Shown: positions 1 to 64,000 of the stretch, piece after piece
Position numbering within the stretch: position 1 is the stretch's first letter
Layout: each line of letters starts with the position of its first letter
Assembly: GCA_022813865.1 (NCBI GenBank)
Contig: JALDZX010000065.1
Span: forward strand, 1 to 64,000
DNA: 64,000 nt
From: Xylographa opegraphella
Lineage: Eukaryota
Reading direction: 5' to 3'
The notes under the pieces: generated by a model
What the model saw: only the letters and a program-made list of their open reading frames with translations
What the model was told of the DNA's origin: nothing
The model's database searches: none
Program-made: the position numbers and the translations under genes

Positions 1-290
1 CGAGCTCTCGCTTAGCAGCTCTCGCTATCCTGCAGGCAGGCCGGGACTCTATTTCTAACAGTAAATATAATATTCAACAACTTACAAAATTCGTTTAATT
101 CTTCTATTCGGCTGTTTAGTGTAAAAGTCGTAAAAAACATACGTAATTTAAATAATTCATGAGTGCTAAAAAGACAGCAAATATGCCTCGACATCGCGTG
201 AGTGCCGCCCTAACGTCTTGTGACCCAGGGTGATTCGGTATGATTGGTCAGCAGATTTTTTGGGCGTAATGTACTGATCTTGACTACCTT
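1..290. mobile_element. AT/TpA-rich segment, possible RIP-degraded transposon end
   Basis: 50-180 is much more AT-rich than its surroundings, with many TA dinucleotides. No recognisable protein motif or paired terminal repeat is visible in the window. Confidence 0.2.
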
Positions 291-488
291 AGGCGACCGC
301 CTAGCACAGCCCCTACGCGCGACGATGAAAAGGACGACACTTCCTGAGCAGCTCTCTCACCAACTTCGACAAATCCCAGCTCATTGATCAAGCAGTTCTG
401 TCTCTCTCGTAGAGGCTCAAGTCCAATGAAGAAGGTGCACGCCCTTGGCGCTGAGCGCTCGTCCTCGATTAGGGAGACATTCATTTAA

Positions 489-1130
489 GTGCCACTCACA
501 CTCCTCGGCAATTACTCGGACAGCTTTGTCCATATTGGCTGGTTAGTCTTGGCTGTAACATTGATATCGCATGTTCAAGCGATGAATGCCACGACTCTCC
601 GCGGTTGGGTTCCTGAACCGGACGGTCGAGGGACCTGGTCCATTCTTTGGAGCTGTCTCGTAACCATTTCCATCTGCACCTGGTCTGCTTTGCATCTTAA
701 TGTCCCAAAGCCGCGACATAGCTGGTCATCTCTCATCGTTCGCAAAGTGACGTGGATGCTCGCGGCTGCGATGGCGCCGGAATATATTCTCTGGACCTCG
801 ACGAACGATTACTTTCGAGCTCGAAAGACATTACTGTATCTCACACTTATGCAGAAACAACAAGATTGGACCATGACCCATATGCTATTTGCTTTTGCTG
901 GTGGCTTCTGGGTCCGCACACCGAACGGGCAGGAGTCAAAATGCCCCCCCAAACAATTACAAGATTTGATCATCAATGGTACCATTGAGGGTCCCCCAAT
1001 ATCACAAGACGAGTTGAGAAGTCGTTCTAAGGCGGACTGGGCTGTCAAGCTAATTGCCATACTTCAAATTCCGGCGAGGTTTTGCCACGCACACGAACAC
1101 CTACACCAAGAATTTTCCGTTCTCAGGTAA
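489..1130 (+). pseudogene. 5' fragment of a common fungal multi-pass membrane protein (GWVxEPxGRGTWSILWSC family), truncated
   Basis: Family motifs GWVPEPDGRGTWSILWSCLVTISICTWSALHLNVP, APEY, WTMTHxxFAxxGGF and RSKADWAVKLIAILQI are present. Similarity stops abruptly at ~1070, where further TM helices would normally follow. Confidence 0.6.
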
Positions 1131-1966
1131 TTATTATCGAGACGAAGTCATCTCGAGCGAGGGCATTCACAGGAGGATAACTCGGAGCAAAGGCATGAGC
1201 GCCGGTGCTGTCTGACGCAACCGATAAGAAGGCGACGAAGGCGATGCTCCCCCTTTACGCATCGACTTAGTCTACATTGGTGCGGAGGCTACCGAGAATA
1301 GGGAATTCTATAGCCAAGACCCGTGGAAGGAACACCTCGAAAAGACTACCTCGAAGGAATACCACAGGACTACAATGCTGCGTATCGCGCGATGATAAAG
1401 CGGCGTTTATTTCAATCCTAAAAAGCGGAGTGAGCTCGGCGTAGTTTTGGGTCTCCTAGGCAATTCTTCACTTTATTCGTAATATTTCACAATGAGTGAA
1501 TGCTCCATCGGAAATAGTCTATTCAAAGATAGATGAAATCTCCAGAAGAAACATGTAATTATGGCTAGCCTCAAAGGCTGTATCTAAATGACTGACATGC
1601 GGAGAGGAAATCCGCCAACGAGTGATAGATGGACGATCTGTACGATTGATTAATGAACGATCTGTATTCCCGTCTATTTTGTATCCAACGCCAATCTATG
1701 CACCCTCGGATACAGCAAACACCCTCCCAGCGCCTTGCTATGTATGCTCGTTTTGCCCCAAATAAACGGGCGAAGTTTGCCCACCAGTGAAACGCTGAGG
1801 GAGTGGATGGCAGAATTAAATTGCTGTTAATTAATGTTGACCGCTCCGAGCGTAGGAACTGACTAGAACGTATGATGCCTTGTTGATTCCACATAATATC
1901 CCATGTCGAGCGGTGGCAGCAGTAGATTAGTGCCCAATCTAGGAACAATTATGAAGTCCGTTGACC

Positions 1967-3280
1967 CTAAACACGGTCTACGTTGGGGGGAGGCATTTGC
2001 CCCGACTCGGCATCGGGGCCCTGCCTATATGTGGCGTTGGCCTGCTGTGGATGATCAAAATAGTTGACGTAGCGGCCCGCTGCTGCATTCTCTGCCGGAT
2101 CGTGTTCCCCGTCTCTCACAGCGGAAGTCAGAGGGTGACTGAGAGGGGTTGGGACTGTTGCCGGGACAGTGGTCGATTGACTGAGAGGCCTACTGTTCTG
2201 CCGAGTATTGCCGTTGCTCGAGAACCTCTCGACATCACCGGTATTGCCCACAATATAGTCCGGGCTAACGGCCACATTCGGTCTCGTCATGTCTTTTTCG
2301 GGATCGAAAACTTCCGCCTCCCTGTCGTCGAAGTCTTGACCCGGGTTGGCCGTCTCATACTCGAGGGCCTTGATGAATTTATAGAATCCTGAAGCGACAA
2401 GACTTCCCAGGATCGGTCCCACCCAGTAGATCCAGTGACTGGTCCCGAAATCGTGCACGGCAACGCAAGGGCCAAAGGATCGAGCAGGATTGACGCTGCC
2501 GCCGGTGTAGTAGACCTGTGAGATTGTCAGTATTACCATTTTCGCCGTGAACCGGAAGCGGTTACTGACCCCGGTGAGCTCGGCAATGAATAGTGAAAGC
2601 CCGATCCCGATCGGGGCAATGAACGTCGCCTTGTGTTTCTCAGCAGCAAGCATGAAAATGGTGAATACCAGTTGTGCGGTCAAGAACATCTCGATAAAGA
2701 CACCCTGTGTCACGGACGTGCCAGCGCCCAATGTGGTGCGAATATTTGCACCTCCGGGAAATAAGACAAGGATGACCGCGGCTGACGAGATTGCCCCCAG
2801 AAGTTGTGCAATAAAGACAAGTAGACCACGGAAGTAAGGCACAGCCCCGACCAAACACATCCCTAGGGTTACCTCCATAACGGTTAGCTAGGGAACGGCA
2901 GCGGGTGAAGCAGTACTGACAGCTGGATTGAACAGTCCTCCACTGATCCTGAAGAACACCCAGGCGTTAACGGCCAAAGAGAAGCCGAAGCTGAGGCTTA
3001 TGTAGAGTAATCGGGAGGTGTCGGAGCCGGTATTATTGGGCACTGAAGAGCCAATGGAGTTGGCGACCTGGGTGCCAGCAAAGGCGAAGAACAGAAACAT
3101 GAAGGTTCCTGCAAACTCGCCCATCATGGCAATGAAGTGGTTGCGAGCAGCATTGGGCAGGAAATCAAGGTACGGCAACCGATGCGAGGTTTTCGACGCC
3201 GTTTCATCGCTCGTTCTTATCCTCCGTTTTCTTCCAGGGAGGACGAATCCTCCATGAGCGTTAGGCTCGATATTCTCCAT
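1967..3280 (-). CDS. Aquaporin (MIP family, orthodox water-channel type), 3 exons
   Basis: GEFAGTFMFLFFAF, SGGLFNPAVT (split by an intron ~2874-2920) and YYTGGSVNPARSFGP, HWIYWVGP. Both NPA boxes are present. Second intron ~2516-2569. Confidence 0.95.
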
Positions 3281-5200
3281 ATTGGTGACTGTGATGGCCT
3301 GGAAGTCGACTCGGCTTGTGGAAAAAGCAGTCGAACCTCAAGCTCAAAACACCGGCGGCATGAACAATGCGGTGGGGGGCAAGACTGAAAAGAGGTGAGG
3401 AGAAAAAGTGAGGTCAGAAGAACACTAGCTGGATAGAGGCTGCGTGCTTGTGCCGCAAGCCAGCCACAAGAAAGACAGCAGGCGTTGATGCGGAGAAATG
3501 CAATGGCTCCAATCGGACAGGTTGTGGGCCCAACGGTCTGGCGGCATCATGAGCGCAGAGGATGGGACTTGGAGCATGGGCAAGCCTGGGAGGGAAGGGT
3601 GGCAAAACGCGGCAGTCCATTGGCCGAGACAGTTCGAGATGCACCGTTTCCAATACGAGGCTGAGAATATATTGGTGACGGCTCCGGGAGGAGAGATTTA
3701 GCTCAGCCAGCAGGACTGGTATATTGCTTAGGAGGTTCGCTACCGAAGCTTGTTCTTCTGCTGAGGCACATTTCACGGTCAAGCTCCGAATTCATCGAAC
3801 CCGAACTGTGGTTTACTCGGCTGAAAAGGGAAATGGGAAAAGGGAGTTTTACATGATTAGGCGGGCTGGATTGGGGTTTGACTTACTCTGTTAGTCCCAT
3901 TGAGCTAGTGCTAGTAACAGCGGGTCAGCCCAGTAATCAGCCACTAACTTAATTAGTGTGGAAAAGAAAAGGGCGGGTGACGTCGAGATGGAGATACACT
4001 ACGGAGTTATCAGTGACTTGAATGATACGATGTAGATAGCGGCGACACAGTTTGATCGCATCAACCCTTCTCCCAATCAATAACATGGCCACTCGGCGAA
4101 CGCAGGTGGCGAGCGTGTGCTGTCATCCTTCATTGATCATTCACGCCTTCTCCAGAAACGCGTGTTTCGTCGTCGGAATGGGGAAGGCCTCATCCGCCAC
4201 CCTGCATCAATCGAATAAGTGGACAAGGTACGGCAGACTGTTCAGATAGTTGCAGCAGACCCGACACGATGGACGAAGGTCTCGCCATTTGATCCTAGAC
4301 GTCCCTACATCATTGTGTTCCTGCCCTCTTGCAAGCCTCCAGAAAACCGTCTCAGCCCTCTTTGCGAACACAGCATTATCGTTATCATTAAGACAAGTGC
4401 ACGGCATTGGTCACATTAACCATACGATTTACATCTATGAACAAATAATACCTCGATGTTTCGACATATGTGTATTTCATGCGGCCCCACGGAGCGCTTT
4501 TGCTGCCTTCCCTTCCACAACCAAACAACAATAGTCCTACCTACATGAACCATAGTCCTGCATAGAACGCAACATTTTACAGCATCCCGTATGGAGGGAA
4601 GGTCGGAAGAGTAAGAATTCACCGATAAGCCGAGATGGCTTCGAGACTGTCTGCATCACAATGTTAATCCGTAGCCCACTCCATGCCCGGTGAAGGACTC
4701 GTGACTCGTGACTCGTGACGGCGGGCATCATCCGCCGCATGAAGACCGCCGTGCATGCTCGTTCAAACCATCCACCTTCATCTTCAAAGCTGCTCGTGTG
4801 TCCATGGCGTCGGGATCCATCAGCAGGGTGCCTCATCGCTCCCGGAGCATGAACGACAGTCATCTGCGTCGTGAGCGTGAGGGCCGTAGCCGCAACGATT
4901 AGCCCAATGCGGTCAAGCGCAGTGTGGCATGACCGGGTCTTTGATGTCAGTCGATATGTACACGACCACCGTGGCAGGCGCTCGCATTTCACGGATGAGA
5001 GTCTGCCTTCCGGAGTTTGCTGTTGTCACCCATCGTCGAGGGCCTACCTGAATACCATTTCTTCTACTGTCACTACGTAATATATTCCAACTTCTCCTTC
5101 GCTTTTGGACCTTCGGATGCCCTAGCCCCCAACGGAACCACCTTTCTCAGCGTCGCCTTGCTCAAGTTTAATTTTGTGCGTGGAGGCGCTGTTCGCCACC

Positions 5201-8140
5201 ATGCGACCCCTCCGGCTCGTTCTCGTTCTGACCAGCTTCGTCGCTTTCCCTCTCCTCCTCACCACCTTCTCCGTCGTCTGCGCTCAGCCTGGTCGCCGAG
5301 TGGAGAACCTGGCTTCCTCCAGGCCAGCTCAGAAAAGTGGGTTGCGGGCCTTCTTCTCCTTCACTGCACCCGGCTCGTTGTTTCCACCACAAGCCGTTAT
5401 CAGCCTCACCGATGAGAACTCCACCTTCTTCCTCGCCAGACCAGCTGCGTTTGGCCCCACCCTACCTCTGGACGGTCTGAGTGGCCAACTATGGGTGGGA
5501 AGTGGCTTTGGCGATGAGAGGACGGGACGAGGGGGCCCCTTCACCGGGGCGGAAGGCGAGCTCGGCTGCAGCGATGTTCCGAGCTGGGGTGACGGAAAGA
5601 AGCCAAGTGGTAGTGACAGGAGCGGGGAGAGTATTACAAATGGAAAGGCAGCGACCCGAAAAGACACCAAGGCGAGCAAGCCGGACAACTTGAAAGGTCA
5701 CGACCGGCGCTCCGACGACACTCCGGGGAAGGACGAGGACAGAACGGTGGTCCCGACTGAAGAAGACGGCACCGACGATCATCTCCATTATCCACTTCCG
5801 GGCTCTCAGGAGCTCAAGCCAAACAAACCGGGGCAGCCCGCCGAGCATGAAGGCGGTATAGACGGCCATTCCTCTACACATGCGGATATCCAGTCATTAC
5901 AAGAGAGTGCTGAGATTGCTGGCAAGGTTGTCCTTCTCAGTCGGGGTGGCTGTGGCTTTTTGGAGAAGGTGAAATGGGTACAACGTCGGGGCGGAATAGC
6001 GCTCATTGTGGGAGACAATACTCGCGGCACTCCACTCATCACAATGTACGCCAAAGAAGGTACCGCGAATGTGACCATACCGTCGCTCTTTACTACATAT
6101 ACGACTGCGCACTTGCTGTCGGCTTTAATTCCTCGTTTCGATGACGGTGTGTCTGAGGACGGGTCCAAATCAGGGATCGTGGATGATGGATCGAGGAAGA
6201 CTGCGTCGAAGAAAAATGGCGGCAAAAAAGTCAAAGGGCTGAGCAAAGGTCCCAAATTCACTTCAGGAAATGCTCTGACCAGACCGACTGGCGTGTCCAA
6301 GCCAAGCGTTATGGTTCCCTCGAGCAACCGTTTATCTTCTAATGCAGGAGATGCGTCGAAAGAATCCACAAACAAAACGAGCTGGTTACGAGCACTGGGA
6401 TCTGCACTTGGAATCGCAAGCAGCACCAGCTCACCTCCTGCAGATAGCAGGCGACCTCCGACCAGCGGACGTATCAATTGGATCGTGAGCGAAGATTGGG
6501 CAGACGAGCCAATCGGGACGCAGAAGAAGGGTGGCAGCAAAATAGCGAAGAGCTCCAGCAAAGGCAAGGCTGCCGGCAAGTCTTCCTCACACGACGGCTC
6601 CAGTGACGACTTTGTGATCGGCGTCCAGGACTGGCGAGATCCAGACCTTGTTGGTCACCAACCCGTCACTCAAGCCGCTGGAAATGGTAAGAATGAGGTT
6701 GATACCAAGAGAGCAAAGACGTCTACCATATCGACAGCGACCTCAGGAAAGCAAACAGGTGGTGTCGATTCGAAGAATGCCAAAGGCTTTTCCGGAGGCA
6801 GCATCACGCCTGGCAGTGGAGAATATGAGACACCAAGCTCCAGTAACGATGCCTCCAACCGTGCAGCTCAACGTGGAAAGGCGCAATCAGTCCAGCAACA
6901 AGTGACCAGTGCACAAGGCGACGACGAAAGTTCCGGCTGGTTAGGTCGACTGTGGAACTCGGATGCTGAGGACGGTACGGCCGAGTTAAGCAAAGCTCAC
7001 GATGTCTACCTGAAGAAGGTTGCCACCCACTTTGTCGAAGACGTCGAGTTTCAAGACGAGGCTGAGATCGAGGGCTTCCTCGACCATGAAGGCCTCTGGG
7101 TGACCATGACCATGACCGCGACGAACTCGAATCCCTTTTTCGATACCCTGCTCGTGCTGGTCGTCAGTCCCCTCGTGACATTGACCGTCGTGTACGCTCT
7201 CCTGCTCCTCCGGTCCCGCATCCGCCGCCGACGATGGCGAGCGCCCAAGTCCGTGGTCGACCGCCTCCCCGTGCGGACGTACCACACCATGGCCGACTCC
7301 CCAACCGCGACGTCCTCCCAGGTCGCATCCCCGCTGACTTCGAACCCGGCCTCCCCGCTCCTGCAGACCAGCCCCAAGTCGTACCGGGAGCGGCCCCGGC
7401 CACGGTCACGGACGACCTCGGGAATCGCCGAGAACGTGTCGACCTCTCTCATCAAAGCCACCAACAAAGCGCTGCTGAGCCGCGGCGAAAAGGCACCGAA
7501 GAAGCGCTACAACGGCAAGCAAGTCGAGTGCGTCGTCTGCCTGGAAGAGTACATCGACAGCGTAAGCCGCGTGATGCGGCTCCCTTGCGGCCACGAGTTC
7601 CACGCTGAATGCATGTAAGTCTTTCCCCCCCTTCTCATCCTTTTCTCCGCACCACCCTCTCCACTGCCCACCATACTAACCCTTTCCCCCCCCCACCACA
7701 GCACCCCCTGGCTCACCACCCGCCGCCGCACATGCCCCATCTGCAAAGGCGACGTCGTCCGCTCCCTCGCCAGCAGTTCCAGCCCCTCGACCCCCAGCCC
7801 CACCACGCCCTCCCACCCCACCGCGCCCCTCTCCCCCTCCTCCATCCAAGCCCAAGCCGCCGAATCAACCAACGAGTCCCCCTCCTCCGCCATCCCCATC
7901 CCCCTCCCCCGCAGCGCCGACGACTCCGCCCTCGACCTCGAGCGCGGCGGCGCCCGCGACGACGACGACGACGACGACGACCTCGCTGCCACCCTCGTCA
8001 ACGATCCCCCTGACGGCGCCTTTTCCCCTCGCCATAGCGGCGGCGGCGGTGGTGGTTGGCGCGGTCTGGCCTCTCTCAGCTTGTCTGCTTTTAGCGGCGA
8101 GGCCGCGTGGCGCCAGGCGCAGGCGGACCGGAATCGCTGA
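5201..8140 (+). CDS. PA-domain / transmembrane / RING-H2 E3 ubiquitin ligase (RNF13/RMR-like architecture)
   Basis: Signal peptide MRPLRLVLVL, PA core VVLLSRGGCGFLEKVKWVQRRGGIALIVGDN, TM helix LLVLVVSPLVTLTVVYALLLL and RING-H2 CVVCLEEY..LPCGHEFHAEC|ITPWLTTRRRTCPICK joined across intron 7615-7701. Stop TGA 8138-8140. Confidence 0.92.
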
Positions 8141-8365
8141 ATGGCCTTACTGCGTAAGTATGGGCGTGGCTTGTTCCTGGACGGTCTGCATGACTGGGTG
8201 TGTGGCGTTTTTTATTGGGGGGGGGGGAGTGTAGATGGCCGGGAATCGTGGTGGGGTGGGTGTGTTCCTGCGCGAAAGACAGAGAAGGGGTACGAGGGTG
8301 GGAAGAGAGGGGAGGGGGCATTGCGCGGGGCGTTTGTGCCGGAGGGGGTGGGGGTGTCGTTTGGC

Positions 8366-8402
8366 TACCTTACCTTACCTTATCTTACTTTACCTTACCT
8401 AG
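8366..8402 (+). repeat. (TACCT)n-like simple repeat
   Basis: taccttaccttaccttatcttactttaccttacct. Confidence 0.7.
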
Positions 8403-9025
8403 TAGCCAAGGGGCGTGGGATGGGTTATAGACTAGACCGTTTCAATATCGACTTCTTCTTGATGGGAGTGTACTCGTGTGATAGAGCTGACCTGTCTGCA
8501 TGTATGTATGCATGTATGTATGTCAGTATATCGACCATGCGAATTCTGCGGTCCGATCCTGGACTTGAGTGCAAGAACCCTCGCCTCTAGACTCTGGACA
8601 CTGGGATGGCAACGAAGTCGTGATGCAGGTCACACAACTAACAAGTTCAGATATCATGTATACGTCAAGAATTGATTCGTCCATGCCTGACCCTGGTCAA
8701 CAGAACCGGTTAAACAGCTGCCTCGATATCATACAAATTGTAAAACGACTGCCCAGCAGTATTGCAAATCATCAATGTACATGCTTCCTACAACGCGCAA
8801 GTTATATCTGCCGAAAGAGTGTTCCCTTTACGACCTCATCTGCCTTGATTGCAGCCACCAAAATGAAAACAGAGTGTCCTCGCTTACAGACATACAGATA
8901 AAAACCGGGGGCATCCCACTGGATATATCCAGAAGATAGGCCAGCCGCAGACGCACACGGTACAGCGGTGACTAAGGGATAGTATCGAGATATACGTAAT
9001 AGCAACTGCCATACCGGAGGCAGCT

Positions 9026-11398
9026 TCAGACCCAGTCGATCTCAGCGGTAATGATTTGGTATTCACTGGTTTCGGATGCTGGATCAAGGCCGGTAGGCGC
9101 AGTCCAGCTCAGAAGCATCTTCGAGCCACCATTAACAATGTCATCTACGCCAAAATAGCCTTGATGAACACCACCGGCATAGGTATAGGCACCATTAAGA
9201 CCAGTCCCGGTCTTGTATAGCGTATATTCCTCTGACCAATTGTACTGTAAGATGTTCGCCACATAATCTTCCGATGGGGTTCCGCCAGGCGCGTAAGGCG
9301 GTAGAATTGCCTGGTCAGCCTGTAAATAACGGTAATAGAACGTACTATCCGCGTATATCGTCATGTAGACAATGATGAACGTCAAATGACGCGGCGAGTA
9401 GAAAACATCTACGTCCATGAAAGATCCAGGTATAAAGTAGGCAGTAGATGTTGGTGCTTGCATTCCGTGGCTCCATGAGTTCCCAGTCCAATATTGGTAC
9501 TGCCTCATGATTAGTGACTCAACGTTGTACCCAGATTCTTAACATACCGAATTTCGATCCGCAACACCGCTGGGTGCTGCTTTGGCTAGAAGAAGACCTC
9601 CGCGGACATTACCAAAGATGTAGACCATACCATCACTGCCACCGATACCTGAAGGTCCCCATGAGCGAATACCACCCACACAGCCCCATTCAACCTCATC
9701 ATCCTCCCAGATCCTATCGACTGTTCGTTCAGCAATGGGCCCACCCCCACCGCCAGCTGTGACTGTAAGAAGGGTGGCGCCAGTATATGTGAACGTAGCA
9801 ACACGAGTCGTCGTATCAACGTTATCATAGACGATTGGCGCAAAGAGTATAGCAGATTGGCCATTAAGAGGGATAATTGAAGACTCCGGCCATATGGCAT
9901 AGCGCTGGCCCTGACCCTGCATAGCAAGGTTGTATCCTTGCTCGCCTGCTGTCAATGGCGAGAATCCTCTCATCCGTCCAACATTATCACTCCACTCGCC
10001 AATCCCATCCTCGAGGTGTATGGGATTGCCGTAAAGCGCATACATGCCGGTGTCGGTGGCTACAGAGCTGCTGACAAATGCAAGAAAGTTGCCGTTAGTA
10101 TTATCAGTCGTTGTTGAGTAAGACCCTGTGTCACAAAAGATGAAAAGATTTGCTCCATCAACAAGACCACCCTTGCCACCATCGCGCGATAGGTGAGGTG
10201 TATCTGTGAGATCTGCCAGATGCGGGATTGTGGTTGAATTTAGGGGCAAGACGCCTGTGTCCGGTGAAATCGGGTAATCTATCGAGAGATCCACTTCAAT
10301 TCCCACCATCAAGAGGCTTTGCGTAAGGGTCAGATCTGGGGGTAAACTTATATCGACATACTGGTTTGTTGGATAATTCTGCGTTGGTCCATGCAATTGT
10401 GAGTACGCAATCTCAGGAACAATGATGGATTGACCCGATGCGTAGCTAGGAGCTGGTCCATACCCTGTCGATGCCCCAGTGGCGGTCGCCGAATTCGAGA
10501 TTGATGATTGTGCTGCTGATGGAGAAATGATGAGGATGGCACCATCAAGGAGTGCATCTACCGGTGTTGCATTATCAATTGCATACTTTAGGTAACAATC
10601 ATTGGCCTCGTTAACACGATTGGGAGTAAATATGACTGCCAAACAGTTGTTCTCCCCAGCATTCGAGTTGATAGTGTCACATGCTGAGACGCAGTCTGCG
10701 AACGTTGCCACTGTTTGAAATGGAAGATCCTGACCAGGAATATTGATGCTGCATATGGTCTGGTACTGCGCACCAGCAGCTGATGTGTATGTGGTACCAT
10801 TGGTAGCTGGACAAATTGAATCAGATGTAGCTTGTCGTTTCGTGTGGGCAGCTTCGGCTTTGACATCTCTTGAGGATAACTTGGAGTAAGACGTTTGGCC
10901 GCAGGTCTTGTGATTATGATGGTCTTCCATTATTGAAGGTTTTGGTGTCGAAGTTTCAAGAGCTCGTACCTTGAGCGTGATTTTGGACCCCTGGTAAGTA
11001 TATTTGTTCTCAGAGGCTTCCGGGTCTTTTGGAAAAGGGCGAGCTACAACAGTTGATATAGCTTTCGTAGTAGGGTGAGTGAAAATGTCTACTGCCGCTT
11101 CAGAAGTCGCTAAAAGAAGAGCTTAGCAGTCACAATCGAATAGACGAACAGTAGACGAACCCCCACTTTCACCAATGCCATATGATTCGGACGTTAAGCC
11201 GCTACCAGAGCTAGCTCGAGCAGCAGACCTCACATGGTGCAGCTGCTTATGACGAAGACGATGATCACTCTGAAGTAGAGCCTGAGTAAAGGACAAGGTA
11301 GCAAGGAAGGTAAGGCCAGCGACGGTCAACCGTCGATAAGGTAGGGACAGTTTCATGCTCACGTTACCTAATGTTGCAGTGATTAGCAGAGTTTTCAT
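9026..11398 (-). CDS. Secreted protein with PAN/apple-like Cys domain and DUF4185-like (glycosidase-type propeller) C-terminal domain
   Basis: Hydrophobic N-terminus, CPATNGTTY..YQTICSINIPGQD..CVSACD..CLAV..CYLK (apple-like), SRDGGKGG..FIFCD and YQYWTGNSWS..DVFYSPRHLTFIIVY..YAGGVH. Introns at ~11110-11149 (GTTCGT..TTTTAG) and ~9501-9547 (GTATGT..CTAAT..CAG). Confidence 0.72.
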
Positions 11399-12279
11399 AC
11401 GAATTTAACCTCAGACAGTGATCAGGATGTGTATATTGGAAAAACAGAAAGAACTTACGGAAAGTCGAAACACGTTAAGAAGGGCTTGCGGATAAGGAGT
11501 GACTAGGACAGGTCCAAAAGGTAAAGAGTGAAGAGAAGCGAAGATCAATGAGTGTGTAGACAACGTTTACCAAGATCGACTGATCAAAGTCGGGATGCCT
11601 TGGGGTAAACAAACGTCGTCGGATCCCGAAAATCAAAACTGTGGTGGTACTAGTACTTTCATTTTAGCGTGTTTTACTTGGGCGCTTAGGGTTAGGCAGG
11701 TGCTCCCAACTTCTTGCGCAGGTTCCAACATATCCTCTGCTTTAGGAAGGCCCATGTTGCGTAAAAGTGTATGGGTGATACACTAGAGATTACAAGCAGG
11801 CATCCCGACTTATAAGGAAGGTGTGAGCATCGCAAGCAGGAACTTCTCAGACTATTCAGATCTGGAAGGAGACACAACATCGGCATAGCAGAACTTTATT
11901 TCGGCATCGTACGACAAAGCAAAAGGTTGAGCTTGAATAAGGCGGTTCTTTGTATTACACAACTGTTCTAGGCAGGTTTAGATAGGGAAAACAAGGTGCT
12001 ATGGTTTCGCACTGGTTCAGATGCAGGATCTGATACCCTGTATGAGAAGCGAAGTATGGGATGATGAACGGCCAAGCATGCATATACGCCGCCCCGTGTG
12101 GATTATCACCTCCATTGCCGCAATTTAGTTCGTATCGTCATTCGTAACAAGCAAAGGAAAGTAGTTACTCCACCGAACATCTCCAGTGGGGTTTGCGATA
12201 TCGGGAGCTACCTCAGGCCGATACCGATGCCCGACTGTTCGTCATGCTCGCATTGAAGATAAGTTCGGCCTTGAGATGA

Positions 12280-13236
12280 TCATTCGGCCTTCTTAGCCTG
12301 CTCTCGGAGGTGTGGTGAGGTCCCATGCTCGTTCACCGCACCCTTCTCCATATCGGCTGCCCAAAGCGCTGCACCAACAGTATTTGTAAAGGCAAACAAT
12401 ATGGATACAACAGGTACCAGTTCAAGAAGAGCTGCAGCAACGCCAAAGCTATTGTCAACCATTAGTATGGACAATATAGGCAGGCTCAGGTGCTTACCTA
12501 GTGTACGCTGCTTTGTTCTCCTCAATATGCTTCTCCTTCTGTGCAGAGTTCCAGCCTTTCAATTGGAAATACCTTGTATGAGCCGACGGACCCATCCTCC
12601 TTCCTTGCAATATAACGAACATGATAGTTCCAACAACGGGGATGAAATTGAGAGGAAGATACATGAAGTAGCGTATTAGCGCATTGGGCGAGAACCTGGC
12701 AAGTGGGCTCTTGATCACTTTCCCTAGCTTTGCCATGGGATTGTTGCCAGCTTTGATCTGCCTGCCGCTGGAGACGAGATCGGTGGTTCCTTTTGACACG
12801 AGTACGCCATCAAATGTATCCACCAGGGCGTCTTCTATCAGGAGTGTCTTGCTCAACATTGTAAAGATAGTGGAGCTCTCACTCAGGACCAGAAGCGCTG
12901 CGCTCACAGCTGCCAACGGGCCTTGGGTAAACGTCATGATCGCTGCCTGGGGCAAGTATGTAAAGACAAACATAAAGGTCGTGACACCGAGGCCAAGAGA
13001 TAGTGTAGGCACCAATTTGGCCGTGAGAGGTTTCCATAGCACGCGATGGGAAAGGAAGTACGCCATACCCTAGAAACCACGTCAGTTGGTCAGTCGCATA
13101 GCCTCGAGATCGATTGGGCAGTACAACTACATACCCTTATGGGATACAGGTACGCGCCTGAACGAGCTGCATCAGTGGTAAGAGTCTTGATCCGATCTGC
13201 CTCCTGAACCGCAACTTCCTTGACTCTTTCGGACAT
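12280..13236 (-). CDS. EI24/CysZ-family membrane protein (Rrt8/Lds-like)
   Basis: Exon 1 MSERVKEVAVQEADRIK..SGAYLYPIR, followed by YLPQAA, LVLSESS, LIEDALVDTFD, YLPLNFIPVVG, HTRYFQLKGW and FGVAAALLELVP..NTVGAALWAAD. Two canonical introns. Confidence 0.85.
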
Positions 13237-13923
13237 GTTGAATTCTGCTCTTCGCGATTCCAGTACGATTTGATACTTTGGTGAGGTTGGGATACTTCTA
13301 GAAAGGGTAGGCTTCTGTACTAAGTGCCTCCCTCAGTTGGTTTTCTTTGCGAACCGCGACGTCATCGTCAGAAAAGCTCGATTCACAGCCCTGCATCAGC
13401 TGATGAATAGATGGGCCGAGACTGTCTCGACTGTTTTAGTATCCGAAAAATCGCATTCTGGATGCGACTTTCGTGGACGAGGGTCCGTACACTCCACATG
13501 GCAGATGAGTTTTATCATGAGTGGGCTGTTGAAGGATGACAGATACGGAGTTCGTTTCCCTCCGTAACTAACTGCCTAAACGTCCCATCTTGCGGAGGAG
13601 TTTCGGGACGGCTTCCGTGAAGGAAAATTTGAATTCTCCAAAAGTCTGCGCTGATATTATCCGTGTCTACGGCGAGAGGAGTTCTTTATTTTCCTTTCGT
13701 TATCGTCTGGACAATACGCATGAGTATGGCTTGTTGCGGTGCTGTCTATCCTGAGAATTCATCTCTCAACTGTATATAACAAATCTATGGGACGCAAACA
13801 AACTTCCTTCTGTCAGACAGATTTATATTTCGCGAAGTTCTATATACTTTCAGTGGAAAGATAGAGCAAGTTGTCGTGCATTCTATTCGCGAACTCTGTT
13901 GAGAAGTCCACACCCTGGTAGCC

Positions 13924-15286
13924 ATGAAGGCCTTCAAATCCACATCCTCCGGTGCTACCTCCTCAACCGTAGCAACGAATTTATACATATCATCTTATGG
14001 GAACACGATCACCACCCTTGCTCTTGGTCAAGCGCCTTCCTACAAGCTTGAGGTCACATCTACAATTGACTCTGCATGTAATCCTGGATGGCTTGTGGTC
14101 GATTCAGAAACCCGCAACCTATATTGCATTGGAGAGGGCTTGGGCACTAGCACGGAAGGAGCTTTAAGTACCTTCATAGCAAGCAGCGATGGTAGACTTA
14201 TTCGGACCTCACACAGCGCTACACCGCTGGGAGGATGCAGTGGTGTTTTCTTCCGCAATGAAAGAGGCGGGCTGTTTCTTGCAATAGCGCATTAGTGAGT
14301 CTTTCTGTATACTTCTGTATCAGCTTCGAGCAAAGAAACTCCTACAATATGCTGCAGACAGCTAAGTCTGGTGAGATAGTCAGGGCAGTGCTCTCAGTAC
14401 CTGGAGACTCAACCACCCTTCAGACACGAATGAAAAGCAACACCAGCCCAATGGTCCAGTCTTATGGCAGACCATCGACTTCGTCTTGGCGAGCCCTGGC
14501 CTTAATCCTATCCGACAGGAGATGTGCCATCCGCATCAGGTCATCCTCGATCCTACTGGCAAGTTCATTATCTGTCCCGATCTTGGCGCTGATGTGATCC
14601 GCACGTTCGCAATCAACCAAAGCAATGGCATGCTGGAAGAGTGTCCAGCGTTTGCCGTTGCACCAGGCGCTGGACCACGCCATGCTATCTTTGTCAGCTC
14701 GCCCACGACACAAGGGGCAGCTGTTACGGCGCGGAGTGTGCTGCTGTACGTTGTGTTCGAGCTAACGAACACCATCACATCGTACAAAGCTACATATCCT
14801 CCCAATGGAAGCTGCCCTAGCTTCAAAGCGATCGAGACTTCTAGCACATTTGGGGACAACCCAATCCCTGTTGGGGCGGCTGTGGCGGAGATTTCGCTCG
14901 TTGTAAGTAAATAGCTGAATCATTGGCCTTCTTGGGATGCTGATGAAGGCTATCAGGGTGATGACCTGATCATAATATCGAATCGCAATTCGCCGCTGTC
15001 GTTCTCTGCCAGCTCCAGTGACTTGAGTCCGGTGAAATCCGATCCGCTGTCAATCTTCCGCGTATATCCGGATGGTACTTTCAAATTCCTCGAGCTCGCT
15101 CCCGCAGGAGGTAGTTTTCCCCGACATTTCTCAGTCAACCAAGCCGGTGACTTGATCGCAGTGGGCTTGCAAATGAGCGGAAAGGTTGTGATTCTCGAGC
15201 GTGATGCTGAAAACGGACAGATTCTTGAACCAGTGGCAGAGGTCGATGGGCTAGGGGAGGTAACTTGCGTGGTATGGGACGAATGA
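13924..15286 (+). CDS. Lactonase, 7-bladed beta-propeller (6-phosphogluconolactonase / carboxymuconate cyclase family)
   Basis: HPHQVILDPTGKFIICPDLGAD, GAGPRH, AAVAEI, SNRN and GGSFPRHFSVNQAGD..VTCVVWDE. Introns ~14295-14379 and ~14903-14956. Confidence 0.88.
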
Positions 15287-16044
15287 CCTGGCTGGCTTAT
15301 AAGATTTAAAACCTTGATGAGCTCCGCGAATTCCTTCCTTGCTATGTTTGTAATCGACCAACACGCCCTACAAGTCTACGAGAGAAGCAATCTCCGTTTT
15401 AGATAGCTGATGATCTCAATGGCGTCAAGATTGCTGTAGTTTATGATAATATCCAAGTTGGTCCTGAAACCAGAAACCAGACTTGACGCGGGTAGATCTT
15501 CGCCGATCTGTGGCTGTGCTGTGTGGCTGTGCAGCTATCTCCTTGGCATCTGATGTCACTTCGACAGGGATGGTGGATCAGGGGGTGTACGCCACACCAT
15601 GACCCCGCTACGATGCTGCCTTGGACAGAGCAAATCAGCAAGTCGTGGAGCTTTGAAGCGTCCGGCTACAGGCGCTCTGGCCTATGAGAATGCTGCTGGT
15701 TAGAGTCTTGAGTACGGGTGGCTATGAGCAAGACCGATAAGTGCTCCACTTGACCGCTGCTGCAAGCAAGGCGAGCAAGGATGACTGCATTCGACGACGC
15801 AATCGTGCTGCCCACGCTGCTCGCCCTGACGAGCTCTCGGCCCTAGCCAGGACGGCGAGAAGGCAGAGATGTGGTGCACACGCTCGACGCGGCATGGCAA
15901 TTGGCCACAGATGATTATCACCATGCGGAAAAGCTTCCTGCCAAGTTTCCTGTTCCGTCTCTCTGTGGGCCAAGGGAGTAAGTGAATCGAGATCGTAGCC
16001 TAGTTAGGGAAGCCGCATGTTGACTTCACACCACGGCTCTTTCC

Positions 16045-16051
16045 TATAAAG
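16045..16051 (+). promoter_or_regulatory. TATA box of the dehydrin-like gene
   Basis: TATAAAG followed by a pyrimidine-rich leader, ~170 nt upstream of ATG 16217. Confidence 0.5.
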
Positions 16052-16216
16052 AACCCCTCACACCCCGCTATTGCCGTCCTCTTTCCCACCCAGAAACACT
16101 CTTCAACCCTTTCTCCAATCTCATCACAACTTTTCAATCTTGATCAACCACTTTGCTCAACTCCTCCACTCCACGTCTCTACTACACACTTTTTCAGTCG
16201 AGCCTGCTTGAACATC

Positions 16217-17523
16217 ATGTCTCACCTACTGCACAAGGTCAAGGAGGCCATGTCGGGCGAGAAGAACACCCCCGAATCCATTGCCGCCAACCGTGGCAAG
16301 AATGGTCAGTGACCTCATGTGGCGTCTTCTCATCCTGACGATGCATCTAATACTTCCCTAGAGTACGGCGCAGGTACCGACGGAACTGGTATGACGGGCG
16401 AGTACCCAGCCAGCGAGAATCTGTCCCAAGGTGGAACTGGACACTATACCGGCAATGAGAGTACTCCATCGAACCTCAAGAGTCGACTCGATTCCCGTGA
16501 CGATTCCAGCTATGGTAAGTGGTATTGCTTGCATCTTTCCCGCAGGGCTTTTTCTGACCATCATCTCAAGGCCGTACTGCTGAGCCAACAGGAGGTTTGG
16601 CTGGAACAACTGGCGGCTTGTCGGGATCTACCGGCCGTGATTACGATAACACATCGTCTGGATTGACTGGGACTTCGGGACGTGATACTTACGACAACAG
16701 CTCGTCTGGCCTGACTGGCTCCACTGGACGAGACACCTACGACAATACCTCCTCCGGATTGACCGGCTCTTCTCGTCAGGACCCTTATGATTCTACCACT
16801 GGGTCTTCGGGTGCTATGGGTGCCATGTCCGGACGCGACAACTACGACTCCACCACTGGAACCAGTGGAGGTATGGGCGGTCTGTCAGGTACTTCTGGAC
16901 GTGACAACTACGACTCGACTACGAGTGGTACAACTGGCGGTCTTACCGGTGGGTCTGGACATCATCACAAGCATGAGGACATTGGTAAGTTATCGACTTA
17001 CAATCCATGCTCGCATATTGTTACTTATCTTCCCTTAGTTCATGGCGGCAAGCATCATTCCGAGACCGCGAATCGCTTAGACCCGCACGTCAAAACTACC
17101 GAAGATGGGTTTGGCGGATCGACGGGCGGTGTCAAGGAAGTTCTTGGATCAACAGGAGGATCTACCATGGGAAGTGGTTTGTCGGGACGTGACAACTACG
17201 ATTCCACTGGAACCTCGGGCGGTATGGGCTCAGGTCTCTCAGGCCGTGATAACTACAACTCCACGACTGGCACCTCAGGAGGTATGGGTTCAGGCCTTTC
17301 TGGACGCGATAACTATGACTCCACCACTGGAACTTCCGGTCTGTCTGGACGTGACAACTACGACTCCACCACAGGAACGTCGGGCCTGTCTGGACGTGAC
17401 AACTACGACTCCACCACAGGAACCTCCGGCCTCTCCGGACGCGACAACTACGACTCCACCACCGGCAGCTCGGGCCTGTCCGGACGTAACAACTACGGCT
17501 CCAACACGGACCGAACGCTGTAG
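16217..17523 (+). CDS. Hydrophilin / fungal dehydrin-like stress protein with Gly-Ser-Thr tandem repeats
   Basis: MSHLLHKVKEAMSG start, DPR-like motifs (HSETANRLDPHV, SNLKSRLDSRDDS) and many SGLSGRDNYDSTTGT-type repeats. Introns ~16305-16360, ~16515-16570 and 16985-17038. Confidence 0.72.
17170..17500 (+). repeat. Coding tandem repeat (45-60 nt unit) encoding (GGMG)SGLSGRDNYDSTTGT
   Basis: Repeated ggacgtgacaactacgactccaccac units with synonymous variation. Additional degenerate copies at 16600-16930. Confidence 0.9.
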
Positions 17524-18134
17524 GTGCTTCCTGACCACTCGATGGTTGCGAAGCATCTGACAGTGGTGTTCGTTTCTTTGATTTAGTGTCCTCGCCGAGG
17601 ATGGGCGGCCTTTGTCGGCAGGCACTCATGCCCCGAGCGAGTTCATTGCCGTGATGGGGAGCCCGGAGATCTTACACAATCGACCGCCAGCTGATTTCAA
17701 ACGTCGCCACGGAGGTAATAGCCGCGAATATTCCAAGTACGGCAATGGGATCGAATGATGAGATGTTATCTCTGTGACGACTGGCATGCATGATTTCTGG
17801 GCTTCACGTCCGCAGCGAGCTTTTGGCGGCGTACGATGTATATTAGCATGGCTGAGGCTACACCAGATACCCTGCCGAAGCCGATGAATGAAAATGATTA
17901 CTGTTCATCTATCGGTTGCTCGGTCGTGATAAATGTGGTACAAGATTTCCTCACGGCCCTTAGGTACAGAGTGATCCAGGCGGTACCGTGTGTCAAAGTA
18001 ACCTGATGTCCTAGATGGAGAGGAATCAATCACGTATTCATCAATGAAAGTAAGAATCTGATACAACGTTCGTCGGCGTACGCGTGCTACACGAGCATGT
18101 CGTGATTGGCCCACTTTCCCATCTTTCGAGTCTC

Positions 18135-18150
18135 TGTGTGTGTGTGTGTG
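18135..18150 (+). repeat. (TG)8 microsatellite
   Basis: tgtgtgtgtgtgtgtg. Confidence 0.9.
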
Positions 18151-18232
18151 TATGTGGAGGGATGCCTCCTGTTCCGAGCCTTGGACCCGTTGGACACAAA
18201 AAACCATCCTTCGCTTCGTGGGACGAATCACA

Positions 18233-18273
18233 NNNNNNNNNNNNNNNNNNNNNNNNNNNAAAAAAAAAAAAAA
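18233..18273. other. Assembly gap (27 N) followed by a poly-A run
   Basis: N run 18233-18259, then A run to ~18273. Confidence 0.98.
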
Positions 18274-19145
18274 CACGCGGACCGGATATCTCCGACGAAT
18301 GCTTTGCCCAAGGCCGTGAGAGCGTACAAAGGAGGGGGGGGTACCTGATGGTGCATCCATACAGACTCGGAGTGAGTAAGGTACTATATTTACCTTGGAC
18401 TACCTTACTGCGTGGTAGGTACTTTATGTACACGAACGAAGTGGGTTTCGCTTCGGGAGAGTCCCGTCCGTGCCGAGGCCGTTTCGACCCCGCAATTCGC
18501 CTACGCGGAATGCGGGATTGAAAGCTAGGATAGTCCCGGTCCTGATATCTATCTTTAGTATCCGTCCTCGTGTCTTTTTCACGTCTTTCTATGCCGTACC
18601 GTCTACCTTACGCATTGGCTTTGGAGTCCACTCGTCTGCACCTGGTGGGGAGTTTGGGGTATACTGTCGGCTACACTACTGAATACGAGAATACCTCGGG
18701 CCTGCTTTACTAGGCCTTAGCCGCTCCGGAGTGGCCTGATGATGGGCGAGCGAGCGAGCCTCTGACGTCCTGCCAAGCTTTCCGGTGCTCGTATACGATG
18801 CAGGCCTGAGGGGGGGTGTGAGGGTCCATGGGGGGGTGTTGAAGATGGTGGAGATCTGCGGGTTGGGATGGAGTCCACGCTTTGCATTGTGCTTCTCGAC
18901 CGAGAGGGCCGGGGCGGAGGTGCTGGTTGACTTCTCCTCTGTGGTGGCATGCTGGGTCTCGCGCTGCGTTCTTTCTATATAAAAGCGCTCTCGTGTCCCC
19001 GCTGACTCTGTCTATCACACCTCAGCGACAGAGCCGTCTCGCAGCTACGAACAGACAGCACGCCCATTATACGCGTTTTGAAACCGTCTTCACAGCAGCC
19101 ACTTCCGCCCGCCCCAATTTCAGAAAGATACCCAAAACCTACAAA

Positions 19146-19891
19146 ATGCACCCCTCCACCATCCTCGCCCTCGCGCTGCCCCTCCTCGCGGCCGCGGCGC
19201 CGGCCAAACGGGAGGAAGATAGCTGCCACCGCCACACGACCACGTCGAGCGCGGCCGCCTCGACCGCGACGCCGACGCCCTTCACCATCATCGCCGCCCA
19301 CTCGGCGTCGCCCATCCACCTGCAAGCCGTCAACGCCGCCAACCAGTCCTTCTTCATCGGCGCCGGGCCGTCCACGTCCTGCCCCCAGCCGCCGGTGATC
19401 GAGTGCCCGCCCGGCACGACGACGACGGTCGGTGTCAACGACGGAGCTGCGTATCTCGGTAAGCCTTTCCACCCCGTCGATACAACACCGTATCTCCTCC
19501 ACCCATCCACCACCCCTCCCCCCCTCCTTCCCAAGCTACCCCGCTAACCCCCTTCCCCCCCCCCACAGCCGTCGAAGTCCCCGGCGGCCAGCAGATCTAC
19601 GTCGAGCACTCCGGCGCCCTCGGCTTCACAGCCGCGCACTCGGCCTCCCTGCCCGCGGGCGCCTACACGAGCGGCTTCACTCTCATCCCCGGCACCAACG
19701 GCGGCCTGGGCGACTTCGGCTTCGCCAACGCCGCGGGGCAGGGCTTCCTCGCGTGCCCGACGACCGCGTCCGCGGGGCCGCCTTACCAGGTCTTCGTCGA
19801 CGTCGAGGGCTTCCGCGGGAACTTGTCGGCGTGCATTGGCTTTGATGCGCTGACGCATAGTGCCGGGGTAGGGGCTTGGCAGTATGATTGA
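19146..19891 (+). CDS. Small secreted cell-wall protein (PhiA / 'IgE-binding protein' family)
   Basis: Signal peptide MHPSTILALALPLLAAA, F.IIAAHSASPIHLQAVNA, VEVPGGQQIYV...GALGFTAAHSA, FLACP, YQVF, CIGF and AWQY. One intron ~19459-19568. TATATAAAA at ~18976. Confidence 0.85.
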
Positions 19892-22338
19892 GTGGGTGGA
19901 GTGGGTGGGTGGAAGGGAGAGATGGAGGGAGGGAGGAAGAGAGTTTTTGGTAGATGTATGCACGTGTCGGGGCAAGAGAAGAGAGGAGCCGTGTGTTTCA
20001 TGACCTGCTCACTCGAGGTGCATGTACGATAACACTCAAACATCACACAAAGGTCGCGTAGAGTTGCGGAACCGCATTGGCCATACGGCTTGAAAGAGAA
20101 GAAAAAGGAAGACACAGCTCCGGCCTTGTACAGACATCTCACACTCACAATTAGCCGCTTTTTGGTAAAATAAATATATTCATTCATTCAATATGCCATC
20201 GCTTTCTCAGACTCTTGAAAAACTCCTCCCACCATCTCCACACGCTTTCGGGCTATCGGTAAACCCACCCGGGCCTCCCCTCACCATGCATCCAGAAAGA
20301 AGCCTTCGATTTATCGGTGGGGCCCATGACTCAGCCAGCAGAGCTTATCACGTGCCTTGCGAACCCTAGTGCGCTAGGCCGAACAAGCGAACGCGTCCCG
20401 ATCCAAACATTACCTTACCTTAAGGTAGGTACCTAAGTAATTTTCATCCGTGCAAGCCGGTTGTCTGTATTTTGTTAGGGTTAAGCGGGCACCTGACTAT
20501 GATTTCTATGGTTCTATGTACAAGCCTACCTAGGTACTTACTACAATGACGCGGATGCTGAGATGCGGGTTTCGGGTATACAGTGCTTTGTTTCGGGGTA
20601 TTACGCTCTAAGGTCACCTACCTACGTATTATGGATAGATACTGACCACAACTCCGGCGACGCGTCTGCTGGTGCTTAATAATCTCCCAGCCGGCTGGTG
20701 CAGGGGATGAAGTCCATTTGCAGGGGTCATCTACCATTCACGCATCCACCGGGAAATTATCGCAACCCACAACACAGGGTCGGGGGACGGACTTGGCTCC
20801 CGTGGGAGTCGGACCTCCGTGTCGACGGCGCTATGGGATCGAAGTGAGCCACAGAAAGCTGAGCAATGCTTGGAGCAGTGGAGTATATGCGGTATGTGTT
20901 CTGTAGCTCTGGACAGCCGTGGGAAGGCGGGTATTACAAATACCCCGAGAGATGCTGTGATTGGACTTATGCATTGTCTTGCAAGTCTGTTGGCATGTAT
21001 TCCCCTGCAGGCGTTGCAGGGCTGGGGCTGGGAGTGTAGAGCTCTGGAAGCGTTCGCCTCGTTATGAAAAACGGAACCGGGTGATCTAACACTTTCTGTC
21101 GCAATCTTAGACAGGTTAGGAAGTCGGGCTGGTGACTATCTTCGGCGAGGAGCTTGAATATAACGGTAGATGCGAGTGGAGCGTGTTTTCGATAGAGTGA
21201 AGCCTTCTGTGAGTAGTCAGCGAGTGATGGGGCCGAGTGCCATCACGCTCCAAAATCCTTGTGTATCTCAAATAGTCATCAGTTGTAGCTCTTATAGCTA
21301 TTGTAGTCTCATTAACCCAAGGGGTTTGCTGGGCAAAGAATACTGTGTCATAGACAACGGATATTTGTATAGCTATGCAAACACGCATGAACAATAGAAT
21401 AGAGTTGCTCTGGAGACAGACACCCGAAACGTGATCGTGCCGTGTGAATGTTGCAATCTGACTTGTGTTTACCAATTTCATCACTCGCCTTACCTTCATT
21501 ACCCCTGCCCTCGCACAGATCATGTCCTCGGCAACAATATCCGAGTGCATCACTTACAGATTCTCTCCGTCACATGTTCATACAAAATAACACAGAGAAT
21601 GAATAGCAAATTTACAATTTCCCTCACGGAAAGTTGCCCACTTCTCTCTGCTCACGAGAAGGACTCAAGAACTACCTCTACCCTCCGTTAGTATCTTCTG
21701 TTTCCTCATAACCGAGACTGTCTTATGAGCGATCTCAACTCCTCTTAGAGCCTTCCAATCATCAGCAGTAAGTAATAGCACTCCATTCCGAATAACGGCT
21801 TTCCTCTGAAGTCTGCTGTGGCAATTTAATATCTGACATAGCACTCAAGAGCAACACCGAGGTTGTTTTGTGACCTCAGGATATAGCTCTCCGGAGCTGG
21901 GATCCGGCTGCGCCCTTCACGTGTAAGCCTTATGATCTGTCCTGTTCCACTTAACCTTCCCAACTGATCTTCCAAAAAGGCACACCAAGCACCTCAACTA
22001 ACCGTATTGGATAAACACAATACTTCCGACACATCCTCCGGAAATTTTCCAGGTTACCTTCGCTCAGCAACCTGTATCTCAAAACACTAGGTGACATCAA
22101 CCTTCGGTAAGCACTTACCTGCTGCCTCCACCTAGCTCTCCATTGTATCGACCACACCATTCTGCACACAGGTATGGTGGCTTCGCAGTTCATAACTCTT
22201 ACAGAAATATACTCCAATAATGTTTACTCCTCATAAGTGCACAAGGATATCACATTGCTGATTTCATGAGCAGCACACCTTCAACCTGACCACAACTACC
22301 CTTAGCAAAATCACTATCTCACTCAAACCGTACACACG

Positions 22339-25121
22339 ATGTCTTCCTTACCTGTCGAAGGTAGCTCCACTACCTCATACAAGCACATCGATCTTATGGA
22401 GAAAGGCCAAGCATGTCCCGCCGACCTCACCCCCCCAAACACTTGTCTGAAAACCACGGAAAATTGGCGAGAAGTGCGGCAAACTTCTGTTGGTGGTCCA
22501 AGGCCGATGCCCCTTCAAGGGTATGTTGAGTTTGCGGCCATGTCGACTTCGCAGTTGATGCTGCCAAACCCTACCAAGATTTTGCTAACCTTGATAGGAC
22601 TAGTGCTTCAAGCGTCTGTGAAACGTTTTTGACAGAAACAACCGAACTTATGCTTCCAAGGCAGAATATCGAGGATAATAACAAGGGAAATGACATTCAC
22701 ACAATTAAGCATGAGCAGCAGATCCCCGCGTCAGCCGAATCCAGGCCGTCCATGGAAGCATTGTTCACTAGGCTCTATCCAGGCTACACTGCCGATTCTC
22801 ATGCCTATAATTCTTTCCATTCTCCCAATCAGGATCTTCTCAAGACAGTTCTTGGTAGACCTCCAATACCACCCCCTGAAAGAGTTGACTGGCCATCGCC
22901 AACTGTTTCGGAATTTCTTCGGGTTGCGTCTCCGTCAACTTCGTGGATTGATATTGATGAGGACTCAAACGGACAATCCAGTACATCGGAGAGTCAAGAG
23001 GAAGTGCTCCCCGAAGTTCCTCATCTAGTCTTGGGCTCACCTCTAGTACCTCGCGGCTCGTTCAACGTGAATGTAGGCAGTGCGGTGGTCAAGTCGCCTT
23101 TCTGCCACCGAATTCCTGAACGAGCCCCATCCTTTGAAAATCTCGAGTGTAATTGGTGCCCTCCTGATCCCAGGGGTAATTACCTCAGGACTCTCGACAG
23201 CAAAGGACATGTGACATTCATCCCCTTTTCGCCGGTATCCAAGATCCAGTATGCCGAATCTGAAACATTGACATCTGAAGAGTTAGTTGCACTCAACGGG
23301 GAATCTCCACTTGTGCTTCGTGCGAGGCGAGTAAAGGCAAGAAGATACCAAAAGTTGCTCCAGCGGACAGCTGAGCCGCAATATAATGTGCTTCACGCAT
23401 TGGAAGCGGTTCGATCATGTTGTAATGCAGCAGATATAACTCTAGCGCCACCTGATCTCCCCGAGCTTACGCGCTCCCAGCTCGGAGCAAATCTTACACG
23501 ACTACGTTCGAGAGTTGTACGACTAAGGTCTGACATGGCTGACAAGCAGCTCCATAGCGCCAACAACCCTGGAAACCACGCATCAGAACAAGATGATATA
23601 ACTCACACCACAGCACCGCTGGATGGTCACGGCTCCGGCAATCCATCTGTTCAGCAGGAAAATGCCACAGTTGGACCTATCTCCGGTAGTGCAGTCCGTC
23701 GTTCTCGCGACATAGGATTGATAAAAGCTGATCGTCAACATGATGCTACCGGTGTCGACGAAAGCCTCGGAATAAGTAGTCTCTTTCAACTCCCGGGCTA
23801 CGACCAAGATAATGGTGAGCTCGAAAATGTTTCAATTGATGCGATGACCCACCCTGGCCAGAATGGATCAACAGAAGCCAATGATCGCGATGACCGTATC
23901 AACTCCATCGAGGACGTCCACGTAGGAAATGTCACGAAATCTCCAGAAGGCGACCTTAAGAGTATTGGAACTGGAAGCGCCTCGATTGATACGGCCGGCC
24001 ATGCATGCCGCATTGAATCGACACCCAAAAACGATTATGATGACGTTATGATCGTCAATGGGATCTTTCAGGATGAGTGGCTCCCACAATTCCCAAGTCT
24101 AAACTCGGACACCATTGAACTAGGACGTGCAGATATTGGTAGAGTATATCGTCCTCGAAGCGTTGAGTTGACATCAAAGGACCATCGTCGTCAGGGTATT
24201 GTGTTTGAACAAGACCCCCAAGTCGAGACTCTCTCACAATCGTCAGTCAAGAAGCACCGTAATAGCGAGCCTTTCAATGCTACTGTATATGACGAGTCCA
24301 CTGCGGCTTGGGGCACGGAACGTCGTTGGACGGACTATATGTTCGACGGAAAGAGTTCAGGAGCAAAATCTCCGGACCTCGTTGTGACTCCAGCCTCAGG
24401 TTCTCGGAAACTTAAAGTGGCCAATTTTAACAAGCACAACGATATTCAGCCATTGCAATCAGAGCCCAAAAATCGCACGCTGAGCGAGATATCGACTGGC
24501 ACAGTTGTCGTACATCGACTTCGTCGTCGTCGTGGCATGATCTTCGACGCAAGTATGGATATCGAACCTCGCAACGTCTCGAGTGGTACTTTTACTGCTC
24601 TCTGGAATGTGCCGATTCACAGTCCGGCTGATGTAATCCGTAAAGCACGCATTCACGAGTTGACTTTGGCAATTCTCGAAGGCCGTGTCAAATCAGAAGA
24701 CTTCAAAAGTCTAATGGGCTGGATTGAAACTTCTCAAATCGACTGCGACAACGATTCCAGGGTCCCAATGGCTGACCCGCGATTTGAAGGGGTCGACGTG
24801 CCATGTGCTCCTGATGGATCTCTTACTGCATCACCAGAACACCTATGCGGCATGGGTAGACGCGCAAGATCTGCTCTGATCGAAACGGGAGTTCACGGTT
24901 TTCAAGCCCGGAGGCGTGTGGGTGGTCAATGGCTGGACCAGTATCCACGTAGAGCCTCAGCGATTCCGTTGGCCAATGGATATCCAAGGGATACCTCAGA
25001 AGCTCAGACATTTGACGAGCCCATGCCAGGAATTTCTACCCACTCCTCGTCCAAAGTCCATCGTTCTCCAAAAGCATGGCTTCGAGACAAGGTCAAGCGA
25101 ATTACTCGCATTTTCCGTTAG
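22339..25121 (+). CDS. Hypothetical, largely low-complexity/disordered protein (~900 aa)
   Basis: 830-aa open frame joined in phase to an upstream exon via intron 22521-22597 (GTATGT..GCTAAC..TAG). No domain recognised. Confidence 0.65.
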
Positions 25122-25285
25122 GAGCGGAGATAGAATACGCTTTGCCCATTCTTTCATTGGAAAGTTTCAGAAGTTTGATTCTGACATATTAGATCGCCTC
25201 GGAGTCGCAGCACGATATGCTTGTTCATCAAATTGTAGCACATTGTGGACTGCTGGCCCTTTGGTGAGAATTCGACCATTAAAAC

Positions 25286-25338
25286 GATGCTTCCATCTCA
25301 AGATGCTTCCATCTCAAGATGCTTCCATCTCAAGATGC
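25286..25338 (+). repeat. Perfect 16-bp tandem repeat x3.3
   Basis: (gatgcttccatctcaa)x3 + gatgc. Confidence 0.95.
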
Positions 25339-26246
25339 GCTACTCATAGAAAGAAACACCTAGCATGGCCCGTTGTGTAACATTCGCTGCAAGCTCTTGT
25401 TGACGTTTTCGACCACAACACGGAGGTGGAAGTAGTGGCTCGGAATAAGCGTACGCATAAAAACCGAGAGAGACAGATTGACGTGATGAACGAGTAATGA
25501 CCAGATTTTGTATGACTAGGAGGAGCTTGGAAAGCGTGGTTGGTTTCCGGAGCACGAGATGTTACTGGCCTTTAACCTGCGTGTACGCGGTTTTCCAGTA
25601 ATTTCGGCGATATTTCTCTTCTGGATCCTGTATTTTATCTTCGTCCATTCTTTCTGCTTTCCTTCGAGCTTTAATAGTAGATTCTCAGATAATTGTATAT
25701 TACGCAATTGAGGTGCTTGTGACGCGTTCTACCTCCGCATCAACATGAAATGGATTTGATGAGATGGGATGATTCGATAGCAAAAAGCTGATGCTTACCA
25801 GAGAGAACTGTAGGTCGACGGATAAGGTAAGATGGCAATGGAAAGGAGGGTTAGGAAATGGTGATTAGCGTGCTCTGAGATACGCCGGTGTCCGGTTGGA
25901 TTAGGGCAGGTATCAGGAACGGTTGATGATTCGGATTATTGCTTAGCTTAACTTGTAGAATCAAATGACCAGCTGGCCATGAGAGCTCAGATACTTTTCT
26001 GGATCACGAGTGGAGATTTAGTCAATGCTATCGCAGAGCCTCTATCGGAAGCAGCTGAACTAATCTACGACAGCTCAAAAGACCGTCAGAGCAGAGGCAA
26101 GCCCAGGATCTTATTAACCACTCTATGCCATCGAACAGGCTCACTACCAACCTCAGCTGTGTACCTAGCACAGAGTCATAATACACTCTGCACGATGCGC
26201 AGCCTAGTCTAACATGTAGACAAACAAGTCCCGAGTCGGGATACCT

Positions 26247-28483
26247 TCAGCGATACCTCCTACCATACCCATCACTCCCCCATCTCCCTCCAAAGTTCTC
26301 ATATACCGAGCGCGTGCCCTCGTGCAGAACAGGCTGGTATCTCGGATCTCTGCCCACTCGTGGTGGTGGCGCTCCCCAATCTTCACCAAAGAAACTGGTT
26401 TGGCCTCCGGCTCCTTGGTCGATACACCACTCAGGCACGTGCCCGTGTTTGTTGAAGTAGTCACCGGGGGTAAGGTATGCTTTGAGGTTTGCCAAGACGG
26501 GGAGTAGCAGGTGATCTCCGACTGCTCTCCCAGATATTGCATCGGGCATGCTGATCGATTGAGAGCCGTCAGACCAAGCATCCGCAGCTAGGTGAGAAAG
26601 ACGGTTAGTGATTTCTGACATTTGGTCTCTCCGATTTCCCGCTTTAGCATTTTCCATGAATTCTTCGATTTGTCGTTTGCCAACGTTATCAATACGACGA
26701 TCATCGCTCCACCAATACTCAGCCTCTTCGATTGACATCTTAGCGGAGTTCTGCATTGTTAGGCCGCGGGCCAACCCTCCACGAGTTGGCCGCATTCCGA
26801 TGGGTGTCATCTGCTTGTTTCCAATAGATAAATATTCGACATTTGCCATGGCCGGGGTGGTAACTACATCAACTGGACGATCTTTCCATGGCAGAGGATC
26901 ACTTGTCGCGATAAGATCAGTCTCTGGGCTGGTTCCCATGACAGTCGTGTGAGCAGACGCAGGTTGCTGATACTGGTCGTATGCGAAAGGATCATGCAGG
27001 ACTGTACGTCCAGACTTCGGTAGAGCTCCAGAAGATATTGATTCATCAACAACCGCATTAAGCTGTTGAAGCAGCATACCTTTCTTTTCTTCTGTGGAAA
27101 ACTTGCGATATGGTGTCTGTGGTGCTTGTTCCATATCAGCTGTTGTTGGTCGGCGGCCGTGGAAGCCGGGAGGATAGTATCCATGATATTGTGACGTGGA
27201 GGAATTCCCGGTGAAGGTCCTTTCAAGTGCTGGTCGGGAGGCAATATTGTTCGTTGTTCCCTTAACAGCTGGGTATTGATGTGGCACAAATTGCCTAGGT
27301 GCTTGTCCAAAGTGGTTGTATGGCACTGGTGGGGGTCCCATGGGAAGGTTCGCTGTTGGTCGAAATTGATTCATAGAAGGCGGTGATATGGGAGGCGGAG
27401 AGGCTGCGAATGGATCGTCGCCTGAATCAGCTACGACGGAGCCTGCTAATAAGTGAGACCTGGAATGGCTGTGATGCAACTCGGACACGAGGTCGACTGC
27501 AGCATGGAATGCCCTTGGTTGGTTCATGGCCTGATGATGCATTGCTTGGGACTGGAGCTCAGCCTCTAACTCACGAATCTGAGCCTCCTGCTTTTGACGT
27601 AGGTATTCAGCGGCCTTCTGAATCTGGTCGGACGAAGAAGCGAGTACAGGCACTGGATATAAGGCGGGAGTGATAGAGGTAGTTCGCTGGCGTTGATTTG
27701 GGCCCTCAATGTGTATACTTTCTTGAGTTGCAGGGAGTCGCGAAGCTTTATCTTTGGACGGAAGCTCTGGATCCCATTGACTTGCATCGTAGTTTTCGAC
27801 CGAATGGGCTAATTTCTTCGAGTCGGGAGATAAGCCAGATTGTGAAGCAGGAAGTGCGACCATTTCCTTTGGATTTAAAGTGGAAACGTAGTGTCGGACA
27901 CCGGCCGGGTTCGTACCTGGTGCATCCTCGTGCTCGCTATTATGCCCTGCAGTGAGGAGATTCGTCTGATCTTGTATGGTAGAGTAATCGTTATTTTGAT
28001 CGTCTGAATCAGATACCTCTGGAAGATCATCAAGGTTGAGAGTCTTCCAAGTCTTGCCTCCTTTTGATCGAGACTTGGTGAACGTCATGACTTCATGTGG
28101 TGTGGCTGAAGTATCCGTTCTGCTCTGGCTCTCGTTCTCCTTGAGCTGTTTTCTGGCTCTCGCAGCTCGCAATTCGGCCGCTCTAGCCGTTGCAGCGAAC
28201 GTGGTCCCTTGGGTGTTGTTGGCAAGGCTGTCCGTAGACCTACCAGTTGCAAGACTGTTTGAGCTAGCATACACAGCTTCAGCGTCGTGCGTCAGTGATG
28301 ATTTTCGGAACATTGGCTGCGGTGAGGTCTCTTTGGCAGAAGATTGCTCCGCTGAGGCTTTTGGAATAATTTGAATGTGAGAAAATGGTGTGTTGGGAGC
28401 CGGCCTTGATGGCGTACCTATCGGTACTCGTCGAGGAGTAGTGTTGTCAATGGTTGGCTGCGAAGTTCGCCGTCCTGCCCCAC
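26247..28483 (-). CDS. Hypothetical Pro/Gln-rich protein with a conserved-looking fungal C-terminal motif; 5' exons uncertain
   Basis: 688-aa ORF, open upstream to a CTGAC..CAG acceptor at 28484. C-terminus LLLPVLANLKAY..GHVPEWCIDQG..SFFGEDWGAPPPRVGRDPRY. Confidence 0.75.
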
Positions 28484-30316
28484 CTGATGAGGAGTAAGGT
28501 CAGAAGCGAGAAGTTGAGCAAGTGAAGGATAAGGAACAACAAAGACACTTACGACGGGTGCGAGGACGTTTCTCCTTAGTGGCAGCCAGGTTTGCAAATG
28601 CTAGACTTGCTTGGATGTGTACGAGCTGATCAAGTGGTAGCATAAGCATGAAAATGCTTACTCTCTGGCGGATTCCGTCTCTAAATGGTTGCACTTGCCA
28701 TATGTGTCGCTAATGTATTCTAAGTGACTGTTGTCCACTCAAGCAATCTTACTGACTTGATGTCAGAAATTGGCTGCAATTATTGAGCCATGTTAAAAAC
28801 TGGATGGTTTCTGGGAGATGAATCATATTGCACTTAGTTGAACAGGATCAACACACTGTTGTGTTCGCGTGTTTTTCCGGAAAAAATGTGCTTTCACAGA
28901 GCTCAGTCGCATCGGAGCGCTAGTGTTTGAACCAATGACGCTCTTTCGTTTCAACTTTGAGGGAAACAAACCGAATATTGCACAGCAAAAGGAAAGAAAA
29001 AGTCGTTCAACCTACCCTACTTCCTGCTTACAGAAGCTAGTCGATCTGCGATTGGACTTGTTGAGCCTTCCAGGGATATGGAGGTTTCCCGACATTGGAA
29101 TATCACGCAACTCTAGGAAGGAAAGTCGGTTGCATGGAGCATTTTATAGATAGCAAAGAGAAAGTTATGAGATTCCACCAGCTCATGCTCTCACTTCTTC
29201 ATCGTTAACTCGTGTAGAATGCCAGCTGGAGTCTCTCCTAACGCGATCTGTCACAAGAGGCAGGATATGGAACGGACATTGGACCTGATTTGCCTGGGAA
29301 GAGTCTTCGATCACATGAGCCATTATTATCATGTGTTCCTTAACCTGGAGCAAGCAGGTTGGACGTATGGCTGCGGTAGATCAGAAACAAATCGCATCCT
29401 TCATAGGCAAGTATATAACGAATCGAGTAGCCACGATTTGTGGTTCTAAAACGCATCTCAACCCCACTTGTACTCCAATAATTGCCTGGCGATCGTAACA
29501 GCATATTGGCAGATCGATGCAGTGACGGTCCACGAGAGAAGAACGGGAGTCACAAAAGGTCACAGGCTTTGACAAAGGAAGATCTATGGTCGTGGCTGGC
29601 TCTCGCTCAAGACATAGGACCACTGCAGTAGCAGTATATAATTGTTGTATTTTTAATCGTGTAGAAAAAATGGTGACTACAGACTACGCCACGCTAACTA
29701 CATATGGTGCGCGAACCGCAATAGGAACTAAGATAAGCGTTTCGGCATTTGTGCAGCATTCTGAAATATACAGAATCAAGGAACATTACGGTGGTATATG
29801 CTGTGCGCCGGCTTTACGCAACGGCGGAGCGAGGAAAAATGGATCTTCTCTATACCTGTTCAAGGATTTCTTCAGAGGACAGTAGCTCGTTTTGCAACTA
29901 GTATGATATCTGCTCGTGGCTAAACAGTAACGATAATGTGTAGCCTGCTTCTATAAGAGAGAGTCTTCATGACACTGGCTCCGGAGAGCCTCGGTGCTAA
30001 CTTCGATAGAGCAGCACTAACAAATGCGAAAGTGCCTACCGCCCAAGGACAACTCAGCTCACAACCACATGATGGCTAGCTAAATCGCGTAATTGCATAG
30101 TTCGGTGTCTCAGGACGACATTAGGAAGTCCAGTCTTCGGGTTCATAATTCATTCCTACCATACCTACCACTGAGAAGTTCAGGATTCCTCAGGGTTTGG
30201 CATACGGCACCGACTGTAACCGTGAAGCAAAAGATAGCTTTGGAGATCCGACCTCTGCAAACTTGTGCATCATTTCGCCGGATGAAGAGACGGGTTCTTC
30301 GAGTAATGGAAATTCG

Positions 30317-31498
30317 TTACTGGTGGCGGGTTGCAAACGAAAGACGGCGCTTCAAATGCTTCATACAAGGCGGATGGTGCATGCATTCATCGCGACGTAT
30401 GAAGCATGAGTTCCGCTGGACATTGATGTTCCCCGGCTCCACTGTGAAGTGTCTCTAGTTGCAGCATGTCCAATTGCCACAAAGATGGCTTAGGTGCCAG
30501 CCATTGTTGACGAATCCGCTTCTCTGAGTTTTTGTCAAGAAATTTTTCACAACCAACGCAACTACTCCGAAATTGACTGACGAAGAATGGGACGAGTTTT
30601 GATCTTTCCAGCGGAAGTTACGACGGATTGATCCGTAAGCTCGGCCTATCTGTCTACTTGGCGGAGGAGGCTTTGGATGTAGCCAGCATTCTGCATGTGA
30701 TCGTCCTGAATCGAGGATCTTGTAGATCTCAGAAATCCATTTTGTCATCGCTCGGACCAAGGCTGTCGTCCGCGTTTTAATGAAAAAGCGCTTTCGATCT
30801 TTGACTGAGAGATTATCCTTAGGTACCTTTGGAACAGTCCCAACTGAATCATGCCTCCGTTCAGCAAATGAACTGACGTTACTCTGATATCGTCCGCCTG
30901 TACCTCCAGAGTCTGTATCCGTCCATAGAGAAGAGTTATAAGACAAGGTTCTCGGTGCAAATTGTCGGTTGGTGCTCTGTTTTGCGGTTTTGGAGATATG
31001 GGCTCCTGTGATCCCACGCCTTGCAATCCTAGGCTCTATGTCGTCATTCTGGCCAATAAGCTTGGTCGTTGCTCTGCATACGATTGGAGGGGTCAGAATC
31101 TGCTCAACGGCATTTGCTGTGACGGAGCACTTCCTTGCATTTGATGAACTTTCGTCTTCGGTCAATACAGGTTTGTGCGTTGATGTTCTTTTGGGCCGAA
31201 GTGGCCGGAGAACCAGGGAAGCAATACCACCCTCATCATCGCCAAGAATTATAAGAGGACGAGATGTTTCAGGAATCAAGGTGAGTCGCCCACATCTACG
31301 TTTCCCAGTAGTATAACTAGTGGAGTCCTCTTCTGGTGAGCGTTTCTTTCCTCTGGGAAGGGCTTCGGCGGATACTTCCCGAGTCGGAAGCTGGGAAACT
31401 TCCCTGAATGCACCATGCGCCTGCCCAAGCTTCGGCGGGTTCAGACGACAATTATAGCCACAAATAAACGTCCCTGAATGACTGCATTGAGTGAGCAT
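30317..31498 (-). pseudogene. His-Cys box / His-Me finger (zinc-binding loop of homing endonuclease) protein with an in-frame TAG inside the motif
   Basis: ECWL...GWHLSHLCGNWTCCN*RHFTVEPGNINVQRNSCF..ECMHHPPCM. The motif continues in frame past TAG 30455-30457 to TAA 30317-30319. Confidence 0.7.
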
Positions 31499-33207
31499 GA
31501 TGACAAGTCTCCAAATTCTCCAGCCGTACTACGACAGAGGATAGCAGAGATTCTCCAACTTGCCATCGGCTCTTTCGGAAGAAGGAAGGGCAACCTCGAG
31601 CTTTATGTTTCCTGCAAGTGAAATAGAGATCGAGATTGAGATGGATAGTATAGTTGAAACCAAACATCAGAGTAAACTCATTCTTGACCCCCGAAGCAGG
31701 AAGATCAATGAAACCGAAGACGTTAGCGGTATGAAGTGACACGTAGGTCACTTGAAAGAGTATGTCCAGCAAACTGAGATAAAAGCAACCGAACGATGCG
31801 CTTCGCATGAAGAACGAAGACGGAAGTATGTCCGGAAGTAAAAGACTCACTGCTTCCTTTCTCAGTGGATAGAGATTCACGCTACAATGTGTGGATGGTT
31901 TGCTTAGCTATGAATCCTGGATGAAGTCTAGTAAATGAGGAAGTCAATTTGAATAAGCATAGACAAAATGATGGGGTTCTAGATGAAGGTAGTGGAGGCC
32001 TCTACCACTGAATCTTACAGTACGAAATCCTCCCCGTCCAATACTCCCGCTGCAGACAACATCGATAAACGGTCGGAGTCCATATGAAGAAGCTATAGTG
32101 AATCGTTCTTCAGAATCAACAGAGAAAGGTGTGTTATAAAATTAAGCGCAGGATATAACGTGAAGTGATCATGCTAGAGAACGCTGGGGAAGACAGGGAA
32201 ATCGCGAGATATCAGCCATGTGAAGAGCCGCATGCAAATATCCTTGGAGCAGTACAAGGCTCCTACCAAGAATGTCAGAAGCACAGAGCAATGCCGACAC
32301 CTTAGTTGCACAGTGATTACTCTTACACAGAAGCAATGCCATGGAGAAGGCCCAATATGGCAGAGACAGAAGTGCAATGAGACAAATCCATCGAACCGGA
32401 CAGCGAAAGCCACGTAGTCTAGCTACCGTCGACTCGAGGTCATTCACTGTAACAACAAGGAAGTCGAGGAAAGAAGATACGGTTGTGGTGGTTGTGGTTA
32501 AGAATAGACAAAAGACGTGGTGCGGATCTAACCTAAGATTGATATAGCTCCGGCTGAGTCCTTAGATCCAAGGCCAATCATGTCGGGCTTCAATTTCCCA
32601 CCGGATACCTTGACCAATCCGCAGCCTCCAAAACGTCAGACGGGAGCGGTGGGAGTCTGCAGATCCTTTTGTGACGGCAAAGTGCATACCCACGCCGTCA
32701 TGGAACCTCAATGTTTCAAGATTCAGTTTTATAGCTTTCCTTCTCTGGCGTGACCGTAGCATGAACGCCTCATGCTCATGAACTGTGTGCAACGTAACAC
32801 AATACCTTCAAATGGATCCAATCAAATGTTTCGGGATCCACACCTTTAGCCCAATACCGAGGATCGAGGGAGTTGAAACTCGCACAAGCATTGTGAATGG
32901 ATAGACTATGGAGTGCTGTGCATGATAATGCTTTGCCCTTTTCTTTCGCTTCTCTTCTTCCTCCCTAAATATGTGTGTATCTCAAGTACGGACTTCAGAA
33001 CACCCTTGTTCTCGATGGAACGAACATTATGAATAAGATTCCCAGCACACTTTGGCCTTTATTGCTTCCGCCTTTGCTTTCATCTCTCGGAACTGCGGCG
33101 TTTTGGGAATTTCGGAACGTTTGACAAAACATATCATATGCTGGTCAGGCTTCATTAAGCATTTTGGGGTCTGGTGTTCTCAGAACCTTGTGGTTAACTT
33201 GTTGAAT

Positions 33208-36135
33208 ATGAATAACGAGACCTCTGAACCGACCACTGGTGATGATGGAACATCTCACCTCCCTCTAGGAGTCCCGTCACTTCCGTCATTTGTTCATTCA
33301 CCGGGTTATCAACGTGTTCCTTCCTTGAGGACGACGGAGATGTCAAACATGAGTAATCCACGGATTTCCAGGCGTGGAGAGGCTTATAATACTCATGATA
33401 CGACCGACAGTTCTACTCACGGACTAGCGATCTCGAGCCTCAATTCTGCATCGGACAAGTCCATATCAAGAGTGCCCAGCGAAAGCAAGTCTTTTATTAA
33501 GCCGTTAATCTCGGTCGGTTCACTATCCGAAACACATGATTTACGTGATATAGATCTTCATGACAATAGCGGTCTCCATAATATTTACGAGCCTAGTCGA
33601 AGTCCATCTTTTATTTCATCTATACATGATGAAATTTGTGAAGCAGTGCCGGACACGGAGAGGCTGCATCCAACCACGCCTGCCACTACCTCAAGCTCTT
33701 GCGATCAACAACGGCCAGGTCCTTCCTTTAGGTGTAGGTCGAAAAAAGACATCAGACGTAAGCGTTGGCACTGGCTATCGATCTCGATTATTATACTCGC
33801 TATCTACTCCACTACCTTATCCGCCGTATGGTTAGTGGTGGCAGCTCTCAAGCACCGTTATGGAGGATTTATCAATACCGCTACCGGCAGATTGAGCCCG
33901 ATCAATGCTTCGACACTCACCGCTGCAGTCGCAAAAACTATCGAGTTGTCCTTTGTGACCGTCTTCGTTGCTTTCATAGGCCAAGTTCTCAGCCGGCGTG
34001 CCCTTATGGTCCGATCGAAAGGAATCACGATCGCAGAAATGTGAACACGCCACTGGGTCACCCAACCAGGAATGGTGCTCACTAACTTGGACAGCGTGAA
34101 ATATGCAGGCAACACTCCACTTGGCATCCTAAGCTTAGTAGCCGTTATCATTGCTGTGCTGTATACCACTGCTTCAGATACATTAGGTGAGCCGTTTTTC
34201 TTGACATCCTTGCAGCTCATTTCCTTCAGTGGCAACTTCGACGAGGCTTTAAGCCGAGTATCCCGCGATTCTGTCAACCAGCAGTCTGCGTGAATTGTCT
34301 TGCACCTCTATGTTCACAGGGGACAAGATACCCAGATGGCCCGTGGACACTCCTATTCTGGCCAATCGAGTCAACCTAACTTAGCCATTAGATGCTCCGA
34401 AGCTCAAGCTTGGAAGATTCGAGGACCGTATGCTCTATGGTCGTGTAGCAACTTCATTTGCAAACGCAAGTTATACGGAAGGAAGCTGCCAAACACCTAT
34501 CACCAAAGCCATCGATCCCAATCATAGTGCCGAATCATGTATAGAGATACAATACTCTGGGCAAGCGTGAGGTTCTAAGAGATCTGAAGTACCATAAGCC
34601 TGCGCTTACCGATTTCCTTAGTTTCCACAATTTGAACTAGTACTTAGGAGCTTGGGTAACTGCGGCTGGCAGTAGCAACATATCTACCGACCTTCGACAT
34701 CGACCACTTCCAATGGCAATGCTTTACGATAACACTACCGTTCAAGGTAGCTGGATCAGTACCACTCGGACTATGAGAGACGTCAGTGAAAAGTATGGGA
34801 GGATAGTCAACAACGTGAGTATGGCTATGCCGCATTCCGGGGTGTTCGGCGCTTCTCAACTTCCGAAGAATGGCATTTTACAGCCCCAGGACTTCAGCGT
34901 AAGTGCTGACTATACTTTGATTTATCGAACTAACATTTCCACAGGGCCTTGGCCAATTTTTCATCAGTGCAAGTGTGCCCTCTCCTGCAGTCAATGTCCT
35001 CTGTGCGGGCATGTCAAGAGCAGAAATTGCTCCACTGATTTACGAAACATGGCCAGGAGCTGAAACCCATCCTTTCAACGCTTCGTCCTGGCCCCTAGGC
35101 TATGATCTTCCTGCAGCTCCAGACTGGGTCAACTCTACTGCAGTTGATGATTTTTTTGAGTTTGGCGAGAGATACAGCAGGCAAGCCCCAATCTTTCCAA
35201 GGTTTCCTAAGGGATACAATACCATTCTTAACACGACTCTGGAGTATGTTGATGCCCTATACGTTCTTGCGGCATCGTCTTCGGATAACTATATGTTGTG
35301 CTCGTTATCAGTCTCACTGACTCCAAGTTGCTCGACATCGTACAATTCGAGCATATCCGGGGGTTTTATGTCGTCTCGCTGTGAAGATCCTAGCGACCCA
35401 TTTGCTTACTCCAAAACTCAACCAACGGCAACCGATGGCTTCCGAGTCAAGGACTGGGTTGCATCAGCTTTCTATTGGGCCGTCACGGTCGACCTTAATG
35501 GAGGTATCAGCGACAGCGACGATTCCGTTGCGCGGCTACTGACACAATTGATGCCCACTACATACAGTCTTAATCCGACTCTGCCATCGATAGCGGAGGC
35601 CTTGGCCGTCATGGTCGGACCTACGCTCCTGACCGGTTCCCTAGATTCTCCCTTTGTTCATTTCTTCAACTACACGGCGGAAGACGACGTGTTTCATCAC
35701 CTCGTGTTCCAACAATTTCCCGCGTCCCTGGCTTACCAGGATTATGCTTCCGGAGGCAACCAAGCATGGCAAGGCGTCTTCTACATCGTGCTCGCATTGG
35801 CCTTCGTGCTGAACCTGCTGTGCTTGGGCTACTTCATCTGGTACAGCGATCTGGTCAACGACTTCACGGAGCCGCAGAACCTCTTTGCCTTGGCGATCAA
35901 TTCACCCCAAAGCGAGCAGCTCGCTGGCAGCTGTGGGGGAGGTCCCGAAGGGGAAGACCTGCGTGCGACGTGGTTCATCGACGTGAAGAACGAACACTGC
36001 TTCATTAAGGATGGCAACTTGGAGGACGAACCGTTCCTCGGGAGCGAGTATTCGCACGCGGAGTTCACGTACCAAGATAGCCCGATTTCGAGGTCGCACT
36101 CGAAGTTGTCGAGACAATGAAACAGCATACTTTGA
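33208..36135 (+). pseudogene. Pezizomycotina multi-pass membrane protein gene with in-frame stop codons
   Basis: AKTIELSFVTVFVAFIGQVLSRRA, GITIAEM*TRHWVTQPG, YSGQAFHNLN*YLGAW, LYDNTTVQGSWI, NNVSMAMPHSGV, PSIAEALAV and DFTEPQNLFALAINSP. Introns 34187-34391, 34567-34621 and ~34899-34944 are intact. Stops at 34042-34044 and 34638-34640. Confidence 0.75.
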
Positions 36136-36354
36136 AGAGGCGTATCGGCGTATGTCGAGGTGGACGAAGCAGTTCAGCACTACAACGAGATCTATTGCTT
36201 GTTTTGGCCGTATTAGGTAGCTTTTTCAACCTAGGTAAAACATGTCCGCAGACAAATTTTTGCCGTGCGATAAGCAGATAGTCTCTCGCTCAGTTCGTAG
36301 CTTTGTTTTCAAAAACATTGTAATCCTCTAAATCCATCTTCCCAGCCAAACTCA

Positions 36355-37547
36355 CTACTTACCCACCATCTGCCCATCGTAAGCCTTATACATCATATCA
36401 AACAGGCTCAAATCCTCCAGCGCATCCCCCACCGTCGTCTTACACGCCCTCCCCTCCACCAAACACGCCCACAGCTCCCTCATCTCCGCCGTATAGGCAT
36501 CCTCGTAACTACTCATCACCTCCCGCCGCACCTTCTCGCCCCCCTCCCCCTTCTCCTCCACCACCACCACGATCGGCAAGCCCTTCACGTACGGGGTATC
36601 GTAGCGGATCTCCACGCTCTTCCGCTCCCCGTACACAGCCACGTGCGCGTCGAAGCGCGGCACCTCGTCCACGCCGCTCTCGTACACGACCGCGAACGCC
36701 TCCCCGCCCCCGCCCCGGTTCCGGTACGTCATCAGCGCGTTGTAGAACGGCGGGTGCACCGCCACCGCGTCCACCCGCTCCGGCAGGCCCCCGAGCGCTT
36801 CCCGCATCAGGCTCAGGTCGTGGCTGCCCAGCCCGCCCAGGAACCGCGTGTACCCCATCCGCTCCGGCGTCACCTCCCGCCCCTCCCACGCCTCCTGCAC
36901 AAGCGCCTCCACGCGGTCTTTCCGCTCCGCGTCGGCCCCTGCCGGGAAATCCGTCAGCCGCACGGGCTCCGTGCCTGACTGGCCGACGAAGTACGCGTTC
37001 GGGCCGATGATGTCCCTGACGCGGGCGTACAAGATGCGTGGGATGGACTGCACCTCGGCGCGGAAGACGCTCACGAACGACGGCGCGTAGCGGCGCATGT
37101 AGCCGACGAAAACGCGGGCGCCGTTCGGGGCGGCGGCTTCGGCCGCGAGAATGGAGTGCGCGGACGGGAGGGAGAGGGTCAGCGGCTTTTCGACAAAGAC
37201 GTGCTTGCCCGCGCGCAGAGCGGCGGTGGTGTAGGGCGCGTGGTACTCGTCGGAGGTGAGGACGAAGACGACGTCCACGGAGGGGTGGGTCAGGAGCTCC
37301 GAGGCGGAAGTCGTGTGGTGCGGGATGTGGAATTTGGTGGCGCAGTGAGAGGCGGTCTGGGCGGAGATGTCGCAGATGGATGTGAGAGTGAAGAGCGAGG
37401 AGAGGAGCGTTAGGGTTGGGAGGTGGATGACTTGGGCGACCTAGAGAGGTTCAGCTGGGGTTGGACGAGGAGGATGGTGGGAAGGGAGGGGGGGATCACC
37501 TCGCCAGCGCCGAGGATGCCGACGCGGAGCCTCTTCTGCTCTGCCAT
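36355..37547 (-). CDS. Gfo/Idh/MocA family NAD(P)-dependent oxidoreductase (inositol dehydrogenase-like)
   Basis: LRVGILGAGE|VAQVIHLP (intron 37441-37499), DVVFVLTSDEYH, GKHVFVEKP, VGYMRRY, GSHDLSLMRE and YDTPYVKGLP. Confidence 0.92.
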
Positions 37548-38105
37548 CTTGGGTGGAAAGGAGTATTCTCTAGGGGATATGAGGCACGCAGGCCCACTCC
37601 GATATATAAAATCACATCATGTAGTTGATGGGGGTTAATTATGCAGTCTGCGGGGTCGTGATGTTATGGAGGGGTATTCTCCGCCCCCAAAGATTGTCCG
37701 GCTGGTGCTTTTCCGACCGGAAAGGCTTCATCGTATGACGTTCCTGCCATATTTCATCATCTTCGTCTGAGATCCTGCCAACGTCCTTGATACTGACCAG
37801 TGAAAGCCACGGATACTGTTGCTTGAGTACCATACGTTGCGGATGTCGAAGGAGAAGAAACATGGCGCAAGCGCGAGGCTGACTAGCACCGCCTCGAAAT
37901 TATGCAGACCAGCCTGGCGTGACTCAATTCTTACGGCAGGATCAGGTATCGATCCTCCATCATATATAGTACTTAACTCTCAGAGCACCTTAAGAGCCAT
38001 AGCTTCATACCAAATAAATCATTTTGTCTCACGTGTGTGGTGGAATTACGTTGCTTCAATTGTTGCTAGAATTGACTTGTCTGATTTCGTAGCACATTAG
38101 TGGAG

Positions 38106-39749
38106 ATGAGCTTCGGTATCGGTGAAGCCATCAAATTATTTGAGCTCGTTTTCAAAGCATGGAAAGCTTGTGCAAAGGCGCCGGGTAAGATGCTTAATGC
38201 TGAAGCAGATTTCAAGAGCACTATAGCGAGCTTAAAGTACCTGGAAAAGATGGCCAAGAAGCAAGGCTCTTTCATCATGTCGGAACCAGAACTGTAAGTA
38301 TTACTGGAGTCAGGCGATAGCATGACCGGTATATCGGCGCGTTACTTACGGGTAAAATAGAGCGCTGGTTCTGAAGCAGAACATGAAGGATCTTAAGAGT
38401 GACCTCAAACAGCTTCAGAAGATTATCATGAAGTGGGAGAACCTTGGCGGACTTGAAGGGACAATGAAATCCGCGGCATTGAAGGGATTATTTGTCGCGA
38501 AGGATGTCAGACAGTTAGACGATTTCTCCGCAAAACTCAAAAACCACAACACGAGGATCCAAACGACTGTGCAGATGTTACATTTTGGAGTTAGCGAGGA
38601 GACTCGTATAGCCATGATAGAACAGAGGAAACGAGATGCTGTGGAAAGCAGGAAACGTGCCAAAGAAACGAAGAAGCTCGTCAAGACCGTTGATAAACTT
38701 GCGAAGCTCGTCGCCGCTCAACAGCGCCAGGAAGAAGATGCACTCCCTGAGGCTGTCAATGAACCTGGTAAACTACTGAAACAGTTGAAGGCCGAGTTAG
38801 TAAAACAAGGCGTATCCGAAACGGAAGTAAGCTCTTCATTGGACGCGATCAAGCAGAGTCTGGACAAGCTCGACTTATCAGCACCGAAATCACCGGCGGC
38901 GAATAAGAAGCAAGTTCGTATCCTAGTGGTGGATGGCTCCAACACTGGTATGTCAGGTGCCTCCCTGGCTCGCGACTGGAAGTGATTTCAGCTGACAGTG
39001 AGTTAGTACGATCTATCATCTTACAGGCCTACCTTGAACTTGTAAGAGTCTGGACGGTAAACACCTCTCGACGATGGATTTTCCAAGAAGTGGCATCGGC
39101 CGGCTACAATGTCAAGTCCAGCTTCACCGCCAAACATCAGACAGAAATTAAGCACGTGCTGAAATCACCTGAAATTCTCACTAACAATAAGGCACTTTCA
39201 TCTCTTGCTGAGCAGAACCATTTCAGCTCCGCAGAAAAGACGGCCATCTTCACAAGGCTTCGTGCCGGCAAAATTCAGGGCATAAAAGCAATCCATTTCA
39301 ATAAATGGGATTACATTTTGTGTTTTGATAAGCAGGCGTTCTCCTTATTGAAAAAGCTTCGAATTTCCGCGCAGAGCAGCGCCGCTGGAACTCCCCAAAG
39401 TTCACGAGTGATACTGATAGAGGGAACTGAGAGGAACAAAGACATACAAACAACAATTACTGCAGTCAAGAAGGCTGCGCGGCAGTGGCTAGCGGAGGAA
39501 CTCCAGTGGACCAAGCCTGAGAAACCAATAAAAGGGGGTATTTGGCGGACATCACAGGTTGTTGTACCAGATAGTTGTTACAAAGCATTGACAGCGAAAA
39601 AAGGAGAAAAGAGAAAAGAGATTCAAGCCAAGAGTGGCTGTCGAATTTACACATCAACAAATGGCAGCAGGACTGGAAGCCTGATCACGATCGTTGGGCC
39701 CAAGGATGCGTTGTCTCAGGCACAGAAGCTGGTTGAAAAGAACAAGTGA
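38106..39749 (+). CDS. Multidomain hypothetical protein: HeLo/SesA-like N-terminus, coiled coil, degenerate LMW-PTP-like domain, KH-like domain
   Basis: Three exons joined in phase (introns 38294-38360 and 38948-39006). Motifs MSFGIGEAIKLFELVFKAWKACAKAPG; RILVVDGSNTVRS..VASAG..FNKWDYILCFD; VVVPDSCYKALTAKKGEKRKEIQAKSGCRI..ITIVGPKDALSQAQKLV. Confidence 0.7.
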
Positions 39750-39955
39750 TTTGCCAGACGAGTCATGAATGTATTTCTTCCCAGGATTGTGATTGGCTTG
39801 AACAGAATCAACACGCAGGCACACGCAGCGCGTTTTGACTAGGTATTACGTCATTTGCTGACTCCAGGCTTGACGATTTGCCTCAGTTCCAGGCAATTGA
39901 TGACTGATTTGTTATGAAGCTCTAGTAATAATGTACAACATATACCTGAATTACA

Positions 39956-40702
39956 ATGTCACTGGACGCAAGAAAGCGCAGACTGCTGACAGATTTTTTC
40001 CTTCCAACTTCCAAAGCCACCCGGACCGAGTCTGCGGGACCATCAGAGCAAGCGGTTCCTGGTCTGTCACTTTATCCCAATTTTATCAGTCGAGATGAAG
40101 AGACAGGCATACTTGAATTTCTGAATAGTGAGCTTTGCACATGGCGCACAGATCTCAGTCGAAAGACCATGCACTTCGGTGGTGAATACTGTCTCATGCC
40201 ACCAAGGCTATCTAGCACAGGAGTGCACGAGAAAGTTCCCACGGCCAACACTGCATCTGCTCTCAAGCCGCACGTCATACAGGCTCCACCTATGCCTCAG
40301 GAATTCGACTGGTTGATTCAACGAATGACAGACCGGGGTCTGTATCCACAAGATCGGTGGCCGCAGTATTGCATAGTTAACCACTACGATGGAGACCAGG
40401 GTATTTCTTCCCATACGGAGAACTTTTCCTTTGCTCAACCAGTCGTTGGCTTATCTCTTTTAAGTCCGTGTGCCATGCGCTTCCATGAGCTCGTTACTCC
40501 CGATAGTGGATCTGTCAGATCCGGCAAGGCCCAGAAAGCGCGCAGGACGGGAAGGCATGTGGATATAAGGTTACCAGGTAGAAGCTTGGTTGTCATGAAC
40601 GATGACGCTAGGTGGAAGTGGCAACATGAGATTATAAGGAGCAGAAAAGGAAGAGGTGCTGGCTGGGAGAGGGTTAGTCTAACATTCAGGTTGAGGTTGT
40701 GA
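39956..40702 (+). CDS. AlkB-family 2OG-Fe(II) dioxygenase
   Basis: PGLSLYPNFISRDEE, QYCIVNHY..GISSHTE (HxE), VVGLSL, LPGRSLVVM..ARWKWQHEI and RVSLTFR. Confidence 0.88.
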   Translation: MSLDARKRRLLTDFFLPTSKATRTESAGPSEQAVPGLSLYPNFISRDEETGILEFLNSELCTWRTDLSRKTMHFGGEYCLMPPRLSSTGVHEKVPTANTASALKPHVIQAPPMPQEFDWLIQRMTDRGLYPQDRWPQYCIVNHYDGDQGISSHTENFSFAQPVVGLSLLSPCAMRFHELVTPDSGSVRSGKAQKARRTGRHVDIRLPGRSLVVMNDDARWKWQHEIIRSRKGRGAGWERVSLTFRLRL

Positions 40703-41433
40703 TAGTATAAAGCTCTTTTCTTGTCGTAGTCGCCACCCGAGGGAGTATCATGTTATCCTATATTGTTTATTACTTACTGTTGACTCACAACTTCGAGAAT
40801 CACTTTCAACCGCCGTTCTGATAATCTGCTCAGTGAAACTGTGTTTTGGTCGAGCAAAAGCATATCTGGGACGATGTCTTCCGGGATGACACAATGAACA
40901 TCCGGATACACGGTGGACTTCAAGGTCACTGCAGGCCGAGCGCCGGCTTTGTCATTGATCCACCCGCATCAGCCTGATAGCACTGGTGTGCCATAAGGTC
41001 TTAGAGAGAGCTAATGCGACCAAGATCCAACAAACTTTTGCCATGCTCTTAATCGTGTAGCAATCTCAGTGAGCGCCTTGGGCTATTGACAACTGTCCTG
41101 GGCAAAATGGAATGGGTGTTGCTATAAAAAGCTGATCCTCATAGGCGGAAGGCTGCTCGAGATAGGTCGCTCATATAATATAAAGGGACATTTGTTGATG
41201 ATCCGACGAAAACTTCAATTAAACAAAATCACGTGACAAGCTTAAATATTAGTAGTACAAGTGAGTAGATATTGCAAGAAAGTCGATCTCAATCGTGCTG
41301 CATTATCAGCAGCAATACAGTGATAAGGTCGAACGAAGTCAGTGAAGCTGAGTCGACCGAGAGTCCCAAACCTGAGACGCCTTGCCAAGACGGAAGTTGC
41401 CGGAAACATTGCACTGGCGAAGAGCTGCATCCA

Positions 41434-41451
41434 GAAGTTTCGTGCACTTTC
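41434..41451 (+). promoter_or_regulatory. Candidate gapped heat-shock element upstream of HSP88
   Basis: GAAgtTTCgtGCActTTC in 5-bp nGAAn register, ~190 nt upstream of the ATG of a heat-shock gene. Confidence 0.4.
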
Positions 41452-41636
41452 GATTTTTGGCTTTAACGAGCCAGAAAAAAGTTCACCGCAAGCGCCCCCT
41501 TCATAACCACATTCAATGCTGCATCCTACCTTTATCTGAATCGGGAAGCTGAACGCCCATCAATTTAAACTAGATTTCTGTCCTTCTGTTGCTTCGAAGT
41601 AACGCAGCAGCAGCCTAACCGACAAACACCGCGAAG

Positions 41637-44181
41637 ATGAGTGTCGTGGGGGTTGATTTGGGTACCTTGAACACCGTCATCGCAGTCGCTCGGAATCGAG
41701 GTGTCGATGTGGTGAGTGTCTACCTTCGATGCAATGCTTCGTTTATGAACGCTGACCATGTCCTAGATCACAAATGAAGTTTCGAATCGTGCGACACCGT
41801 AGGGCACCCGATGAGTATATGTTTGCTCCAGAAACTAACTCTCACCCAGTTCCCTCGTAGGCTTTGGGCCTAAAAGCAGATACCTAGGCGAGCCAGCAAA
41901 GACACAAGAGATATCCAACCTTAAGAACACCGTTGGATCCTTGAAACGACTGGCCGGCCGCTCCCTGGATGACCCAGATATACAAATCGAGAAAGACTAC
42001 GTATCATGCAACCTGATCGACACCAATGGCCAAGTCGGGGCGGAGGTGTCGTACCTAGGCAAGAAAGAGACATTCACTGCGACTCAGTTAGTCTCCATGT
42101 TCCTGAACAAGATCAAAGCCACCGCTTCCGCTGAGCTCAAGCTACCTGTTTCCGATATGGTTATGAGTGTTCCGCCGTGGTTTACCGATCGTCAGCGGAG
42201 GAGCCTGGTGGACGCTGCAGAAATTGCGGGATTGAAGCTCCTCAGGTTGATCAACGACACCACAGCAACTGCGCTTGGCTATGGTATTACAAAGCTCGAT
42301 TTGCCGACAGCAGAGGAGAAGCCAAGGCGTGTATGTTTTGTCGACATTGGTCACAGTACCTACTCGTGCTCGATTGTAGAATTCAAGAAGGGCGAATTGG
42401 CTGTCAAATCTACAACATACGACAGACATTTTGGCGGTCGAAATTTTGACAAGGCGCTGGTCGACCACTTTGCGAAAGAGTTCAAGGAAAAATACAAAAT
42501 CGATATTCACACAAACCCCAAGGCAGTCGTGAGAGTCGCAGCAGCTGCGGAGAAGATGAAGAAGATTCTGTCAGCGAACGCGCAAGCTCCGTTGAGCATT
42601 GAGTCGCTAATGAACGATGTCGATGTCTCTGCCATGATGAAACGTGATGAGCTCGAGGAATTGATCAAGCCATTACTCGACCGCGTCACGGTCCCTTTGG
42701 AACAGGCGTTGGCCGAGGCGAAGCTAAAGGTAGAAGACATTGATGCAATCGAAATGGTTGGTGGATGCACCCGTGTTCCATCTTTGAAGGAGCGAATCAG
42801 CAAGTTCTTTGGCAAGACTCTTTCTTTCACCTTGAACCAAGATGAAGCTGTAGCACGAGGTTGTGCCTTCAGCTGCGCGATACTCTCTCCTGTCTTCCGT
42901 GTACGGGACTTCTCGATTCACGACATAGTCAATTACCCGATCGAGTTCAATTGGGAGCAGTCCCCAGATATACCCGATGAGGATACGAGCTTGACAGTCT
43001 TTAACAAGGGTAACGTCATGCCCTCGACCAAGATACTTACTTTCTATCGCAAACAGCCATTTGATCTAGAGGCCCGATATGCTAAAGCGGACATGCTACC
43101 CGGCAAGATGAGCCCTTGGATAGGTCGCTTTTCCGTCAAAGGTGTCAAAGCAGATGCAAAGGATGATTTCATGACCTGCAAGCTCAAAGCTCGTCTCAAT
43201 CTTCACGGAATTCTCAACGTCGAGTCGGGTTACTACATTGAAGATGTGGAAGTGGAAGAACCTATTCCCGAAGAGAAGGAGAGTGAGAAGAATGAAGGTG
43301 ATAAAAAGGAAGGCGATGTACGTTGCAATCTATCTTCTCATGCATCCCCTAACACTGAGGCTGAGGACGTCCTCGCCTCCGCTCCACGTTCGAAGTTGAG
43401 AACCATGTTTCATAACGTTCGCGCCGGCATGAAGCGAAAGCCTTCTACCTCTCCCAATTCAGAACTAACACTTCGACGTGATCAGGCAATGGAGACAGAC
43501 CCTTCGAGCACCGAGCAGAAGCCCAAGACCCGCAAAGTCAAGAAGCAAGTCCGCAAAGGCGACCTTCCTATTGTGCAGGGAACCTCGTCGCTCGATCAAT
43601 CAATCAAAGACGCCGCGGCAGAACGCGAAGGCACTATGTTTATGGAAGATAAGCTTGTGATGGACACAGAAGACAAAAAGAACGAATTGGAGGGTTACAT
43701 CTACGAGCTACGTGGCAAGATCGATGAGCAATATGCCGAGTTCGCGAACGAGGAAGAGAAGGAAAAGCTGAAAGCCAAACTTGAACAAGCAGAAGTAAGC
43801 TTCCCAACTGTCCCCTTCGTTAGTTCTAAGTGCAGTAAAGGTTTCTAACCTGCTCTATTACAGGATTGGCTCTATGACGAGGGCGATGACGCGACCAAGG
43901 CCGTCTACATCGCGAAGATGGACGAGATTCGCTTCGTGGCCGGTCCGATCGTTGCACGTTACCTTGACAAGCTCGAGGAGGAGCGGCAGATCGTGCTAAA
44001 GGCGCAGGAAGAGAAGGCGGCGAAGATCAAGGCTGAATCGGAGGCTAAGAAGAAGGCGGAAGAGGAGGCGAAGAAAGCGGCGGAACCAAAGAACGAAGCG
44101 GAGGCGCCGGCCACGAATGGTGAGGACGTGGACATGAAGGATGCGGAATCGGGGAAAGTAGATGGTGAGGAGCCGAAGTAG
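41637..44181 (+). CDS. SSE1: Hsp110-family chaperone Hsp88/Sse1
   Basis: MSVVGVDLGTLNTVIAVARNRGVDV|ITNEVSNRATP, LINDTTATALGYGITK, TLNQDEAVARG and EDKKNELEGYIY..|DWLYDEGDD. Introns ~41712-41766, ~41799-41849, 43318-43485 and ~43795-43863. Confidence 0.97.
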
Positions 44182-45880
44182 ACGACCGGTGGCGGGCAGT
44201 GGGTAATGCACCAAGGTACTTGGGATTTGAAGCATGACGGACGCATAGATGGTATGGAGCGCGGATAGACCGTAAGCGGAGTGGAGCGCAGGGGCTTTGT
44301 CTGCTGGCTGCTCGGCTATTTATGGCGGTGGGATGTGAGCAAGAGACGTACGTATTACGATAGATCAAAATAAATCAATGAATGCAAGCGATATGAACTT
44401 CAGAACTACTCCCCGATTCGGACCGATTCGGGATTGGAAGTTTGACGATTGGATTGTGTAAGTGATCACTTGTTGCTTTGCGGCTTGAAAGGGACAGCTC
44501 TCCATTCACGAATCTGAGTACGTTGCCTCCAATGGCGATCAGAGTATGCTTTGAGGAAGTGGTCGTCAAGGCTACAAGCTTCCCTGACACCTCGCGCCCT
44601 CAGTCGTGCACACGAGTTTCTCGAGCAGCAGTGCCAAAAATATCTCTAGAAAAGGTCGCCCTGCAAATCAGTAGGAGATATCAGAAGCACTGAGGGCTTA
44701 TGGTTTCCACAATGTATAAATACCACCTCCTTCATACAACACTTCTCTGCCGTGTGCCGAACGGAGTCTATGAGCTGTCCGGGTCTGGGACAATAACCCC
44801 TTGCCTGCGAAACAACCACTTCTCGCACGAGAGGACTCTATTTCTGCGCTCCTTATGAGATGGGCGAGTGTAGAGCTCCTGACGTGGTCAAGACTTTGCA
44901 AGATAACACTTCATATGCTGGTCGTTTTCTGGAATGACTTGCGAAGAACGACCCTTCCCACGATCGATATACCGCTCAAAGAAGTGTTCAGTCCCTTTCA
45001 TCGAGATGCGTATCGATCAGAGCCACTTCTACGCGATTCTTTATAGCTAGGTGGATATATCAGACGCTTGGAGAAGCATCAGTCGACGGCTCTGCCCAGA
45101 ATTGGTAGTTATAGCGGACCATACCGGTCAATAGTGATAAGTGTTGACGTACCGGTGTCGAGCGATACGATCCGTTCCCAGAGGGCTTCCAAATGGAAGC
45201 TGTACTGCTCGAGTCCAGGAGATATAGATCCTCGATCGGTGACCCACCGCTTGAACATGTCTCGATATAGTATTACACAACCCACGGTAGTTGAGAAGAT
45301 GGACTTCCATCCCTGTCTAGGAAAGTCTCGAAAAGAGGCCTTTTCAATGATGTGATACTATTCGAAACGGACGGCCGTCAACTCTACAATGGCGACAGAC
45401 GCCAAAGATCAGTAGGAGCGGCGCAACGAACAGGTACGCTGGCTAGGCCCGAGCAGCGATACTAGCAGGTGTTCAAAATCCTGATTACTAAGACAATGGT
45501 TAAGATGATGACAATAAAACGATGGCGCTCACTACCCAGTGAATAAAGAAACAAAAGTAAGCAAAAAAATCGGTCGAAAGTACAGGAGGCCTTGAGAGCT
45601 TCTCGGGTGCTTTGGATCGCCCAAAGGCGCAGATGAGACTGCTGACTTGACATAGCGAGCGGACAATCAGTCAACATCATATCAATGTGATCATATCTTT
45701 GCATCAAGACATCGATGATACTATATACACGAGAAACATGTCCTGGCTTCGAAACCTGACGTTGTCAAACCACAGCAGATTGTCGAGCACGAAAATACAG
45801 TGTCATAATTCTTCACTCAGGCCATGAATGATTCCGATTGAATAGGTCCCACGCTAGTGCAAAATGCTGACAATAGCTAT

Positions 45881-45886
45881 TATAAA
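45881..45886 (+). promoter_or_regulatory. TATA element ~30-35 nt upstream of tRNA-Glu
   Basis: TATAAA at -35..-30 relative to the tRNA 5' end at 45916. Confidence 0.5.
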
Positions 45887-45915
45887 TGACAATAGGGAGC
45901 AATCAATAAGAATTC

Positions 45916-46041
45916 TCCGGTATGGTGTAGGGGTTAACATCGCCCGCTTTCACCGGGCAGCCCCGGGTTCGATTCCCGGTAAATAGTTATCCCGTATTAA
46001 TTCATGAGATTTCAACTCTAACACAATTCTAGGTACCGGAA
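45916..46041 (+). tRNA. tRNA-Glu(TTC) split by a 54-nt GT-AG intron-like insert in the T-stem (exons 45916-45978 and 46033-46041)
   Basis: Acceptor stem TCCGGTA/TACCGGA+A, D-arm GTGT..ACAT, anticodon arm GCCCG-CT TTC AC-CGGGC and T-arm CCGGG-TTCGATT-CCCG|G. The joined length is 72 nt. Confidence 0.9.
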
Positions 46042-46053
46042 CTAACCAAAACC

Positions 46054-46061
46054 TTTTTTTT
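46054..46061 (+). terminator. RNA polymerase III oligo-T terminator of tRNA-Glu
   Basis: T8 run 12 nt after the discriminator base. No T4+ run occurs earlier in the gene or the insert. Confidence 0.75.
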
Positions 46062-46907
46062 CTCGATTTTTCCTGGCCTCCTTATTATATGTTTTTTTGT
46101 GGACAACCTTTTTACGTACAGATATTGAGGCTATAGACAGGAATCCAACTTCATGTCTGCGTATACGAGTAACAGAGATGACGCAGAAGATAATCTGCCC
46201 GAGATCGTAGGATAGATTCAAGGAGGACAGCCAATCTTTTTGAATACAGAAAGCTTCAGCACTTGATGTCAATGAACAGGACGAAGGATGTCGTCCTCGG
46301 CTAGAATAACATCAATGGACATGGGTATCTTGTACGAGCACTCAATACACGAATGCTTAACGTGACTCACGATCCGTAGGGCTATAGTTCCATTCGACTA
46401 CGTTACTGAATCAAACTTTTAAAATTAGCCCTTATAATTTAGCCCTCGTCTACCTGCATTTCTAGATTAAGGACGGCGTGGTTCATGAATGCTGAATAGA
46501 GACAAACAAAAGATGCACCACCGATGCGGAAATTCGCGTTGATAGAAGTGTGCTCCGCTGTGCTCTCTAAAGACGGAAATGTTCAAGTAGATGATAACGC
46601 TGTAAAGCCCATTATGATCCTGACGCCGATATGAAAACTGAACCTCTGAAGAAGCCATTCGAAATCCGACCATCCATCCATTTCTCGCCAAGCCTACCCC
46701 TGTCCTTCAAGGGCTTGCTAACCTTTCGCTTAGCAGCCATCCAAAATCCCACTAGCGCCTCCTCACACGACTCACCAACACCAACCGCCTCAAACTTCCT
46801 CCACCACAGTGTTCAAAACCAGCGACTCTGCCCTCCTAACTCTCTCGAACTCCAAACTCAAGGGCAATCGATCAAATCCATAATCGTTAACTCAACAAGT
46901 CGCAAAG

Positions 46908-47412
46908 ATGGTACGTCGCAAGCTTCAGCCGCGCACAAAATCCATGACGAATTCCACTTTCGCGCCCCTCATTTTCGATCTCCGGTCTCCGAATGATCGT
47001 TGCAAAATGCTAATGCTCTATGAATAGGTTCTCGCAGTTGATCTTCTAAACCCAACGCCTGCGGCGGAGGCTCGTAAGCACAAGCTCAAGGTACGTCTTT
47101 GTGGGAACCTTTGCCACACACACTGTACCCAGCTCGAAAAACCATCATCAAAACATCCCAAGACTCCTTTCCACTTTTCAACCTATTGCTCGGAACACAG
47201 CATCACTAACACATTCCCTCCACTTCCAGACTCTTGTACCCGCCCCCCGCTCCTTCTTCATGGACGTCAAATGCCCCGGCTGCTTCACCATCACGACCGT
47301 CTTCTCGCACGCCCAGACCGTCGTCATCTGCGCCGGCTGCTCGACCGTGCTCTGCCAACCCACCGGCGGAAAGGCGAGACTCACAGAGGGCTGCTCGTTC
47401 CGGCGAAAGTAG
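46908..47412 (+). CDS. RPS27: 40S ribosomal protein S27 (eS27)
   Basis: [84 protein letters not shown]. Introns 46911-47027 and 47091-47229. Confidence 0.98.
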
Positions 47413-48497
47413 ATTGGTGCGGAGGGAGGGCCGGTGCGGGGGGAGCCGGGTGATACCAAATGGACATGGCCAAAAGCGGGATAGAAGATGGGATCTTGCC
47501 TCTGGCTATATGTGCATAGACGGGAGTTCCGGATATCTTGCGGAGGATAGCTTTGCGGAGATATGCGTCGAAATTTCAGTAGGGAGGGGTCGGAGAGTTG
47601 TAGGTTAGGGGTGCTTTCCGTGGTGATAGTGAATGCATGGTGATGTTGAGCGAATTCGGTATATCTTGCTGGGTGCATTGAGTGACATGTGATACGTGAC
47701 ACCATTTTCCAGGTTGGATAACAGTAGCCCTGAAACCAATGCTAGACTGATATCAACACGTCCTTACCGTGTTTACATTCACACATCCTATCATTCAAAT
47801 ATTCACTCCCTCTGTTAATACGCACCAGCCTCGAACCTTTTACAATAACCCTCCACTCATCTCATCTTGCTACGGGACGGTACAGTGACGGCTATCTTAC
47901 ATTACAAATTATCCTCCACCCACAAAGGGCATCACCAAGTATACGCGAAGTCCGTTCATATAAAACATTTACAACATTCTGCACCAAGGTGTATGGGAGC
48001 ATCAAGCCGTGAAAACCCAGAACCGAACGATTGCACAGCCAACAATGCGCGACGTAATCACGGCCTGGAGTTCAATAACCCGTGTTAACCTATCTAGCTA
48101 CATAACAATTGCACGCGGATCTTGGATTCAAAGTCACGAATACCCTCTGCGGTACCAAAATTCGTAGGATACGTATGCCACGAAGTAAAGTAATCGGTGG
48201 GGCGCGTGGAGCCTAGCTGTAGCCATGGCTGTACGAGTGGATGTCCTTTCGCTGATAGTGTGGATAGATGAGCCCGGTACTTGCTTCCGTGCACTGCATT
48301 GGCTGTTGCGGCTGGTGCCCTCAAATGAAGATACACTAGTCCTGCCGACTTGGGCATCACAGAGGTGGATCGCATATCCTCCATTCCATGCTCCACTCCT
48401 GTGGATGCAACAGAATCACCGAATCAGATACTAATGATGTCTGAAGAAGTTACCACCCACAGCCAACAAAGTATGTCGAGACTCGACCCAAAGGGCA

Positions 48498-50169
48498 TCA
48501 ATCAGCTGCCTCCGCCCATCCGCAGTTTATCCATTCCTTGGGCACATCGTCAGGCTTGCTCACACAAGCCCAACTGCAGCCTTGTTTGAGGAATGGCAAG
48601 TGTCCGTTTCCGAGCCCATCCCACCACTCCACCCAGATGGCTCGGGGCATCACAAACGACTTCAGACACTCGCTACACAGCTGCCCTCCAGCTTCTTGGA
48701 GATCCTGTGCCCATTTCAGTGTGTGCCATAGATGCGGTGCCGCGTCTTTCGGAAGTAGATGTATAATTTGACCGAAGTCAGGGCAGGCGCTACAGGCGCG
48801 CAGGGCCAGCTCGAACAGAGACGGCGTTGGTGCAGGCTTATCTGCCCAAGGTCGTGGAGTCGAGGAGTATTGTCCTCTCGCAGATGATACGTAGTTCTTT
48901 GTGACCGCGGGATTCGGACTGGAGCCACGGCACAAGCGACCAGTGATGTCGAGGTATGCTACTGACGAAGATGCCACTTGTCCACTGGTGTTCGGGAAGA
49001 AGCGGCCGTATCCTTCCGGAAGAGAAAGTCCAGGCTTTGTCGAGACAGGTGTTATGAAGGGGTTCGGATGAAAAGCCATCGATGTGAGTTTGCCACGATG
49101 AGCAAGGACCAAGATTTCCCACGGCAAGTAACGTAGGTTGTTGGCGCTCAGGTTCAGGCTCTCAAGGTTGGTGAGATTCAAGATTGAGGGTAAGATCGAA
49201 GTCAACTTGTTTTGTCGAGGACTGAGATCAACTAAATTCTGAAGTTTGTAGATCTCTCCTGGGAGATCTTCAAGATCGTTGTTTGAGATATAGAGGCTTA
49301 TGCGAGGTATCAAGGAGCGATAGGCCTCCTGACTGGGTGGGAAATAGTTGTGGTCTTGGACTGTAAGATAATGCAGCGGTTTTAGAGTTGAGTTCCATAT
49401 CTCTCCAAGTGCTCGTCCACTGTGATGAGCATTAGTGAATATCCGAGGCCAGAATGTTACCACGAAGGATGATTGCTCCGCAGAGCAGCTTCATTCACAC
49501 GTAGAATCAACATTCACATTCATTGAGTGTGAAGAATGCTTACGATAGGTCAATCACTTGACTGTCATCATCCACAAGTTCCTGCACTACACGAGCAGCC
49601 TCTTCCTGAGCAATTTCCTCATACTGCAGTCTGGGGGATGGGCTAACAGGATTGTGTAACGCTGTCCTACTGCGGCAACCGTTCGGAAACCTGCTTTCAG
49701 ACGATTCCATTGGCAGTAATCTCTTCTCGAGGTCTGCCTCGATATCCAGTTCTCCATCATCCGTAGTTTCCGTCTCATCACTACCCATCCATACTGCGCT
49801 GTCGATGTTCCTCTTAAACTCACGCTTTCTGCGGACCGGAGCTGAGCCACCACTTTGGATATAACCCACTCGGTTCTCCCACCAGGTCCCTCGATATTGT
49901 CTTTTTCTGCGATGGGAATCGTAGTTCTCAAGTCCAGGCGGCAGATCATCACTTGAAAAGATTGGGGGATCACTAGAACATGAGGGAATGTCGTCTCTTG
50001 TACGTTTGCGATCTAGTGAAGGAAATCGAGGCCGGTGAGTTATCAAGACTGGTGATGGCAGAACAGGTTCATCGCATGTGGTGATATCCTCGTCGCCCAT
50101 GTCTAACAGGTCGACAGATCTTCCAGCCGTCGTCGCGTTAGTCAAGCCAGCTCCGACGAGACCATCCAT
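48498..50169 (-). CDS. Leucine-rich repeat protein with C-terminal Cys motif
   Basis: LYISNNDLEDLPGEIYKLQNL..QNKLTSILPSILNLTNLESLNLSANNLRYLP, PSLFELALR and CSECLKSFV..W..PFLKQGCSWAC. Intron 49420-49543 joins the two ORFs in phase. Confidence 0.85.
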
Positions 50170-52407
50170 TGAAGGAGCATAAGAGTTGTTAGACTATCGA
50201 GTCTATATCAGACCGCTCTCCATGAACTGCAGCTATTGCAGGAATCGTAAGCTTCGCGGAATAAGTCACGTCAACTGAAGGAACGCGACACACCTGTTGA
50301 CGTCGATTGCAGGAGAGGCTGTTTTGTGGAGAATGCGCCTCTGGCGGCCGCCGGATCAACTAGTTTCAATGTTCGTGGCACGCGAGTGTGGGAAAGTGCT
50401 TCCAGAGCTATCAGAAATATTGTCCACAGGCGTAGGATTCTCAGTCATATCCTCCTTGGGATTGCTATTCTGTACCTTAGATATTTCGCACTGACGCGTC
50501 AGATGCGTCTCATCTATAGTGTCTTGCTTCGTCACTAACTACGGAAATTTTCATTGGTGCTCTACATAGCAGGTTGTTAAGTTTGTTCAAGTGCAATCGG
50601 GCAGCTTGAGGAAAACATGTGCACTTCTTTGCTGAAATCTAGAGCCGTGGAGTAGAGCTGGCGACTGTGTTGCTAAATCGATTCAATTTCTCTATATGGA
50701 GCTATCAACGTAAGATAGTGGGCTATCAAGAATGTAGATGTTGTACTCCGTACTTGGCCAGAGTCAAGATCGACCGTACAGAAAAAGTGGGAATCGACAC
50801 TTATGGCAACGACGACTATATCATATATGTCATCGGGATATACTGAGTACCTCTGAATGTTCCGCAGATTGGCTGTGTGTAAGAAGTAGGAAAGGATTAT
50901 CCAATCGGCGACGTGCGATAACATTTATAAGACTACCAAAGAGACACCGTCAGAGCGATTGAGAGCTGATCGGTACAATTGCTTGTAACCTCGAAGAGAA
51001 CAAGATTTGAATGAAGAGGAAAATTCTCCTTGCCTCTAAGGACGAGGGCCAGTTGTTGATCTAGGCTGGTGAAGTCATGTATCAGACATGGAACAACGAC
51101 GTGGCTTTGCATTCGTGCGAAACACCGCTGAATTCTTCGTATGCAGTCTGACCTCCTCAAGAAACAATTTCGAGACATCCATCAGCGCTCAAGAAGTATG
51201 AATATTACCAGTCATACTACTGTTTAACGGTCAGATATTGGATCTTGTTGCTTCGTTTTGCCGAACACGATTGTATCAGCCAGGCGACTGATACATCGAT
51301 GACTATAGAGTCTAGATCATGAGCGTTGGCGACTGGCTGAGCCTTTAATAACTTGGAGCTGTTTTGTTGACTTCAGTAAGAGTAAAGAGCAGCACTTCCG
51401 CCGTCGTTTGGCTGCGCTGTCGCACATATTCCGCAAAAAACCATAGCTACTACTATGCTGTGGTTTCAACCAAGTGGTTGCTTAAGGTATTCAAATTCCA
51501 CTTTTGCTTCGCTCTGATTGATTCCAATGCTATACTTCCTAGTTTTGTTTCGTGTCGCGTCACACAATTCACGTTATTGCGATCAAAGTCGTTAGTTAAG
51601 CATCAATCGCTATCGAGGCCATCCCGCACCAAGCCAACCGCCCAAGCTTCAAATGCAGGAACAAACAAGGATGCAACAGGCACTAAAGACCGCAACACCA
51701 ACAGCCAACGAATCGCAACTCAGCTCATTTCCTGCCTCTGGCCATCATCAACCCTAACACGCGAAATTAGACAGGCTCGCGGCAAGGAGCTATGACCGGA
51801 TCAGCCAGTCCTCTGCGAGCTATCGCCAGATTCTGCAACGTTTCGAGAGAGAGTCATGGCTAGCACGGACGTGGTCTGCGTTAGTCACTGTTAGCAGGAG
51901 GGCAGATATTGCCGCAATTTTGATGCAATCTCCACGTTCGCGATCGTTGTTGCGCGCGACGGCCCTCCCATATCATTCCACCTCTCCCTTGCGGAGACCG
52001 TTTCAATCCTTTTGCCACTTTACACTCTTTCGCTCTTACATAGACCTGTTACTCACGGTCCTATTCATCCTCTCGTCGAGCTGCGCTCCCATCACACTCA
52101 CTTGAACAATCTCATTGTCACTAAGCATTGACAAAGTCACTCGTTAGACACCAGTCGCACGGCGCAACAGCAAAAGAATCAACAACTCTGCATCCAACAC
52201 CCAAGCCTCAACCTCAGATCCTCTCTTCAGGTTCAAGCTACAGCAACAAGCTCCTCTCAAACACTCATTCTCGGCGCATCTGTGTATAATCCGCACTCCA
52301 TCACTACCGTCCAAGGTCACGGTCTCTACATCGCACCACCACCGCGCAACACATCGCGCACACTCAAGGCAATCGCGCCACCGCACTCATTATCTCTCAC
52401 ACTCACA

Positions 52408-52809
52408 ATGCGCTCCCCGCTGCAATTCCTGCTCGCCTTCCTCCTGCTCCTCGCGCCCCTCGCGACCGCCCAATCCTCCGCCACCACCACCACGACCGTA
52501 ACCTCCACCTCGACCGTCACGCGCACCGTCGTGCTCGCCTCCGTGACTTCCACCGTCACGATGGGCGCGAACACCACGCTCTCGACCGCGTCCTTCACCG
52601 CCGCCTCCTCCGGCTTCTTCTTCTCCTCCTCGCCCTCGTCCGCCTACCTCGCGTCAGCTTCCTCGGTGACATACTCCTCGGCGGGCGTCCCTCCGTCGGC
52701 GCCGACGGACTCGAATCCGTACCAGTACATGGGCGCCGCGCCGACCGTGAAAGTCGGCAGCGGAGCTGTGGTTGTGCTGGCGGGGTTGGTGGCTGCGCTG
52801 GCGATATGA
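52408..52809 (+). CDS. Small secreted Ser/Thr-rich, probably GPI-anchored cell-surface protein
   Basis: Signal MRSPLQFLLAFLLLLAPLATA, S/T-rich core and a C-terminal GAA..hydrophobic tail GAVVVLAGLVAALAI. Confidence 0.8.
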   Translation: MRSPLQFLLAFLLLLAPLATAQSSATTTTTVTSTSTVTRTVVLASVTSTVTMGANTTLSTASFTAASSGFFFSSSPSSAYLASASSVTYSSAGVPPSAPTDSNPYQYMGAAPTVKVGSGAVVVLAGLVAALAI

Positions 52810-53604
52810 TCGGGATAGGAGGGAAAAGGAGTAGGAAGGAAGGTTGGATGGGAGGAAGGTCGGCCGTCCGGGGGACTGGCAACGGTTGCGAACGTGGACG
52901 TCTATTTCTCTTCAGAACTCGAGTGCGCTCGCCATTTGTCGCTGATGCCGTATTCGCGAGTCTCCTTTTTTCTTCTGATGACGGTGGGGTTAGGTGCCCC
53001 ATCTTGCGTAGGGGAAATGGCTAGGTGATGCTCCAGCGGGCTTTGAATGCTGCGTATGAGGATGGGGGCTTTTCAGGGGCTGGTATAGTTCGCGCGGAGC
53101 GGTTCATTGTCCTGTGGATGTTTCTGAGATCCGAAGGTGAAAGGGGGTAGGGTTGGTGTATATAATTGGGCAGGATGGGAGGGAGAGGAGAGGGGGGATT
53201 CGAATACTTAGTTCACTGGATGTGTGCTTGCAGTTAATGTGTAATCTTGACGCCGTCGTCGTGCTGCTGCTGCTGTGATGTGTCCTGTCGTGATATCACG
53301 TTGTCCATGCTTTGTGTAATATGCAGTGATCAGTAACTAGGTGCTGTGTGCGACCTCAAAGTGGTAGCGGCTCTTTCGACATGTCTCACGCGACCACGCC
53401 CGCGATACCATGAACGATCGGATTGACTTTGTTGAATGCAGCGATCGCTTCAACTGCACAGCTCTGCGGGTCTCGAACGGACTCTTGAAAACTCGCCTAC
53501 CGTCTATATGAACAATGGTCTATGGATGCGCTGTGGGCCAACTGTCGACCGTATCGTGTGACACCAGCGTATCGTATCATTTCGTCGTTCGTTTTCTCGT
53601 CCGC

Positions 53605-55525
53605 TCATGCCTTCCCATTCTCCACCACGCCCACCGCTCCAAGTGTGCCCCTAACGCCTCCCTTCCCACCCACTTCCCGTGCGGTGACTAGCACTCCTAA
53701 ATCACCCCCCACGTTGACCATCACTTCTACTTTACCGCCCTTCTTGATCCCCTTGACGGCCGCTTCCGCCAGGACCTTGCCGACCTTCCACACCTTTTCT
53801 CTCACCTCTTCTTCCTCGTCCTCACTGTCGTCCTCTTCGTCCTCGCTGTCTGCCTCGGCAGATTTGCCGTTCGTTTTGGACTTCGGCGAAGCTTTGGAGA
53901 CTTTGATGGCGCAGACGCCTTCGCAGACCTTGACGAGCACGTCGCCGCCTTCCCGGGGAGAGTTGAAGATAGCAGTTCGCCGGGCGGGGGCTGCGGTCTC
54001 GGCTTCCAGAATCGGCTTGAAGACGCCTTTCTCACTGTCCTCTGAGACGAGCAGGACACCGACTGCACACCGAAGGTGGGGTGTAACGGTGACCATGGGG
54101 TGGGCGGATTGCACAATATCCTCGAGGTCAAACTCCTGAATGAGGGATGCTTGAATAGCGGCCCCACGAGCGGCGAGGTCGGAAGGATTGATGGCTGTCG
54201 ACGATGTGGAGGGGGAGAGTATCGTTGTGGAATCCGGGAAGAGAGATTGAAGGTTCGATGCGATTTTCGGGGTGTGCGAGGTTCCCCCTGAGAGAATGAC
54301 TTCATCGATGTCAAGGACATCAAGATCGGCCTTCTTGATGGCACCTTCGATGAGGCGAGTGAAGCCAGCGAAAATCTTGCTGGACAAGGTCTCGTAACGG
54401 GTACGATTGATGGTGGAAGCAAAGTCTATACCCTCGTTGAGACTCTCCACACTGATTGTAGCATTGGCACTCAGGCTTAGAGCTTTCTTGGTGGCTTCGG
54501 CTTCGAGTTTGAGTTTGGCAAGGCCACGGGCGTGCTCTCGAGGATCACTCTTGTGCTTCTTCATAAATTCCTTGGAGAAATGGTCGATTAGAATCTGGTC
54601 TAGTTTGGCGCCATTGAAATCGTAATCGTGGGCTGTAGCTAGAATGCTATACATGCCTCCTCTGGAAGCGATGACGGCAATGTCTGACCTTGTGCCTCCC
54701 AGATCTGCGACCACTACAATCTTGTCTTCTATTTTCGCTTCTGATCGAGCATCGTAGGCGAGTACAGCCGCTATGGGCTCTGATATGAACTGTAGGACTT
54801 CGATACCTGCCTCCTTTGCAGCCTGATCAAGGGCATGTTTTTGTTGCTCTGTGAAGTTTGTAGGAACCGTAATGACTGCAGAATTAACCTGTTTTCCTAG
54901 AAAGTCAGATGCGGAGGAAGCTAGTCGACGGATGTGACGTGTTGTGATTTCAGAAACTGTGATAATATTTGGTGTTTCCGAATCAGTATCGTGTATGGAA
55001 AAGGCAACCGTAGAATCGTGTTTTATTGGATGAGCGGAAGGATGACATGGTGTCGGATCTATTGCGTCAAATCTGCAGTTGTAATTTAGCCAGGTTCGTC
55101 TGAAATTGTAAACATTGTATGAACTCTTTTCCTAGGAAGTCCCGGAAATATGCAACAGTGTTCTGGCTATTCCGGACTAGTTGCGCTTTTGCCTGCGTTC
55201 CGTTGAATTCTTCACCGCCAACATAAGATAATATTGACGGTATCTGACGGTCTGTTGTCCGTCGAGGTCAGTGAATGGATCCGTGCAACCGCAATGGGCA
55301 GGCATTGAGCCCCGACGCTTCACTCACCTCCCTCCTCGTTCGCTATTACAGTCGCTTTGCCCTCCTAGAATCTTGTTAGTATGTACTGTTAAAGACGCCA
55401 TATGCCGCGTGTATACGGACCAAAGATGTGTGTGCGATTGAGCTATTAGAATTCCCGAAAGAAAGCCCAATTGCATATCGCTCGGGCGGAGTAACAGTCG
55501 CTCCTTCATCGTCGTCGACACTCAT
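53605..55525 (-). CDS. SSZ1: Ribosome-associated complex Hsp70 Ssz1
   Basis: AIGLSFGNSNSSIAHT, IANEEG|DRQIPS, VADLGGTRSD..RGGMYSILATAHD and LSGGTSHTPKIA. Introns 55365-55420, 55252-55327 and 55073-55124. Confidence 0.95.
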
Positions 55526-55824
55526 TTCTCTAGTAAAGTCTCTATAAGCTGTAAGAAAAAGGTAGTTGGCGGTCAAGATGCAGTTTGTCTCTCCAAGAAA
55601 CCACGGTATGTAAAATGTGCAGCTCACAAACGTTACTGCCTCGCATGAGTTTGGGAACTTTTTTTGAGGAATCCGATAAAGTCTTTCGCTTGCTTCCCGC
55701 CGCTTGTGCAAGGCGGCGCTACGTAGTACGATGGTGCCAGAAAGCACGCCATCCCCATATAGGCTCGACGAATAACGCACCACTGCAGAGAATGCAAAGT
55801 GTCAAGCCACTGTTGATCTTCACC

Positions 55825-56618
55825 ATGACAACTCAGGCCTTGGTAGTACCGGGCGAGAAGCTCTCAAACGATATTCTTCCGGTGCCTTTGGACTCATCAC
55901 ACCCTCTCAAGTTAGGACCTGGTTTACGCCATGTAGCGCCATCGACAATAACCCCCACAGTTGCCGGCCTATTGTTTATAGATCAGAGAAAAAAGGCGAT
56001 ATGGGTTGAGAACAACAATGGACGGGTAAGGCATCCTGTCCACATCAGCAGCTATACAGATGCCAACATGATTGTCAACTATAGTATGTTCCTCAAGTCA
56101 ACGATGTTGTCGTGGCTACTGTTCATCATTCGTCAACCGACGTTTTCCATTGTGCCATTACACCCCAAACGACCTTCGCACAATTATCCCATCTCGCTTT
56201 CGAAGGTGTGAGTAAAAAGACACGTCCCCAGCTCGCTTCAGGCAGCTTGGTATACGCCAAAATAACCTCGGCTTCAAAGCACATGGATCCTGAAATTACC
56301 TGCTGCAATCCCTCCACTGGGAAGAGCGACGGCATGGGAGAATTGAAAGAAGGTATGGTCTTTGATCTGAGCTTAGGAATGGCAAGGAGACTGTTGTTAG
56401 CCAAGCAACGGGAAGAAGGTGGTCTCGTTATCCTCGAAGAAATTGCTGAGAAAATCCCTTTCGAAATTGCCGTTGGGAGAAACGGAAAGGTGTGGGTAAA
56501 CTCCAAAGGAGTGAAGGAAATACTGCTGGTAGGGAACGCATTACAAGAGACGGACAAGCAAAGGTTGAGCATTGATGGACAGAAGAAGCTCGTGAGAAGG
56601 CTCTTGAAAAGTATCTGA
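55825..56618 (+). CDS. RRP40: Exosome complex component Rrp40
   Basis: LKLGPGL, WVENNNGR|YVPQVNDVVVATVH, LSHLAFEGVSKKTRPQL, GKSDGMGEL and FEIAVGRNGKVWV. Intron ~56026-56083. Confidence 0.93.
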
Positions 56619-56760
56619 ATCACAACAAAGGATTCTGGTGGAACACGCTTTCATTTACACGTCCAATCTAGTTTCGAGTCCTCATCACCAGATACTGCTC
56701 ACCCCACGAGCTCATAATGATGCGGTCAGTCGAGTCTGAAGTCGAGCCACCAGTCGAGCC

Positions 56761-57787
56761 CTATGCAACCCCAAACAGCGCTTCGTATGCCGAATCGGAC
56801 AACATAGTTCTCATCATAGTTGGTCCGATTGCGTACTTATGATTGATATCCACCAACTTGCTTTCTTCAGAGCCGTCCTCCTTTATCCTATCTCTTCCTG
56901 AGATCTCCAACACCTCCAAATTGTTAATCTTAAGCAAATTGGCGATACCGGGCGCCTCTGTCAATGTTCCATTGAACATTCTTGGCCAATCCCACTTCTT
57001 CTTCTTCAGCAGTGTTGAAGGCGGTATGGACTCGACATCCATCACAATGTGCAATTTGGTCAGAAATTGAAGCTTGCTGAGGTCCTTGAAGACGAGGTTG
57101 GCGAGGTTGTGTGCGTACTGGAAGCTCAACTCAGCAAGGAAACGCCGGCGATCTCCGATTCCGTCAAGAAAGTCTCGCATGTGAGTCATCTTGTATTTGC
57201 AGTCGAACACGAAATGGTTGCGCTTGTAGAAGATGCCGACAGCCATCTCGAAGACCTCACGGCTGGTGAGCAGAAGTCCTAGCCTAGACGGAGTTAGGCG
57301 ATGGTGGACGGTCTTGTTATCTCCGAAGGGCGCCTTGCAACTGTACTTCTGTGGAGCCTTGTGTCGCATGATGACTTCATGCTCATTGAGCAGACAGTTT
57401 CGAACATGGGCGCTATAGCAACTCAATGTGTAGGGGCCTCGCCCCCAGCGCCTCGGGCTGATCTTATCCGGAAGTGTCAGGTGAAATTCATAGATGATGC
57501 ATTTAAGCTCTAATGGGAGCTTTGAGAACTGGTCGAATCTCTGGAGCTTTCTCCGTCTCCTGAACATCTTGGCTATGGCAGCAGTCGGTGGCTGTGGCGG
57601 CAGGTTTGCCGAGTCATCCAGATCGTCTTCTTCAGAGTCCTGCAAAGATAAGCTTCGAGACCTTCAGCTGAACTGACTAGGAGGGCGTAGAGGAATATTC
57701 ACCGATAGGTCCTCGGACTTAATGTACATGTCGTCAAGTGGGGGCATCGTTCCCGTTGATGATACGCTAGAAGGTCAAACTTACCAT
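56761..57787 (-). CDS. Hypothetical protein with F-box/2EXR-like N-terminal motif
   Basis: FDQFSKLPLELKCIIYEF...LLLTSREVFEMAVGIFYKRNHFVF..FLDGIG. Short 5' exons (start 57787 or 57747) are spliced to the acceptor at ~57641. Confidence 0.72.
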
Positions 57788-59379
57788 TTGATCGTCAGCT
57801 TCAATAGTCAACAGAGCATGGTTGTTGGATAACCCCAACAGATCAACAACGAGAGCAAGCAGCGCGAAGTGCTGTGATGTCTGGATTTGGACCATAGGAG
57901 CTGATTCTGGAGGGCACTTCGCTCAGAGATGGCGAAGATAGAAGAGAAGGAGCTGGAAGACGCTCAAGGATCACATCTCAGGTTTTCGCTAGCAACAACA
58001 CTTCGAGCAGCACTAGCAGATTCACTACTCCGCGCCCGAAGCTTTGCATTTCATTTACAATGCTTACTTATCTTGGTAGATAGCTGGGTCTATTTGGGCA
58101 AAGCAAGTTTGTATAGGTAGTTTATTTGATCTTAACCCTTCGGGTTCATTGCCAAAGGCAGTGCACGGCTTTATGGATCATTCCATGAGGGACTCAGCCT
58201 CGCTTAACAGAGCCCTGATGACTCGGGGGTTTTTACATCCGCTCCGAAGACAACAATGAATGAACATACCATATTAGTATTTGATTGTCTTTTCATTTTG
58301 GAGTCTTGTGTTCGCTACGCATTGTTCTCATAACGTGATAACACAATCGGCATCTACTTTGCTACCATTCTTCGGTGTGTTTCTCTGGTAGTCCCTCAGG
58401 CACTTCTCAAATCTGTCGAACATTTGTCGCAGCTTCCGGTGGAATCTTGGAGCTATACCTCGATTGTTTCACGAGCTGTATTTTTTTGTTCCACATCTGC
58501 AATTTAACACTAAATTTGGATACACTATTCAGGACATGCATACAGGAACGCCGCCCTAGCAACAACAGGTCTTCTAAAGACGAAGCACACTCACTACCCG
58601 CTCCGCAGAAAGTTCTATCTCAGCCTTCCAATAGCTACGTTCGAGATATCTTCGGCAACCTACACTCAAGCCCCTAGGTAGCAACATCAGGATTTCTTTC
58701 TTCGGTATGGTCGCCAATAGGCATCGCCACTGACCACTTCCAAAAAATGACGCCCAGGCATTCGCTAGGGTCATTTACTCAAGAGAACTCGTACTGGATC
58801 TTTACCGATACAGATTATGCAAGGAGTGTGACGTGAAGTACAACGATCAGGCTCTTATCTTCCAGCTTTGATGTTGTTGGAGAAGAGTACAAGAAAGCTA
58901 TATCGTACAGTCTGCAAAGTTCCTTGTCAATTGTACGGTAATTTCAACCTCCTAGCTCCGTCGCTACGAGTAGTCCGCCTATAGTCTGTCCGATCACCTT
59001 ACACAAGAAACCCAGTTGGCGTATTTCCAGAGTTATACCCACGCTGAAAGCTCTTTAGGGACAGTTTCCTGGAACGTGGGATTATCATGCTAAGAGGAGA
59101 GAAGGGAGTCACATGCCTCATACCTGACAGTGATGAAATATTGGCCGAGTTTACTCTATAGAATCTCCGCAATAGCATTAACAGATGTTGTCTTCCGAAT
59201 CATGTTCACCATGAAGACTTCGCTTCTAAGAATCCTCAACATGTCTTGATGCTCGCCAATAAAAGGGCGCTGGGAATTTACGTGGTGTCTTTTGTGAAAT
59301 TTCTTGTTCGATTGTCCACTTTGTACTTTTATAACGCTACAGAGCTTTCATCCTCTCGCAGTTCTCGTCGCTCTAAGCC

Positions 59380-61560
59380 TCAACCTGAGACGCGTAGTCG
59401 TCTATTAGGTCCTTCGTCTTTTCCATCCATAAAAATATTCTCCACATACCATGTTCAGGGCCATGGCCATTCTGTCGAACAACAGTATTCAATAAAGCCG
59501 CTTGCCGTAATTCTTTTATAATAACCTTTTCCAGTTAGTAAGACTTGTTCCATCCTGTCTTTTCATCGATATACACGACACCCGGCCATTCTAGTCCAGG
59601 TTGTCCGATTGTATTTCCAGGTAGCTCAGCGACAGGCTCAAGCATCGCGACCGAAAATGCGGATGCGCCAGTGCCGAGGAATCTTCAAACGATAGGCTCG
59701 GCGTCCTGTATATATGCTCAAGCATCTTGAAAGGGTCCGCGTATTGCTGACTGAGCTTTCGGCTTTTTGCGGAGTGGATGTTGTAGCTTTATACAGTCTC
59801 AATATGGCATAATAATAGCCCACGGAGAGGAAGCGCTCAATGACGTCTATCATAATGATGTTATTGATATATTAGCTATTGCTATACCCCAAGTGCATCT
59901 TCAGGTACCGATGGCCGCTTCTCTATTCTCCACCAGTTTCTGCTTTGACGACTGACTCGGAACGCATCAGATCCTCGTGATGTTCCCAACATGCATTGAG
60001 GTGCTCCTGTAGCTCTTTTGTCTTCAGTTTTTTCACTTGTAGCCCGATATGCGCGCCAAACCGGTTCAGATGGTAGCGGCGAATGTTCTCCAAATCGGCC
60101 TTCACCAAAAGACTTAAACCCTCGTTAACATCAAAACCATGAACGAGCCAAGCGCGCGTACTCGACTTTCGTCGAATACGCTCAAGTACCACCCTATGCT
60201 CTCCGTCACAATGCTCGAACCTAATCCAGACCCAGCCAGAGTCCCGTCCAAGAGGCCTAGGCCTGAAAGACCAGACGCTGTGTGTGTGTATGTCGACAGT
60301 GCTACCATTTTGACACAGTAGTGATCAAATCGATCATGTTAAAGAAGATGCTGTCCAGCCATGAATCAGATGCTTGACGGACCATGCGGGATCAGGTCGT
60401 CTTGGAAAGTGGTCTGTATACCAGATCCGAGAATTGCGCATATGTATGAGGTCCTCCCATCAATCCTTGACCCATCCTTCGGTAAACCTATTGCCCATTT
60501 GGGGTGAAAAACCCCGTTTTGTTTATGTTCTGTTGTTATAAGGGGAATGGCCCAGTACCCATTGGATGCGTCTGTGGAGAGACACGCCGTGTATCGCGGT
60601 TTTATAAGAATGTCTATTCGTTAGCGCATCTTCATGTAAATAAGAGCCCGCACGAGCTCGATCTTTAGGACCATGAGACATTAACAAATTTTGGATGATC
60701 ACACCAATCTTTCCAGGTAGTCATCTTTATACCTTCGGTAGATATCGGGGTCTTCCGCCTCCGAGCAGTATCTGTAGTGTGGAGTCGGCTTGCCAGAGTC
60801 GCGTTCTGCTTTCCGTTCGACGGATTGCTTCGTGAGAGTAACGGACGATTGTCCGGCTTCGACCCTTTCGCTCGTTTCTTTCTCCATCTCTTTTACTTGT
60901 CCAGGAGTTACGAACCCAAGGACTCCACTTAGCTTTTTTAGGTAGGGCGTTTCCATGATCGTAGGCCCTCCACTCGGTCCTGTAAAGGTATTTTGGCGCT
61001 ATTTCTTACACGCCTTAGATCTCTTGCCGTAATAATCGACTTTTTAGACTGATCCTTGGCTCTTTGGGTTAAACGTAGGCGGACAACTGTCAGAAGAATG
61101 TGTGCCGCGTCTTGGTACTTTATGTGTTTTCAGCTGGGGGTTGTGCCGGGACCAAAAGTCTTGCTACAGATTGCTTTAAAAGAAGTTCAACGAATCGAGC
61201 TAAAGTTCCACTTTGTGTAAAGTGATGTCTCTCAGAAGGTCTTTTTCCATACCGCTCAGTTCCAGGGAGTGCCACGCATGGGCCGCACCTCTGAAACATA
61301 ACGAAAGTATGTCCCAGATTACGGCTTCTCCCTTAAATTCGGCCATGCTTATGAATCTATCAACAAATGCGTATACGTCTCGGTAGCAGATGTTTGTTCC
61401 CATATTAACAATGGCACCAGTGCCCTCAGCATTGAGATCGAAGTATCCGATGTCTTCGGATTTTATATAATAATTCGTTGTAAAAATAAGCGCACCGCTT
61501 TCCAGAAACTGGGCTGCTTATTGCCTGATCGGGTCCTGCTGGAAGATTCCTGCCATTACT
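59380..61560 (-). mobile_element. Degenerate Ty3/Gypsy (chromovirus-type) LTR retrotransposon relic
   Basis: Gag-like EDIGYFD..YRDVYAFVDR..CFRGAAHAWHSLELS (~61200-61460), RT fragment DASNGYWAIP..KTGFFTPNGQ*VYRRMGQGL..PHTYAQFSDLV (~60415-60590), integrase C-terminal KLSQQYADPF..GRRAYRLKIPRHWRI (~59660-59760) and chromodomain-like remnant (~59390-59545). Stops and frameshifts throughout. Confidence 0.82.
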
Positions 61561-62994
61561 TTAAAGATGATTTCGGCCAGTCGTTTTTCGGTAAGATTAT
61601 TTAATGCCTGAGGCGGGGAATTCGGAGGGGGACTAGGGTCATTGGATAATACCGAAGTCTGGGAAATATCTGGAGATTTTGGTAAGTGTACTCACTCGAA
61701 GGACTGAGCCGAGGCACTACTATAGAAGCTCCTCCCTAACGGTTTTGGAAGGATAAATAAAAAGTTATCTGTAAGCTACTTCATCAAGCAGAGCTAGGTC
61801 CAGATCGCCGGAGAAGTCAGACGGCACGAGACTCTTCAAGGGCTCTCGGTCCGAGGGCCCATTATATAGGGCCTCAGTGGGCTCAAAGTATGGATGCAAA
61901 CAGTGTAAGAAATGTAGCGATGTAACACGCTCAAGGAAGCTGCTCTGGACTGGACTGATGTAGATCTGTCCTTTTGTGGTATGTACGGCGAGGTGATGAC
62001 GTCTGTACGAAATGCCTTGAGGTGGAAGGAGGTATAGCTCGATTCGGATCTGAATCGACCATCTCAAGGGAAGGAATGATCTGCTTTTTGGGAGGCACAG
62101 ATCTTCTGCAGGCCGGTGCTCGGCTTGGCTGAAATACCATCAAGTGAGTCTTGATACAACATGCGCCACGGAACAGAATACAGAAACGGATGTATTAATC
62201 ATTTTCGGTGCTCTATGAGATTCTGAGTGCAGTCATAGAGTGCTCGGCATATAGAATCAAGCAATGAGCTGTTCGTGATCGAACAAACCTCTCCTGATTG
62301 TATTGTAGCAGCGAGGCAGTGTCCAAGAGAGGTAACAAAGTTCGCATTCATATTTGGAGACATGATATATCCTACTTTAAAGCAACGAAAAGCGACCCAA
62401 GGGTTGGACTTTGTTAGGTTGATATTCACATATTTGTTGATCATTCCAAGAATTAGTCATTTCAAGCACACCGTTCCATTTCCATGTACAGCTTTTGAAA
62501 AATCGTGGATACATTGAGTGAGATCACGGGTAACAACAAATAAGTTCGAGAAATCATATCTCTCGTGGTCCACAGATAGTTTCACTTGGGTATGTAGCAT
62601 CAAAAGGCAGATTGACAGCAACATTAGTTGTAAGATGCGGAAACACAAATGAGATAGGCGAAGGTGGGGAGTCTTATGGTCTCCGATTGATGTGAATCAT
62701 CTCTGTCCTATATTGATGTGAATCTTCTGTGCTCCATATCGTTTGCTTGCGGAAGGGAGTGAATGTCATTTCAAGACGACATGTTCTGTATGTGTGATTT
62801 GATTGATAGCCTATCCGCATGTGACGCAAAGTGACTGATTGGCACCGCAGAAATCACGAATACCTTGCAGTCTCGGTCTATTGCTGGTCCGAATCTCGTC
62901 TGTCGCGATCTCTGTATGGCGATGATGGTGATCGTGGTCAAGACAACAAATGTCTTGCGCGTAGAAGTGTGGTTGGACGGCATTTAGAATTCGT

Positions 62995-63743
62995 TCATTG
63001 AAGACTTATACCAACTTCAAGCACGCTAACATAACGGATTTGGGTTTCTGGCAATTCCTCATCGTCTTGTTTTCGTGATTCGTCGGAAGTGGGGCTTTGG
63101 CCATCATCCATAGCATCCTTGTTACCATACATCTCTGCTCCATCGAAGCTCTTCCCTTCCGCTCTTGTCTCTGCCGGCTTCTCATCCACCACAATATCGT
63201 CTATGACACCAACACTACCAGTCCTTAGCCTCACTCTGCAATCTTGTTGACCCTGAAAGAACAAAGCCAGGCCTAGCGCTCTCTCGATAGCTTTATTCGT
63301 AGCTTTGAGAGTCACTTCCTCTGGTTCCTTGTGTTGCTTTCCAAGTGTTGAGAGTCTCTGCCTGTCGCTACCTTTGCCGCCAACAAGATCGACTTTCCCC
63401 ATGGCGCGCTTATCTACCTGCGCAAGGAGTTTCCGAACGCGCTTGACTACTGAGATGAAAGGAGTGCTGGACGAGACATAGATGACTTTTGGCTGCGAAG
63501 CATTGGTGTACGGCGACGGGATAGCTGGATGAAGGATGGGACGTTTCTCGATCCGCGCATCTATCGCGTCGTGATTAGCTGTCAACTGTCCGGGAAGTGT
63601 GCGAAGCTCCTACGATTTGGTAGGCGCTTGAGCTTGTGATGTTGCTGCTGCTTCTTCTCTTCACGCTTGGCTGATGACGGCGCCATTCTTGGCCTCTTAA
63701 TAACCAAGAGGCCTTCAAGTATGATGATTCACGGCTCCTTCAT
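62995..63743 (-). CDS. POP7: RNase P/MRP subunit Pop7/Rpp20 (Alba fold); 5' exon uncertain
   Basis: HHKLKRLPN|HARIEKRPILHP, IYVSSSTPFISVVKRVRKLL, VTLKATNKAIERAL, VRLRTGSVGVIDDI and RYVSVLEVGI. Intron ~63561-63613. Confidence 0.85.
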
Positions 63744-64000
63744 GTTGTGTTTGCCGCAGGAATGTGGCTCGAGATCAAGTGAAGTCTAAAATCCGGGGTA
63801 AGCTAGTCGAGCTTAGGGATAGGTCCTATACGCCGATAGACATCCTGCACTAACTCTCCATCTTTATCAATGCACCTTCGCCATCTCCACCTCTCCTCCA
63901 TCACACCCTACTCTCACGCCTCACACCTCCAAGCCATCCTCGTCCGCCGCCATCTCGACCACAAAGCCCTCACCCTCCCGCTCCGCCCCTCCGCTCCCGT

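Follow-up and report, generated by a model that had tools for sequence, protein, structure and literature searches.

A tRNA-Glu(TTC) gene of Xylographa opegraphella, a lichen-forming ascomycete of the class Lecanoromycetes, is divided within its T-stem by 54 extra nucleotides. The gene lies in a stretch of 64,000 nucleotides, referred to below as the window, and its split structure is confirmed. Judging from its sequence, this is likely to be a nuclear tRNA-Glu(UUC) gene transcribed by RNA polymerase III (Pol III), whose only intron would be a U2-type spliceosomal intron gained at tRNA position 64/65, similar to those of fungal U6 genes. The spliceosomal reading of the original prediction is supported, if indirectly.

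A tRNA-Glu gene divided in its T-stem

The letters and coordinates at 45916-46061 match those first described. The parts of the gene, together with the two flanking genes that contribute reference introns, are as follows:

41637-44181, plus strand: SSE1, three introns, basis of the species assignment and intron reference (homology)
45881-45886, plus strand: TATA element about 30-35 nt 5' of the mature end, function presumed (motif scan)
45916-46041, plus strand: tRNA-Glu(TTC) gene of the Xylographa opegraphella window, 126 nt including the insert
45916-45978, plus strand: 5' exon, positions 1-64 (63 nt), without a 37/38 intron (ARAGORN, Rfam, excision test)
45923-45934, plus strand: A box (D arm, positions 8-19), read off the excised cloverleaf by the generally known consensus
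45949-45951, plus strand: anticodon TTC (ARAGORN)
45966-45976, plus strand: intact B box, the sole match on both window strands (motif scan)
45978-45981, plus strand: left copy of the GGTA border repeat, which makes five registers equivalent
45979-46032, plus strand: putative U2-type spliceosomal intron, 54 nt, tRNA position 64/65 (excision and splice-signal tests)
45979-45984, plus strand: donor GTAAAT, with A at +5 where the generally known consensus has G
46017-46022, plus strand: branch site TCTAAC, branch A at 46021 (motif scan)
46030-46032, plus strand: acceptor TAG (sequence)
46032-46035, plus strand: right copy of the GGTA border repeat, with the same effect on the registers
46033-46041, plus strand: 3' exon, 9 nt, from position 65 through the 3' acceptor strand to the discriminator (excision test)
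46054-46061, plus strand: T8 run, Pol III terminator-like (motif scan)
46908-47412, plus strand: RPS27, two introns, intron reference (homology)

ARAGORN finds no tRNA gene in the unspliced window, and the Rfam tRNA match there is incomplete (45921-45981, model positions 6-65 of 71, 37 bits). Deleting 45979-46032, a before-and-after comparison of the kind that the original prediction had proposed, turns this null result into a 72-nt tRNA-Glu(TTC) body (ARAGORN score 123.9) with a complete cloverleaf and the conserved D and T loop bases. The insert follows nucleotide 63, which corresponds to standard position 64/65, and the 9-nt 3' exon forms 7/7 pairs with the 5' acceptor strand. Two earlier claims are thereby borne out: that excision of a GT..AG segment gives a 72-nt cloverleaf with paired stems, and that standard tRNA finders would miss the gene.

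Since ARAGORN is tolerant, reporting some tRNA in 194 of 1380 arbitrary excisions, a bare match carries little weight. Full Watson-Crick pairing (7/7 acceptor and 5/5 T-stem pairs) arises in five of the 1380, and these five are shifted registers that yield one and the same product with the top score. The registers are equivalent because GGTA stands at both borders of the insert; one of the five has GT..AG ends (GT..TAG). Both strands of the window hold 2922 GT..CTRAY..HAG candidates, and a single one of them, 45979-46032, gives a tRNA across the junction when removed.

The gene sits between SSE1, whose spliced translation is identical to a Xylographa opegraphella protein at 789/789 residues, and RPS27. 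These two genes, the tRNA and SSZ1 (53605-55525) all fall inside 14 kb; SSE1 and SSZ1 encode two Hsp70-family chaperones linked to translation, and RPS27 a ribosomal protein. The interval of roughly 1.6 kb that separates SSE1 from the tRNA (44200-45800) contains several short ORFs and may hold a small multi-exon gene on the minus strand; none of six short ORFs between SSE1 and RPS27 was matched by Pfam. The Rpp20/Alba subunit of RNase P/MRP is encoded in the same window (62995-63609, minus strand), with no link shown to the tRNA insert.

The TATA element, the B box and the A box seen in the cloverleaf are intact, as originally stated. Together with the T8 run, exons of 63 and 9 nt and splice signals (donor, branch site, acceptor) that resemble those of this genome's mRNA introns, they suggest the following route. 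Pol III would start transcription 5' of 45916 and stop at the T8 run, and the major spliceosome would remove 45979-46032 by the lariat route, as in Schizosaccharomyces pombe U6. Excision would restore a continuous T-stem/acceptor helix, and RNase P, RNase Z and CCA addition would then produce an ordinary tRNA. In the absence of a 37/38 intron, no cut by the tRNA endonuclease would be required. According to the predicted fold of the precursor, the proximal GG can serve to form the T arm and the distal exon the acceptor stem; the large loop left where these two helices meet should hinder use of the precursor in translation.

The splicing could instead take place on a capped Pol II transcript, either the gene's own or a read-through, from which RNase P and RNase Z would free the tRNA once the intron had been spliced out during transcription. 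As a rule, splicing is coupled to Pol II, according to the available part of PMC12530127, and in the second case described below (L001) the B box is broken by the intron. However, the TATA element, A box, B box and T8 run of the window gene are all intact, and none of the plus-strand ORFs tested in the SSE1-RPS27 interval has a Pfam match, so that we regard the Pol II route as quite improbable.

Splice signals and their chance level

The reference set for the insert consists of eight homology- or frame-supported introns of SSE1, RPS27 and SSZ1. An ab initio collection from the window (74 candidates) was dropped as too noisy to serve as a reference. The insert is 54 nt long, against 51-139 nt in the eight mRNA introns, and the distance from branch A 46021 to its end is 11 nt, against 11-20 nt. 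The GT, the CTAAC branch site 11 nt from a YAG and the size typical of mRNA introns, all claimed originally, hold on inspection. The donor GTAAAT has 7/9 matches to the generally known U1-pairing consensus, compared with 3-7 in the reference introns. Its +5 base is A, where seven of the eight reference introns, and L001, have G.

A +5 A appears to be tolerated in this genome, since SSZ1 intron 3 (55073-55124, minus strand) has the donor GTTCAT, with the branch GCTAAA, and its borders are supported by solved Ssz1 chains, which match contiguously over residues 45-84 and then 87-187. Other non-consensus donors are found in SSZ1 intron 1 (55365-55420, GTCCGT) and SSE1 intron 2 (41799-41849, GTAGGG), and taken together the three donors indicate that this fungus tolerates poor ones. 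By its sequence features, the +5 G excepted, the insert is probably a member of the U2-type spliceosomal introns.

Two of the original arguments lose weight. The likeness of the 3' end of the insert to SSZ1 intron 1 (55365-55379) is real, with 13/15 letters alike, but eight of these letters are consensus and the pattern was picked post hoc. A T4 run is indeed absent from the insert, but this does not serve as evidence that Pol III reads through: the absence is uninformative because 40% of insert shuffles have such a run and six of the eight mRNA introns also lack one. The original prediction had also left out the 4-nt GGTA border repeat and the non-consensus donor +5.

Taken at face value, the combination of GT, CTRAY and YAG is rare, occurring in 19 of 127,493 window 54-mers (0.015%, or about 0.075% over five registers). 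If GGTA is read as a target duplication, the repeat itself supplies the GT and the last G, and the chance level therefore rises to 0.7-2.7%: with the repeat granted free, the signals are completed by 918 of 127,493 window 50-mers (0.7%) and by 5,424 of 200,000 shuffles of the AT-rich insert core (2.7%). GTA at both borders is also expected from a donor and exon start alone.

These figures bear on the possibility that the gene is a pseudogene killed by an inserted DNA fragment of 50 nt that duplicated the 4-nt target GGTA, another gene supplying tRNA-Glu(UUC); the intron-like look would then come partly from the target and partly from chance. The repeat at both borders, the chance levels just given and the weak donor +5 all favor such an insertion. 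Insertions in the D and T arms of eukaryotic tRNA genes are moreover regarded mostly as marks of pseudogenes in the available part of the review PMC4090602. The G+C content of the insert, at 30% lower than in all eight reference introns (37-59%), counts against the spliceosomal reading. Against a pseudogene, the promoter, the terminator and all stems are intact, and the comparable insert in L001 has a consensus donor and lacks a border repeat. A match to a transposon end, which the original prediction had named as evidence against its own reading, did not appear in the sequence test, terminal inverted repeats being absent (5/14 at best). The insert shares no word longer than 11 nt with other parts of the window, and no similar copies are found within the 64 kb. 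A dead gene of this kind is, on balance, unlikely. Tandem duplication of exon sequence was ruled out as the source of the insert, the longest common word being 5 nt.

Removal by the SEN tRNA endonuclease, as a non-canonical intron comparable to those of Cyanidioschyzon merolae or nucleomorphs, is very improbable. Intron positions in the D and T arms, including 59/60, are known in algae and archaea (PMC4090602, available part). However, a bulge-helix-bulge (BHB) forms in none of the five registers, the central helix having 0-3 of 4 pairs and the outer helices never both forming; the insert is unstructured (fold z +0.44); and endonuclease introns need neither a branch site nor GT-AG ends. By these tests the insert falls outside both the canonical (37/38) and the BHB-type tRNA introns.

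Gene state, copy number and a second split gene

When contigs from sequencing runs were aligned to 45780-46180, one contig from the whole of run X1 was found to cover the locus (78.7 kb, depth 165, 0 differences over 45780-46180). Since this contig may be the window's own source, it is not independent evidence. The same circumstance is the one point in favor of an assembly artefact, the only bridging contig possibly being the source; given the length and depth of that contig, its lack of differences and an insert that is not copied from nearby sequence, we give such an artefact next to no credence. No joints were found at 45780-46180 among the contigs of X1-X3.

No other X1 contig aligned at 80% likeness, which is suggestive of a genome with no near-identical second copy, although contigs can show presence but not absence. 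Glu(TTC) genes only 57/72 identical exist (L001), so that a diverged second gene could escape the 80% threshold, and this again leaves room for the pseudogene reading. Runs X2 and X3 gave three partial tRNA-like matches of 41-57 nt. One of these runs, X2, contains a contig of another organism (depth 4.5) that agrees with 45923-45979 with 0 substitutions, though its anticodon loop has 10 nt inserted; its acceptor strands differ from those of the window gene. The window tRNA body shows no sign of decay, and the age of the insert is not datable from the X2 match. A recent insertion into a then-dead gene would likewise show no decay.

Decoding of GAA needs the UUC anticodon by the wobble rules, and GAA accounts for 117 of the 3937 codons in six ORFs of the window. 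All five other Glu(TTC) genes at hand (L001, L002, L003, L004 and the X2 contig) have an anticodon-loop intron, which is absent here.

Other split tRNA bodies, which the original prediction had suggested looking for in the genome itself, were sought in metagenome contigs, where tRNA-Glu acceptor strands lying 44-74 bases beyond their normal spacing were collected; splice signals were not required. The scan covers one acceptor-stem family and 44-74 extra bases, so its yield is an undercount. It returned four loci (L001-L004), one of them a true second case; the same pattern had no match in prokaryote genomes. At acceptor position 5 the window gene has G-C, where the pattern-matched genes of all four loci have A-T.

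In L001, a tRNA-Glu(TTC) gene is interrupted twice, by a 20-nt intron at 37/38 and by a 54-nt insert (837-890) at position 59/60; the latter is a GT-branch-AG insert with the donor GTAAGC, the branch GCTAAT 10 nt from its end, the acceptor CAG and a single register. One of 120 candidates in the locus gives a tRNA on removal, and ARAGORN missed this gene as well. The gene adjoining L001 is 100% identical to a protein of Extremus antarcticus, of the class Dothideomycetes, whereas the window comes from the Lecanoromycetes. The longest word common to the two inserts is 6 nt, and the tRNA bodies are 57/72 identical. Since the signals of L001 stand at another site and in another class, the two putative introns are two separate gains. 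The one genuine internal insert recovered by a scan blind to splice signals has all three of them, although a single case makes a small sample. With its B box broken by the insert and the first T run about 75 nt downstream, L001 could itself be dead.

Yeast SNR6 has an extragenic B box. About 40 nt downstream of the L001 gene, before the first T5 run, lies a perfect B-box-like T-arm hairpin (944-954), which may act as an extragenic B box or may be a tRNA remnant; Rfam has no match at this position.

The other three loci were rejected as split genes. The genes in L002 and L003 are intact; behind each tRNA-Glu(TTC) (L002:3001-3137, L003:838-974), its 3' end and terminator region are repeated in tandem, with a unit of about 53 nt. 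L004 is a chance pattern match. It has three tRNA-Glu-like genes (3053-3782, minus strand), one CTC and two of TTC type, the last of which runs off the contig; they lie beside what we take to be a dihydrolipoamide dehydrogenase-like gene. The start of the window insert (45982-46001) agrees at 16/20 letters with a canonical intron of 20 nt in a tRNA-Glu(TTC) gene of L004 (3384-3477, minus strand), a likeness reached by 1 of 20,000 shuffles but spotted after the fact among five introns compared. It is probably due to chance, since L004 looks like another fungus and the flanks differ.

How the putative spliceosomal intron came to be in the window gene is the weakest step. A free intron may have been reverse-spliced into the tRNA at a G/G site, followed by reverse transcription and recombination. 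Had the tRNA already been processed before it was reverse-transcribed, the lack of a 37/38 intron could be accounted for as well; L001 keeps both introns, so this route would not be general.

A wider reading is held with slightly less than even confidence. It proposes that the tRNA genes of Pezizomycotina are a repeated and unrecognised target of spliceosomal intron gain, and that the window gene is the fungus's only tRNA-Glu(UUC), so that GAA decoding would depend on the spliceosome, not on the tRNA endonuclease, and on a 9-nt second exon carried by an uncapped Pol III transcript.

Comparison with known introns

Splicing of tRNA is treated as independent of the spliceosome, and only endonuclease-type or self-splicing introns are listed, in the available parts of PMC12530127, PMC13149111, PMC4090602 and PMC13578239; the string "spliceosom" does not occur in the searched text of PMC4090602. 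The literature search, of a corpus mostly without subscription papers or supplements, which included accessible parts of PMC11889510, PMC11282704, PMC11782384, PMC8450103, PMC1299323, PMC5832005 and PMC5855946, found no report of a spliceosomal intron in a tRNA gene. The supplements of surveys of fungal non-coding RNAs and tRNAs may bear on this novelty.

If the preferred reading is true, a tRNA matured by the spliceosome would represent a new class of tRNA intron, and splicing of Pol III RNAs, with U6 as the single well-tested case, would extend to an RNA that has no role in the spliceosome. Such a gene would test whether intron gain is driven by proximity to the catalytic centre or by mere abundance, and it would offer a 126-nt substrate for studying how the spliceosome finds uncapped transcripts. 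Standard tRNA finders would also be undercounting fungal tRNA sets, ARAGORN having missed both the window gene and L001.

Fungal introner-like elements are longer than the window insert. Introners, as described in the available part of PMC11282704, resemble the insert in having a short border repeat that could have supplied one splice site. Unlike them, the insert has no terminal inverted repeats, no stable fold and no second copy in the window.

Introns at 37/38 and those of BHB type are, like the insert, intervening sequences of a tRNA that need precise removal (PMC4090602, PMC13578239 and PMC13149111, available parts). In contrast, they are removed by a structure-guided protein endonuclease, whereas the insert lies at 64/65, without a BHB and with a GT, a branch site and an AG.

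Introns of fungal U3 snoRNA genes are GT-AG introns with an RCTRAY branch and 6-36 nt from branch to acceptor; 88 of 136 donors fit GTRWGT and most of the others are off at one position (PMC5832005, section 3.2, available part). The insert shares the GT-AG ends, and the 11 nt from its branch A fall inside the U3 range. However, U3 intron positions are few and old, and the window insert has TCTAAC in place of RCTAAC as its branch site.

Spliceosomal introns are abundant in the rRNA genes of lichen fungi. In ascomycetes, such rRNA introns (Cubero 2000; Bhattacharya 2000, as cited in the available parts of PMC11889510 and PMC5855946) likewise represent recent gains in structural RNAs of Pezizomycotina that are not made by Pol II. 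Their AG-intron-G flank is partly present here, as G-intron-G, with C instead of A at -2. Unlike the small Pol III gene considered here, the rRNA genes are a multicopy Pol I unit.

The closest parallel is with U6. The U6 RNA of Schizosaccharomyces pombe is spliced by the spliceosome, and similar introns occur in U1, U2, U5 and rRNA, tRNA being unlisted in the available part of PMC5855946 (section 14); the same section summarises the mRNA-type introns of fungal U6 genes (Tani and Ohshima 1989; survey by Canzler et al. 2016). The putative tRNA intron is like them in being short, in its donor (canonical except at +5), its canonical branch and acceptor and its Pol III non-coding host; the positions are lineage-specific, the interiors unrelated and an origin by reverse splicing proposed in both cases. 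Unlike U6, the host here is a tRNA, which stands outside the spliceosome, the 3' exon has 9 nt of mature sequence, and the intron is known from its sequence alone. Seen beside the mRNA-type introns of U6 and rRNA, and presumably working as they do, it would extend a known kind of intron to tRNA as a new class of host.

Follow-up and report, generated by a model that had tools for sequence, protein, structure and literature searches.

The locus at 45916-46061 (plus strand) of the window (i.e., the whole stretch of 64,000 nucleotides that was analyzed) raises the question of how a tRNA could be matured from a gene whose T stem is interrupted, between tRNA positions 64 and 65, by 54 nt that carry the signals of an mRNA intron. 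The introns of tRNA genes and those of mRNAs are treated as separate systems: the former are handled by a protein endonuclease and a ligase, the latter by the spliceosome. Judging from the sequence, we tentatively read the locus as an RNA polymerase III (Pol III) gene for tRNA-Glu(UUC) with a U2-type GT-AG intron at position 64/65, set in a G|GTA proto-splice-like site and putatively removed by the spliceosome. This is the reading that we prefer, at a confidence somewhat short of probable.

The host and the surroundings of the locus were established from the neighboring genes. The long exon of the upstream SSE1/Hsp110 gene (41637-44181, plus strand) is 100% identical to SSE1 of Xylographa opegraphella and 97-98% identical to the sequences of X. 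pallens and X. vitiligo; the host is thus a lichen-forming Lecanoromycete. The tRNA locus is intergenic, between SSE1 (ending at 44181) and RPS27 (46911-47037 and 47050-47412, plus strand; Pfam Ribosomal_S27e; E, 3.6e-28). The start codon of RPS27 is apparently followed by a 127-nt intron (ATG|GTACGT...), and its open reading frame (ORF) region holds at least one further intron. SSE1 has short introns at 41712-41766, 41799-41849, and 43795-43863, and its annotated protein (P0001) retains a stretch of low complexity that looks poorly conserved (VRCNLSSHASPNTEAEDV...RRDQ); an in-frame intron missing from the annotation might be hidden there. The gene that the preliminary description called SSZ1 is an Hsp70-family gene (54109-55480, minus strand; Pfam HSP70; E, 3.4e-60). 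An ORF with a 2OG-Fe(II) oxygenase domain (39950-40699, plus strand; AlkB-like family PF13532; E, 5e-19) and a leucine-rich-repeat ORF (48498-49487, minus strand; score below the Pfam cutoff) are ordinary neighbors. A weak match to the C/D-box small nucleolar RNA snoR66 (30680-30752, minus strand; score, 22.3 bits; gathering score, 43; E, 4.5) is probably due to chance.

The features of the interrupted gene are as follows.

45881-45886, plus strand: TATAAA upstream element at -35 to -30 from the tRNA start, read off the sequence, with a presumptive function only
45916-45978, plus strand: 5' exon of tRNA-Glu(UUC), 63 nt, tRNA positions 1-64 (from the sequence, Rfam, and ARAGORN)
45923-45933, plus strand: A-box-like stretch, within the 5' exon
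45949-45951, plus strand: anticodon TTC, within the 5' exon
45966-45976, plus strand: B box GGTTCGATTCC, within the 5' exon
45978-45981, plus strand: GGTA direct repeat, copy 1, at the 5' junction (from the sequence and the excision registers)
45979-46032, plus strand: insert of apparent spliceosomal-intron type, 54 nt, GTAAAT...CTAG (G+C content, 0.30; longest T run, 3)
45979-45984, plus strand: 5' site of the insert, GTAAAT
46018-46022, plus strand: branch motif of the insert, CTAAC, with the putative branch A at 46021
46030-46032, plus strand: 3' site of the insert, TAG
46032-46035, plus strand: GGTA direct repeat, copy 2, at the 3' junction (from the sequence and the excision registers)
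46033-46041, plus strand: 3' exon GTACCGGAA, tRNA positions 65-72 plus the discriminator A73
46054-46061, plus strand: T8 run, the likely Pol III terminator, 12 nt 3' of the 3' exon
46067-46071 and 46092-46098, plus strand: back-up T runs (T5 and T7, respectively)

The 3' exon (46033-46041) pairs perfectly with 45916-45922 and supplies the last base of the T stem, which completes that stem. The insert interrupts the tRNA at 64/65 (63/64 to 67/68 over the five equivalent registers described below), 27 nt past the anticodon. Both promoter boxes, which we assigned from consensus sequences rather than from tool output, lie upstream of the insert, and the terminator lies downstream of the 3' exon. 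When the coordinates were read again, the preliminary description of an interrupted tRNA-Glu proved accurate, as did its statements that the promoter boxes are intact and that the insert (T runs of at most 3) has no T4 run; the terminator is undisturbed as well. Two occurrences of the 9-mer TGACAATAG, 19 nt apart, flank TATAAA (45868-45895); they could reflect an upstream element present in duplicate or a tandem duplication on a small scale. A second CTAAC is found at the end of the 3' exon (GGAACTAACC; 46041-46047), in the 12-nt trailer ahead of the T8 run.

We compared the behavior of tRNA finders with and without the insert. ARAGORN called no tRNA in the whole 64-kb window, and enabling its options for introns and pseudogenes did not produce a call at the unspliced locus either. 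After the 54 nt had been deleted by coordinates (45979-46032), it called tRNA-Glu(ttc) with all stems paired. The Rfam tRNA model (RF00005) matched the interrupted gene at 37 bits (gathering score, 29), in a truncated form that covers 45921-45981 and model positions 6-65 of 71; the window held no further tRNA-like pieces at E-values up to 5. A cloverleaf, a TTC anticodon, a conserved T loop, and a terminator are found together only once the insert is removed. The exons (45916-45978 and 46033-46041) are those of a canonical tRNA-Glu(UUC). It had been proposed that excision restores such a tRNA and that standard finders would fail on the gene; both points were borne out. ARAGORN misses the gene, and Rfam/Infernal truncates it.

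A relative of the uninterrupted form was sought through a spurious 42-amino-acid (aa) ORF that runs across the 5' body of the tRNA (45858-45983); the remaining ORFs over the insert have no start codon and were left out of the protein search. The query had no match among proteins of 23-74 aa and two matches among all cluster representatives (i.e., P0121 and P0122), neither of which qualifies as an orthologous locus. P0122 (59 aa) shares 54% identity with the query. P0121 (87 aa; from a Logan contig) is an ORF over an uninterrupted tRNA-Glu that reads ...RYGVGVNIARFHRAAPGSIPGTGT; it is identical over the 21 residues derived from the tRNA body, and it continues with ...PGTGT across the junction, as predicted for the insert-free form. 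The P0121 match, a comparison that is silent on Xylographa relatives and on other copies in the genome, therefore indicates that the exons here have kept the conserved state and that the junction as predicted corresponds to the natural one.

The junctions of the insert carry a 4-nt direct repeat. Among seven excision registers (-2 to +4), an identical product is obtained from five (-1 to +3) because GGTA is present at both junctions, and GT-AG ends occur in one of those five (45979-46032). The local repeat scan revealed nothing other than GGTA flanking the gene or the insert, and no flanking duplication of the whole gene. By eye, the insert ends show no terminal inverted repeat in any register (the four inverted pairs that were found join other points), and no second copy of the insert exists in the 64-kb window, where the only matches are chance ones of at most 11 nt. 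An origin from a repeat family or an Introner-like element was thus not supported within this window, which offers neither a second copy nor flanking repeats beyond GGTA.

To what extent the insert resembles an intron of this genome was assessed against 17 curated introns of the window. Three of these (in SSE1) were fixed by alignment to the annotated protein P0001, and two more (intron 1 of RPS27 and intron 1 of the Hsp70-like gene) were recognized without recourse to the motif filter; the other 12 bridge long open frames and were picked with a filter that favored G at +5, so the sample is biased at that position. The insert (54 nt) falls within the length range of the 17 introns (46-137 nt; median, 65 nt). 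Its branch motif (CTAAC) is of the CTRAY type that all 17 have, and the distance from the branch A to the 3' end (11 nt) equals their median (range, 9-24 nt). It ends in TAG, and 16 of the 17 end in YAG (one in AAG). The first AG downstream of the branch A (46031-46032) is also the AG at which excision restores the tRNA. The preliminary description had likened the anatomy of the insert to that of the spliceosomal introns of this genome, and the comparison upholds this for the GT-AG ends, the CTAAC 11 nt from the end, and the length.

On three counts the insert falls short of a good intron: it has A at +5, its G+C content is low, and it is flanked by a repeat. The 5' site of the insert (GTAAAT) agrees with the GTRNGT of the window introns at +1 to +4 and +6 and has A at +5, where G is found in all 17 introns (12 of them picked by the G-favoring filter). 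An unfiltered census of +5 among 108 candidates, which is dominated by noise, gave G in 37, A in 28, C in 23, and T in 20. The G+C content of the insert (0.30) is below the curated minimum (0.35; range, 0.35-0.65; median, 0.47) and below that of the local flanks (0.38-0.49). Elsewhere in the window, a 54-nt GT..CACTAAC..CAG segment with the 5' end GTGAAC lies between two long open frames (34041-34094, plus strand); if this is a true intron, as it may be, then 5' sites with A at +5 are tolerated in the genome. Intron 1 of the Hsp70-family gene (55365-55420, minus strand; 56 nt) has an unusual 5' site of its own, GTCCGT. Its 3' end had been said to resemble that of the insert. The resemblance is real in that 13 of 15 positions agree, but it does not extend past the splice signals; only the last 15 nt are similar, and CTAAC plus TAG explain most of that. 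We estimate that it is within chance, and a kinship between the two introns was rejected.

The rate at which such signals would arise by chance was estimated in two ways. Among the 127,734 segments of 54 nt on both strands of the window, 538 have GT..AG ends, 32 have in addition CTRAY at 9-24 nt from the end, and 14 have CTAAC at that distance. Two of the 127,734 additionally carry R at +3, T at +6, and YAG, and the insert is one of the two. When the insert itself was shuffled 2,000,000 times, the CTAAC level was attained by 92 shuffles. The five equivalent registers raise these rates fivefold at most, and even with all five allowed, a random insert is expected to match in fewer than about one case in a thousand. 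Because the rates are low in both the segments and the shuffles, we treat the insert as a spliceosomal-intron unit, an assignment that appears well supported. The interrupted tRNA-Glu itself is confirmed as a real observation and is no chance pattern.

Three other explanations have to be weighed against a functional spliceosomal intron. That the 54 nt form a noncanonical intron cut by the tRNA splicing endonuclease and sealed by a ligase, with GT-AG and CTAAC incidental, is very improbable. Excised T-arm introns are known in nucleomorph and red-algal tRNA genes according to the excerpted text of PMC4090602, but the same excerpts name noncanonical introns of eukaryotes only in nucleomorphs and Cyanidioschyzon merolae and link them to the bulge-helix-bulge (BHB) motif. 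At this locus, the motif is absent in all five registers, in which 0, 0, 1, 2, and 3 of the 4 central-helix pairs can form and the flanking helices are poor; this makes the endonuclease route unlikely, and the missing signal for SEN-type removal agrees with the spliceosomal reading first given to the insert. In the minimum free energy (MFE) fold of the precursor, the acceptor stem, the anticodon arm, and the T arm are kept, the insert is largely unstructured, and no BHB is seen at the junctions. Nor does the insert have a significant fold of its own (z, -1.6 for the whole precursor and -0.36 for its 3' part). A BHB-type intron was accordingly rejected, since two 3-nt bulges with a 4-bp helix were found neither in the five registers nor in the MFE folds. 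The fungal tRNA endonuclease measures the canonical 37/38 site, and a canonical SEN-type intron was rejected because it requires 37/38, whereas the insert sits at 64/65. On the endonuclease route, moreover, the splice-signal match would be a chance event of about 1 in 10,000. A self-splicing intron is excluded by the size of the insert (54 nt). An assembly artefact (i.e., a misjoined or chimeric stretch) or an unrelated insertion that resembles an intron by chance seems slightly more improbable again. The features were spotted after the fact at a single locus, and the assembly is a draft with one N run in the window; that sole N run (18233-18259; 27 bases; a scaffold gap), however, is about 27 kb away, the 9-nt 3' strand lies exactly 54 nt downstream with the terminator next to it, and the chance rates are on the order of 1e-4.

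The serious competitor is a dead, redundant copy of tRNA-Glu(UUC), recently disrupted by the 54-nt insertion and giving a Pol III transcript without productive splicing. We consider this distinctly possible and nearly as likely as a spliced intron. The tRNA-Glu(UUC) gene is normally multicopy in fungi, so a dead copy would cost little. In that case, the inserted DNA may have been the copy of an intron, delivered by intron transposition or a rare event of reverse splicing, or filler taken up in break repair via GGTA. The 4-nt direct repeat at both junctions is the expected trace of a target-site duplication or of a microhomology-mediated insertion, and the weak 5' site (A at +5) and a G+C content outside the range of the 17 curated introns point the same way, as do the rejection of the locus by tRNA finders and the lack, in the literature searched, of any earlier tRNA gene with a spliceosomal intron. 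Direct repeats at the borders of introns and inserts have been tied to break-repair insertion, as described in the excerpted part of PMC11782384. The repeat, the weak 5' site, and the low G+C content fit a recent insertion into a redundant copy just as well as they fit an intron. The repeat taken singly fits reverse splicing at a G|GT proto-splice-like site, microhomology-mediated break repair, and a 4-bp target-site duplication equally well. The predicted fold also speaks against splicing, in that the +1 G of the intron is the last pair of the GC-rich T stem; precursor tRNAs fold and are processed rapidly.

Other evidence argues against a dead copy. A random insert would rarely combine GT..AG ends with CTAAC at the modal distance (the 14 segments and 92 shuffles given above), and the insert here has neither a terminal inverted repeat (by eye) nor a second copy within the window. 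No damage is seen in the exons, in either promoter box, or in the terminator; on the dead-copy explanation, the exons look perfect because there has been too little time for decay. An insert that arose as an intron copy would mean that the spliceosome has dealt with this RNA context once before. Finally, introns of this kind are taken out of Pol I and Pol III transcripts by fungal spliceosomes, according to the excerpted parts of PMC8527467 and PMC5855946.

If the gene does carry a functional spliceosomal intron, its expression could proceed as follows. Pol III would start from the intact internal A and B boxes upstream of the insert, read through the insert (T runs of at most 3), and stop at the T8 run, which would yield a precursor of about 150 nt. 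The spliceosome would then recognize G|GUAAAU, the UCUAAC branch site, and the first downstream AG (UAG; 11 nt from the branch A). Joining of 45978 to 46033 would regenerate the fifth T-stem pair and the 3' strand of the acceptor stem, after which RNase P cleavage, 3' trimming, and CCA addition would take place as usual, presumably giving a functional tRNA. The intron may have originated by reverse splicing into the tRNA transcript or by break repair or transposition via GGTA microhomology.

The closest parallels are found in other noncoding RNA genes of fungi. Splicing of the U6 intron of fission yeast has been demonstrated. The excerpted text of a review of U6 introns, which were discovered in fission yeast, describes spliceosomal introns in U6, U2, U5, and U1 snRNA genes and in rRNA genes, discusses reverse splicing, and states that the expression and splicing of intron-bearing U6 genes await experimental validation (PMC5855946). 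The introns of U6 (fission yeast and other fungi) and of U1, U2, and U5 (Rhodotorula hasegawae) are, like the insert, short GT-AG elements with a branch site in a structured noncoding RNA gene, and U6 genes are transcribed by Pol III, as the tRNA-Glu gene would be here; reverse splicing is the proposed origin of the snRNA introns, and many of the insertions are species specific (PMC5855946, in excerpt). Unlike a tRNA, snRNAs reside in or near the spliceosome, which gives them a ready route for reverse splicing.

Lichen fungi provide a second parallel. Lichen ribosomal DNA (rDNA) carries ectopic spliceosomal introns that are removed by the fungus, and yeast correctly removed one lichen rDNA intron from Pol I transcripts, as reported by Armaleo and colleagues (PMC8527467, in excerpt). 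The rDNA introns of lichen ascomycetes (Bhattacharya et al. 2000, cited in the excerpted parts of PMC8527467 and PMC5855946) share with the insert the fungal group and a structured, stable RNA outside the Pol II system. They differ in that their host is a Pol I-transcribed rRNA and their removal has been shown, whereas the present case concerns one locus of a Pol III tRNA, with putative removal of the insert. In its excerpted text, the U6 review (PMC5855946) does not include tRNA among the host genes of ectopic spliceosomal introns. Likewise, no report of a spliceosomal intron in any tRNA gene was found in the literature searched, outside whose reach most subscription journals lie; the sole phrase match was "non-spliceosomal tRNA introns."

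The known introns of tRNA genes are less similar. Canonical SEN introns, like the insert, interrupt nuclear tRNA genes and have to be removed before the tRNA can function, but they sit at 37/38 between the A and B boxes, whereas the insert is at 64/65, downstream of the B box. Unlike them, the insert has no anticodon-intron pairing and carries mRNA-type splice signals. We know of no BHB-dependent noncanonical tRNA introns in fungi. The BHB introns of archaea, C. merolae, and nucleomorphs resemble the insert in lying outside 37/38, with T-arm cases among them, and in being missed by tRNA finders; they depend, however, on a BHB, which the insert does not have, and those of nucleomorphs are 3-24 nt long and lack GT-AG and branch signals (PMC4090602, in excerpt). 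Disrupted tRNA pseudogenes are like this locus in being broken by foreign DNA with a short direct repeat and in being rejected by finders. The insert differs from theirs in its exact intron boundaries, in a branch site at the modal distance, and in exons without decay.

In a lineage that has had its rRNA genes colonized by such introns, this may be the first case of a tRNA gene with a spliceosomal intron, the spliceosome maturing a Pol III tRNA; judged from the sequence, we regard that as possible rather than probable. If the spliced reading is right, the locus would represent a new host class of a known phenomenon, in the lineage where it is most developed. Even as a dead copy, the locus would capture, as a dated event, the arrival of an intron-like unit in a noncoding gene. 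The gene sets of tRNAs in lichen fungi may be undercounted, since ARAGORN overlooks this member and Infernal reports it in truncated form, and a spliced intron here would point to a hidden class of interrupted tRNA genes that evades every standard tRNA finder. A spliceosome-dependent tRNA would link the splicing systems of tRNA and mRNA, and it would add the most abundant class of Pol III products to the noncoding hosts of ectopic spliceosomal introns (i.e., the U1, U2, U5, and U6 snRNAs and lichen rRNA). It would also provide a compact natural substrate for the action of the spliceosome without Pol II coupling or a cap, as well as one for the study of intron gain, by reverse splicing versus break repair at GGTA. 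If so, abundant structured RNAs would generally be targets of intron gain in lichen fungi.
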